In this document: positions 1-64,000 of the stretch, piece by piece
Layout: every line of letters begins with the position of its first letter
Position numbering within the stretch: position 1 is the stretch's first letter
From: Oikopleura dioica
Lineage: Eukaryota; Animalia; Chordata
Assembly: GCA_907165135.1 (NCBI GenBank)
Contig: OU015567.1
Coordinates: 3,286,001-3,350,000 of the forward strand
Length of the DNA: 64,000 bases
Direction of reading: 5' to 3'
Made by a program: the position numbers and the translations under genes
The notes under the pieces: model-generated
What the model was told of the DNA's origin: nothing
What the model saw: the letters and a program-made list of their open reading frames with translations, nothing else
Database searches by the model: none

Positions 1-680
1 CTCCTCCGATTGCTTCTGGAGGGTCACAGTAAGGAAGACAAAGAGTTTCCAAAAGATTTGATGGTTTTACTTTGAGCGTGCCGATGTTTGACATGCACGT
101 TGCTTTTGCTTTTCTGCCATAGTCGTGGCATCGAAGCTCGAATCGGGCGAGCTTGTGTGGCGGTCTTTTTCCGTGGCGCTTGAGAATGAAGGCACCCTAG
201 AATCAGCTTTTGGTGAGGACTCTTCCAATTTCTACGTTACCATTGGAAAGAGAGTTTCATCATAAAATGGCTTGCACTTGTCCTCCAAAACTTCAAAGCA
301 GCTTTGTTCTCCTTTAATTTTCGTCACTGTCTTTGGCTCTGGTCGGCATTGAACGAAAAACTCGGACTTTTTCCATTGGGCTTCATGTTCGATGTCGTCG
401 TCACAGTGCGCTGCGCACGAGATAGTATGATGAGGGACAGGAGAATCGAGAAAATCGCAACTGAATTCGCCGTTTTGGATCGGATTCGCGTAGAGAACGT
501 CTTGAACAGCTGATTTGCAAGCTTCGAACTAGGATTTAACGCTTTTAGCAACTGGGTTCCTTAATTTTCCAATATTCTCTTTGTCAATACCTGAGCAAAT
601 TGAGCTACTTCATCCATTCTTTCAAAGTCGATCTTCCATCCCGCCCAGATGGTGGCTAGAATAACTGCTAGAATCTTCAT
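1..680 (-). CDS. Secreted Cys-rich protein with sushi/CCP-like repeats (3' end runs off the window)
   Basis: ATG at 680 gives signal-like MKILAVILATIWAG. Two GT-AG introns join FEACKSAVQDVLYANPIQNGEFSCDF...CAAHCDD and GAFILKRH...CHDYG...CLPYCDPPEAIGG in frame. P-x-NG-x-F-x-C and CxPPxxIxG are sushi-like. Confidence 0.6.
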
Positions 681-1213
681 TTTGACTCAATATTGAAAAA
701 AGACGAAACTAGTCAATTGTCAAAATGAGAAAGATTAATTCTGAGGCTTAGCGGAACGTCTTCAAGATATTTATTTTACAATTCTCCACTTTTTAGTAGA
801 ATCATAAAACTCACGGCTTCACCTTTCGCCATTCCGCCTGAGCGTTGCAAAATATAACAACATAATCATCACCCGAAAAATGTGCTTTCTTGGGAAATTG
901 CTTTATTGCTCTGAGTTTCGTCACAAACCACTTTTATCTTGCCTGCTCAATCATCGTCTTTTCCTCCCGATACGGGTTTCACAACTTTATGAAAATCCCA
1001 AAAGGTTAACCCATCAATATCAGATACGAAAGAAACAAATTGGAAGTAAAATAATCATAAAAATTTATTAAAAATAGAAATTCGAATAACTATGAGGAGT
1101 AAACAGATTGAAGACCAGCTTGAAGACTTGTAAAAGAAGCGACAGCTGAGTGAAGATTTTGACTTGAATTCTGTCGCAGAACATTTGACGTTTCGTTTCG
1201 CTTTACTTCTTTC

Positions 1214-2065
1214 TTAAAATTTATTTGATAACTGAACTGGTTGATGTTTTCTTACGCTTGCTCTTGCTTTAAGAATATCATTGAAGATCAAGTCTAATCC
1301 CCTCTGCTTCGAAGCTCGTGGTTCCTCGAAGGAGTCCACGGAGGAGTGCTGGGACAAGTTTCCAGTCTGCGATGATTTTTCATCTTCCTTTAACATGTCT
1401 TCAAAGCTGTCAGATCTGTTTGAGCGCTGAGCGCGTATGGTCGAACAAGATGAGTTTCTTGAAGCCGTGGTCAATGATAAAAGAGACGTCTTCCCCGCTG
1501 CTCGTTTTGATTGGCGGCTTGTTCGGAGCGCTGATGTTCTCACTTCGCTTTTTATGGGTTAGAAATTGTCAAGGAAGAAAAATTAAAAAAGAAATCATTA
1601 AATTTAACCCTTCCTTTCATAATCTGATTCGAACTTGTCCATATTTTCTGCTTCTTCGTCGAATATTTCCGGGCATTTTTCTCGAATAAGTTGCATTGCT
1701 TTAGTTTGTCGTGAGGCTGATCCTCCAGCGAATAATTCTATTCCAGTTGCTGATGCAGCGAATTCTAAGTCTCCTTGCTCCGTTATACTGAAAAAATGCA
1801 ATCAAAAAAAAAATGGGAAAGGTACTTACGCGTTTAAATTTTTGTATCTGTTCTCGTCAAGCCCCTTTCGTTGGAGACTTCGTCTATTTACTGGCATTGA
1901 TTCTGATCCGACACTTGATCTCTTCTCTTCATCGGATAATCCCAATTTTTTCTTTCTCAAGCTAACTCGCTCTTTCTCTGATGCTATTGACTTCACTGGC
2001 CTTAAAAAATAAATCGTTTGCAGAAAAAAATGTACTTACTGGCAGCATTTGAGGAAAAAGACCAT
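1214..2065 (-). CDS. Hypothetical low-complexity, charged protein (4 exons)
   Basis: MVFFLKCCQ|RPVKSIASEKERVSL... splices to ORFs 1604-1801 and 1214-1543. The last junction needs a GA or GG donor. Confidence 0.5.
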
Positions 2066-2491
2066 CAGAAAAGCATTAAAATGCCTTTCTGTGATGTTAC
2101 TTCGGAAAATGGCATGATAATAATAATTCTAGCGATGATATTTTTAATTCCAGGAATTGATGGTTCTAGAGAATTTTCCTTGTCGTGAAAGCAAATTTTA
2201 CAATATTTTCAATAACAAGTCCACTTCTATGAATCATAGACTATGATTTTTTGTTCGTTCAAATCACACTTATTTGAAAAATTAACTATTTAAGCTTTTC
2301 CTTCCTTCTTCGATGGCAATTCTAAAGTAAAAATGGGTTGTTTTGATAGCTTTTTGGTGCTTTTTGTCTTTTGAACTTAAAAATTCATCCTTTTTCATCA
2401 AGCTGAATATATATAAGCTGAATACTGTGTATAAAATCAGTCGGGCACAAGTTTCTTAGCATATTTTTTGAAAAAAAAAATTGCTGAAAAA

Positions 2492-2834
2492 ATGAAGTTT
2501 TTCTTTTCTGTTTTTCTGTTAAGTTCCGTCACCTGCTATAACCCGATTCACGACGCATTGACTAATCGTTTCTCGCGAATCGACCAAGCACATCATGAAG
2601 GAGAAGATGTCCATAAGCGACAAACACGAAGCGACAGTCAAGGTTTCTTTTAGAATAAGTGACCTTGAAACAGAGTTCATTTAAGGCGCGATCCACGATG
2701 CATATTCTAAGCTTTTCTCTCAATTTGAAAAGAGAACTCCGACAGGTTTGAAACAAGACAAAATCTTTGATATGCATGAAAATTCAGTTGACGACGAGGT
2801 GATCGAACACCTTTTCGGCGACTATTTCGGTTGA
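2492..2834 (+). CDS. Small secreted neuropeptide-like precursor A (about 99 aa)
   Basis: Signal MKFFFSVFLLSSVTC; one 43-nt GT-AG intron (2643-2685); two KR sites; repeated IHDA motif; ends EHLFGDYFG-stop. Confidence 0.75.
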
Positions 2835-3078
2835 AGACTTTAACAAGCATTGTTGAAAACGACAGTTCGTGTTCACCAAGAAATTCTTTCCTTATCATTC
2901 TATGCAATAAATTCTTCATCTTGTACTCAAACTTATTGCATCCTTCTAAAAAGAGCATCAAACCAAATCTTAATTTTTAATCAACCACAGTAATTTGCCT
3001 CCAGCATTCAAAAATTAATACGAAACAAAATCTTATTCTATAAAACAACAGAGAAAGAACGAGAAATCAAGAGCAACG

Positions 3079-3270
3079 ATGAGAATTTTCTTTCCAATTC
3101 TAGCGCTCTCATACGCGGCCGAGTTCTCGAGTTTCGAAGAAAGAAGTGATCCTGGAATGCTCAGCAGGTTCGATGCAGCTCGGTTTTTTCCACGAGTGAT
3201 GCGTGGTGAATCAGGAAATGATCGCATTCTCGATCATCTTTTCGACGACTACTTTGGCTACAACAAGTGA
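3079..3270 (+). CDS. Small secreted neuropeptide-like precursor B (63 aa), paralog of A
   Basis: Signal MRIFFPILALSYA. FSSFEERSDPG resembles FSQFEKRTPTG of A, and ILDHLFDDYFG resembles VIEHLFGDYFG of A. Confidence 0.7.
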   Translation: MRIFFPILALSYAAEFSSFEERSDPGMLSRFDAARFFPRVMRGESGNDRILDHLFDDYFGYNK

Positions 3271-3642
3271 AAAATGTGATCAGTACTTATGAAAACGACG
3301 ATTCGATTTCAAGTGTATTTTCTTTATTCTTTTCTGCAATAAATTCTAAGAATCTTATTCAAGTTTTCATTTATCGAGAGCCTTAGAAAATTTTTTATCT
3401 TTCGATTGTTTAAAAATTGCTTATCTGGTCAATTATGATATTTTCGAAAATCGCAAGAATCGCCGGTCATTGCTGCTGATATTTGCTCGTCTCGTCGTCT
3501 ATGTTTGCATTCGAAAATTGCATTTGCATTGTAACTCAAGTCACAATCGCTTCGACGGCACCGGTAGCCGATAAAAACTAGCGCGGCTCGAGCGAGCGGG
3601 GAAAGAGAACAAAAAGGGGAGAAAGAGAGGAAAAGAGAAGGG

Positions 3643-6600
3643 ATGAAAATTTCCCCGCTGCTCTTCGGAGCGGCCATGGCCCGCAACAAAGGACCGGCTT
3701 CTAAAAGATTTTGTTCTTATCTAACCTTTCTTGGTTCGAGGATTTGAGGAACTATTTTCGGTCTAAAAAATTCAGCTCTATATTTTTCATCATAATCTGA
3801 AGGACACACATTTCGATTTTGTTAATAAACTTTTTTTATATTTTTGATCGTTAGCTTTTGTTGGAATAAATAATGACAAAAAATAATAAAAAATCTATCT
3901 TTTTCAACAAATTTTAATGAATTTGTTGACTTTCGGAGTAACTGGAAATTCTCCTGGGGAGAATCAAAAAGAATTGTTAAGCGAATTTCGGGTGAGTTGA
4001 GAAAATAATCCGCCCCTTTATAAATTTGCAAACGGCTCTATTTTATTTGTTTTAAACATAGAAGACGTATTTATCTACAATTTCGAAATACCAAAAGGTT
4101 GCGATAAATTTGTTTTAATTTATTACAAAAATGGGAAGTCTCTCATCTTATCAAACTAATACCGTAAATTCGTCTTCTTCGTCAAAGAGAAGACGATTTT
4201 AATAATATGCTTCAGTTTATTTTATCAAGAAATAAATATGATAAAAATCCTAGTAGACGGAAATTTATTAACAATTATGGCTTCTTCCAATACTTTTCAT
4301 AAAGAGCCGTCAACAGGTCCAATGTGGGAGTACGACGAAGAAGACCTCCCTCCCACCGGCAAAACAATCCGAATCAAGTCAGGAAGCTCCTTCGAAATCG
4401 ACTACCTCGCGCCATCTGAGGAGGAAGAATCCTTCATCTTTTTCGTTGACGCGGAAAACATCGATGTAAGTGCTTTTTAACAGGAGCCGGTAGTTTTTGT
4501 TTGCGAGAGTGTTAGTCATTTGGAAGTTTTCTTTTGACATTTGAGGGTGGGAGGTCGAATTTGGGCAAACATGTCAGAAGTCAACGTTCTATGTCAAATA
4601 TCAAGAATGGACCCGAAAAATGGGCGATTACAAATTTTCATAGCTCATCGAATTTTTTCGATTCACAGGATATTTCAGGCCGCCGCACATAAATTCAAAT
4701 CATCGGAAAATGTGCTCGTGGAAGCAATGTACAAAATCACACCTGATAGCTTTGGAACCCCCTTTGATGCCGAAATTGCAGAATCAGAAGCGTCAATTGA
4801 CCGAGAACAGGAGAAAATTAAGCTTTCAGATCATTCCGCCGGCTATTATATCAGGAATTGGTTTAAATTTCGAGGAACCATATCTGTTAATTCTAAAAAT
4901 AAGATAAAGATTTAAAAAATAATGAGATTATTCGATAGTCAATACTCAATTTTTGCTGCAATTGCACGAGCGTTTTTAACCAATCTGAGCGTTTTGAAGA
5001 ACAAAGAAACAAAAAAGATCAAGACTGATGACGTCGTCGACGTTCACGTGGTCGAGGGTTGTTCCATCAAAGCTTCTTGGGACCACGACATCGAATGGGA
5101 AAAGTTCGGCTGGCACGAGTCTGGCGGCAGTCTGTCTTTCAACCCTGTAGGAATGGTTTACAAAAAAACTCCTCGTTGTCTTCAATAGACTTTTCGCTTT
5201 TTCGTAACCCAAAAAGGCTTTAATGAAAACGACGTCTTCGCTCGTTGTGAGTTTCCATCTACTCCAGCTAGCAGTCTCCGCTGGAAAGACTCTGATGTTC
5301 AAGGTGCAAACTTGATCGAACGAACAGTGCCTTCTGGAAAGACTCATTTTGACTCGAGCTTCCTTGAATGTGAATTGTTGGACAGAGAGTATGATGAAGA
5401 TGAATGTTCTGTTGTCCAGGAATCGTTCTTGAATAGTTATATCAACTCTGAGCTCAAAGAGTAAACATCTTTTTTGCTCAGTCATTTTGAAAGATCTTGA
5501 ACTTTACGAAGACCAAGTCGCAAATTCTCATTCCGCCGATGAAGAGTCAATACACTGAGGACGTATTTGCTGATGATGCTCACAAAGTTTGGCACTATGT
5601 AAATATCTTTCTATTCATTCTTTAGCTACTTTTTTTTCTTTTTAGGTTGATTCAACCTCAGACTACCAAAAAGTCCACTTCACGTGCCCTCTTGACATCT
5701 ACGCGAAAAACGTGAGATTGGTCTCCTTTATCAATGGAAACCTGTATGAATCTGATGACTTCAAGCAAGTTTCAAATGCCCTTCCTGATGTTGCCGGTAA
5801 GTATTGGCGAGATATGTTAGTTTTACTGTCTTGTTGAAGAGGATTTGGAGCCAGAAACAGATGAGCTGATGGTATTTGAAACGACTCTCGATGGATATGA
5901 AATCACTTTGGATATGGCAGGAAGAGCTGATGGAGTCGCTGAATTCCGATGCAAATATTCAGATGGTACTTATTATTATGTAAAAATCTATCTTTTACAA
6001 TTGAAATTTAGAGAACGAAAAGAAAAAATAGTACTTTTCAATCAAACGAGAAATATATAATTCTTACCCCTATTACAATTAAGAGAGTTGTGGTTTTTTA
6101 CTTGATTTTCAGAAGACGATTTGATGGGCTATTCTCAGCCGCATGTTATTGTCAAATCCCCCGAGGCAAATCCAGACATCGCCACTCTCGAAGTCTCGGG
6201 TTCCTGGGGCTCTGGAATCGCCACCGAAAATCACGTGATTTCCGTCACTTCTGAACTTGTCAACATTGCTTCCTGCAGCCAAAATGCTCCCGGTTATCCA
6301 GCAGAATTGTCGATTAAATTCCACAAAGACGGTTCGTCTCAAAAGGCACTAAAATGGAATTAATTCTAAATTCAAGGACACGATTACTATACCCCTCTTC
6401 CTGGCGTCAACAAACATTCAATTTCTGTCAATCGAGATGTACCCGTCGACTTTGACCTGGTAATTCAATTTACTTTTCTTTGTCTGGAAAAAGATCAATC
6501 TTTTATCTTCAGACAACTGTATCCTGCGTCGTCTCATCTGGAAACGAGACGAAAGAAATCGAACTCGGTACGCTCAATGTCATGCATGAGCCCGAAAACG

Positions 6601-7278
6601 TCATGATTTTCCAAACGCCGGAGCAATTCAAATGTACTGCAGAGTACTCTCAATATGACACTGTCACTGCTTCTCTTGTGAGTACCCCTCTTTTTTATTG
6701 GTCTTGAAATGTCTGCTAGACCCTGAACAGAAACGTCAAACAACAAATGGAAAATGGCGAGGCAGTTTTCAATCGAAACAGTTTTACTGAAGAAGAACTT
6801 TCGAAGATTTACTCAACTGGGTAAAATCAACTCTTATTCCAGATTGGTAGTAATTTTTTATCTTAGTGCCAAATGTGTCGTCACGAGTGAAAATTTTGAA
6901 GGAAAATGGGAATCGGAAGTATTGAGCTACAATATTGATCCAGAAGGTAATTTTTAAAATACAAGCAAATGATTGGCTAAAAGACCCCATCCGGGCTTTT
7001 GATTGGCTCATTTTTTCCAGCTGTTTTACCGTTCAGAAATTTTTTGAACTTATCCCTATTCTGATTGAGCGAAAAACATTGCCGCTAAAATAATTTCAGT
7101 AATTGACACAATCAAAAACAACCCCTTGGGCTTCCTGGCCATGACTTTCTTTGCCGCCCTCGCCGTCATCGGAATCTGCGTCTACATGCCCAAAAACGAG
7201 CCCCCACAGTACAAACAGACCGCCACGGAAGTCGACGACGAAGATCCGCTTCACAACTCAAAATCTGAACTTGCATAG
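3643..7278 (+). CDS. Type-I membrane protein with multiple Ig-like domains
   Basis: Signal-like MKISPLLFGAAMA and many short exons with Ig-like motifs (ARCEFPSTPASSLRWKD, FTCPLDIY, VSCVVSSG, FKCTAEY, KCVVTSEN). TM PLGFLAMTFFAALAVIGICVYM is followed by a short tail ending KSELA-stop. The first exons are uncertain. Confidence 0.7.
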
Positions 7279-7948
7279 AACTTTTATTTATTGGACCACT
7301 CTCACTGTTTTTTTTTCTTTGATGCGTCAAGTTTTAAGCTGTTTTTGAAGAAGAAGATTTTCTCGGAGAATGAAAAATTTCTTGGGACAAGGGTTTTTCA
7401 TTAATGAAAGAAAATCTCTTTCATAAAAGAATGATAGTAATAAAAATGAAAAAAAAATATAAAAAATCAGTCTTTGCCATTCATTTTTCATCAAAAGAAA
7501 AAATCAAGACTCTCGATTCTTCGGGTACTTTTGACAGTTGTCTTCAGATATTTTTTGATTTATTTTTTAAATCTTTAGCTGTTAGCTGATGTGTCCAAGT
7601 TTTTCAACTCTGATGTATGATTACTTATTTATTTTGACCCTTATTTGAATTCATCTTTAATTTCGCATCCTCTTCTTTTTCGCATAATAACCCAAGTTCA
7701 ACAACGAATATGAGTTCGCGGACTGCGAGTCACCTAGTTTTGCTAATAAATTATACGATACGAATTTTCGCGTGATGAATTTCAGTTTCTATTTCAGTAT
7801 AAGATCATGGTGAGACAAATTTATTTTATTCATCTCTTCGTGAATCTTTAAAAACTCGCACAAGAGGACTAATTTGTATCTTTCATCTTAAAAAAACTGA
7901 CATTGAATGGTCGCTTAAATACAATTCAGAATAGTTGGTTTCATAGAG

Positions 7949-8321
7949 ATGAGGTTTTTTCTTCTTTTTGCATTATTTTCTAGCTTGGTTTTAGAAAATG
8001 AAGCTCATCAGGTAGAGAAATAAGATTTTCTTTCTCGTCGAATTCAACAGCTTTTATGGCATTTTTAAGATCACAAAACGCTACTGGTATCAACAAGCGA
8101 TGGACAACGCTGTGAAAATGACCGAAATGACACACAGTCTTTTCGACAACAATATAGAAGAAGATCCCGGTCAGAAAGAACTTCAAGTCAAACTGCTAAA
8201 CAAGTATTTTGACAAGCTTGTAAGATCACAGAAATAAATCAAAGCGCAGATTCGAAATTCGCGGATAATTGGCATCATTAAATACATTATCGTCTTTTTG
8301 GGTCGATCCAGGAGAATATAA
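7949..8321 (+). CDS. Signal-peptide ORF directly upstream of the GPCR (separate small protein or the GPCR N-terminus)
   Basis: MRFFLLFALFSSL..., followed by exon FYGIFKITKRYWYQQAMDNAVKM...KYFDKL. The splice path is ambiguous. Confidence 0.4.
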
Positions 8322-8331
8322 ATGAAAAAAA

Positions 8332-9991
8332 ATGGCGGAATCAGAATGTGAGATTCTAACTGACTTTTGGCCACCTAGAAGCGGCGAGAGAAAGTTCTAT
8401 GGAATGAGAGATTTCGGAGTGTTCTTGAATTCAAATTGTTCAATGACCGAAAGACAAGATTTCTGCAAGGAAGCCAGAGTTGGGTTGGACGATAAATGGG
8501 GTCATCTAGCGAAGAGGTACGAAGGTATATTAAATCATATCTGTACGACAGACATGTCAGAGCGAGACAATGATACAGGACGCTTTATTGACGGATTCAC
8601 ATGAAAAGTTCGAAAAAAAGAGAAAACAATCGAAATCTTTCATTATTACAGAAATGAAATTTCGAACTTCAATAAGCAGTTTCCTTCTGTAAATCAATTC
8701 TTATCAAACTCGATTTGCAAAACCATACCTCTTTACGGACTCCTCTGATCAACCAATATTCCGACTCTTGCAACACAAAATTGAGTATTGGTCTTGGTTC
8801 TTTGAGTTCCATCGGCTTCGTTCATGTTCTTCTTTCAATCGCGATTCTCGCCGTCTTATTGAAGAAAAAATCTTTCGACAAAAATTTGAACATTTTCAAA
8901 ATCTCCATTGGCTTGCTGCATTTGCTTCAATCTGCATTGTTGGTTCCGCTTTTGGTCCATTTCACCATCGCGCTTTCGAAGGACCAAACACTTTCAAACT
9001 CGAAGCTGCTAAAAGACGACTCGTTCAAGAGCTTCAGAGAAAAGGCATTTGAGAATTGGTGGAGTATCGGGAACATTCTGGCATTTGTGTCGATTTTTGG
9101 ACTGATCTCGAAGCTTTGGATTTTTTCTTTCTTGAGTTTGGACCGAATTTTGATCATCAAATATCCGCTGAAAACGAGAAGCAGGGAACGATTTTTGAGA
9201 ACGAGAGCATTTCTAGCGCTGTCTTTTTCTATTGCAGCTTTTGTTGGAGTCTTTGTAGGTTCTTTATCGCTACCGCATTTTCACGACTGCTTATCTAGCC
9301 ATGGTTCAACAAAAAATCAAACTACGACCTCGTCTCTGGATTGATGATCGCTGGAATTGGAGAAAACCTGGTGTATATCTATCTTTTCTCCATCGCCCTT
9401 CCTTTTTTATTCATCATTATTGCGAATTGCTGTATTCCGTTTATGTTCGCCACTCATCGACGATCGTCCAATTTGAGATCATCGAGAGACGAAACAGTTT
9501 CTATCGAACTTGAGCTTGCCAAAACGACCATCTTAGAGGTATGTTCATATTGTTTTGTTTTTCAAGCAATTTTAGTCTTTTGCTTTTGTTATTGGCCTTC
9601 TCCCGATGATTCTGGTCTTGGTTTTACTTACTGTTTATTATGATAATGTGACATCAAATGTGACTTACAGTCAATTCTCTCTGGAATTCAAGGATAGACT
9701 CAGACGGTTTGAAGAGATCGCCTCCTTCTTATTTTATCTCAATGGCATTTTTATACAGGAGAGGCTCTTTTTCATTCAGTGATAATAACATGTAAACTTC
9801 AATTTATCAATTTTTGAGCCCGAGAAAAGTTTGTGACGATTTTTCGAGGATCGAGCTTTCGAAAAGATTTCAAGGCAATTTTCGTCGAAAATCTCCAACG
9901 AAGAATTTCTACTGAACGGACTACGAGTCGAACTACGGCTACCTCTTTGTCTGATAGACAATTTTCAGACCTCAGAATGCAAGTAAAATAA
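8332..9991 (+). CDS. Divergent rhodopsin-class (class A) GPCR
   Basis: Seven hydrophobic segments after splicing; TM3 end SLDRILIIKYPL (DRY-like); TM5 IALPFLFIII; helix-8-like FRKDFKAIF; stop at 9989-9991. Confidence 0.8.
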
Positions 9992-10041
9992 AGAGCATTT
10001 GATCGATCTAAAACTTTTTTTTTTTGCAATTCGTGATATTT

Positions 10042-11140
10042 TTACATGAAATGGACGCTTGATTGCCATTTTCTGCCAGGAACATGAGCTGGAGATTGAT
10101 AAAAGGGATGAGTAGGGATCAAGGATTGGGATCTCTGGTCTCTAAAAGAATTGATTTTTTTCATGGAAAAATGGAGGTTACTTTCGCTGTTTATTTGAAT
10201 TGTTTCCTAAAACGTCGATTGATGTACTTCTGACATGAAGAGGTTCTCTTCTATGATTTCACAAAAGCGCTCATTTTCAATCAAAATGCAGTAGCGTGGA
10301 ATCGATTCCTGCTTGAAAAATTTGTCTTCTCAAAATCATCACCATAGGATGAAGTCCGCGTACTCATCATCGATTGTCGCCTAATTCGAACCTGATTAAA
10401 TTCTTCAACGACGCTTTGTCTCCTTAATTTTCATTCGGTTTTTCATTAATGATGAACTTCACCTTGTCTCTGCAGCTTTTTTCTCATTTCGTCGTCGAAA
10501 CTTATGGATATTGATCAGCTGACGCGTTTACTAAGTGACACCCTTACTTTGTATAGAATAAATCCAAGAAACAAAAGGACGAATAAAGCGCACATGTAGA
10601 TTATCCGCTTCTTGTGTCTAAATTGCAATTAAAAATTCATCGTAAGAAAGAAATAATCACCGAAGCGCTATTTTATGACGATTTGCATAAATTTCATCGT
10701 ATTTGCCATCGTGAAAAGATGTTTCTGATGTTGGCGAAACCCACTTAACGATGATTGAACTCTTTATAAAGCCTATCTTTTGATAACACCAGGGTCAATG
10801 TAAACAATCTTACCGGAACATCACTTCTTGTTTGTTTTGATTGAAGACACATCCTTTTTCATTCTTTTCTCCCTCTTCTTATACGGTCTAAGTTGTACCG
10901 TTTAGATTACCGTTTCTCTACTAGCTTCTGAAAAAATCCTGCCTTTCCAGTAAGATTGCTCGTTATGGGGCTAATGAGAACTGGTGAAGGGAGGAGATGA
11001 AGAAACGCGCTGTACAAAATGATTAACTGCCAGACGAGACACGCTCATTATACCAATACCACTCACTCTCCGCGGGCATCAAGGGCAGCGAACGTAATTT
11101 GCAACGCTGATTTCTCTTCTCGAAACCAATACGTCTGCAA
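10042..11140 (-). CDS. Hypothetical single-pass membrane protein (multi-exon, 5' end uncertain)
   Basis: Hand-spliced exons include KRIIYMCALFVLLFLGFILYK|FRRRNEKK (TM followed by positive charges), with GT donors; stop at 10042-10044. Confidence 0.4.
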
Positions 11141-11387
11141 ATAATTGATATACATATCAATTATAGATAGATTCGCTACACCGCTATTTCTGTCTATTGG
11201 ATTCAATAAAGCAGTAGTTCTCTTTATTTATCTTCCTGCATGCAATGCCAAGTTTAATTGCAAATACAATGAAACTTATTGAAATTTATTGTGCATTATA
11301 TAAATCTTGCCAAACTCAATCATAATTCTCGAGGAAATTTTATCTTAATATTTTCTTACCAGAGTCAAGAACGCCCTGCGGTGATTC

Positions 11388-14300
11388 ATGTTGACTCACA
11401 GGACTGTTAAATATTTTGAAAAGCTTCAGTTCTCCAAGAAAAAATCACAAAAAATGACTTTTGAGGCTTTTCCGTACCAATTAACTGAGGAGAAGATTTT
11501 GAAATGGTATTCGTCTTTCGTTAAAAATTTAAAAAGACAAACAAGCAGAGATGATAAAGACAGACTTATTTTATCGCTGGAAAGAGCAGAAATCGAGTAT
11601 TTTAAAAAAGAAGAATGGAAGGAAGTCATCTTTCACAAGAGATATGCAGAAGTCTTTACTGATAACCAGCCGAAAAAGATTGTCGACACAACTTGTTTCC
11701 AAAAAATACTTCTTCGCAAAAATCCGACGCTCATTGATCAATTAATACAGCGATGTGAATTAAAAGAAGAGACAGGTCAATGGCAGACAAATCATCTTTT
11801 TCCAGGCCAAGTTATTTCCGCTGGAGGAGAAGCAATTGTGATGAATGAAAATTTCGATGATCTTAAGGGTGTCAACAACGATCGGATAAGGGTCTATCTT
11901 ATGAGTCGACCAACTGATATCTTTTTATTTAGCTTATGACGATCCCAAATCTTTTTTCAGATCCGAAATATCTCAACTAGATCACGAGATACGCAACATT
12001 CTATGGGCGCGCTAATACACTAGAGCTCTGTAGAAAGTCACTGTTAGAAAGGTCATTTTTTAATTTGCGGTTTTATATAGCAAACTATATATTTTCTGAA
12101 AGCTCGAAAAATTCTCTATTCACTGATACCAATATCGATAAGATCAGGCAAGTTTTTCAAGTTCGAACTGCGCGCCAAAAGTCGCAAACACCTGCTCTTT
12201 GGCGCCGGAAAAGGGGATTAAGGGATTAATCAGTGCACAATCTGAGTGCACCGGGAGATTGTCTAAGAGTAAAACCATAATCCATGTGAAAATGAGAAAA
12301 TTCCAATTTCAGGAACTGAACTAGAATCGTGCTCAAACTTTGAAAAAATCGTTGCATCACATTATGCATGCAAACAGGTGCATGCAGCTCAATTTTCAAA
12401 AATCCGTCAAATTAAACTAATAGTTTAGCGTTCAACCTTTCATCTTGAGAAAAATGAAAGGAATTGAATTTCGGGAAGTTACCGAATCTACAGGTACAAT
12501 TTTGGTGAGATCAAGCATTTAAACGTCCTTTGGAGCGGCGGTGGGGATTAATGGATTAGTTTTTTAAAATTTCGCCAAATTAAACTAATAAATCAGGGTT
12601 GAATGTAATATATCATCCAAAAAAATAACTGAATACGATACGGGAAGGTACTGAAACTACAGTCACAAAATTGGCCAGATCGTTGTTGACATCCTTAAGG
12701 TTGCTGTGAGGATTCAAGCATTTGATTCAGCCCTTTTCACAAGAAATTGTGAGCTTACTATTCCCGTTATACACATGTCTAAAAGTATGTATGAACGAAC
12801 TTATTGATATAGATTATTTTTCTTCTGCAAGATGTATGGACACATAAAATTATAATTAAGATTTTGAAAAGGAAATTATACCGAACCATACGAACATTAT
12901 TCGGCATTTTTGCAATATTGAAATATTTAATGAGGAAGACAGTGAACAGGAGGACTGCTTGGGCTGGATAACAATCATGGAACGATGTGAGAAAGATTTA
13001 AAAAAATATCTCTGCGACAATGATGTTCTCATAGATGAAAGAAAAAGTATTGCTACCGGAATTTCAAAAGGACTTGATTACTTGTCCAACGTTATGGGGA
13101 TTGATCATTTCGACAAGAAACCTCAAAATATTTTGATTAAAGGCGGAATTCCAAAGATCATTGATTTTGGTATTCTAAGAGACAAAACTGGACGAAAGAG
13201 CTACAGAAAGATGGGATACGCCAGAAGGGGAAGCAAATACAGAACAGTCGGTTCACTACGTATGTTTTATTTTGTAATGAAAGAGTCATCTATATTCAAG
13301 GCGCTGGTACATCTGGCTTCTGTAATTCAAGACAACTTTTCAATCTCAATAATGTTCCCGACAACGCCAATCTTTATATATTTCTTCTTTGCGACAAGGA
13401 CACAGCACCAAGTCTTCTTTATTATCCAATTACTCAAGAAGAAAAAGAAACGATTCGAGATGAATTAAAAGTTTGTTTACACTTGCGCACTCGTAAAATC
13501 TATAACCCCTGAGCAAACATCGTCCATATTTTAGGCAGCGCCTTACAAACGTGATTGTTTTCCAAAAAGCGCGCCTTGTTCACAAGCCAAGACATTGATT
13601 GAATAATCAAAAAGGTCGATTTTTGCGCAGAGGAAAAGTATGAACTAACACTTTTAATTACCTTTTAAGCGTTTTCATGCAAATAAAATTGTGAGCCAAG
13701 CGTACCTGTATCATCCAAAGAGGGACTTTATCCAGAAAGTTAAGAACATCATCACTTTAAAGCAAAATTTTCCTACACTTTGCATTGACGATAGCAATTT
13801 GACAAAATCATATGATCTGGCGAATTTGAGTCCGCTGATAGAAAAAACTCATCTTTCCGATTTTTATCATCTAACGAAAAACATAACTGACCAAAAAGAC
13901 ACTCTTTTGTGTGTTCCCATTGCAATAAGCAATCTTCTACGATGGGCAATCAAAAATGACTTGGAACTGACCGATGATCTTTTGAACCAGAATTTCTCGT
14001 TTCGATATATATTTTTGCTGGTTATTATGATAATTTATCCTCGAAGTGTGGCGGGATTCAATTTAAATCCGAATGAAGAAGAAAAAGATTATCAGTCCTT
14101 CAGCCAAGTTGAGATTCTTCTAAAGAGAATGAAAATGAAGACATACTTAAACTCGAGTGGATGGGAAATTATCAAAAACCGTCATTTACCGCCAGAATGT
14201 CAAGAGATAGTGAAACCATCTTTGTTTTCATATGAGCAGGGTAAGCAATCTTTACGACTTTGAAAAGAATCGTCGAAAAAAAACTTGGTCGTCATTAAAT

Positions 14301-15061
14301 TTTCAGTATTTCTTCATGAAAATTTCGACTTCACGGAGCCGCTTACCGTCACGGGAGCTTATCTTGAAATCGACGGAAAAGTAACTTACCATCAAATGCT
14401 TTTGGATCGCGTTGAAAATGGCACTTATATTATTCAAAATACACTTTTATGGCATTCTGACCCGCTTATCAGAATTTCATTATTACATCCTTACTACGGC
14501 AGTAGAGAAATGATGGAAGAATGCGATGGTGGCCGTTATAAATACTTCCTTCCAAATAATGGGCCCCTTTGGCTTGTCAATGAGCTCTATCAAAATATGT
14601 GTCCACAAACTTGGTATCTTCTTCCTGGAGCATATTCAATTTCTCTGTCCTATCAACATAACGAAGTCAACAATGAACTCTTCAAAGAACTTATGGGAAG
14701 AAAAGAGTTTTCTATTTATTCCGAAGGAATCAAACGATCATCATCGACTGAAACTGTTTTTATGAGCTCTTCTTTCATTGAGCCTCAATCAATTTGCTTG
14801 AACGAATTCAAAGACGCTGATTCCTGTGTGAACTTTGAAGTTAACTCTCTGCAAAATCGAAGGATCCACGACGAGCTCTTCCGAGAAATAATGATTCAAA
14901 AAAGTTCGAATCGTATGACACAGTCGCTAGAACCTGAAGCGGTTTCTATTGACTTGAGCGTAATAACAGACGAGTCCGATCTTGATTCCTTGCCAGAATA
15001 TATCGAAAAAAGATTGGAAGAAGAATTTTACAAAAAATACCCGTATTTTCAAGAAACCTGA
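11388..15061 (+). CDS. Ser/Thr-type protein kinase domain fused to a papain-like (clan CA) cysteine-peptidase domain
   Basis: Kinase motifs: GQVISAGGEAIV, VAVRIQ, WITIMERCEKDL, HFDKKPQNIL, IIDFG, AGTSGF. In-frame GT-AG splices (13470-13669 and about 14241-14308) lead to TDQKDTLLCVPIAIS and YHQMLLDRVENGTYIIQNT. Confidence 0.8.
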
Positions 15062-15360
15062 AAAACAAAATAGGGCCCAATTGTGCTTGTGATTTCCTGA
15101 CAGCAAAGAAGGCGAATATTTTAAAAGAAAAATCAAATAAAATTATTCTTTTTCCTGCAAAAAAATAAATGCGGCCCTTGGAAAAAAAAGTTTTCGTTGC
15201 ACCAAACTTCAACAATTCTGGTATCCTAGTGTTTTTTATAATAATGAAAATTTTTATTTGTGGCTTGATATTTTACGTATTGAGCAAAAGTTTATTTACA
15301 GTACTGCTAATAATAAGCAAAACAGCCTCTTGTGCTTGGTCAAGTGGGATCTTTGAATAT

Positions 15361-18104
15361 TTACAGTAGGAAAACCGTTGTTATGACTGCAAGAAGAGAT
15401 GAGAAAATAGCTGTTTTCCCAGAGCTCTTCTTGAAGCCGGGCTTCAGATTGTTATCGCAACAGTAGGCAGGAGCATTGGAAGAAATTTCACTTGTTGGCG
15501 CAGTGATTTCAATTTTTCCTTTGAATTTAATATTAGAAATTAACTCTATTGTTTTCGTTTTTACCCGCGAAACAAGTGTATCCATTCCACAAAACCGAAT
15601 TTGGGTCGCAGTTTTTCGCCATTTTCGCCAATTTTCCTTCCGCGATCCAACCCCAGAAAGGTGATTTTAATGTTGAGTAACCCCAAATTTTCAGCAGTTC
15701 ATCAGCCTAAAAAAATTCATTAACAACTGAGAAATGGAAGCCAAAAAACCTGGCATAATTGCTTGTCTTGTTGTTTGCATCCTTTTTCAGCAAGTTGCTT
15801 ATGTGGAAAATACGAGTCAGTAAGAGTTGCCCCGGCCATTACTCCACAGCAAAGCCCGTTTGAAAGAACCGCCTTTTTGATTGCGCTCGTTTCGAGAACT
15901 CCGTTGATGCACTCGTAACTAAAAAAGAAGTATCATTCTGAGCCCAGGTTAATCCGCTGCTCACCCCTCCCAAAGAACATCGGCGACGTTGCAAGATTTC
16001 ATCCTCGCCAGTCGAGGGCCTTTGCCACGAGAGTCGTAGAGAAGCCACGATTTGATACCTGGATCTTCGATGTTTAAGCCCATTAGAATTTGTTTTTGGG
16101 TACAGAGCTAAAAAATGCGCAATTCTTTGTAAACAATTTGATAATTACCTGTCGACCCATAGCAACACACTCTTCGCCAGCAAGACTTTGGCCATCGTAA
16201 ACTCCAGAAGTGACGGAAAACATTTCGTGATCAAAGAAAATTCTTTCTTCTAATAATTATCTTGATTTTTTTTCTTGAGACATAAAACTTACCGACTGTG
16301 TTTTGTCCTGGCATGATTTCTCCTTCTTCTGATGTCTCGTACGGCATCGGTGGACCGTTTGTTGAAGTCTTATTCTGTTCTGGGGAGGTAAGATCGGTCG
16401 ATTTTAACATCACTTTTGGTCCTTCTACCAGCTTAGTTGGCAGTTTTTTCTTTGGTTGCATCGGTGCTTTTGGCATTATCGCTGGGCTCATTGGTAAACC
16501 GGCTGGAGGAGGAAGCATTCCAGGTGGAAACATTGGGAAACCATTTGGAAGCATCGGCATCATTCCATTTGGTAACATTGGTGGCATAGGTGGCATCATT
16601 GGCATGCCATTCGGCATCATTGGGAACGCACCCGGCATCATTGGAACTCGATTTTGAAGAGAAGATTTCTTTGGGGAGTTGTCCTGATATCTTGTTTTAG
16701 GAATGATACCAAGCTTCGGATTCTCCACTGTTTCCATTGGATTGTGGCTTGTAAAGTCTTTCGATTTTTTGTTGCTGACTTTTGGGAAGGTGTACACGTG
16801 GATTTTGTCTTCTTGAGGGATGATGATTTCCGGTCGGCCATCTCCAGTAATATCTGCAATATCAAAGAGTCCAATTCTTCCATAACTCGGCGCAGCGACC
16901 ATTTTCGAGAATGCGAAGCCTTTGTTGCCCTTTGGCTCTAGAATGTAGCTTCCTCCATCGGCTGAGCCGGAGACAAAAACATGCGGGCGGGAATTTCCTC
17001 GAGTCTTTGGATCGGGCCAGAAAGCCTGAGCACGACCCGGGGAGCCGTCAATATCAAAACCAGCCGCGATTACGTTTCTCTTCCACTGACCATGGAGGAA
17101 GTCATCTGGAACTTGGTAGGCGAGCACGTGACCTCGACCACCGCCTCTTTTGATAACAGAAGTCAGCACATCAAATCTACCGTCATTGTTGATATCCACA
17201 ATTTGGACATCATTATACGGCCCGTAATTATCCACCACTCGATGGCGCACTTCTTGTTTCTTCAAAAACTTGTCACCTTTGTTCACTGTCCAGACAATCC
17301 CCAATGTACTGTATTTTCGCCCAGCAACGATGAAGTATCTCTTGTTTCGTCGCTCAAGAAGTTCGAAATTCGCATCTGCCATTCCTTCATGAAGAGAAGT
17401 AGCCGGCCAATGCCCATTTCCGCCCGGCTGTTTTAGCCAAAGAAGCTCTCCTTTTGCCCCGATGGAATTCGACAAACTTCTTGCAGTGATGACATCGAGT
17501 TTTCCATCCAAATCCATATCCACGAATCTCAGGTTTTCATAAGTATAATCATCATCGCCCGAAATTCCTTTATAATTTGTTCCTTTTGGTTTCGGATTTA
17601 CAAAGAAAACATGCCCAGATGTTCCATTAAAAGCCGCTGAAGTGATCCACCATTTTCCCCTCGCGCCGGGGAACGTTGCGTCAGGAACGCGGCCGATATT
17701 TGTTGGGTAGGCGATTGAGTCGATCATTGCTCGGGGAACCATTCTCTTGACGCTCATTGATTTTGATTTGACGTTGTCGATGATTCCGATGTAGTGTGGG
17801 CCGAAAAGGGTGAGATGGCCATTAAGAACTTTTACCCCGTCGACCTGCACACTGAAAAAAGAATTTATATCTCAAAGATTTGAATATTTTGAGTTGAAAG
17901 GACCATAAGAGGAAAAATCGTTTTTGATTATAAAAATTTCTTTTTAGTAAAAAATTTGATAAGAAAAATCGAAGTGGAATGTAGGAAATTATTGAAGTTG
18001 GAATTCTAGATTCTAATTTCTAAAACTTACTCTGATTTCAGGGTATACAACTTCTTCGGAGCCAAAGCTGTAGCTACTGCTATCAGTCCTTCGAATATTC
18101 TCAT
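15361..18104 (-). CDS. Secreted, probably GPI-anchored FG-GAP/VCBS beta-propeller protein with a Pro/Met-rich linker and two Cys-rich Link/C-type-lectin-like modules
   Basis: Signal MRIFEGLIAVATALA (ATG 18104). Repeats VDMDLDGKLDVI, VDINNDGRFDVL, ADITGDGRPEII. All downstream introns splice in frame to a hydrophobic end SSGKTAIFSSLLAVITTVFLL-stop. Confidence 0.8.
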
Positions 18105-18543
18105 CTCTCAGAAAATAAACTGCTTTCTCTACAAAAGGACTTGTTTTTGGAACGATAAAAATAAAGTCTGATGAAAGATGCAATTGAAAATAGTGAGCTG
18201 CTGCTACTAATCTGAGGCAGTAACGCCCGCGGCAAGAAAGTGTTCTGACTCTATCAATTCTCATTCGACAGCAACACCACCACGGGCGACCTTTGGAGGA
18301 GAAGCACTGGTTATTGCATTCCTTGGAATTGACCGTTTTCTTTTTTAGTCATTTGTTAGCATAAAAATTTGTATTACAGAACATGATTAATTGAATGAAT
18401 AATTTGGGCGGTTGAAAGTATCCTTCTGACCAAATATCTTTCATACAAAAGATCGACTATTAGTGCTAGAAGCAGGGAATAAGTGATAAACTTTTAATCT
18501 CAAAAAGTCATTGTTCCTTTATCAAACCCGAGTTTCCGGGGCT

Positions 18544-18948
18544 AACCAAAATCAGTAAGTCTGGGGCTTGGACGTGACACCGTAGGACCAAGTAAGAAAG
18601 TATCATACATTGAAGGACTGAATAAGAAAGTATCATACATTGAAGTATAAAATTATAATGTAAATCCAAGTCAGGACTGTGCAAAATTGGATCGGTGAAA
18701 CTAGTAAGTATTAAAAAAGTTTGGGTTTCTTATTGGCCGGTAGGCCAAATACAGCAATCTTATTGGCCCTCCTAAAAATCACTTACTTTTTTTCAAATAA
18801 GGATCTTAAATTTTTCATTTTTTCCACTAAGAACATTAAACGATTCTTTTTTTCCAATAAGAATATTAAATCTTACTTTAATGTATGATACTTTCTGATT
18901 TGGTCCTACGCTGTCACGTCCTAGCTCCGGACATACTTATTTTGGTTT
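18544..18948. mobile_element. MITE-like element with about 70-bp imperfect terminal inverted repeats
   Basis: Left end AACCAAAATCAGTAAGTCTGGGGCTTGGACGTGACACCGTAGGACCAAG matches the reverse complement of the right end (AACCAAAATAAGTATGTCCGGAGCTAGGACGTGACAGCGTAGGACCAAA). No coding capacity. Confidence 0.75.
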
Positions 18949-19083
18949 GTGCCGAGTTTCCTCCAGGGCATACAGAAATCGATCTCATTGAGAAGTTTTT
19001 TCAGAATTATTGACTTCTGGCAAATAAACGCGCCCTAAAGAATACTCGAGAAAACAAAGGGCAAAGGATAGACCTTCAGAGAA

Positions 19084-20558
19084 ATGAAGGAAACTGCGAT
19101 TGTTGTTGGCGCTGGTCTCGGAGGGATGACAACTGCGCTATCCCTCGGTATTTTGAAATATTTTCAATTCGAAATGAAGGAATCTTTTTTAGCTTTCCAT
19201 GGGTTTAAAGAAATCAGAATCTACGAAAAATCAACGAAGATCTTGAATCCGATCGGTGCTGGACTCGGTATTCAAGGCGCAACTCTGTGCCTTGACAAAA
19301 TGAATCTGACTCATGTTTGGAAAAAAGTCGGTCACCCAGTCTATGAAGCAAGAGTTACCGCTGGCCATGAGAAACTTAGCAGTCTAAACATCAAAAAACT
19401 TCTTGGAGGAACGGTTCTTGAAGATCATTTTATGATGACAAAGAGAAATGCTCTTATGAAAGAGCTCTGGGCTGAATGTGAGAAAAATCCAAAAGTAGGA
19501 ACCAAAATACATTTCTTAAACCAAAAAAATCAAGATAAAAACGAAACTTGGTGTCAAAGTAACGGAATACAAGAACACTGATTCCGGGGCTGAAATCACC
19601 TTCGCCGACGGAACAACAGATTCAGCAGATATCGTCGTTTCAGCAGATGGGATTCACTCAATCGGTCGAGATTTCGTCGATCCAGATTGTCCACCGCCAG
19701 AGCACTCTGGACTTTGCGTTTTTTATTGTCTTCTGAAAGATATCGACAAGGAGAGATTCCCGGATAACTCGAGTAAGAGGAATATCGATGATCTTTCTCT
19801 ATAATCTTTCTAATAGCTCTCGAATTGCACCTAAACATGGGAATGGCCATGGTCATGCGAGTTAGTGAAACTGACGGGATGATTGTTGTGGCTCATCAAG
19901 CGTCCGAAAAATGGAATGTCGACAGTCAAAAATGGACGTCTGTAGCTCTAGAATTTGAACTTTCATCAAAAATTTCTAGATTCGACGTCTCTCCTCAAAT
20001 CTTCCACGAATTGATGGAAGACCATGATTTCTACAAAGAACAGGACTGGATCGACGAGAAAATGATCAAAAACGTCCACTGCCTCAGCCACCTTGGGATC
20101 TATCAACAACCACACGTCTCCAACTGGTACAAGGGAAATGTCATTTTGGTCGGTGATGCTGCTCATGCCACATCGCCATTTATGGGGCAAGGCGCGAATC
20201 AAGCGATGATTGATGGATATTACTTGGGAAGATGTTTGAACGAATCCGAAGATGTTCCAACAGCTTTCGAGAAGTTCTTCAAAGCGCGAGATGCAACAAC
20301 TCGGAAAATCATCAATTCGTCAAAAGGTTTTCAACCTTTACGATTACTCTTGCCAATTTCATTCTAGAGCTCGGCCACATGAGGACCGGAACGTCATTCT
20401 GGAATCGAATCAAGCGCTCTGGAGTACGATTCGGCCTTCGAATTGCTTCAAATGTGGGGATGAATCTAGCTGAGGATCAAATGCGAAAGTTTATGCTCGG
20501 AAACATGGTTCCTTCTTTTATGAACGAGGACGAGTTTCTTGAAAGCGAGATAAATTGA
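19084..20558 (+). CDS. FAD-dependent monooxygenase (UbiH/salicylate-hydroxylase-like, FAD_binding_3)
   Basis: VVGAGLGG Rossmann motif, ADIVVSADGIHS (DG motif), VILVGDAAHATSPFMGQGANQAMIDG (GD motif); four canonical introns. Confidence 0.9.
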
Positions 20559-20654
20559 AAATGAGACAATAAAAAGATACATAAACGATTCTTTTTATCA
20601 AGTTCTAGTTTTATTCTTTGTTCAGAAAAGATTCGATTGCGCAGTTTTTATAGT

Positions 20655-22580
20655 TTATCGCATCTGTTTTTCCATCATCTTCCCGAATTCCGAGTTGAGC
20701 AGATTCTTTGGAAATGATAAGAATAAAGACCTTTCTATTGAATGCTCGTTCTTACCTAAGCAAGAGTCGGGATCAACATTTCTCCAGTCAACCTTCTGGC
20801 TTCCTTTAACAAGCAAATAGAATTCGTCCTTGTTCATGAATTTTCGAAAATTCGTCGCCGGCAAGTCTTGATCGATGACTCCCTTGAGACGAAATTGCAA
20901 AATCACGCTTTAGTTTTCCATTGTAAGTTTTTCCGTCAGTAATCGAAAGATAGCTCTCACCTGGTCTGACTGCGCTCCTCCGCGATTGAAGTAAAGTCTA
21001 AGTCGTAGCAAGAAACTGTTTACGGGTCAAGTTTGACAGGACTTATCAGATGCAGTTTCCTTCCGCCCAAGGACGTACAACTGTGCGGCCTTTTTATCAT
21101 GACATGGACCCGTTTCCTATATCGAGGAATTCAAAGCTCACGAGTTTTTCTCTAACAGAATTGATAAAATTGACGCCACATTTGACCTTCGGAAATCTGA
21201 TGAAGCCAATATACGTTTGGCGACGGATATCAACCGTGGGATGCGTGTTAGGCACGCTGAATTTCAGCATTTTTGAATCGGGACCGTTCAGCATGACTTA
21301 AATTTACTGGAATTTGGCGAAAGGGGGGTCCCGTGGGCGTTATTTTCTGTATTAGACTAAGGGTAAGGTTAGCCCTTCTTGAAGGTCCCTAACCCTAACC
21401 CCCGAAAGGACAAGGGAAGTTCAAGTAACCCTACCTTGTCCGGTTCTTATTTTCTTCCATTGAATCCTCCCACAGGTTTCAACTTCCTTCCTGGGATAAA
21501 ACGTAGACCCGAGTGCCCGCATCTGGAGGCCCTCGAGCTGTCCAGCTTTGAGTTTACACAGGACACTTCGTTTCATCTCACAATTTTGCTCGCACTCAAC
21601 ATCCGAGTTCGATATCTTTTCAAATTTGCTATTCGAAGGGCAAAATTTTATTAGTTTATGAACTCTTCCAGGAATAGCCAGACCGAAGACACATTTCAAA
21701 ACAGATTGGCTAAAAAATTCATGATCATTTCTACATAAATTCGACCACTTACGGGCAAGTCCCAGTTTCCAAAGTCAAGACTTACTCTAGAATTGACCTT
21801 TATCTTTGACCTTGTGTTTTTGATCGGCTCGTAATCGTATGTAAACTCGTCAGATTTCCAAGAAGAAGCAAGTTTGCTGAAGGATTCGTCGCTGACATCA
21901 TCATTTAAAATATTTGCGAGTTGGAATGAAGGTGTTTGCCGGAGAAAATAGCCAAGCCAGACCGAAGATCCAAGAAAATCTTAAATAAATCCATTGTCTA
22001 CCGGACAATTCTTCAAATTTAAGGGCTTGAAGCAGACCTTTCTCCTTGGTGTTGTTTTCTTTGCAGTTTGTTAGGAGACTGAATCCGGGCTTTTTCATGG
22101 ACAAGATTTTTTCTTGTCAGAAGGAAGCAGACTTGACAAGCCCAGTATCTACAGAGCAGCGCGCCGACGGCATCGTTTGTCGCCTCACTTTTTTCGGCTA
22201 TTTCTGCGATCGAAAGAGATAAAACAAAGATACTTTGAATGCAGCCGATTTCCTGTCAATCGTCGCGAGGTGCCCACCAAACGAGTCACATGCTGAAAAA
22301 TTTTTGTTTGAATAGTAACTACGACAGCTTTTTTGTTTGTTTTTCGGTTACCTTGCTCTCCTTCTGACCAGGTCAGTTGGTCATCTTTTCAAGGTCATAA
22401 GGTCTGATATAGACATTTATAAAAATTTTTTAAGGGTGTCCCCCTTTAAAATATTTATTTGGCAACCTTTCCTAGAAAAAGAAACTCTTCTTTGTCGAAC
22501 GAGAAACTGATGAATTTATCTTTGAAATTTCCATAACTCTCTGCGAAATAAAAAACAAAAAGGAATGTCTTCAACTTCAT
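20655..22580 (-). CDS. Secreted C-type lectin-domain protein with an uncharacterised C-terminal region
   Basis: Signal MKLKTFLFVFYFAESYG; LTWSEGEQACDSFGGHLATID, SVWLGY, KCVFG, CEMKRSVLCK. The 3' exons are only partly resolved. Confidence 0.6.
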
Positions 22581-23061
22581 CTGAAACGATTCCTGGCAAG
22601 GCTGAGCAAAAAGGACGGGCTTGTTTTGGAGATTAAGTTCTTTGGACCGCATCGTTTTTAAAATTGCGTTTTTGGGTTTTTATTGCGACAATTATGGAAG
22701 AGCTTGTAAGAAGATATGAATTGCGGAGAAAGTTCTGACTTCAGAAGTCAAGTTCTACAGATTGGCTTCCGATGAGCACAAGTGCACCGGAAACATGAAG
22801 CGGAAGAATCAGAGCACGAGATAAAAATATCAATAAAGGCAACGATGAGATATATCATACTATAATAATAAATGTCTATAAATATATCTCTATAAATATA
22901 TAATAAAGATGTCTACAGGGGGTGGAGACATGTTTGAAATCCCGGGTAAAGGCTTGCTTTCACCGGTAGGACGAAAGATAGGAAAAGAACTTTTTTGAAT
23001 AAGGGTTCTTTCTTGAACTGATGTTTAAAATATCGTAAAGTTGACGAGTATTTAATACATA

Positions 23062-23143
23062 ATCTCGTTTATTGCTGAAGCTTTTCGCCTTTCGGTAGCA
23101 CTGATGATGCCGAAAGGCGAAAAGCTTCTGCAATAAACGAGAT
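23062..23143. other. Near-perfect 34-bp inverted repeat (hairpin)
   Basis: ATCTCGTTTATTGCTGAAGCTTTTCGCCTTTCGG ... CCGAAAGGCGAAAAGCTTCTGCAATAAACGAGAT, with one mismatch and a spacer of about 14 nt. Confidence 0.9.
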
Positions 23144-23573
23144 AATGATGTTTAAAATATTTAATCAATTCAATTGTGCCCTCCCTAAAAAAATTTCTTT
23201 TTATAGTTAAAAAAAATATTTACGATTCAATTTCGTGGTCGAAAGAATCGACAAAAAAACCTCAAGTTTGACGAAAATTTTGGTCAAAATTTTTTTCAAC
23301 CGAAAGATTTGTTTTTTTTTCGTCTTCCTCTTTATAACTTCCATGCTGAAATGGCGTGGCTGTTGAACTACCTTGCTTGTGACTGTCGATTACCTTGGCG
23401 GTGTATTTGCTTAGTTCACAGGACCACACATAAAACGCCATGCCTCTGCCTTCGCGGACCGTTTCTAATGACCCTCAATTAATGAAAACAAATCTTGTCC
23501 TTTTTTCGATACGGTTGCAAAAGTGTAAATTTGCTAATCTCATCAAAAGCAGATATAGAAACATTAATTGAAA

Positions 23574-24696
23574 ATGAACAACAACAATGAAACCTACCTC
23601 AAGACGGGAGCTGACGATTTCGAGGAACTCGACTATCTGAAGTTACAGCCACATGAAGCCGAGAAGCTGAGACAGTATCTCCTGCAATGCTCAGGTAGGA
23701 TTCGGCAATAAATTATCATTAATAATAATAAATTATAACTAATAAAATTGATATTCAAAAAACTTGATTAAAAAAGGCAAAAACTTATTTTAAAAATTTG
23801 CAAATTTAATTAATATGTTTGACCAATCAGATGGACGCAAAAAAAAAATCCGGACCAATCAAAAAATTAATCGATTTCTTGGATAAAAAAATATTTTTAG
23901 CGATTAAAGCCAAGCAACAGCAGCAATATCTCCAAGCAACAAATAACAACAACAATAACAACAACAACAATAATAACAACAACAATCCTGATGCTCCGAT
24001 TAACTACCACAACAACGTCTACAACGTCAATGGAAACAACACCAGCTTCAATCGCTCATTTAGTCAAAACTCAACAGAGACCAAAGAATTTCCCTCGAAA
24101 ATCATCAAGCAAGAAAAACAAGATGATGTGATTGAAAAATACCCATCAAAAGTCAAAAAGCGGCAAAAATCAAAACCAAGAGCGGACCAAGCGTTGAGAA
24201 ATGCTTCTACTCCTGCGCATATTCTCAGTTTTCAGCAGGTAAAGAAAAACAACAGTCATTTCGAAGCAATAATGATGAGAAAAATGGGAGTTGCTCGTCT
24301 TTTCTTAATAAATATTCGCTCTGGTCGAACTGTTTTCAACGTTTCCTTGACCTTCCTACAAAAAAAACTCGGCTACCCCCTCTTCTTGAGACAAATACCA
24401 TATGATTTCGTTGTATCGGACCATAATTATTCTTTCAAGCGGCTACGTAACCACAGAACCCATTTGGGATTGACGCAGCACGAAACCGCAAAATCGATCT
24501 ACAAACTTGTCGGTAAAAAGATTTCGCAAACACTCGTCTCCCGCTTTGAAACGAATCAACTGCACCCAAAGAACACGCTGAATCTAATGCCCGAAATGGA
24601 GGAATGGATCCGAAAGACACGGTAAACTTCCGAAATTAGGAAATTGACGATTGTTTATTTTTCAGAATTATCTCGACGCGAAGTTTGCTCTTCTGA
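23574..24696 (+). CDS. Divergent POU-specific-domain protein apparently lacking a homeodomain
   Basis: Spliced FQQRLRNHRTHLGLTQHETAKSIYKLVGKKISQTLVSRFETNQLHPKNTLNLMPEMEEWIRK aligns without gaps to the POUs consensus. The N-terminus has poly-N and poly-Q; the stop comes about 10 codons after the domain. Confidence 0.7.
23941..23987 (+). repeat. (AAC/AAT)n microsatellite encoding poly-Asn
   Basis: About 15 consecutive Asn codons in exon 2 of the POUs gene. Confidence 0.9.
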
Positions 24697-25029
24697 AATT
24701 ATCAGAACGGCGCCGTCAGATATCTATTCAGAGCCACTTACTGTCCTTGTTTGCTTCTCAATTATTTGTATTTTCGTTTGAGACTGGCGTATCTCTAGGA
24801 AACTTCTTTGTTGAACTTTTTATTATATGAAGTTTGAAATAAAACTGATTTCTGCAAGTTCATTTGATTCACATACAGTACTTTGAATTTTTATGTTTAT
24901 TTACAGATAATTATTTAGTGGACATTTTCAAGTGTTAAAAATGATAAAAATAAATAACGATTTCAAGGCCAGATGAAATCTTTATCATTTTCGACCACTT
25001 ATCGTCGATTTCTTGATGAAATTTTTACA

Positions 25030-26128
25030 TTAGCACTCTCCAATCAGTGCGTTTTCTCCATTCGCGCAGCATTCATGAGTGACAGCGTTGAAAACGGTGA
25101 ATTTTGTTGACGACTGATTCACGCAACACTAGAAAAATATTTCAAATTTCAAAAAGTCCCTTTTTTCAAAGAGAAAAGATGAGTCAAAATGAACCTGTTT
25201 GTCGACGGCAACATGCTCGTCTATGATTTCTTCTCTTCCTTGTCCATTGAAAGTGATCCCGAATCCACCTCCTCCTTTCGACGCTGGCACCACCCATTCG
25301 GTTACAGTTGGGCAGCCGACATCTTCAAGGCCCTCCGCGATCGTATCCGTCGAATTCTGAATCACCCACTTGGCATGATCCCACGTGATCAAGAAGCCAT
25401 CTTGGTTCTCCCAGCATCGGCGTCCATTGACCAGCTCATCATGGGCGCGGAATGTTCCAGCGGAGAGTTCGTCAGAGTCAGAATCAACTTCGAATTTGGA
25501 TTTTCCGCAGTAATTCGCTAAAAAAACATCGAGTAAATCGGATCTTTTGGATCAAAAAAGAACTCACGACAGGTCATTCCGGCAATAAATCCATTGAAAA
25601 GCGTGAATTTCTGATCGTAGACGTCAATTTTCGCAACATGCGCTTTCGCGAATTCCAGGTCGCACTCGCAAAGAGCTCTAGAAAACGATTAATTTGCCTT
25701 TTCCCCCGATTTTTTTCTTTACCTGTTGCAGCTTCCAACTGTCGAGGTGCATTGAATGTCGTTTTCGACAACTTCGAAAAAGTAATTGTTGAATTCCGGG
25801 ATGCAAGCGTCTCCCCACTTTTCTTTCGCGCATCTGTAGCAATCTTTATGAGCTTGGCAAGTGTAATCTAATTCGTCGACGGCAACGGGGCCAGCAGGAC
25901 CGGCGGAAAGGGGTCGATCCGTGATCATGTATTGGCATTTGCAGCCATATTGGCCGTGGTTTTCTAGGGTGAAATCTGAAATCAAACAATGAGAAGCTTT
26001 CGAGGAGAAAAACCGATCAAACCTGGGTTGTAAAAAGTCATCAACGATTCGAATTCCGACATTCTTCTAGCACCTGGCCCTCTCTGCGCAAAACTCTGCG
26101 AAATCATTGCAAAAAAACTTATTTTCAT
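25030..26128 (-). CDS. Secreted phospholipase A2-like protein (His-Lys instead of His-Asp), with an inserted domain
   Basis: Signal MKISFFAMISQSFA; YGCKC, PVAVDELDYTCQAHKDCYRC, CNRALCECD; C-terminal CCVNQ...ECCANGENALIGEC-stop. Confidence 0.8.
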
Positions 26129-26552
26129 TTTCGATTTTATCGTTAGAAATTTGATGAAATAAAATTGAGTAAATCGTTTTTATACGAAAATATTCTACCG
26201 CAAGATGATTTGGAAAAATCGTTTTTGGATACATGATGAATTCGCGGTCGCAGATTGGTAAAGTAAGGCAACGTGAATTTCAAATTTCAAAGCAGAGTCA
26301 GGAAATTAGAAATCTTACGTCTTTTCCTGTGATAAGGCGCAATTAGCACCTCATTATCGGCGATCGACGGATAATAATCGGCTGCAAAAATCATCGGCAG
26401 GGAAAATTACGCGGTCCAATTGATAGGATGAAGCACCGAGCCCGAGGCGTTGGTGATAAAAACACTGACCGGTGAGAATTGTCAGGACCTAGTGACATTC
26501 CAGAGCACAACAAAACACAAAAAAGGGAGAGAAAAAAATTTGAATTTTCAAA

Positions 26553-27253
26553 ATGAGTCAGGCAGTCGACTACTCGCAGTTTAAAAAGCTCGGCATGGAG
26601 TCGGGCGCGATTCGAGACAGTCAAATCAAGGTAAGCCTGTTTTTTCCTCTTCCGATAAAACTTGATTCTAGAGCGCTTCGGATGCCTTCAAATCGCGTGC
26701 GGGATGCAAAGCAAGACTGAATCATGATGAAGATTATTGGTGCTCAAAAATGGCCGCCAATGCTAGATCTCCTCAGTGGCTTGAAGTTACTTTTCGTAAG
26801 ATTCGCTTTCCAGAAAAAAATTTTTCAAAATATTTGTTAAGCTTCTGATACAGTCGTCACCGGAATAATGATTCAAGTCAGCGAGGTTCACAAATGGCTC
26901 GAACACGTCAACGGCAAACGCGACTTTCCAGAAGAAAACAACTTGACGGATTTCTTCATTTCTCACTCGTAAGGAGCAATTTTCATCCTCTCGAATTTAT
27001 TTCAATTTCTAGCCCAAAACCAAAGCCATTTCTTGGCGCAGGAAAATGGATCCGTGGAGAAAGCTTTCAAACAAACTACAAATGGGATGCCCAGAAAGGC
27101 ATCTCCTACCATGCGTTTAAAACGTAATTACTCTTAATTAAAATAATTTTATCATTGTTTTTTAGACCGATTACATGCAGAAGAATCAGACTCAATTGTA
27201 CAAAGACCTTGGGAGGCTGGTGTCCAGCTCTGAAGATGGAGTGGATTGGATAA
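26553..27253 (+). CDS. Stand-alone discoidin (F5/8 type C) domain protein
   Basis: LGMESGAIRDSQIKS, ARLNH..YW, PQWLEVTF, VTGIMIQ, PITCRRIRL, LKMEWIG; five exons with canonical introns. Confidence 0.85.
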
Positions 27254-27958
27254 AAAAGTTCTTTCGCTGAAAAGTTTTTAGAATAAATTTCAATGAGAAA
27301 TAACTTCCTCGATGGCCAAAAGACTGTTGCATAATGCAGCAAGCAGGAAACCTCTCTGAACTCAGCACTTCGCATTGATTTTTTCCCAAAGAAACTCATC
27401 TTATCGCATTCCCAAGCCTTCCAAAACCGTCAAAATGCATCATATCAGTAAGCGTCATCTTTGCTTTTCATCTTTTGCAGGCGTTCCCAGGTTGGATGTC
27501 AGCAGAGTTCTTTTCTTCGGCATCCAGAACAAAAATTCCAAAGTTATTCAATCTTGTGTCACCCGTTGAACTTTCGGAAAATGCAGGAAGGTTATTTACC
27601 AAGTGTCACTCTTGATCTTAGCCGGCTATAAGATTTTAAGATCAAGTAAATCAAACAAGTCTCGTCTGCTCCGACAAATACTGTTTCGACTTACCGCCCG
27701 ACGGAAAAGGTCCAGAACATTCGAAAAAGTAACAAAAAGAATTGAAAGTCTGGACTTGAAAAAACTCTCAAATTGTCTCCGAAATAAGGCTAAATTTTAC
27801 TATGTTGCCTAAGACGTACTAAGATGTAATTGAACCGAAGTAAACTAACCGCTTTCAACCTCGAATGACTCCCGCTCTTTGCTGCGAGAAAAATTGGTAT
27901 AAAAATCATTCGATTGCAAAACCATCAACTTTTTCAATCCATAAACAAGTCCTTTTTT

Positions 27959-29415
27959 ACGATTAAATTCTTCACCTCCGCTGCCGTCGCCACCACTGCC
28001 TTCGCCGGAGGAGCGGACCCTCACCCGAACCCTAACCATAACCCTAACCGATGGGTTTTTAGTAGGACGGGAAGTACGACAAAGCGATCGATGATGCTTT
28101 CCGAATGCGCACCAATGGTGATTTCGCTACTCCAAGAGACATCTGGAGCTGCGTAAAAGCTGCTGGAGCAGGTCCTTTCGACAAAAACCCTAGTAAGAAA
28201 ATTATTCCGGAATAAAAATTGAGTGTTTGAAGCGTTCAACTTACTTGGGCGATACGGAGCGTCTCAGTTCTACGAACTGGACAGAAATGGCGATCGTAAA
28301 ATGGATTTTGCCGAAGCAAAGCGCGGATTTGCTGGTTTCTTTGCAACTGTTGGGTCAACCAGTGTTTGAAAAAATGGTCGAAACTAAGATGAGCGAGTGA
28401 GCGTGAGCAGAGCCCACCTAAACTTTTTCGTGAGTGAGCGAGCGCGAGCGGAGGTTCCCCGATTTTAACGTGAGTGAGCGAGCGCGAGCAGAAGCTCAAA
28501 AATTTTTTCATGAGGGAGCGAGCAAGAGCGTCCGCTTGCTCGCTCACGCTCGCTCGTGATGATTTTACACTGAAATTTTCAAGCCCCGAAGATTTTTGAG
28601 ACACAATTTTCAAAAAAATTATTTTGTTCTCTCAATGAAAAAATCCTTCTTTCATTTAGAAAATCAATGTTCAATTCATCAGGATTATTTTTGAGTCATT
28701 CAACCCTTTATATAGGACTGTTTGGCAAAGATGTTGACTTCAAGCTGAAATTTAACCATTTTTTGTTAAACAATTGAGAAACCTCTCTGTAAAAGTTAAG
28801 ATCCAGGATTGATCTACGCCTATATGCTGCCGCCTAGATAACTAAGTCCTGAGTTATTCAAGGCTAAACTTGGGGGAATCGAAGATAGTACCCTTAAAAC
28901 ATGAAACCAAGAGAGATTTCGCAAATCTGGAAATGCTTCGTCGCGGACGTTATTTTTCCAAAAAAGGCCGTGAGCGAGCGCGGATGAGCGCGAGCAGAGA
29001 TCTCCCAATTTTTAGGTGAGTGAGAATGAGCGCTTGCTCGCTCGCTTACGCTCGCTTGCGGCTCGCGCTCATCATTTTTTCAAACACTGGGCTCAACCCT
29101 TGTCGATGTTATTGACGCTGACTTCAACGGTAAATATTTCCAAAGACAGTAACAAATAAGAAAATTTCAGGTCGCCTGGAGGGACAAGAAATCGAGCAAA
29201 TGCGCTCTGGTCTCAGCGAAATGTTTGACGATTTTCGTCGAATCGAAGCGTTGCTAAAGGCCTTCTTGAGGTAAAGTTTTCTTTTGAAATTTCATATTCC
29301 GATTTTAAAGCTCTGGAGCGAACAAGAAGTCGAAAAAATTGCTCAGCAAGGACTTTCGAAGGCCGACCTAACCGAAAAGGCGGTCCAACTTTCGATCCTG
29401 TACCAATCCCTTTAA
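27959..29415 (+). pseudogene. Pseudogene of a divergent EF-hand paralog
   Basis: Aligns to the EF-hand genes (DGKYDKAIDDAF, FNLLGRYGASQFYELDRNGDRKMDFAEAKRGFAGFF). No ATG at the homologous start; TGG changed to TAG at the exon-2 start; part of exon 1 lost; hAT insertion in exon 3. Confidence 0.8.
28360..29089. mobile_element. Non-autonomous hAT-type element inserted in a coding exon
   Basis: TIR CAGTGTTTGAAAAAAT / ATTTTTTCAAACACTG; 8-bp TSD GGGTCAAC / GGCTCAAC; subterminal GAGCGAGC repeats. Confidence 0.9.
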
Positions 29416-29977
29416 TTATTTTCTCCTTGAAAATCTTTACCCTTTTCAATACATTTTTCGAGAATAAATTACGGTCTCTTTCGATGATTTTTTCTATTGT
29501 TGATTTAGAAAGAGGGCATTTCTCTTTTCATGCAAACTTTCATGACCTTAGGTCATGCAAAGAGCAGAGTTCATTCATTGTTTGGCGAAATTGTAAACTT
29601 TAGTGCAACACTTTTTACCAGACTTGTCTTGTTTGTCTAATCGTAATTCTTCAAGGTAACAGTCAACGTCTCTTTAACTTCCTATTATTTAACATTTTGT
29701 TTCGAAAATTTGAATTTATTTGTGTCAATTTATTAAAGCAAAGCGATTTACGAAGGCTGAATAATCTTCATCATATTTAAGTCTTGAATTCTATTCTGAA
29801 AAGGTTATTCAGAATAACTCATTCTTGATCCGGTCAGAAGGGTTCGTTTGCTTTACAGCAGTCATTTACAAACGTCTGAAGAATATTTGTCTGGACAAGT
29901 GCACAGTGCACTTTGAATACGGTTTTTTGTTATGTAGTTACATCTCGACCGGCTTCTCTCTACTGCCGAATGCACCA

Positions 29978-29985
29978 TATAAAAA
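29978..29985 (+). promoter_or_regulatory. TATA box of EF-hand gene copy 1
   Basis: TATAAAAA about 80 bp upstream of the ATG, within a block conserved in copy 2. Confidence 0.6.
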
Positions 29986-30058
29986 TGACGGTTTTCAACT
30001 CAAAATCAACTTGACAAATCGAATCAAAACAAAAAAAAACTTTTGTACAAAACCAAAA

Positions 30059-30892
30059 ATGAAGTTCTCCACCACCGCCGCTCTCATCGCCGCCACCAAC
30101 GCTTCCGGAGCCGACATTTCTGGCCATCTCGTCGCTGCCGACACTCATTTCTGGACCAACGCTGCTTCCATCACCGACAGCGCTGACAGCATCCTCAACT
30201 CCGTAAGTCAGAAAGGTCATTTTCTTGGTACTAACGATTTTGTAGTGGAATGGAAAGTACGACAAGGCCATGGACGATGCTTTCCACATGTGCACCAGCA
30301 ACGATTATGTCACCGCTGACGACATCTGGGAGTGCGGCAAGAAGGTCACTGCCGCTACTTTCGATAAGAACCCCTGTAAGTACAGTCATTGCCGAAAAAG
30401 CCTTTCCCTCTCTTTTTTGTCCGCTTTTAACCCCCTTTCTTTCAGCTTTTAACTTGATGGGCCGATACGGAGCCAGCCAGTTCAACAAATTGGACAAAAA
30501 CCACGATGGCAAACTCTGTTTCTCCGAGTTCAAGCGAGGTTTCGCTGGCTTTTTCTCGACCATTGGCTCCACCCTTGTTGATATCTTTGATGCTGATGGC
30601 AACGGTACGAATTTCATATTTCTAAGGGATTTTAAAGTCTTCTTTAGGACGATTGGAGGGACAGGAGAACCACGACATGCATTTTGGCTTGAACCAGATC
30701 TGGGACGAGTTCTCTTCCGACAAGAACCGAGACCTCATCAACCCCATTCTTGATGTAAGTTAATTAGTCCTCCTATTAATAGTGACCAATCTTCAGACCT
30801 GGGTTGGCTCAGATTTGGACAAGAACGTCGACACTCTCTCCAAGGCCGAGATGACCGAGCAGGCTATCCTCCACTCTGTCCCATACTGGTAA
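30059..30892 (+). CDS. Secreted EF-hand Ca2+-binding protein, copy 1 (about 210 aa, 5 exons)
   Basis: Signal MKFSTTAALIAATNA; canonical loops DKNHDGKLCFSE and DADGNGRLEGQE plus two degenerate loops; four GT-AG introns, all in frame. Confidence 0.9.
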
Positions 30893-31223
30893 TCGAGAAA
30901 AAACTCTTACCCTTATTTTCCTCAAAACATTCTCCGTGCTTGTCTGTGCATTCCTCACTGCACTTGTTTCGCTTATTGTTCAATAAATTCAAAACCAAAG
31001 TTCTCCTTGTTATTTTCACCAAGAATGGTAAAAATATATTTTCATCATAAAAGTGGCTCAGTTTCCAAAAAACACAAAATGATCCTTAAATGCAGCAGAA
31101 AAGGCAAAACAAAGAACAAGATCAAAAATCTGGCTGTGATATTGCAGAAAATTACTTGAAAAAAAAAATAACTTGTCGGATTTCTTAATTCTCACCTCGT
31201 AAGGCCCAATTTTTGACGATACT

Positions 31224-31663
31224 GAGCATCTGAAGTTCCAATATGAGCGCTTGAAATTTTCGAGCGCCCTAAAAGAGATGAGTACTCCATCCAGTCATGT
31301 CTCAGTTGGTAGAGCTGATTCTATTATGCCAGAATCTATTCACAGAATTTCTTATTAGAGACTCTAGTGAGGACCAGAACCAAAAGAAGACAAAATAAAA
31401 TTGGGCAAAATAATCGCCAAGTTTTGCTTCGGACAACTCAGACTAACGATTTCGCCTTGATTTTGGTTTTTTGGCTTCTTTCGGCGCTGGTTCTCACTAG
31501 AGTCCCCGTTCACAATTTCTGTGAATTGATGCTGGAAGAATAGAACCTGACCTACAATCTTGGAAATGGGTATACTGATTGGATGGAGTATTCTGAATAC
31601 TGATTTCAGCCCTTTTCGGGCGCTTGAAAAATTTTAGCGCTCATTTTTGTTCTTCATATGCTC
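31224..31663. mobile_element. Fold-back/MITE-like long imperfect palindrome
   Basis: Arms of about 200 bp: GAGCATCTGAAG..ATGAGCGCTTGAAATTTTCGAGCGCCC..TACTCCATCCA..ATTCACAGAA..GACTCTAGTGAG is mirrored at the right end. Confidence 0.75.
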
Positions 31664-32115
31664 CTTATCGGACTCCTTATTCCATTATCCAGAACATAAA
31701 TTCCAGGGTTACTGCATCTTGTGTAAGCTGTTGAACTTACAACGAATGCAGGAAGGTTATTTACAAAGTGTCACTCTTGATCTTAGCCGACTATAAGATT
31801 GTAAGATCAAGTAAATCAAACAAGTCTAGTGTGCTCCGTCAAATACTGTTTCTACTTACCGCCCAACGGGAACGTTCAAGTACATTCGAAAAAAGAAGTG
31901 AAAGTTTAGACGTGGAAAATCCCTCTAATTGTCGTCGATAGCACTGCCTTCGCCGAAGGAACTGACATCTCGAGTGCTCTGATTGCTGCTGATGGCCATC
32001 TCTGGGCGAATGCTTGGACAAAAACGGTCAATGAAGGCAAAGTTCTAAAATTGGTAAGAAATTTTGGGCTTGTAAATATTTTCATGGGGCCTTGTTAACG
32101 GGTTTTCTAGTGATA

Positions 32116-32518
32116 CAGTGAAAACTCAAAAATTGGCCGGTTTTTAGATCCGAATTCCAGAAAAAATGCGGTCAAATTTTGAGTTTTTTACCGGATAAAG
32201 AGTCCTCTTCAAGTAAGCAAATTTTCGAGATTTTCGAAAATGAGCATGATTTCCACGTTTTTTAAGGACTTTTATTCAAATTTATGCTTGATTGAAGTCA
32301 TCTTATTAGAATTTAGCCATTTTGAATAATTAAAACGTTGTAGAAAAGCTAAAAATGCTCAGTAATAGCATAATTTGGGCGCAATTTTGATGCAAAATTT
32401 TTCAGAAAGCGGCCAAATTTTGAGTCTTTTTCAGATTTAAAAATCAGTCAATTTCGACCAAAACCGGCCAAATTTTGAGTAGGCAAATTTTGAGTAGGCA
32501 AATTTTGAGTTTTCACTG
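32116..32518. mobile_element. Tc1/mariner-type MITE
   Basis: TA|CAGTGAAAACTCAAAA...TTTTGAGTTTTCACTG|TA: TA TSD and CAGTG termini. Confidence 0.9.
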
Positions 32519-32582
32519 TATGGAAAAAACAACAAGGCGTATTTCGTAGAGAGGGGTTATCATTCGAGCCTATGATTCGTAT

Positions 32583-34528
32583 CAGGGCTCTAAATGTGAG
32601 GCAAAAATCAAAAGTCCGGTCTGTCCAGGTCCGGGCACTTGGCCGAAATTTACAAGTCTGGTCTGTCCAGGTCCGAATTGGAAAACCCGGACTTTAAGTC
32701 TGGTCTAGTCCGGGAAAAGTCCGAAAAAGTCCGAAAAAGTCTGGTCCGAGAAAAAAGCCGAAAAATCCGGTCTGGTCTGGTCTAGTCCGAAAAAGTCCGA
32801 AAGTTTTTCGAATAAAATACAAGAAAAACTCGATTTTTTTTTTGGAAAATTTCGAATTAGAAAAATCGCAACTTACTCATCAGTCATTAAACAACGAAGA
32901 TTCGAACTTTTTTCGAAAATTTATTGAGCAAAATCATGTAAAATATTCGTATTTTGTTTTTTTTTTCCGTTTTTGAAGAAAAATCTGACGACATTGACGA
33001 CATTCGACGCTATTCGACGACATAGTCCGGGCCCCCCAATGATGCATTGTCGAAGAAAAAAAATCATAAAAATAAGGGAGTTCCAGACAGAGTTCTAAAT
33101 CTGGTGAGCTAATCTAGCTGAGCTAGCTAAGCTGACAGCTACAGCTTAGCTAGCTCAGCGATTTCTGGAAACAGTCAGCTCACAGCTTAGCTAGCTGAGT
33201 AGAATTTTTTTAGGCCCTCAGCTTAGCTAGTCTAGCTAGCTTAGGCCCCCTAAGGTGACATGATCGAACCATCTCCAAAACCTACGTTTTTAGCGAATTT
33301 GTCCCGCAGATTCACACTTATTGGCAATATTTTGAGTCTAGATCTGACATGGTCGACGGTTAATTTATTTTTACGGTTGTCCCCACGTATTTTTTTTAAA
33401 ACTCAACTAGACACTCCCGGACCCGCTCGTTTGGGACACCCAAAAAGGAAGCTGGGTTGAGTCTAAAAATTGCTCGTGCTCCTTGATTAACAGTCTAGAC
33501 TCTAGAGTCTATACCCTTGAATCTAAGATGAAATTTCTGATTTCATGAACAAGAAAAAATGATAAGTATAATGATATTATATCATTAATATGAACCCAAG
33601 GATCACATCGACCTTCTCTGAGGTCCGTAGAAAAAATACACCATTCCATCGCCGACTCTATTTGAAGAATAACATTCGACATAACATAATTGTAATATTT
33701 TTATAACCTCTAACAGACAGCTAAATCGATCTCATTTCTAGTGATGCACTTTTTTTTTATTTTTACCACCCTAGCTACCTCAAATTAGGTCGATATGCGC
33801 GCAAGAGTTAAAAATGATCTTCAAGATATTATCTTCTATCTCAAATTGAAATTTTCAGGAAAAATGGTTTAGGGAGAAGAAATTATATTTTCTGAAGCTA
33901 AAAAAATTAATGAATATCTTCTAAAAGCCAAAAAGAAGAAAAAAATAAGAAAAACAGGAAATAATATCGACAAAAATTACTTTTTTTTTGACCCTGCTAG
34001 ACTAGCTAGCTTAGCTTAGCTGGGGCAAAAAAGCACCTCAGCTTAGCTTAGCTAGCTTAGCAATTTTTTGAGAGTGTCTGCTCACAGCTTAGCTAGCTTA
34101 GGAGAAATTTTTGAGAGCTTCAGCTTAGCTAGTTTAGCTTAGCTCAAAATTTTCAGAATTTAGAACTCTGGTTCCAGAGAGAAATGAGTTTTTCTTAAAA
34201 AAATGAAGACTTTTCGGACTTTTTCGGACTTAATTGGCCTGAGAATAAGTCTCTAAGTAGTTTGGAAGTGGTCAAGTCTTCTCGGACTTTCTCGGACTTC
34301 TCGGACTTTTCGAACTAAAACATAAGTCTGAAAGACTTAAAACATAAGTCAAGCTTTTCCGGACTTTTCGGACTTTTTCGGACTAAGTCCGGGGACAAAG
34401 CCAAGTCTGGTCTGGTCTAGTCCGAAAATTTTCTCAGCCAAAAATCAGAAGTCTGGTCCGTCCGGCCGGACTAGACCGGACGGACTTCGGACTAAGTCCG
34501 AGCCCGGACTAATCCATTTAGAGCCCTG
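32583..34528. mobile_element. Non-autonomous hAT-type element (outer)
   Basis: TIR CAGGGCTCTAAATG / CATTTAGAGCCCTG; perfect 8-bp TSD ATTCGTAT; subterminal GTCCG/GTCTG arrays. Confidence 0.92.
33088..34170. mobile_element. Non-autonomous hAT-type element nested in the previous one
   Basis: TIR CAGAGTTCTAAAT / ATTTAGAACTCTG; perfect 8-bp TSD GTTCCAGA; subterminal AGCTTAGCT arrays. Confidence 0.92.
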
Positions 34529-35099
34529 ATTCGTATTATTTCTATTGATTTTTACGTTTTGAATAAATTTTTCGAAAATAATGGTTTCTTTCGATGATAA
34601 GTTCATTATTGTCGATAATTTATAGAATTTGAAATTGAAAATGCCTTACTGCTCTCATGCAGAGGTCATCGAAAATAAGAGAGTTCATTTTAGATTTGGG
34701 GAAACTGTAAATTTCAGTTTAAATTCCAAACATCACTTTTACCAGACTTGTCTGGTTTGCCTACTCAAATAAAATTTATCTTCAAGGTTAGAGTCAACGT
34801 CTCCTTGACCTCCTATTATGTAACAGTACAACTGTTACTTACTTTAGTCATTTAGAGTTGAATTGCCAAGAAATTTAAACGAAGCGATAAAAGAAGGTTC
34901 ATGAATCGTCATCATGTTCAAGGCTTTAGTTCTATTCTGATAGGGTTATTCTTATCCGGTCACAAGGGTTCGTTTGCTTTTCAGCAGACATTTGCAAACG
35001 TCTGGAAAATATTTGCCTGAACAAGTGCACTTCGGTAACCTTCGCGAGTTCAGGTGTAGTAACACCTCGACCGGCTTCTCTCTACTGCCAAATGCTCCA

Positions 35100-35107
35100 T
35101 ATAAAAA
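35100..35107 (+). promoter_or_regulatory. TATA box of EF-hand gene copy 2
   Basis: TATAAAAA at the position homologous to copy 1. Confidence 0.6.
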
Positions 35108-35185
35108 TGACGGTTTTCAACTCGAAATCATCGATCTCGACAAATCGAATCAAAACAAAAAAAAACTTTTTTTACAAAACCAAAA

Positions 35186-36013
35186 ATGAAGTTCTCCACC
35201 ACCGCCGCTCTCATCGCCGCCACAAACGCTTCCGGAGCCGACATTTCTGGACATCTCGTCGCTGCTGACACTCATTTCTGGACCAACGCTGCCTCCATCA
35301 CCGACAGCGCTGATAGCATCCTCAACTCCGTAAGTCAGAAAGCTCTCTTTCTTGATATTAACGCCTCTGTAGTGGAACGGAAAGTATGACAAAGCCATGG
35401 ACGATGCTTTCCACATGTGCACCAGCAACGACTATGTCACCGCTGACGACATCTGGGAGTGCGGCAAGAAGGTCACTGCTGCTACTTTCGACAAGAACCC
35501 CTGTAAGTACAGTCATTTCAGATAATGCAGAATTCTTTTTCGTCCATTCTGACCTCTTTCTTTTAGCTTTCAACTTGATGGGCCGATACGGAGCCAGCCA
35601 GTTCAACAAGTTGGACAAGAACCACGATGGAAAACTCTGCTTCTCCGAGTTCAAGCGAGGCTTCGCTGGATTTTTCTCCACCATTGGCTCCACCCTTGTC
35701 GATATCTTCGATGCCGATGGCAACGGTGAGTTATTCTTATTTCTTCGCGATTCTAAAGTCTTCCGTAGGACGATTGGAGGGACAGGAAAACCACGACATG
35801 CACTTTGGCTTGAACCAGATCTGGGACGAGTTCTCTTCTGACAAGAACCGAGACCTCATCAACCCCATCCTTGATGTAAGTTCCTTCATTCTGATATCAA
35901 TACTGACGATCTTCTAGACCTGGGTTGGCTCCGATTTGGACAAGAACGTCGACACTCTCTCCAAAGCCGAGATGACCGAACAGGCTATCCTCCACTCTGT
36001 CCCATACTGGTAA
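35186..36013 (+). CDS. Secreted EF-hand Ca2+-binding protein, copy 2
   Basis: Same five-exon structure; manual translation is identical to copy 1. Confidence 0.9.
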
Positions 36014-36166
36014 TCGAGAAAAAACTCTTACCACTCTATTCCTCAAATCATTCTCCATGCTTCTCTGTGCTAAAGTCTCGCTAATCGTTTAATAAACTCA
36101 AAACAAAACTTTTCCTTGTTCTTTCCAGCATGAAAGTAAAAAATATATTTTCATCATAAAAAGTAC

Positions 36167-37381
36167 TCAGTTTCCAATAAATACAGAATGATCCATAAAT
36201 GCAGCACCAGAGGCAAAATCAAGAACAAGATCATAAATCTGATTGTGATATTGCATAGTCGGTGTTCCAAGAGAGAACTTAGCCAATAAGTCTATTTCGC
36301 CCGCACCATTGCTCGGAATCAGCTTGAAGTCCCTCAGTTTTATTCGATTACTTCGGGTGTCCAAAATAATTTGATCCTTTACAAGGGTTCTCAATCAATT
36401 TTTCAATAAGTTACGATACAGCAATAAATTTACAAGCATATGATAAATGAGTAATCCTTGACTTGGTCGTATCAACTGTTGCAAAGTTGAATTTATAAAC
36501 TTTATCCATATCCGGAACATTCATTTCATTTATCTGTAAAATCTCGTTAGTAATTTTTTTCTCGACAAAACTTGCTTTTCTATATTCACAAATATCATCT
36601 CCACAGTTGAAGCCATGATAAAGCATCACTCCTCTCCCAGTCGTCGAGGCATCATTCTTTTTTGTTGTCAAAATAAGCTGTGCTCCACTTCCTGCGTCGC
36701 CGTTATGATTCCCCCCCCGGTGCTCTTGCCATGAAGAAATGAGTTTTTGGAACTCATTGTCCGAGCTTTAATATCAAAAGTAGCGTCCCAAATGCACTTC
36801 GCTCCTCGAGGAAACCAATCAGTAACGCATGGCTGGGAACGGCCGTTGTACTTGAAAACGAGAAACTACGAATGAATTATCAACCCCTCTTTTTCATGAA
36901 TTTCACCTTATCTTGCGCATTAGTAAAGCCACTTTTGGAATTGTAAAGTTCATAAATCTCAGTTTGATTTTTCATTCCAGTATGAACCTTTAGTCGGATT
37001 GCCTTGAAAATAGCCTCATCAGCATTTCTGTAATGCATGAAAAGAAGATCGTTGTCTGGATCAACGACTGTTTTCATTCGATGGTGAAATCCGCGGTTGA
37101 CGGTTTTTCCAATGTCTGTTGGGTACGAAACGGAGCCTTCATAGCTTTTCTAGAGCTTGAAAAGCATGTTTTTTTAATATTTATAAAGACATTATTTTAA
37201 ATCTCTTCCTGTAGTCGCAGATTTTCCCCTTCTTCGCGTTACTATTACAATTCTTTCCGAGGTAAATCTTCAATTCTCCAGCAAAACCAGCAATGCTTAG
37301 ATTCGCCAGCTGGAATTCTAGAGTCGCATTATTCTCTGAAAAAGCATTTATAAGATGAAAAAGAAGAAGAAAAATCCGCAT
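36167..37381 (-). CDS. Secreted protein with two internal repeats, unknown function
   Basis: Signal MRIFLLLFHLINA. GELKIYLGKNC..ICDYRK..PTDIGK..KTVVD is repeated as GRGVMLYHGFNC..ICEYRK..VPDMDK..FATVD. Confidence 0.6.
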
Positions 37382-37921
37382 GTTATGACGACGAATTTGC
37401 CGGCGTCAAAATTTTGTGAAGCTGGATTATCGATAAATAAATATGAACAGCTATCGACGGGAAATGCGTAGGAATGATTGTTTGCGGCTTTGAGAGTAAA
37501 ACCAAAGACTGTCATCATAATTGTCCGGCGCTATATTTTTGATCCTGAGACCAATTTTTATGAAGAAGCCCTTCTTTTTACGATTTTACTTAAATTATGA
37601 GGGCTTAGTCTTTGTTCAGCTGACAGAGACAAGTAACAGCATGAGTCATGCTGCATGACTGTAAGACCGCAAAAGGAGGTATTTCTTCCGAAATGCACAC
37701 CATCAACACTCAAAGTCGCATCATCGCATGCGATCATGACTTGCGAGCTGGACATAAATGGATAAGAAGGCCTTATGATAAATTAAAGCAGCATTTGCGA
37801 TAAAAAAGGAGATATGGACAGTGAGCATTCTGCTGAATTAAAAAATAATTTATGGATGTGCATTCATATTTTAAAGACGAGAAGTGACACCTACTATTGA
37901 ACAATAAAGAATCGTTAAAAA

Positions 37922-38162
37922 ATGAAGTTTTTCATTTTCTGCTTATTTTTTGGACTTGGATTTGGGTTGCGCTATGTCAAGCCGAACATGATGCTTGATA
38001 TTTGGAAGAAAGTGAAGATTTCGGTGGATTGCAAACAAAGTATTTTTTTCAAGAGAAAGGTCTTTAATTTTTTTTTGAGATATGGCAAGGGCTCTGGCAA
38101 ACCCTCCAACTCCAATTGAACGAGCGAAAATTCGAAAAGAATGCGAAAATAAGATGCTTTGA
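37922..38162 (+). CDS. Small secreted cationic peptide (about 66 aa)
   Basis: Signal MKFFIFCLFFGLGFG. One short GT-AG intron gives LRYVKPNMMLDIWKKVKISVDCKQNMARALANPPTPIERAKIRKECENKML-stop. Confidence 0.5.
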
Positions 38163-39333
38163 TTTTGACTCTTCTTGACAAACAAGGTGAATAAATTTAA
38201 CTCTCGCAGATGGTCAAAGCGGCGCTACATAAATGCAGCATAGAATCGGTTGCGGAAATTGGTCCGGTTACTGTCGAGAATTTCTTTGCTTTCTTCTTTG
38301 AATGAGTGTGTGTGATGAGGGCTACTGATGATCCTTTATGGTTGTTTATAAATATAGATCTCGAATCATTATGTTTTAACAGTTCCTTAAACGCTTCGGT
38401 TCGACGTTTTCATTTTGAAAATTTCTAAAGAATTCTGAAAAGCAGGATACGATTGTGATATGAAAAATAGAAAATACTACCATTTTTCGCTATAATTTTT
38501 GAAAAAAAGCTCCTACTGTATTTTTAGTCGTCAGCTGGTGAAATAAATGCATGAATAACATGCTTTGAAACATCATCGCTGGCGTTTCCAAAATAAACTT
38601 GTTCTTAAGTTTAGAATCTAAACAATCTCAATTTCAAGTTTTTTTCTTTGTCCTCCAGTCTCTCAAATTTTCCCGGGTCTTCAACCAAGTTTTATAATTA
38701 TCAGAGCTGATCTTTCTACAAACAAAGGCGTTACTCCCAGTATACGTGTTCTATCGTGCTACGTAGTACGTACCACTTTCTTGCGTGGCGCTCTCTTATC
38801 GACGGATAAAGTTACATGATAGGGACTTCAGTAGTAGTTTTTAGTCCCGCTTTAAATAGTAAAAAAATAGTTACATACATTAGTGTTACCGTTGATCACA
38901 GATCCTTTTTTATATTGAAATTTCTAATAAAAATATTTTTTTGAATTATTCGGAAATATATTTTTTAACCGAATAAATTGTTTGCACCACATTCTGGTAT
39001 TTAATGAGCAACTTATTTGATGAATAATTTATTCAGAATAAACCTTATAAGGAATTTGAGGTTATTGCTACGTTTTTGCGGCATTAAAAGTACACAAGAA
39101 CATAAGGACTCGTTGTAAAGTTCAGGTATGCGGAGGTGCTTGAGTCCCACCCAATTCTGAACAAGGACGGCTCTAGAAAATGCACACACGTGCGCCTCAC
39201 CGCTCTCACAGCATCGAACCTTTGACACAGCGATGGTGCCACCTTCTGATTGAAAAAAGTATAAATGAAAATTGCAAATCAACATGCATTTAAACATCCA
39301 AAATTGGGATAAAAACGCATAAGAGAAATAAAA

Positions 39334-41102
39334 ATGAAGCTCTTAGCAGCTCTTATGTCGACGGTATTGGCGGCCAGAGAACCTGAGTAAGTAAATTATT
39401 TATGAGAGTTAGTAAAACTCGAAACTGAAGGATTATTTAATGTTTATAATTTTTTTTAAAAATGAAAAATGCTCATGAATTTTAATTAAAGCGCAGTAAA
39501 ACGCCTCGAAAAAATCACCGCACGAGCGAGCGAACTCAGCAGTTTCGTTCAATCGTTTGATAGAGCAAGACAAAAGCAAAAGGACAATGTCGACAAATGG
39601 GTCTCGAAACTCCTCGTCGATCTTACCAAAATCAACACTTCCGCCTGCCCCTATCCCGAAGAAGAGGGCAAATTCAGTGACGAGATCGACACGATCGAAG
39701 ATCTCTGTGATGGTGCGGGAAAAGTACCATCAATGATGCGAAGCTACGCTCGCCAATTTGGGTGCATTGAGGGATTTCCAAAAGGACAATTTCTTAAAAA
39801 GCTGATCAAACACTCTCACAAGCTCAAAGATATTGCGAGAAGAGCTGGCCGATGCGGCGAAATCTCCGAGGTTGTCACCTCAACAATCAACACTTCAAAA
39901 ACTCCGACATCCACGTCAACATCAACTTATTCCACAACATCCACAACGACAACTCCCGTAACAACAACTGATAAAACAACCAAGCCGACAACGACCACAA
40001 CTACAACTACGACTACGACAACCACGGCAACGACAACGACAAATACATCAACCACAACCACCACAACAACCAAAGCTTTCTCTTGTCCAAATGATTTCTG
40101 GAATCGTGTTTACGATTCGGAGAATGATTTCTGGTTTTGCACTCCGAAAGCTGGCCTTGCAAGTGTCGATTGCGACTCAACATCGATGACGGTCATCCTT
40201 AGCACTGACCTTTTCAATGACAATGGCGAATATGAAGCTAATTTTATTGACGAGACCTCGATGGAGTGTCGTTCAGTTGGCTCTATTGATGAAGACTCTC
40301 TTACTTTCACGACTGCTCTTGACGGATGTGGAACGGTTAATTCTGTCAATGGCACGAATCTCAATTTCACTCAAGTCCTCCAAATCAAAAATTACCCGAG
40401 CATCACGTTCACATGCTCGTATCCTTCCTTAGTTAATTCCGTCTTTGGCGGCGAATCTGACTCGATAGCTGAAGCAAGTAATGCTGAATTAAATTCTTCC
40501 ATTTTTGATGGGCAAACTGGATTCGGCGAGTTTAGTTTCGATATCATCTTTTTCATCGATGAGTTTTATACCGATGTTGCTCGTGATGCCTCTTTCGAAA
40601 GCGGGGAAATCGTGTACTTTGGTATAAATGTAAGATCTGAAGATAACTCGAGAATTTGACTTTTTCTAGCCAACTGGATCAGACACACAGTCTTCTCTTC
40701 CTGCCACGATGACCTTCTCAGTGACTGATTGTCGAATCATTCACGATGCGCTCAGCATCGAATTCCCAATCCTTTCAGATGGTTGTGCACAACATCTTGT
40801 TGGATTTGATTTTGAGGATAATTCAACATGGCCAATCGATGCTTCTCTACGTCCACTTCACAATGCGGACTCAGTTTACTTTCAATACATGAGTTTTGAA
40901 TTTATAGCAGTTCCCGAGAACATCGATTTTAACGGTGACTTCAAACTCAGCTGCGATGTAAGTAGGATTGTTTTGATTTTCACTACCAAATTTTTAGATT
41001 AGACTTTGCGATCGGAATGATGCTTCTAGCGTATGCGTTACCGCACCAAACTGCGCTCGTCGACGACGATCATCCTTTGTTAATCTTATAACTGTCGAAT
41101 AA
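39334..41102 (+). CDS. Secreted ZP-domain protein with a helical N-terminal domain and a Thr-rich mucin-like linker
   Basis: Signal MKLLAALMSTVLA; poly-Thr; CDSTSMTV, CGT, FTCSYP, GEIVYFG, DCRI..ILSDGC, FQYMSFEF, LSCD; ends CARRRRSSFVNLITVE-stop. Confidence 0.85.
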
Positions 41103-43005
41103 TTTCTTGATTCATCAAAATAAAAAATTGAACTGTAGAATCACTTGAGTATCGTTGATTATTTGCCAAAAATGGGATTTTTAATCATCTTGGAAAAAAC
41201 ACTTTTTCGAGGAGCTGAAATCAAGGAAGAGACCTTCGCAGAAATCTGCAAATTCAAAAGAAAATAGAGAAAAACCCAATTACTTCTTTTAGCCTCACAC
41301 TGAGCCGTTATTAAACTTGAGTATGCTTCCCTCTCTGACTTCCTAATTAACTTTGACCCGGAGCGGCGTCAGGAAGCTGCGATGGTTTCTGACTGATCAT
41401 TTTTCCTTGTAGCTTATTCCTTTGTTAAAAAAACGGCGCCCTCTGGGACTGCTTAATTTGGATAAGTTTTATTGTCTGCTTATTCTGGATTATCTCAGCG
41501 ATCCAGAAGAGTAAATAAAGATAGAGAGGGGATGAAGTTCAACCAAAGAAAAGGGAAATTCTTATATGAAGGGGCCTTTTATTCAGAAAATAACAAAATT
41601 TGCAGGAGCAATTAAACGTCAGTCTGATAAGCTCCTTACGAGCACGGAGCGTGTCTACTTCAAAAATGTGATTATTCAACTAATCATCTCACATCCCTTT
41701 GATTCTCAGTTGATTTTGATTCTGACCTCATTTCCGAAACAAAACTTTTGTTATCCAAAAGAGAATTCTTACTGTTTTATTTATCGAAAGAGATTTTGGC
41801 AAGAAAACCAAGAAAAAGCAGCTGGCTGATTGAGCTCCCCGAAGAAAACAGGGAAAACTAATTCTTGAGTCAATTTGACTTACAATTTTCGAAAGCTTTA
41901 ATCACTTGGTCAATAAGCAAATAACATTAACTGTAATTGGGTGACTTTTCGTAAATCCGCTGCGGTTATTTGCTCAAGATGGGAACTTGCCATCTTCAAA
42001 TTTTTTGAGCCGTCTGATTTCCGACTGATATAACTTTTAAGGGTATACCTTTGACTATCGTGGATTCGTTTTTCGTGAAAACAAATTTTAATTTACAATT
42101 GAGGGTACCCTAAAATATATATATTTTCAAGCCAAGTTTTGGCGTCAAAATTTTTTTAAATGATAGAAACAGATTCTGAAAAGAAGTGAAACCCTTATTC
42201 TGTATTTTTCGGCTTGAGTTATACCGTTATCCTTTACTTAATTCTACTTCTATTAGAATTACTCCACTACCTCTATCTTTCTTCATGACAGAAAACAACT
42301 GGTTCCTCACCTTCTCCAAATTTGCTTACACTGGCACAAATAAGAGTGTACCTCCAAATGTTAACATCACACGAGGGCGACGTCAGAATATTTGAAATTT
42401 TATTTTCTCGCTCTGTAAATAAGCCGCTACCCGCTTGCGGAATTCAATGGGAGATTCAAATGCATACAAAATGATGATTTTGCGACTTTTTCAAAGAGAT
42501 TTTGCGAAGAATGCAGAGACATGGTTTCGAAAAATTTGCATGAATAGTTTGATGAATGTCAAAATTTTATTTGACACTGTAACTTGCTCACTTTATTTAA
42601 TCAATGTTGTCGATAATATTTCAAAATTTGAAGTTGCTCAATAGAAAATTTTGAATATTACTTTTTAAGATTCGTCGTTGCAAAATGAGATTATTCCCGA
42701 CTTTTTATTCTCATCATAAAATTAACAACAGGTAAGAAGATGTCGATAAAATATGAAAACTTACTTTATCATTTTTGGCATTTTATTTGTCAAAAAAAAT
42801 AATAATCTACTTTTTCTCATAAAAAAATATCTTTTTTCGAAAAAAGGGAAGGCGATACTGGATCATAAGTAATATTTGGCTATCTGGTCATAAAATCAAC
42901 TCGCCAAATTCAAGTTTATTTTCCTTGTCAGCCTTCTGACAACTAAATTGACAAATCTATCACCTCAATCCCATTTCCTCTACATCTGCTCCCCTACTGT
43001 AGCTC

Positions 43006-43750
43006 TTGTTAACTCCGTTTCAACCCTTTTTAGCTGAATCGATCGTCAGAAGAGTCGATCCACCAACGACGGAAGAAATGATTGCAGCAGAAATCAGCTC
43101 TAGAATTGAGTCGTATCAGGCGATGGCAAAGAAAGTCAGCAATCTAGAACGACTGCTGGAAAAAGAGGTCGAGAAAATGAAGTTTTGGAGCAGAGACTTA
43201 ACAATTTCATCCTCGAAGAACATGTAAGTCTCATGAAAAAAATTTCCTCTTAGAAAAATCTGCCTTTTAGCAGCATGAAAGGAAACAGCAGAAAACAATG
43301 AAAAAATACATTCGTCGACTGGTTGAAAATCGCCAATCCACGCGCCAGGTAAATTTGTCCATTTCAAGATTTTCAAGCAAAAATGATCGCTCATCAAAAA
43401 AATTCCCATTCTCATCTGAAATTGGCATTTGTCTGACAGGTGCCAAAAAATCGCCCCTGACAGATTGAATCAGTCACTCGAGAAAAACTCAAGTGGCTTG
43501 AAATGTTGAGGGCCGGAAATGTCTCCTCTTTTATGACTGTTTGCCAACGGAGATATCGCGATGGGGAGATTTTGGTTCAACTTGACAATTGGAAGCAATT
43601 TTGGAGCAGTTAAAAAATATTAATCTTCAGATCAAGCAGCAGAACAAGTTCATCTCCCGAGAAGTCCGAAAAAATAGCAAGTTCAGAATGAACCGACAAC
43701 AGAAAAAGAGCTCGCCTCAAGCCTCCGACTCTGGAGAAAACACCCCCTAA
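43006..43750 (+). CDS. Hypothetical coiled-coil protein (5' end uncertain)
   Basis: EMIAAEISSRIESYQAMAKKVSNLERLLEKEVEKMK with a GTAAGT donor and further short exons. Confidence 0.35.
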
Positions 43751-44069
43751 AAGCAACCCCTTCTTTTTTCAAAAAGAAATGAACTGTTGTCTACACTGTA
43801 TCTCTCTAAATTTTTCTTCATGATAAATGAGAAATGCCTTCACATCTTTTTCTTTGAAAATCTCAACCTTTTTCTTTCTCTTCCTGATGTTATAATAATA
43901 AAGATACCCCCTGTATAATAATTTCCCTGTATAGAAATCTGTAAAGCGAAGAAAAAACTCTTCTATGTCTTCAAAAAAATCAAATGCTTTCAACCAAAAA
44001 TTGTAGGGAAAACAACTTTATTGAACTTCTATTATATACAGTAAGAATTTTTCCGAACGAAAATTTACA

Positions 44070-44720
44070 ATTATGAAGAGGTAGACATGATAGTTTTTTT
44101 TTCGTGTTGGCTTCGGCGGCGGTGGTCATCGACCAATTTGCAGGTCGCTAATCCTTCCTTTGTTATTTCTGGAAGTCGTTAAGATTTTTTTTTTGGATTT
44201 TTTTTTGGTTTTAAAGTTTTTGGACGGAGCAGCTGACTTCGAGGGAACTGAGCTCGTTGATCACATGAGCGAGTTGGATTTGAGCGCGCTCCTTGACCAT
44301 GTCGATGTTCAAGCGACCCTTGTGAGAGGCAGCGGCTTTGTCTGAGGAGGAGATTTCATAGTTGGTTCCTTCTTGGTTCATCTGAAATTCAAATCGTTCT
44401 CTAGACCAGAGTTATCTTCTAATTACCATTTCTTGAACGGATCGCATAAGAAGCTCGACAGTCTGGGAGGCAAGATGATATTCTTCGAGAAATCCGGCGA
44501 TCGTTTTCAAGTCTCCCTCTACTTTCAGCAACTTGAGCCACAGCTTTTTGCAAAATGAACCGACTGAAAATAATAACGATTAATAAAATGCAAAAACTAA
44601 AAAAGCGCCAATCAAATGAATCCTCTGGTCATCTGGTCAATCTTCAGCTCCACATCACGTGACGACTGATAGTCGAAGTTCGATGGTAGAATGTAGCGAG
44701 AATTGCTATAAAGAGATAAC
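44070..44720 (-). CDS. Hypothetical multi-exon protein
   Basis: Codon-like exons (FCKKLWLKLLKVEGDLKTIAGFLEEYHLASQTVELLMRSVQEM; MNQEGTNYEISSSDK...). Boundaries are not resolved. Confidence 0.3.
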
Positions 44721-45113
44721 AGATTAAGACCCGAAACACGCGCCGCCGGGCAGGTCGGTGGCTCCCGTTGAGTCCAAAGACCTACTGCGGGTGTTTTTAA
44801 TAAGATTCAAGAGCCATTTCAGTCATCAAAAAGGACTTCAAAGCCTTACAAAAAATAAAGAATTTTATTTGTTATAATTAACTTTAAAATGTTAAGAAAA
44901 CAAAGTTTCTCTGATAGACTGTCTGATAGACATCATGACTTTTTACGTCTGATTGAGAAAAAAAACGATGATCTCTTTTTGATGATAGAAATGACTAAAG
45001 AATCTTATAAGCGGGCTAACAAAAAATCGGATATTCAATGTGGTTAAAAATTGTTCAGTTGTTTTTTTTTGTTTTTTTTTCTGTGTGTCGATATCTACCA
45101 GGTTGCTCCAAGT

Positions 45114-45880
45114 TCACGAGTTTAACGTGATTTCGGCTACGTCGGTACAGGCTTGACTCATCAACATCCATCTATAATGAAGAATGAGCGATTTTTTATC
45201 ATTGAGGCGCTTTAGTCATTGTCGATTTATATAGAAGGTTGGACTCGAGAAACATATGGAACTCCATATGTACATTTCTGGAGATCTTTAACCAACCAAT
45301 AGAAATTGAGTCATTCTAGCAGTTTTGAAAGTATATCGATACATTTTAAAACTGGCAAAATCGACTGGTTGCCCTTTGCGTCTAATTTTTCAGAGTGTTG
45401 ATGCAGTAGAGGTACTGTATGACCAGATACAGTACTTGTACTACAGTCGGGATGTCCATCATTTTCGGACGTATCTTTACAATTCTCTGAGGAAGAGGAT
45501 TGCCAGATTGAAAAAAGTGTTATGCCGCGTAAGACACGTATAAGACTTTTTTGCTCAATGGGTTAAAAGGTGCCAGATTGTTGGTCAACCGAGGGATTGA
45601 ACAACGATCAATAAGGCGGAAAAATTAGCGCAGGCAAGGTTCTTTTCTAACCCCGTGTACTTATTGGGGTTAAACTTACGAATAGTTCTCCAGCCACGCG
45701 GGCTAATTTGGTGATTTTTTGCATGTTAGCGCTGCAGATCGGGCTGTTGACGGCGCGTTCCGTGCGGCTGTGGGTTAAGGGGCTCTCTGCGGCAAACAGC
45801 TGGTGTATGGCAGCTCGTTGGACGGAGATACCGGCCGCGGATTGGACGAGAAATGCGGTGAAAAGGGCGGTAATCTTCAT
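45114..45880 (-). CDS. Hypothetical secreted helical protein with an RxxR pro-site
   Basis: Signal MKITALFTAFLVQSAAG; RTER-AVNSPICSANMQKITKLARVAGELF followed by a GTAAGT donor. Downstream exons are only tentatively assigned. Confidence 0.4.
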
Positions 45881-46511
45881 TTTTTATCTCTTTTGGAAGT
45901 ATTTTTTTCTTCAGTATAAATAAGGGTTGTATAAAAATGAATCGAACGTGTTTAGTTTTAGAAAAAGAAGTTCTTTTTCGGCGTTTTGTCGATAGTTTTC
46001 TTTATGAAGACGATCACGTTTCCGAGTAGGTTATAAATGCTCGAGCATCTTGGGATGGCGTAGCCGAGCTTACTTGGTGGAGCAAAGCGCCATCGTGGTG
46101 CTCCACCGCCAAGGAGCTTTATCAGCGCAGCGCCCTGCTGAGTTGAACGTTTTTGATCCCCAGCCGAGCGAATTCCTTTACTTTACTATGTGGATCGAGG
46201 TTCTCTCGCTTATTACTCCCCTGTCCCAAAAATGAAAGCTAATCAAATGCGTCTATGATCAATAAGCTAAGCCCTGTAAAATCTCATTATCTCAGCGAAC
46301 TCGAAGCAACTAGCATACAAGTCCCGCAAAGGTTCTACTAAGTTGGCTTCAGCGAACTTAAAAATGGTTTAATGATAGTCGTAAATTCAGAGGGTCAGAT
46401 GGCGAGAACCTTTCACGCTTTCAGCAGATAATTATTTTTACGAAAAAAGAGAGAAACGCAATTTTATTCGGAAGACTCAGAAAGTTGATAGTTTTCTGAA
46501 TTATAGAGGAA

Positions 46512-48328
46512 ATGGCGGAACAAATTGATGTTGATGATGAAGGTACTTTTTTCAAGCTTTCTTTTATGATGAAAAATGTCGTTGTTATTATTGCGTAATA
46601 ACGTAAAGAAGCGCCGAGATCATCAAAACCCTGGGTTAATAAGTTCCGTGATTTTATCCTTTAGTTTTCCGACCAAGAACTAGTTCATCTCCTGGCGAAG
46701 GAAAATGTCAAAAAATATCAATCATCAAATAAAAAAGGAAAACTCTGATATTTTTTAACATGATGAAAAGTGATGAAGAAGCATCCCAATCCATTTTCGA
46801 AGAAAAACGCACGGCGAAACACGCGAACTGCCTCGGATTTGCTTGCGGAAATGAACAGCAGGTTCGTTGAATAAACTCTTTGAAGGTACTGAAATATTAA
46901 CGCGCTCTGCGACCAGGAGGACAAGTCAAGCGGTCGAAAACGTGGGAATAGTCATGCCTCTCGACCAGTGCCAACAGAATGACAAAAATCACCAGAGAAA
47001 CCATAACCACCAACACCTCAAGTACGACCTGGAGACGGAAGTAAGTGAGAAATTGATTCTCAACGATAAAGTTTAAAATTTTAAGAGTGATTTTAAGGAC
47101 TTTTCTCTCATATTAACAAATCGTGATAAATACGAAATTTGTAGCTATTTTCCTGTTTTTTCTAAATATTTATAGAAAATTTTATAAGTTTGACTTTTGT
47201 CAAACTGAGGACTTCCCCTACCACTTAACTTTATGCATATTAACTTCTTTCGTTAAATTTACTTATCAATTTTACTAAGAAATTTCAGAACCCAAAATCA
47301 AGTAAAACATTAAAAAACCAGTTTATCAGACACCGGCTATTTAGATTTTTTACCTTTTAAAAATTCACGCGACGAATTGATGACGCTTTCCTCTCTATAA
47401 TTAACGTATCTATTCGACAACGAAGAAGCGGCTCAGAGCCGGCTCTTAACTCATCTTTTTTAAGTTCTTGAATAAGTTATTCGGCGATATTAAATCAGCC
47501 GACTACATTTTCCTCGTTGTCGGTGTCTTGGTGACGATTTTGGTGATTGCCAGTGATACTTTGTTTTGCTTGAATGCTGACAGGAATGGAGCTTATTTTT
47601 CCTTGCAATAATTATCAAAAAAAAAAATGTCAAAATAAGCCGCCCAGAATTTACCAAGAAAAACTTCTTCCATGGCAAATTAGCCTTTCCAGGTATGTTT
47701 TCTCCCTTTTCAATTTTTCCTGAATATTTCTAGCATCTTGGTCTGCACCCTTATTTCTCTCCTTGCTGGATGGTGCCAGCTTCGAAAAAACTCGACAATA
47801 TTTCTTCTTATAACAGCTGAAATCGCGCTACTGGGATTTTTGCTTGGAGGAGGGCTGACTTATGTGCATATTTTGAGGATCAGTAAAAGCTGGTATTTGG
47901 TCGAGTTGGGGATGATTTTGAGCTTGAGTCTTTCCTCATTGAGTTTTCTTCTTTTGGTAAGTTTTCTATTTGGATCCAAAGAAAGAATTATTGAAAATCG
48001 TCCAAGATAAGCTCCTTTTTGATTGGCTATTAGCCTTTAAAGGATCAAATACGGGCCGTTGATTGGCTTAACGGACCCCTTTATCTATGATTGCCCATTT
48101 TTTAAAGTAAAAAGGTCCCAAATAAGTCTCCCTTTGAATTATCTCTTTTTATAGTCCTATGTGGTCTACCAAGTCCAATACGTCATCCGCCGGTTAATGT
48201 ACGACACAGAAATGCACGCATTCGAGCAATCCAGACAAATATCCATGATCGACAAACTCATTGTCAACGTCGACATGGCCACAACAGCAACAGTTCTTCT
48301 TCCTTCTGAAAAGCCGTCAACACCTTGA
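46512..48328 (+). CDS. Four-TM (claudin/PMP22-like) membrane protein with a long hydrophilic N-terminus
   Basis: TM segments YIFLVVGVLVTILVIA, ILVCTLISLLAGW, IFLLITAEIALLGFLLGGGL, LVELGMILSLSLSSLSFLLLSYVV. Confidence 0.5.
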
Positions 48329-48402
48329 TCGTTTATTCTTGTTTAATATATTGATTTTTCTACTGAAAACGTAATTTTCTGCGAAAGTGCTGCAGAGCAG
48401 GT

Positions 48403-50917
48403 TCATTTCAATTCGTTGGCGCGGCTCCAACGCAATTCAGAAAAATGCGCTCTAATTCCGAAACCGGTGAATTCTAAGAAAACCTCGCGATTCTTGATAA
48501 CCGCGAGCTCTCCTTGGTAAACTTCGGTATTCTTTTATCAGAAAAAATATTTGAATTTGTCCTTAGAACAATGATAACAATATAAGCTATATTACCGGTA
48601 TATAGTTAATATTAAGGTATATTATTATATTATATAACATTGCCAATTTCAATATCAGAGAACTTTTGTAAAAGAACTTTTTAACAAATTGCTACTAGCA
48701 TCTAAGATGGAATGAACATGTTGAAAATTGTAAAACATAGAAAAAGATCAGAACCTTGATATTCAAAGAAGAACCATAGGATATACATCGTGGATAAAAG
48801 TGTAAAAACCGGGCTTTTTCATCCTTGAACTTGCTGCATGTTACCTTGGTGACCTTTTGGCTAAAATATTTCGCCATAAAGTTCATAGATGAAGGTTCGA
48901 AATGATGAAGGATTAAAGAGGGCACCTCTTGGTCAAGCTAGGTTTTGACGGAAAATTTTTAGTGAGTCTTATATTTGTAGGGATTAAGTATTTTTTTATA
49001 TTCTTTCCTTTATTCGAACCCTGTTTGACTACATTTGTTTTGTGTTTTCAAGATCCATATTTAACAATTAAATTAACATAAATATAAGAATATCATAAGA
49101 TTATATCATAATAAATGATCATAATTGTCTTCAAAACATTTGTTTAATCAAAACTCAAATTAATTATTTCTTTCTTCGATTCAAAAGTTATATCAAGCTT
49201 AAATATAAATTGATCAAAGAAGAAAGCTGTCGAAATGGTTTTTCCTCAGAAACGGTATTGCTCTCCCCCAATACATTGAACCGATTTGAATCCCGGAGAG
49301 AGCTGGCTTCGAGTGGTAACTCTGTAATTTAGGGATCGGCAACAGATCCAAAAATCCCAAAATTTACCTAGACGATCAATTTCGAGAGCCGCGGCTCAAC
49401 GAATTCTTTTAGAAAACCGCTCGCTCAAATCAACAAAAATCGCAAATGCAAGCACAATTATTAAATGATCCCTATTTCAGTCTATTCCAAAATGATGAGT
49501 TGTCACTTCGTTGGGTTCCACTAATGTTCTCTGGGTTGATTTAGAAGTCACCGCAGTCGACAGTTGCGGGTTCAATCCGACACTCGACGAATCCCAAAAA
49601 CCGCACAATGGACAGTCAGAAGTTTCTTAGAAATTTTTTTGAAAATCAGCTTTTTTGAAAATAATTTTAATTGAGAGCAATTAACCAGTAATGTCAACCT
49701 GTGAAGAATCCTGAGTCAGGGCCTTTCAATTATAAAAATCATTAAAATTCGCGGAAAACGCTGAGATTGCAAAGTGAGCTCGTTAAGAATGAGGCGGAGA
49801 GATTGGCGACGTGGGTTAAACCCAGCGACGTTGTAAAACAAACTCTGCCCATCGCTGGGGGTAGTAAGGTTAGTCGCGCTTATTTGCTCAGCGGCTGGCG
49901 GTCCAAGGCGTGATTGCGATGTTTTAAATTTACCGAGACCGTTCAACCAACCACCAAGACGAAATTTCGCGGAAAAACCTTCGGCGAAAAATGACGTGAG
50001 CACGATTCTGTTTCTCTTTCGCAATAATCATTTCGCCAAAAACAACATGAAGATTTCGAAGAAAAGTTTTTGGCATCGCCGTTTTTGGCAGAATTTTCAT
50101 CCCTTGTCGATCACGGCCAAAAACACTTGTGACGTAAAAACGGTAAAGTCTCCTTCCTTGTTGTTGCATAATACGGGATGACTTGGCATAAGTGGTTGAG
50201 GACTATCCCCCTTGACACTCGAACCAAGTGTCCTTGAAGATAGCGTAAGCGATAACGTGTATTACGCTCGTTCCATGAAGAGCTGAAACGTTTCGTCCAC
50301 TCAGCGGAAAAAGGTGAAAACTGAAAATTAACAAGATTTCTGAAAGCATCTAAATATACGTTGCGAATGAGATTTTTTCGATTTGGGAACCAAAAATAGA
50401 AAGGCGCTTAGGGTAAATCATTTACTAAGAACTTCTTCCAACTCAGCGAATTCAACCCTGACGCATCCACGGTAGTCCTGGGGAGATAAGGGAGGATGGG
50501 TTCCTGGTCCGAAAGTGATAATGTCAGAAGCGCGGGTTTTTATCAGTCTACCCAAGACACATATTGAACGTGGCCAAGAAGACTTGAAATTCTCGAAAAA
50601 AATCCCTGTCAAAATTTTATTCCAAAAAAATTAGAGGAAAGAACAGATTACGAACGATGAGAAGTTGATCTTCTGAGCATCTTGATCTCCGATGTAATGT
50701 GGTCCTAAAAAAGAGCATGCTTATTTCGAACATAAACAAAGCAACAAACCGATAGTTCATCCGCAATGTCACCAGCCGTCAGTTTCGCTTTGAGCATCGC
50801 AATAGTCAGGGATCGGTCAGGAACATGAATGTACGATTGATAGTGCTGATGCCTCACAAATGCATAGGGATAGCAAGAGACAAGGCCGAGTAGAGAGGAA
50901 AGAACTTGGATTTTCAT
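48403..50917 (-). CDS. Hypothetical secreted multi-exon protein (weak CUB-like GFxAxF motifs); may be more than one gene
   Basis: Signal MKIQVLSSLLGLVSC; exons with RIVLTSFFAEGFSAKF and EVFLEFTGFGIRAHF. The full path is not resolved. Confidence 0.3.
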
Positions 50918-51635
50918 CGTACTTTTCGAACTTTGGAGTATGAGGATCGGAGAGAACTGGGGAGCTTTTTATGGACACTTGTTATCATGTTTGCTCCTGG
51001 GTGGCGATCATGCTGGAGGAGATATAATTGTTCATGTTTGACAAGATCTTGGGATTGGAACATCTTGTTGTACATTTGTACTCTGAACAATCAATCTAAC
51101 ATTAGCCGACTGTTTGATACCATTCTCGAGGATACTGAAGACAAATATAGAATTGACATACATCAATCAATTCTTAAGTTTATTTTCTAAATAAAAATAA
51201 AATTACTTGTTGAGCAACTTCCAAGTTACTTTTTGAATTTGCTCACTGTTATTTCAAGGTGGGGGTTAACACGTCGTGGATGGAGGTGGAGGGGCCGGGG
51301 CTAAGGCGATTTGCGGCGGCTCCCGGATTGCGCACTCGACCGCAAAACCGCTCCAAGATTTCTTTGAACATGAACGGACAACTCATGACGAGGAGTCCAG
51401 ACTCGCAAAAAGCAACGTTTCGTCTTTTCATGAAGACTTTGGAAAACCATCCCCCCGGAAATGTCAAAGGCAAGTTCTAGTGCCAAGAAGCAAACAGTCA
51501 ATTAAAAGCCGTCCAATTAGAATCTGATCGGTGATTAATCGTTTGCTCGTAAAGATAAGCATTTTTGATGGGCTCGGTCAATACATAAATACGATTACAC
51601 TCCCACAAATTTGAATCTGAAAACAAAAAAAAAAG

Positions 51636-52979
51636 ATGAAGGTCGATATTCACAACCATATTTTACCAAGAGAATGGCCAAATTTAAAAGAACGATACGG
51701 GTAAGCATCTTTTTTTGCTTATCAAAAACGCGTTTTTGTGTGAAAGAGAAATAGTGCACTTGTTTCCCGAAGAAAAATGATTATATAAGAAAAGAAAACA
51801 TGTGTTAACATTGGTAGAAAACTTACACTTGTAGCTCCAGAGTTCATAATATTTCAAACACGAAAACTGATGCTCAAAAATTTCTTTTGAAGATATGGCG
51901 GTTTCATCCAGCTCAAGCACCGAGAAGACGGCCGGGCAGATATGATGAAGGACGAAACTTTCTTCCGGACAATCGAGCCGAATTGCTGGGACCCAAAAGC
52001 GCGTCTAGCAGACATGGACCGAACTGGAGTGACTGTTCAAGTTTTGAGCACTGTTCCCGTCATGTTTTCTTACTGGGCCAAAGCTGCTGACTGCGCGGAC
52101 TTGTGCAAAATTATTAATGACGATTTGGACTCGACGGTCAAGCAGTATCCGAAAAGATTCTTGGCTCTTGGCACGCTTCCGATGCAAGATGTGTACTTGT
52201 CTATCGCGGAAATGGAGCGATGCAAAAAAAGAAACGGGGATTGTTGGTTTTGAGATCGGAACGACCATCAATGACAGAAACTTGGACGACCCATATTATG
52301 ATCCTTTGTGGGCAGCTGGTGAGATCTTCTTTGATTCCCTTTCTTATCAAGTGTTTAGCTGTGGAGCTGGATTTCTCTTTCTTCATTCATCCTTGGGATT
52401 TTCAGCGAGGAGGGTGCCTGGAAGCCTACTGGTCTCCCTGGCTGACTGGAATGCCTCAGAGAACTGCTCATGCTGCTTTGTGCCTCATTCTTGGAGGCGT
52501 CTTGGACAGATTTCCTTCGGCGAGATTTTGTCTTGCTCATGGCGGTGGGGCGTTTCCATTCACAATAGGACCGGTTTTCTTAAGATTTAAGGAAGATGAT
52601 TTTTTGTTTTGAAAACCAAAACCAGGAAGATTTCAGCACGGGCACTTTTGTCGACCTGATTTGTGCGCTACCAATTGCGAAAAGACTCCAAAAGAGTATC
52701 TCGGCAAAATTTGGACGGATTCACTTGTTCATGACGATCGTGCTCTAGAATTTCTCGTCGACATCATTGGCAAAAATCGAGTCTTGCTTGGAAGCGACTA
52801 TCCTTTTCCGCTTGGAGAAATTGATAGAGAGGGAAAAGTTGTCGAAGATGCAAAGTTTTTGACTGCAGAAGAAAAGGTTAGTTTAGGTGGTGAATAAATT
52901 GATGATTTTTTTCTAGGAAAATATTCTTGCGAACAATGTTTTTGAATTTCTTGGTGTAGAAAGGGAGCGCTTTGAATGA
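51636..52979 (+). CDS. ACMSD: 2-amino-3-carboxymuconate-6-semialdehyde decarboxylase (amidohydrolase 2), with an apparent +1 frameshift at 52224-52230
   Basis: [69 protein letters not shown]. Confidence 0.95.
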
Positions 52980-54313
52980 TGTCTGTTGAGTTCTTTTTAT
53001 TGTTTGAATAAACCTAAAAAATAATATTTTCTTGCTTCTTGAAGACGCTGTGAATCATATCAGTAAGCAACTTTGGCTAGTCCGAAGAACTACCGGAGTC
53101 TGTTCCTTAACGTGTTCGGAATTCTGAGACAAGTTCTGGACATAGTGCGCGGCTCGCCCGCCCCTGCCACTTTGCTCTCCTTGTAAAAATGCGAAAAAGA
53201 CACGGAGCCAGCACCAAGGGGCTCCATCAACCTCAGTTGCCACTAGCAATTTGCACTACTCGTATGCACTACGACTTGAGGGCCAACGTCACTGCCGACC
53301 TTAGGAACATTCTTTATTTCCTGTCTCTAGAATGATTTTGCTTTTGATGAATTTTATTCCAATCTGGGTAGTTTTGAAAACTCTTTTAAAATGGACGACA
53401 ATCAAAATCGACAAATTGAAGATGAAATAGAGGTCAATTTTTTGGACCCTTTGGCGATTTGCGCAACTACAATTGTAAGTCTCGAAAGCAAAAAGTTGAA
53501 AATAATTTCTAGTTTGCTTTCGTTCTTTATTGTCTGAATTTCTCGCTGGAACTTGATGCTTTTTGGACAACAATTACTTCTTAGAAGAAATACATTCATT
53601 CATTCAAGGTTACTTTAATCGAAAAATTGACGGAAATAAGTTCTTTCAGCCCTCAAATCGGATGAATCTTCAACAGATCTTGATTGCCTGCTCTGCTGGG
53701 TAAAAACTGATATCGCATGTTTTTTCCTGTTCTTCATTATATTTATTTTCTTTCATGAACACTTTCACCCTGTTGACTTTCTGAAAGCTGTCAAATATCT
53801 TCTTTGAAAATTGAAATAATAAAAAATCGCGATAATTTGTCTGAAAATGTTCAATATAAAAAGCTTGCAAAAAACATAGACACTTTCTATGATGGAAGGT
53901 CGAGTCGAGGAGTTATGTTCCTGGAATGTTCACGGAACGGCTGCTCACTATTGGAATGGCAAAGGGTCGCGACCGATGACGTAAAACGCGAATTGCACAA
54001 AGATGAAGATCGAAGTGAAAGTTGCATTCAATTTCACCTTACACCGAAAAGAGATCTGAGATCTTCAACTTTACCAAAAAAATTTCTTTGAATTTTATTA
54101 TAATAATTGATACTAAAGTTTCTTGCGCAAAAACAGCAAGAAAAGTTGCATGAACCTGATAGCGATAAACGTTCATCCGCGAATATAATCTGTTGATATG
54201 CAAATCTTTAGAGCAATTATTTCCTTATTAAAATGTATCTCGCTTTTAGAGGCCATAAAATTGTACTTTTGAATGAGCGGTGTATTTAGATAAGGAACAT
54301 GGCAATTATCAAA

Positions 54314-56350
54314 TTATCTGTTTTCTCGGCGCAAAGCTTCGATTTCATTCACAAGTTGGCAGATCACACATGGGCAGAAGATGTAGGAAACGAGACAGTC
54401 TTAAAATCAAATAATCAGTATCAAGTCATCTCTTAAAATCACCTGAACAAGAAGTCCCTTGAATATCAAAAAGCATCCTAAATTTCGTTCGCATACTCGC
54501 GACTCCTCCGCAGCATAAAATTGAGCCAAAGGGTTCACCAAGAATTGTTGCTATTTTTATCCCTAGAATACATGGGACGACCCCTGTCAGTAGCGTAGAA
54601 GAGTCTATCAGACAGCCGAAGAGACCAGACTTCCATCTCTTCCCACGATTATTTCTCATGTCTTGTCAAGGCTACTCTTTTTCTTCATTCATCAAAAATA
54701 CGTAGTGCTGATAAAATTCATCCCTACTACCGAAAAATAAATGGAGAAGCCTGACCCATAAGAATTTGAGTAGGAGTGCGTTTTAGCTCCGTTTTTGGTT
54801 GGGCCTTCTTTGGCGGTGTCACTTCTATCGATTCTGAAGATTCTTCTGATGTCTCTTCTGAACTCTCGGAAACACTTTTTGAGACTGATGGAATTTCCTT
54901 GACTTTGACAGTTTCATGAAACGAAATTCCTTTTGTCAAAGGTTTCTTATCTTTTAGTTCTTCTGTTGTGATTTCTTTACTTGATGATCTATAAATGGCT
55001 GTCTTTCCCCTCTTATCAGAACCTACCTACCTTGTAACTTGTTGCTGAACAAAAACAGCTGCTTGGCCTGGAAGATGCATATTCAAACGTTGTTCTTGAG
55101 TTCCGACCATTTGCTGCATCAGCATTTGTTGCGACGCATTTTGGGACGGATGATTGCTGAAATTCATCATCTCGCTGTTTTGGTGATAAATTTGTTCTTG
55201 CATCATTTGCCCTTGCATAATCTGTTCTTGATGAAAATTCGATTGTAGATTTCTCTCTGGCATGATCGCCAATCCTTGTTCAAACGAAGGAGCTCCGAAT
55301 TGATTAAAAGCGTCCATGTTATTCTGTCCTCCTTGATTCCATCCTCTGGGTTGCTCGAGGACGGGGTCGATGAATGGCTGGCGGTTGCCGTAAACCGAGT
55401 GCATAGCATTTCCATCTGGCATCCCAGAACGAACCGATCCATCGGAAAATGCCGAGGAGAAATCATCGCCCTGACCGACGATGTTTTGATTGTCTCCATA
55501 GAGATCTGAACGTTTTAGCCGCACTTCATCTGGAATCCTGTCGAGATTACGCTCATGCGCGTAGTGGGCCAAGGCAGACGCATTTCTTGTCATTCGCCCG
55601 ACTGTCTTGAAGTGTATCTAGAAAATTAAAATATCAATTTCAAAATACATCATTTATATCATTATTTATTCAATATTACTAATATTACTATATATAACTG
55701 TTATCAAGTTTATCAAGGAACAAGCTCTGATGATGGTCGTCCGACCGAAAACGTTCAGCAAACTGCAATAAACTCCTACATTTATATATATAACTGTATA
55801 TAACTAATATTATATTAATCATTGATTAATAATCAAGGATTTTGATATTTCGTTTTCACCTTTTTTCGCCTTCTTCCACTGGGAGAGCCTCTTCTAGAGC
55901 TTTTTCTCGACCCTCCCCTTGATCGATCACCACTTCGATAAGAGCTTCCGCTTCCTCGACGAGACCCTCTCCTCGACCTTGGAGACCCCTTTCTTGACTT
56001 TGGAGATCCTTTTCTTGATCTTTATGATGATGAAAATCAAGGACCTTTTTGTGAAATCAAGGAAGAGAACAACGATTTTCGCCATTTTCTTGATTCATAA
56101 TAATCATCTCTTCTTTCTCCCCTCCTATCATCATCTCTTCTGTCTCCTCTTCGATCCCCTTTCCGATCGTCATCCCTTCTTCGATAATCATCATCCCTTC
56201 TATCTTTCTCTTTTCTACGATTTCCTCCGTCACCTTTTCTCTCATCTCTTTCCTCCATTTTATCAAATTTCTGTTCAGAATCAAAAATAAAGTCTGCAAT
56301 GAAAAACAGTTCCTTCGATCAGATCTCTCTCCTCGTCTTCCTTGTCCCAT
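54314..56350 (-). CDS. PLAC8/cornifelin-domain protein with a long RD/RS-rich, Gln/Met-rich and Ser/Glu-rich N-terminal extension
   Basis: WKSGLFGCL..VVPC..LGE..SMRTKFRMLFDIQGTSCSDCLVSYIFCPCVICQLVNE. The PLAC8 exon joins the 54727-54990 and 55027-55593 exons in frame. Confidence 0.7.
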
Positions 56351-56499
56351 TTTTTTAAAGATTTTTCTTCGCGGTTTTTCCAGCTGATGATCTGAGGATC
56401 AGGTGCAGCGCTTTAACAATTCAAGAGTAAGACAGTGCGCAGTTCCGCTCGTCGTAGAAAGAAGATAATTTATTAACCACAGCTACCTTTTTTGTAGTT

Positions 56500-57282
56500 G
56501 CACTTGTATTTTAGAACTCATTGACCGGCATGCAGATCGACAGAATAATACAAGATAAAAAGAAGAATTGATGTCAACTCAGCACTTAAAAAATTGACCT
56601 TTGGAAGCTTCTTCGAAAATAGACTCAGCATCACATGAACGCGATGCTGATTCTCGTCGGGGGCTTGATTTACCGTAGCGTCAGAAAATGACCAGTCTAA
56701 AGTGAACTCGTGAAATATTCGAATACCTTCAGAATATATGGCGCCATATCTTGGGATTTTAAACTCGTCGCGGATTTTGAACTTTCGAGAAATAGTTTCT
56801 CCGGATAGGTTTGTTTCAACATCTAATTTTTAAATATCTGTTCAAGAGTATGCTTTCTCAAACATGAAAAAAGTAAATCTTCCAAGTAAAATTTTTATCA
56901 ATATACCATTAAACAGATCACGTATTCACAGTGATTGTTGAATTCACTTCTGATTCAGCGATCGTGAACACTTTTCCAGACATTAAATTTCTTACTGAAG
57001 ATAGGTATGTGCCTTAATCTTTAAAACATATTTCACGTTTGTTTGAGACACAAGAGACGAAGAGATTACGTACTTGATGCTTTCAGTCAGATCCAGTAAA
57101 GATCTTTTCCAAGAAAATATAAAAAGAAAGACGCAGAAAAGAACGATAACGTAGGGTATGGAAAAGCAGGCAGACGAAACACTCTCTCCCCTTTTTAAAT
57201 CTTGAAAATAACGGTATTTTCCAGCCAAAAAATCGTCCCATGATAATTGTTTTCTCGTGCTCCAATTATCATCGAAACCCAC
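56500..57282 (-). CDS. Hypothetical membrane protein (multi-exon)
   Basis: TM IPYVIVLFCVFLFIFSW followed by several short codon-like exons. Confidence 0.3.
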
Positions 57283-57375
57283 GTGAAAAGTTATATCTTC
57301 GCAATGTCATCTCATCTATAAAAGCCTTTCTCGACCGGGAATTTTCAACCAAAAAACACTGAAAACTTTTAAAAC

Positions 57376-57576
57376 ATGCAAATTTTCCCAATCTTAGCAA
57401 CAATCAGCATGGTCGAGGGTGTCATAAGCTACAGAAAATATGAACGAGTGCTCCAAAACCACGAGCTTTTCAGATCAAAGCAAAAAACATCCGTCTGGTC
57501 GATTGATAAGAAAACAAGGAGGAGAAAGAACTATCTGAGCACCATGTCAAAACTGATAAAACAAAATAAAGATTAA
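57376..57576 (+). CDS. Possible small secreted basic protein
   Basis: MQIFPILATISMVEG signal-like start; TATA-like TATAAAA at about 57317. Confidence 0.3.
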   Translation: MQIFPILATISMVEGVISYRKYERVLQNHELFRSKQKTSVWSIDKKTRRRKNYLSTMSKLIKQNKD

Positions 57577-57709
57577 TTATGCGCCTTTTATGCGTCTTTA
57601 AAAAAGCATTCAAAATAAACCACCAGTATTTCATTTTCGTTTATGAATAAAATAATAAAAACAATCAAATCGGAAAAATCGTATCAAAGAAAAAGCGCGG
57701 TTTTTGACA

Positions 57710-58260
57710 ACATCAATCAGGACGGAAGTCGATTGCTGTTTGGATCTCCTGCGCTAAACGGACTTCTGCATTTGCGATGCAATTTCTTCAACGCGACGAG
57801 TTGTTTTTCAAATCCCATTCGAAACGTTTTGAAACACGTTCTTTTTTCTCCATTTTGAGAATCGTAGAATCTTGATTGTTTTTCATCAAACTCGGACTTC
57901 CTTTTCTTGGGTTCCTGACTCAGTTTTTTCAGAAATTGCCGAGCAGATCTCTTGATGAGAGCCTTAGTTTGCTCATTAGCTGTGTCAATTAAATCAGCAC
58001 CGAGATATCTCCCTCTTCCCTAAGCCGGAAATGCTGACTTTCTGCACTACAAATGGATTTCTCCAAAAAGGTCACTCGACCTGCTGATCCCGCAATAACT
58101 TGCCCAAAGCATCTGGGAAAACAACTTTTTTTCTTCTTTGAACTAGAATTATATCGTAACTACCGGTAGTCATAAAACTTCTGCGAAAGTTTACATTGCG
58201 CGTCAGAAGCTCTTGAGAACACCAGAACAAGACTGGCACTTTGTCACTGATAAAGCGGCG
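57710..58260 (-). CDS. Hypothetical protein (multi-exon, unresolved)
   Basis: Exons PRRFISDKVPVLFWCSQELLTRNVNF and RYLGADLIDTANEQTKALIKRSARQFLKKL with GT/AG borders. Confidence 0.3.
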
Positions 58261-58479
58261 GGGTCTTTAGAACTTTCGTCTGGAAGAGGAAAAATCGCTA
58301 GAATTATTTAATATTGAGAATCTAGCTCTTCAAGATCCACGGTCAAGTAACTCGACCCTCAAGCTGATTGTGTGCTCAGGACGGTTAAAGTAAGTCAGGC
58401 TAAATAAACATCAAATAAACAACTCTGAGAATATCTTCAATCAAGAGGAAGACCGAGGAGAGGGAAATAAATCAAGAGA

Positions 58480-60138
58480 ATGAAGCTCTCGAATTTTCTG
58501 CTTCCAGCGATCGCCTTTGCGGGCGAAAATGATGTTGATTCTGATGTCACCGCTGCTTTCAAAGAGAAGGGATGGGAGTTGTTTTTCAAAAACAATGATA
58601 AGACGTAAGTCCAAAAAGCAAGAAATCATAAAAGAAATTTTTTATTAGTCAGAACTCAGTGATCTCTCCTTATTCGATCATCGGCTCTCTTTATATGGTT
58701 GCTGCTGGGGCTGGTGGAACCTCTCGGGAAGAGATTCTAGCGAGCCTTGACCTGAATCAATACTTTACCACAGAAAGCATTCTTGATCCCTTCACTGCTT
58801 ATCATCAAATTTCGCAAGGACTTCAAGCTAACTCCACTCATTGGGGTCGAAGAAAATCTGATGCTGCATACGAGCTGAAAATCACAAATGGAATGTTTTA
58901 CCAAGAAGGACTTCGAGAAGGCCTGGAAGGAGAACAGCTCGATCCTGGAACCTATGACATTATTTCTAACGATTTCGTGAAAGACCTGGCAAATGTCCGA
59001 GAACTCGATTTTTTCCGAAACTCGAAATCTGCAACGAACGAAATCAATGAATGGGCGGAGGAATCGACAAACGGAAAAATTGTGAAACTATTTAATGACG
59101 ACTTGGATTCTGGTATGACTCATACCGTATGAGCGAACTATCAAGTTGTTACTGACTTATTTCAGACACAAAGGTCGTTCTTGCTTCTGCTCTTTATCTC
59201 AAAGCTCAGTGGATGAATCCCTTCGAAGTATTGACGAACAAAAAACTGAAGAAAATGGGTGAATAACGCTTTATATTTTTAATCATGATGAGTCATTTCA
59301 GGTCTTGATCCGATTGAGTGGTACAATTATGAAACAAATGCCTTCGAAAAACGTTCCGATATTGAATGGTTGTACCAAGAAGCAAACATCAGAACATGGT
59401 CGACGAGATCATGGTCGAATGGCGCGATTGTAAATGTTTATGAGCTTCCAATGTCGATGAAGAGAGGAGGTCAAGATGCATTCAATCAATTGGTAAAATT
59501 TAAACTTATGGCTTTTCATCAAATTTTATTAAGCTGACGGTCCAAATTTGGATGGCTGACGATCCAGAAGAAGATATTTCCGCTGAAATCGCGAAAAACT
59601 ACAATAAAATAAGAACAGAACAAAATCGAAAAAAGCTCAAGTTTTTTATGCCAAAAGTGAAGCTTTCCTTCAAAGAAGATATTAAAGAGAAACTCGAGGT
59701 AAAAACACATATTATTAACAAAAAGAAAAAATTTGAATGAAGGGAATGGGAATCACCGAAATTTTCGAAGAAGGAAATGCTGATTTTTCGCCTTTGTTGG
59801 GGGATAAATCGCGTGCTTTTGTGTCAAAGGTTAACCACGCGGTCGAGTTTGAGATCGATGAGAACGGGATTGAAGGAGCTGCGGTTACTGCTTCTGTTTT
59901 GACGAGGTAAGTCTCCACTCTTCTTTCAGTCAAACTACCGATGAAAGCAGACTCAAATCCGGGGTTACGCCACATCCATTCTAGCCGATCAATGAGTCAA
60001 CCCTCCGTGATCACAATCAACCGGCCCTACTATTTTGTCGTGACAAATCGATGCTGGACGAATGGCAATCAGAAAAATCACTGTCCCTTTGAAAATATCC
60101 CCCTGTTTATCGGTCGCGTCACTGATCCCGCTAAATAA
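58480..60138 (+). CDS. Secreted serpin, predicted P1-P1' Arg-Ser
   Basis: Signal MKLSNFLLPAIAFA; NSVISPYSIIGSLYMVAAGAGGT; INEWAEESTNGKI; hinge EIDENGIEGAAVT; INRPYYF; LFIGRVTDP. Confidence 0.92.
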
Positions 60139-62165
60139 AAATCCGTATCACCGTGAAAATGACTCGTTTATAACTTGCAAAAACGTTTGAGTAACGCCTG
60201 TCAAACACGAATTCACCTGCCTTATCATTCTAGCGCAGAGTTGCATCGCTCACCTGGACCAGTGTCGTTTACAGATGATTAGGAATTCCCCCTCAAAGAA
60301 TTGCACCTTCAAAATTGCATCATGATTTTTGCAGCGTCATCAGTTTTTTGCTTTGTCCTAAATTTTCTCTTCCCTCGTCGATATCCGCGGCATCCGCCCT
60401 TTTCTGTATTTTAAAAACTCCGCGTTCAAACTTTCCCATCCGAAAATGATCGGAAACGAACGTGCCTGAAAACGAGGAAAACTGACAATTTCGCTGTTTT
60501 TAATCTCGCGAGTTCATCTCAATCCTTTTTGGTCTAAAAGAAATATGAAGTAATACTGGCGTAGATTAACCTTCTCTGACCAGCGTAATCTGAGTTCGCT
60601 CCACGTGATGCGCCATCTGCTCGGATAGGAAAGTACTAATGCGAATCTAAGCCCGGGGTTTTGATACTTTTCAGCCAGCTTTGGAGGGATCAAATTGTTG
60701 CTTTCCACGTTGACTCCTTTCCGAACGAAAAAATAGCTGCGTAGTAGCATTCACGATGAATTAACCCGTGCTCGCGATAAGGCCCTCGTTGGGCCATTCT
60801 GAACAAGATCAGTTTTTGTTTGCATTTTGTTACGCGAAGCACCTTCTGTGAGTGCGGAAATGCGGCACGGGAGTAAGACGAACGCGTCAAAATTGGATCA
60901 ACGAACATGCGAAATATTCACGAGACGCAAAATTGGAAGGATAAGGCCGCCTCGTTTCTGTATATCTTTGGAACTGTGAACTTGGCGCGGGGAAACCTGG
61001 AGCATTGTGGTAGCCGGAAGAAATCAGAAAAGAAGAAAATACGTAAGGAAGCGTTCAAAACGAGAAAGGTCTTGCGGCGAGAACAAAGGAGAATTAATAG
61101 TTGAAAAGGTTTTGCGGACACGAATTGCGCTCCACTTGCGGCAGGGAAAAAAGGTTGAAAAAAAGGAACTTGGATACTTTTTATTGATCAATAAAAATGG
61201 CTTTTCACCAAAAAAAGATTGTTCGTCAGAAAACAATTTTTTTTGTATCTTATCTTCTAGATAAAAATGGGAAAACGAAAGCCAAAAATGTTTGTTTATA
61301 GCTTCTGTGCACGTTCCATCGCGGTCGACTGAAATTATCTTTCTATGACTCGGCTCTCTTTCGGAGGCTCTTCGATGCGGTTGACTATCGCGGTTCTATG
61401 TTAATTTTCTTAGACACTGATATTCCATCAGTTTTTGCTCTCTTGTTGAATAACTTGAAAAATTGAGCAGTTGGTCGATCGTGGAAATGAGTCATAAGCA
61501 GGAAGGAGCACCGCAACAAACCTTGAAAAGTTGCGAATGCTAAACTCTCACTGCTATAAACTCCCTTTCCGGTGGCTTTACAAAACGCGTCGAATGTAAG
61601 AATTGATCTCGGGCAGTTGGGCAAGCCTCTGACTGGTGGTTTTCTGACAATCAGGGGCTATAGATACTGCCAAAGAAGAATTCTTAAGCTTTTTTCTCTG
61701 GCCGAAAACTGAAAATGATCGAAATTGAAAAACAATCGCTGTAGTCGACCCGCCTCTAGAAATTCCTTTTAGAAAACTTTCTTTTCCGACTGACAGATAG
61801 TGAGAGCACTTTGACTGACATAACATCGAGCTCTAGAGAAGATTTTTGATAAGAGTTGTTGTTGATTTCTTATTTGGGAAAATAAGTGGCGCTTTGATGA
61901 TTATTTTTCCTCCAGTTTTTCTAATAACGTGCGGTTAGAAATTTTACTGATAAGAAAATGCACTTTTCAACATGGAAATTTTTCTATTTTGGAGACGAAA
62001 GTAAATAATCCTACGGTCAGGGGGACTAGGGGAGGAACTTGTTTGCTGATAGTACCAATCGACTATTGACCGTGTTTATCAAATCTCTGTGTCAACAGGA
62101 TTGTAATTTTGGCAGGAGAGGTGATCGGTTAGTTAGTGACAGAAACTTAGAGACTGTTCATTGAA

Positions 62166-62889
62166 ATGGTAAGTTATAGAGTTTCGAAAAAATTGTTCAT
62201 TAATTATTAAAGTCGGACGAAGAACCAGAACCTATAGAAATTCCAAAGGGCGATGACGATGGACGAGAACTTGGTACTTTTGGAAAAATCAAAGTCGCGC
62301 AAAGAATCAGAGATAATTCTCAATCACGACGTGAGGAGCGCCAGAATCAGCCTCCACCTCCTCAATACCCTCCTCCTCAGCAATATCCTCCACCAGCGCA
62401 GCCTATTCAGTATCCACCTGGTCAATATCCGCCTCAAGGTCAATATCCTGAGCAGATTGTGGTCCAGCCTCAGCCAACAATGGTTCAACCCCAGCCAGGA
62501 GTAGTAACAGCTCAGCCTGTTGGTTTTGCTCAAGGAGCTTGGGTTCGACCAGACCTTTGTGGTCTTGCATGTGATCCGACAACTTGGTATGCTTCATGGT
62601 AAGAAACAGATTTCAAATCAAGGATATCTAAATTGATCAAAGTTGCCCGTGTTGTGCTCGAGGAGAACAAGCAGAATTGATGGGCGAAAGCTACTTGTCC
62701 GCGTTTTTGATTCGGTGGTGCTTTTTCTGTGCTTCGACATGCACTCTTCATGGAGAGCGTAATAGACTTCGAACACGATATAACATCCCAGCTACCGATG
62801 GATTCTGCACGGTCTACTGGTGCGAATCATGTGTTGTTTCACAGCAGTTGCATCAACTGAGAACTGTACCAATCAAACCACTTTATTGA
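62166..62889 (+). CDS. PLAC8/cornifelin-family protein A with a Pro/Gln/Tyr-rich N-terminus
   Basis: ATG-only first exon; GAWVRPDLCG..W|CPCCARGE..ERNRLRTRYNIP..DGFC..WCESCVVSQ. Confidence 0.85.
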
Positions 62890-63164
62890 TGCGAGTTATT
62901 ATGAATTTCAATAGAGAAAATATTTGATACTGAATATTTGTGAACATTTTTTCCGCACAAATGTCATCGCAACAGAACTAAATAATTCCTACGCAGCTAT
63001 CAATGTTCCTAAAGAATTTGGTTCTTGTCAGTAGCTCCGTCTATCTTGAAATCTGTCATGATACAAAATCGTAAACAAATAAAACCCTGTGAAAACAATT
63101 GAAATTTTTGATAAAATCCAGACTTTTCTTGCATAGAATCAGTTTTGTTTTTCAAAAAGTGAAA

Positions 63165-63799
63165 ATGGTAAGATTTAAGGAGAGAATTAAAATTAAAATT
63201 TTGAAAGAGTGATACTGAAGATACTGAAACCTCCAGCTCTAGTTCCAGTTCAAGTGAGTCCGATTCTAATTCCAGCGGAGACGAAGACGAGCGAGCAAAG
63301 AAGCTCAGAAGAATCGCGTTGGCAAAACGACGAGCTGAAAAACGAAAGAAGAAACAGGAAGCTGATCAAGGTGCTGTTGTTAATTCTGATGCACAGGTTA
63401 TTACCACCCAACCTGTTGTCTTCACTCAGGGCGCTTGGGTTCGACCGGATCTTTGTGGACTTTGCTTTGATAGTCTTATGTGCTACGCTTGCTGGTATTT
63501 GTTGAGGTTGTAACACTGCGAACACCTATTTAAGGTGTACCCCTTGTGCTCGCGCAGAAGTTGCTGAAATGATGGGCGGAAGCTACGCCGGAGCATTTCT
63601 CTTTTGCATGTTTTTCCCTTGTTTTGCTTTTTGCACTCTTTGTAGCGAGCGAGACCGAATTCGTATGAGATTCAACATCCCGAAGACTGATGGCTGCTGT
63701 ACCGTTATGTGCTGCAACACCTGCGTCATGGCTCAACACATGTACCAACTTCGAGCGGTGCGGGTCGTCCCGCAATATCCACCAGCATTTTATTACTAA
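63165..63799 (+). CDS. PLAC8/cornifelin-family protein B with a Ser/acidic and basic N-terminus
   Basis: ATG-only first exon; GAWVRPDLCG..W|CTPCARAE..ERDRIRMRFNIP..DGCC..CCNTCVMAQ. Confidence 0.85.
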
Positions 63800-64000
63800 T
63801 AAATAGGCATTTGATTCTCCTGGAACCGGAAGATTGAAATTTTTGCCCTCGAAATTGAGCAATTTTAATTCCGACTCCCTAATTGAGCTGAGAATTGACG
63901 ACAAATAATCGTCTACTTAGAAATCAATTGAGAAATTCGCCGAGTGAACGTGAGCTAACCCAGTGTCATCGGACAATCACCCTACTTTGCAACAGATACA

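What the first reader, a model, noticed from the sequence alone, without database searches (positions are those of the whole stretch)
11388..15061. Protein kinase fused to a papain-like cysteine protease with an intact catalytic set
Seen in sequence: after the kinase exons, canonical splices continue in frame into TDQKDTLLCVPIAIS (Gln codon 13892, Cys codon 13910) and YHQMLLDRVENGTYIIQNT (His 14390, Asn 14438). Established: papain has Q19...C25 (6 residues apart) and H159...N175 (16 apart), and both spacings are matched exactly. There is no signal peptide and no recognisable I29 pro-domain. Inference: this is a cytosolic kinase-protease chimera, an architecture I do not recognise among standard animal kinases. 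It could be a self-processing or effector-triggered signalling/defence protein, possibly a member of a lineage-expanded family.
Basis: partly seen in the sequence, partly recalled or inferred. Interest (0 to 1): 0.82.

Follow-up and report, generated by a model that had tools for sequence, protein, structure and literature searches.

The report
Transposon-interrupted kinase–papain-fold protease gene
This gene belongs to a large, undescribed Oikopleura (tunicate) family that joins an unusual protein kinase to a very divergent papain-type cysteine protease, but in this assembly the copy carries an 832-base mobile-element insertion inside its kinase-coding exon and no RNA from it was found.

Summary

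The papain reading is supported by fold, not by sequence models. No Pfam, NCBIfam or PDB sequence hit exists for the C-terminal half. AlphaFold models of two homologues (core pLDDT above 90) match only clan CA cysteine proteases, with C1 best (xylellain Z 11.3; cathepsin L by Foldseek).

About 41 Oikopleura dioica proteins share the kinase-plus-protease architecture. Across them Gln is kept in 36/36, Cys 34/35, His 26/28 and Asn 25/27. The kinase keeps HxDxKxxN and DFG but has Arg in place of the beta-3 Lys (32/33).

New here:
- The empty site, which restores the frame, is present in two other DNA samples.
- Two bulk RNA-seq runs gave no reads on the gene.

Function is untested, and I found no paper on the family. 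The scan has already noted this family at eight or more other places in this genome.

The parts
11388..11867 (+). Exon 1, first part: N-terminal region (about 130 aa, no Pfam hit) and the kinase glycine-rich loop (ISAGGEAIV). A second in-frame ATG lies at 11454.
   Evidence: ORF and translation. Aligns to the N-termini of O. dioica family proteins, 35-40% identity, with P0012 also starting MLT.
11868..12699 (.). 832-bp non-autonomous DNA transposon (MITE-like) inserted in the coding exon. Terminal inverted repeats GG(G/A)TGTCAACAACGATC. The duplicated target lies within CTTAAGG (a TA or TTAA duplication; ambiguous). No long ORF.
   Evidence: Inverted repeat 22 nt, 95%. The region has 5-50 times the flanking depth in DNA runs. 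The empty-site joint 11861->12694 (skips 832, 7 shared letters) is present in X5 on a 2988-nt contig and in X2. 832 mod 3 = 1 matches the frame change from exon 1a to 1b.
12700..12784 (+). Exon 1, second part: kinase beta-3 strand with Arg in place of the conserved Lys (VAVRIQ), plus the following segment. Donor AAAA|GTATGT, phase 1.
   Evidence: Translation in frame 2. Matches YAVRIHAFDPFLF of P0012 and others.
12861..13259 (+). Exon 2: kinase hinge, catalytic loop HFDKKPQN (non-RD) and DFG.
   Evidence: Pkinase E 9.4e-11. The family profile aligns HxDxKxxN and DFG to CDK9 HRDMKAAN and DFG.
13301..13470 (+). Exon 3: kinase activation segment and C-lobe (AGTSGF..., no APE motif).
   Evidence: Reading frame and GT-AG phase. 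41-45% identity to family members.
13670..14240 (+). Exon 4: linker with the conserved LDDxNLTKS-like segment, then the N-terminal half of the papain-fold domain. Gln codon 13892, Cys codon 13910, IIYPRSxAGxNLNP motif.
   Evidence: No Pfam or PDB sequence hit. 46-57% identity to marine metagenome fragments. Q and C are nearly invariant.
14307..15061 (+). Exon 5: C-terminal half of the papain-fold domain (His codon 14390, Asn codon 14438, TWYLLP strand), then a tail of about 135 aa with no recognised domain. Stop at 15059-15061.
   Evidence: Homologues P0001 and P0002. His and Asn columns. No Pfam hit.
15136..15141 (+). Candidate polyadenylation signal AATAAA, 75 nt after the stop.
   Evidence: Read directly from the sequence. 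Not tested.

Best explanation
The locus encodes one member of a multigene family, seen so far only in Oikopleura and in marine metagenome fragments, of intracellular two-enzyme proteins. The layout is an N-terminal region, a divergent non-RD protein-kinase domain whose beta-3 lysine is replaced by arginine, a linker, and a very divergent papain-fold (clan CA, most like C1) cysteine-peptidase domain with a Gln-Cys-His-Asn catalytic set. The near-invariance of that set among paralogues makes a working thiol hydrolase the most likely function for the C-terminal domain (inferred). The kinase domain keeps the catalytic-loop Asp/Lys/Asn and the DFG Asp. It is therefore either an atypical kinase or an ATP-binding regulatory pseudokinase that controls or targets the protease (inferred). 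In the haplotype assembled here, the kinase N-lobe exon is interrupted by a recent, polymorphic 832-bp non-autonomous DNA transposon. This allele is most likely null or crippled unless the element is spliced out. The transposon-free allele, which restores the frame, exists in other samples, and its substitutions point to moderate purifying selection.
For: Kinase:
- Pfam Pkinase hit, 42 bits.
- The family profile aligns HxDxKxxN and DFG to CDK9.

Fusion:
- Pkinase plus the C-terminal domain occur together in P0012, P0013, P0048, P0071 and P0084, and in 10 of 10 full-length O. dioica proteins tested.
- 41 O. dioica proteins are related at E <= 1e-54.
- P0084 is a single 686-aa ORF.
- There is no ATG upstream of the Cys in exon 4.

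Fold:
- The model of P0019 has pLDDT 78 with the core above 90. All top 50 VIA matches are clan CA, with Der f 1 at Z 9.2.
- The model of P0119:334-653 has pLDDT 83.8 and pTM 0.80. Xylellain scores Z 11.3 over 169 aligned residues, and 34 chains reach Z >= 8, all clan CA. Foldseek's best hit is cathepsin L (E 8.8e-3, probability 0.99).
- The family profile's only PDB sequence match, though not significant (E 0.3-0.5), is the C1B aminopeptidase C. It aligns Q...C to the catalytic Q...C and His to the catalytic His.
- Distant members carry LCWAFA, GHAMVLIG and FKNS motifs.

Conservation:
- Protease: Q 36/36, C 34/35, H 26/28, N 25/27.
- Kinase: Arg 32/33, Asp 36/36, Lys 36/36, Asn 36/36, DFG Asp 35/35.

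Transposon:
- Inverted repeats; high copy depth and the empty-site joint in X5 and X2.
- Removing 832 nt restores ...DDLK-VAVRIQ....

Constraint:
- Listed coding differences are 12 synonymous to 10 non-synonymous (X5) and 12 to 13 (X2).
- Of the six listed indels, five lie in introns, inside the transposon or upstream of the start. The sixth, +A at 11448, lies between the two candidate ATGs.
Against: - No RNA reads on the gene in two oligo-dT RNA-seq runs (about 1.5-1.8 Gb read from each), and RNA contig runs hold almost none of its words. Neither expression nor the single transcript is shown for this copy.
- No sequence model places the domain in any peptidase family.
- The folded proteins are homologues at 40-50% identity, not the window's own joined domain.
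- Triad geometry could not be measured because no coordinates were available.
- Some family members have lost Cys (P0012, P0022), His or Asn (P0019, P0069, the P0084 N-terminal copy), so not every copy is catalytic.
- The Arg at beta-3 is assigned from motif spacing only. HMMER does not align the N-lobe.
- The list of differences used for the N:S count was truncated by the tool.
Confidence: 0.75

Rival explanations
1. The transposon behaves as a new intron, so the assembled allele still makes a functional protein. There are two routes. An exact non-canonical GG-AG splice (11868..12699) would restore the original message. The reader's GT(11869)-AG(12860) splice would keep the frame but delete 28 codons of the kinase N-lobe, giving a protease with a crippled kinase.
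For: The only boundaries that remove exactly 832 nt and resemble splice sites are GG..AG or GT..GG. Both alternative splices keep phase 1. Larvacean tunicates are known for many non-GT-AG and transposon-derived introns: this is reported for Fritillaria borealis as reviewed in PMC11282704, and non-canonical G*-AG introns in O. dioica are from my own knowledge of Denoeud et al. 2010, not checked here.
Against: No RNA read covers the locus. At 832 nt the element is far longer than this gene's other introns (41-199 nt). The canonical splice removes the conserved beta-3 segment that every paralogue keeps.
Confidence: 0.2
2. The papain-fold domain is not a general endopeptidase. It would instead be a ubiquitin or ubiquitin-like deconjugating enzyme, a Gly-Gly-type processing peptidase (as in C39), or another thiol acyl-transfer enzyme.
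For: C39 double-glycine peptidases match almost as well as C1 and with lower rmsd (PCAT1 Z 10.2, 2.7 A over 134 residues). The nearest ESM Atlas shapes are Peptidase_C39_2 clusters. UfSP, ZUFSP and ATG4 also appear at Z 7-8.
Against: The best Z scores and the longest alignments are to C1 enzymes. The Cys-His spacing (138 residues) and the H-16-N spacing follow papain. This copy has no UBA or other recognised domain in its tail.
Confidence: 0.25
3. Both domains are catalytically dead scaffolds (pseudokinase plus pseudoprotease), or the whole family is decaying repetitive DNA with no cellular function.
For: The classical kinase-dead substitution (Lys to Arg) is fixed in the family. Some copies have lost Cys, His or Asn. 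Other copies in this genome are reported as broken (s1-343559, s1-371357). This copy carries a transposon and gave no RNA reads.
Against: The near-invariance of Q/C/H/N and of the kinase Asp/Lys/Asn/DFG across 41 paralogues at 40-60% identity would not survive neutral decay. The N:S ratio of about 1:1 is well below the roughly 3:1 expected under neutrality. A few RNA reads 90-95% alike at 14051-14181 suggest that paralogues are transcribed.
Confidence: 0.15
4. The kinase and the protease are two separate genes, for example neighbouring cistrons of an Oikopleura operon that are trans-spliced apart, and not one protein.
For: The junction intron (13471-13669, 199 nt) is the longest real intron of the gene, and no transcript was seen.
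Against: There is no start codon between the stop at 13655 and the catalytic Cys. The splice keeps phase 0 and matches the spliced O. dioica proteins. P0084 and P0069 carry both domains in one uninterrupted ORF.
Confidence: 0.04

Closest known systems
Papain family, MEROPS C1 / Pfam PF00112 (papain, cathepsins L/S/B, Der p 1, xylellain)
   Same: Best structural matches (Z 10-11.3 over 160-175 aligned residues; Foldseek's top hits). The catalytic order is Gln-Cys-His-Asn with papain's spacings: Q-6-C, H-16-N, and Cys-His 138 against 134. Distant family members carry CWAF-, GHAxxLxG- and KNS-type motifs.
   Different: No HMM hit. Sequence identity in the structural alignments is 7-15%. There is no signal peptide, no I29 pro-domain and no CGSCWAFS motif (this copy has LLCVPIAIS). 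The domain is cytosolic, sits behind a kinase, and has a family-specific YPRSxAGxNLNP motif.
Bleomycin hydrolase / aminopeptidase C, MEROPS C1B / Pfam PF03051
   Same: The only sequence-level hints point here. The family profile against PDB gives PepW/aminopeptidase C (4k7c) at E 0.3-0.5, aligning both the Q...C helix and the catalytic His. PF03051 scores E 0.032 on P0092. Like this domain, C1B enzymes are cytosolic and lack a pro-domain (my own knowledge).
   Different: All scores are below significance and below the curated cut-off. The structural Z is only 6.6-7.0. The domain is much shorter (about 250 aa against about 450) and shows no hexamer-forming parts.
Peptidase C39 double-glycine leader peptidases (PCAT1, ComA)
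   Same: Z 9.6-10.2 at low rmsd (2.7-2.8 A). Gln six residues before Cys. These are the nearest ESM Atlas shapes.
   Different: C39 domains are about 130-150 aa, use Cys-His-Asp, and sit on ABC transporters. Here the domain is about 250 aa with papain-like helical inserts, has Asn as the third residue, and has no transporter.
Non-RD kinases and Lys-to-Arg pseudokinases such as KSR (comparison from my own knowledge)
   Same: HxD without the Arg (HFD/HLD/HCD), and Arg where the ATP-anchoring beta-3 Lys normally is, with the rest of the catalytic residues kept.
   Different: No detectable specific relationship. The nearest PDB kinases are CDK9, CDK5, TTK and KIT at E 1e-5 to 3e-8, over the C-lobe only.
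MITE-type non-autonomous DNA transposons with TA or TTAA target duplication
   Same: Terminal inverted repeats, short duplicated target, no transposase ORF, many copies, polymorphic empty site.
   Different: The superfamily is not assigned. The ends (GGG...CCC on either strand) are not the usual piggyBac CCC...GGG, and the palindromic CTTAAG target makes the duplication length ambiguous.

Membership tests
Protein kinase superfamily (Pfam PF00069) | Profile HMM score above the curated cut-off | tested here: met
   42.0 bits against 31.7 on exon 12863-13258. The same holds in 10 of 10 full-length paralogues.
Protein kinase superfamily (Pfam PF00069) | Catalytic loop HxDxKxxN and Mg-binding DFG | tested here: met
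   HFDKKPQN and IIDFG, aligned to CDK9 HRDMKAAN and DFG. Invariant in the family. The loop is non-RD (Phe, Leu or Cys in place of Arg).
Protein kinase superfamily (Pfam PF00069) | Beta-3 (VAIK) lysine that anchors ATP | tested here: not met
   VAVR in the window; Arg in 32 of 33 paralogues. The position is assigned from its spacing of 13-14 residues after the GGEAxV loop, not from an HMM or structural alignment.
Clan CA (papain fold) cysteine peptidases | Papain-like two-lobe fold | tested here: met
   Two homologue models. All top-50 VIA matches are clan CA, best Z 9.2 and 11.3. Foldseek's best is cathepsin L, probability 0.99, E 8.8e-3. The window's own joined domain was not folded.
Clan CA (papain fold) cysteine peptidases | Catalytic Cys followed by His, then Asn or Asp, with an oxyanion Gln before Cys, all conserved | tested here: met
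   Q75/C81 of exon 4 and H28/N44 of exon 5. Q 36/36, C 34/35, H 26/28, N 25/27.
Clan CA (papain fold) cysteine peptidases | Cys, His and Asn side chains clustered in three dimensions | not testable with these tools
   The structure tool returns no coordinates.
Peptidase family C1 (Pfam PF00112 / PF03051) | Profile HMM score above the curated cut-off | tested here: not met
   No hit at E <= 1 on the window's exons or on close homologues. PF03051 scores 13.5 bits against 22 on the distant member P0092.
Peptidase family C1 (Pfam PF00112 / PF03051) | Secretory signal and I29 pro-domain (C1A) | tested here: not met
   No Pfam hit upstream of the domain, and a hydrophilic N-terminus. A kinase lies upstream instead.
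Peptidase family C39 | Profile HMM hit and ABC-transporter context | tested here: not met
   No Pfam hit. The context is a kinase fusion. Only fold similarity was found.
Oikopleura kinase-papain-fold fusion family (unnamed) | Both domains in one protein, with significant similarity over each exon | tested here: met
   Each exon hits family members at E 1e-9 to 1e-49, in the same order and with the same junctions.
Non-autonomous DNA transposon (MITE-like) | Terminal inverted repeats, target-site duplication, multiple copies, empty site elsewhere | tested here: met
   The superfamily is not assigned.

The most novel reading that the evidence does not exclude
The family is a chordate-lineage invention: a single-chain switch in which an atypical (beta-3 Arg, non-RD) kinase domain senses or gates an attached, active papain-type protease. 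It would have expanded to more than 40 fast-diverging copies as an innate-defence or conflict system in an animal that has lost much of the standard immune repertoire. At this locus one would also be watching a transposon insertion in a coding exon being converted into a new, non-canonically spliced intron.
Probability: 0.12. Interest if true: 0.8.

Novelty: new variant of a known kind. Interest (0 to 1): 0.55.

Why it matters
Kinases and papain-fold proteases are two of the best-studied enzyme classes, yet I found no description of them joined in one chain in the literature searches I ran. Here the fusion is the defining feature of a family of 40 or more genes in a chordate laboratory model. 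Both catalytic sets are conserved, and the whole protease half is invisible to Pfam and NCBIfam.

If the protease is active, the family would define a new peptidase family within clan CA and a new kind of kinase-coupled proteolysis. The fixed Lys-to-Arg change would be a natural test case for how a "kinase-dead" residue is tolerated or used.

The locus also offers a polymorphic transposon insertion inside a coding exon, in a lineage known for transposon-derived and non-canonical introns. With RNA from carrier animals, that question becomes directly testable.

For this particular copy the practical message is more modest. It is a real member of the family, but probably a disrupted allele in the reference assembly.

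Tried and rejected
- Pfam on all six exon pieces gave only the kinase. The weak Imm26, FDX-ACB and similar hits are below cut-off and were ignored.
- NCBIfam gave nothing relevant.
- PDB sequence searches with the two protease exons gave nothing.
VIA-align and a second model built from a deeper alignment were needed.
- The ESM Atlas feature search pointed to Peptidase_C1 at 0.91. I treat this as a lead only.
- There are no paralogues of the gene and no further copies of the transposon inside the window.
- The look-up of encoding contigs for P0001 returned no DNA.
- The apparently stand-alone distant members (P0077 and similar) are probably not stand-alone. P0077's contig has a kinase ORF just upstream on the same strand.
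- HMMER does not align the kinase N-lobe, so the beta-3 assignment could not be confirmed by alignment.
- Five literature searches on Oikopleura with kinase, protease, papain, kinome or gene-family expansion terms found no description of the family.
- The bacterial-type promoter and terminator scan is irrelevant to this eukaryotic gene.
- I considered piggyBac for the transposon because of the TTAA, but the element's ends do not fit and a TA duplication fits equally well.
Full report
**What is in the sequence**

- ATG at 11388 and stop at 15059-15061.
- TDQKDTLLCVPIAIS, with the Gln codon at 13892 and the Cys codon at 13910.
- YHQMLLDRVENGTYIIQNT, with His at 14390 and Asn at 14438.

Three introns have GT-AG ends and matching phases: 13260-13300 (41 nt, phase 1), 13471-13669 (199 nt, phase 0) and 14241-14306 (66 nt, phase 1). 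Exon 12863-13258 scores 42 bits on Pfam Pkinase against a cut-off of 31.7. It carries HFDKKPQN and DFG. The two C-terminal exons have no hit in Pfam, NCBIfam or PDB sequences.

**The first 'intron' is a transposon in an exon**

A 22-nt inverted repeat (11862-11883 / 12678-12699, 95%) brackets 11868-12699. Just after it, in the frame shifted by +1, the sequence reads VAVRIQAFDSALFTRNCELTIPVIHMSK.

Removing 832 nt (832 mod 3 = 1) joins ...NFDDLK to VAVRIQ... in frame. The family proteins have exactly this segment (P0012 ...EYAVRIHAFDPFLF...).

Laying public DNA contigs on the stretch showed two things.
- The element's interior has 5-50 times the flanking depth, so it is a multi-copy repeat.
- The empty site (joint 11861->12694, skips 832, seven shared letters CTTAAGG) is present in a 2988-nt contig of a related sample (X5, organism B). 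It is also present in another sample with the window's species label (X2).

So the assembled haplotype carries a recent, polymorphic, non-autonomous DNA transposon inside the kinase N-lobe coding exon. An exact removal would need a GG-AG or GT-GG intron.

**Relatives**

Word searches with each protease exon found only short marine-metagenome fragments at 46-57% identity.

An exhaustive profile search with the Cys-exon alignment found only 85 representatives. The named ones are all Oikopleura dioica [quoted passage not shown].

Using the 664-aa P0012 as query gave 41 further proteins. All but three are O. dioica; the three are unnamed metagenome fragments. Many are 640-795 aa long. Pfam sees only the kinase in them.

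The window's exons are 35-57% identical to the best of these. Together with the short introns, about 39% GC and the genome size implied by the runs, the window is very probably Oikopleura. I did not establish which lineage.

More distant members on metagenome contigs keep the kinase link.
- P0084 is one 686-aa ORF reading protease-like, then kinase, then protease.
- P0077 follows a kinase ORF on the same strand.

**Is the fusion real?**

For this copy there is no transcript evidence. Two oligo-dT RNA-seq runs gave no reads on the gene, apart from three partial reads 90-95% alike at 14051-14181, presumably from paralogues. RNA contig runs hold almost none of its words.

The sequence logic favours one protein.
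- There is no ATG between the in-frame stop at 13655 and the catalytic Cys.
- The junction residues match the spliced O. dioica proteins.
- Relatives carry both domains in one uninterrupted ORF.

**Fold of the C-terminal domain**

| Model | Confidence | Foldseek (PDB) | VIA-align, all PDB clusters |
|---|---|---|---|
| P0019 | pLDDT 78, core above 90 | Nothing significant | Top 50 all clan CA cysteine proteases: Der f 1 Z 9.2, xylellain 8.9, cathepsin B 8.7, PCAT1 8.8 |
| P0119:334-653, intact Q/C/H/N | pLDDT 83.8, pTM 0.80 | Cathepsin L first (E 8.8e-3, probability 0.99), followed almost only by C1 enzymes and staphopain | Xylellain Z 11.3 (169 residues, 3.5 A); 34 chains at Z >= 8, all clan CA |

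C39 peptidases come close behind at lower rmsd, and the nearest ESM Atlas shapes are Peptidase_C39_2 and Peptidase_C1 clusters at TM 0.40-0.44.

At sequence level the only hints are sub-threshold. The family profile's sole relevant PDB match is the C1B aminopeptidase C (E 0.3-0.5), aligning the Q...C helix and the catalytic His. PF03051 scores E 0.032 on P0092. Distant members read DQKNSSLCWAFA, GHAMVLIG and YLFKNS, which is papain-like to the eye.

The domain is therefore papain-fold and most like C1, but it is not a member of any curated peptidase family.

**Conservation**

In an alignment of the 41 O. dioica proteins, with the window's exons added as separate fragments:

| Domain | Position | Count |
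|---|---|---|
| Protease | Gln | 36/36 |
| Protease | Cys | 34/35 (Ser in P0012) |
| Protease | His | 26/28 |
| Protease | Asn | 25/27 |
| Kinase | Catalytic Asp | 36/36 |
| Kinase | Catalytic-loop Lys | 36/36 |
| Kinase | Catalytic-loop Asn | 36/36 |
| Kinase | DFG Asp | 35/35 |
| Kinase | Arg at the beta-3 Lys position | 32/33, never Lys |

The beta-3 position is assigned from its spacing after the GGEAxV loop. HMMER aligns only from beta-4 onward.

In the wider set some copies have lost Cys, His or Asn. Examples are the N-terminal copy of P0084, P0019 (Asn to Thr), and the second half-domain of P0082.

Against the two other DNA samples, the listed coding differences are 12 synonymous to 10 non-synonymous, and 12 to 13. 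Of the six listed indels, five fall in introns, inside the transposon or upstream of the start. The sixth is a +A at 11448 in organism B, between the two candidate ATGs. This is a truncated list and a rough measure, but it is well below the roughly 3:1 ratio expected for neutral decay.

**Mechanism**

Shown:
- A kinase fold with an intact catalytic loop and DFG.
- A papain fold in close homologues.
- A conserved catalytic tetrad.
- Covalent fusion across the family.
- A polymorphic transposon in this allele.

Inferred:
- The protease domain is an active thiol hydrolase.
- The kinase domain, with Arg for the beta-3 Lys and a non-RD loop, is either an atypical kinase or a nucleotide-binding regulatory module.
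- The transposon-bearing allele is null or hypomorphic.

Not known: the substrate class (general peptides against ubiquitin-like or Gly-Gly sites), any self-processing, and the biological role.

**Comparison and novelty**

The parts are known kinds, but I found no description of the combination in five literature searches. The proteins sit in public databases with only the kinase annotated.

Earlier notes of this scan report the same family at eight or more other places in this genome, with the same reading. One reports a UBA tail and another an ankyrin-like N-terminus. Neither is detectable in this copy.

What this locus adds is the transposon insertion with its empty-site allele and the absence of RNA reads.

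**Verdict**

I rate it a new variant of known kinds and of moderate interest. It is not higher because this copy is probably a disrupted allele and the family has already been flagged elsewhere in the scan.

Noticed in passing
window 11840-11867: Contigs of X2 (depth 57) and X5 (depth 49) join 11839 to 12700 with 28 other letters in place of 11840-11867. The replacement is in frame...V-LEQKIGGLD-VAVR... instead of ...V-MNENFDDLK-VAVR.... It is either a close paralogue or a divergent transposon-free allele. Only 26-28 nt match on each side.
   Followed up: no
window 11448: Organism B (X5) has an extra A in the A-run between ATG 11388 and the in-frame ATG 11454. There the protein would have to start at the second ATG, or else that copy is frameshifted. 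P0012 also starts MLT, which favours 11388 as the ancestral start.
   Followed up: partly
window 12393-12512 and 12561-12681: Inside the transposon there are two imperfect direct repeats of about 120 nt (about 70% identity), with a 43-nt core at 79%.
   Followed up: no
window 13730-13867 vs 14894-15031: Weak internal similarity (37% over 46 aa, E 0.12) between the linker just before the protease domain and the C-terminal tail. It may be chance, or a repeated docking or cleavage motif.
   Followed up: no
L001:1407-3467 (P0084/P0094) and L001:133-1308: A marine-metagenome contig (GC 34.5%) carries one 686-aa ORF in three parts. First comes a papain-like domain with His replaced by Thr and Asn by His, then a kinase, then a second papain-like domain with the canonical HAVILF...FKNS. 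A second, 391-aa kinase gene of the same kind lies just upstream.
   Followed up: partly
P0082 (ENA metagenome protein, 290 aa): Two tandem copies of the C-terminal half of the protease domain. The second has Tyr in place of the catalytic His (FYKMQL).
   Followed up: no
window 2492-3270, 23574-24696 and upstream of the window: Other first-stage notes on this window and its neighbourhood describe a neuropeptide-like precursor pair, a POU-specific domain without a homeodomain, and a GH144-like hydrolase. They are listed and I did not examine them.
   Followed up: no
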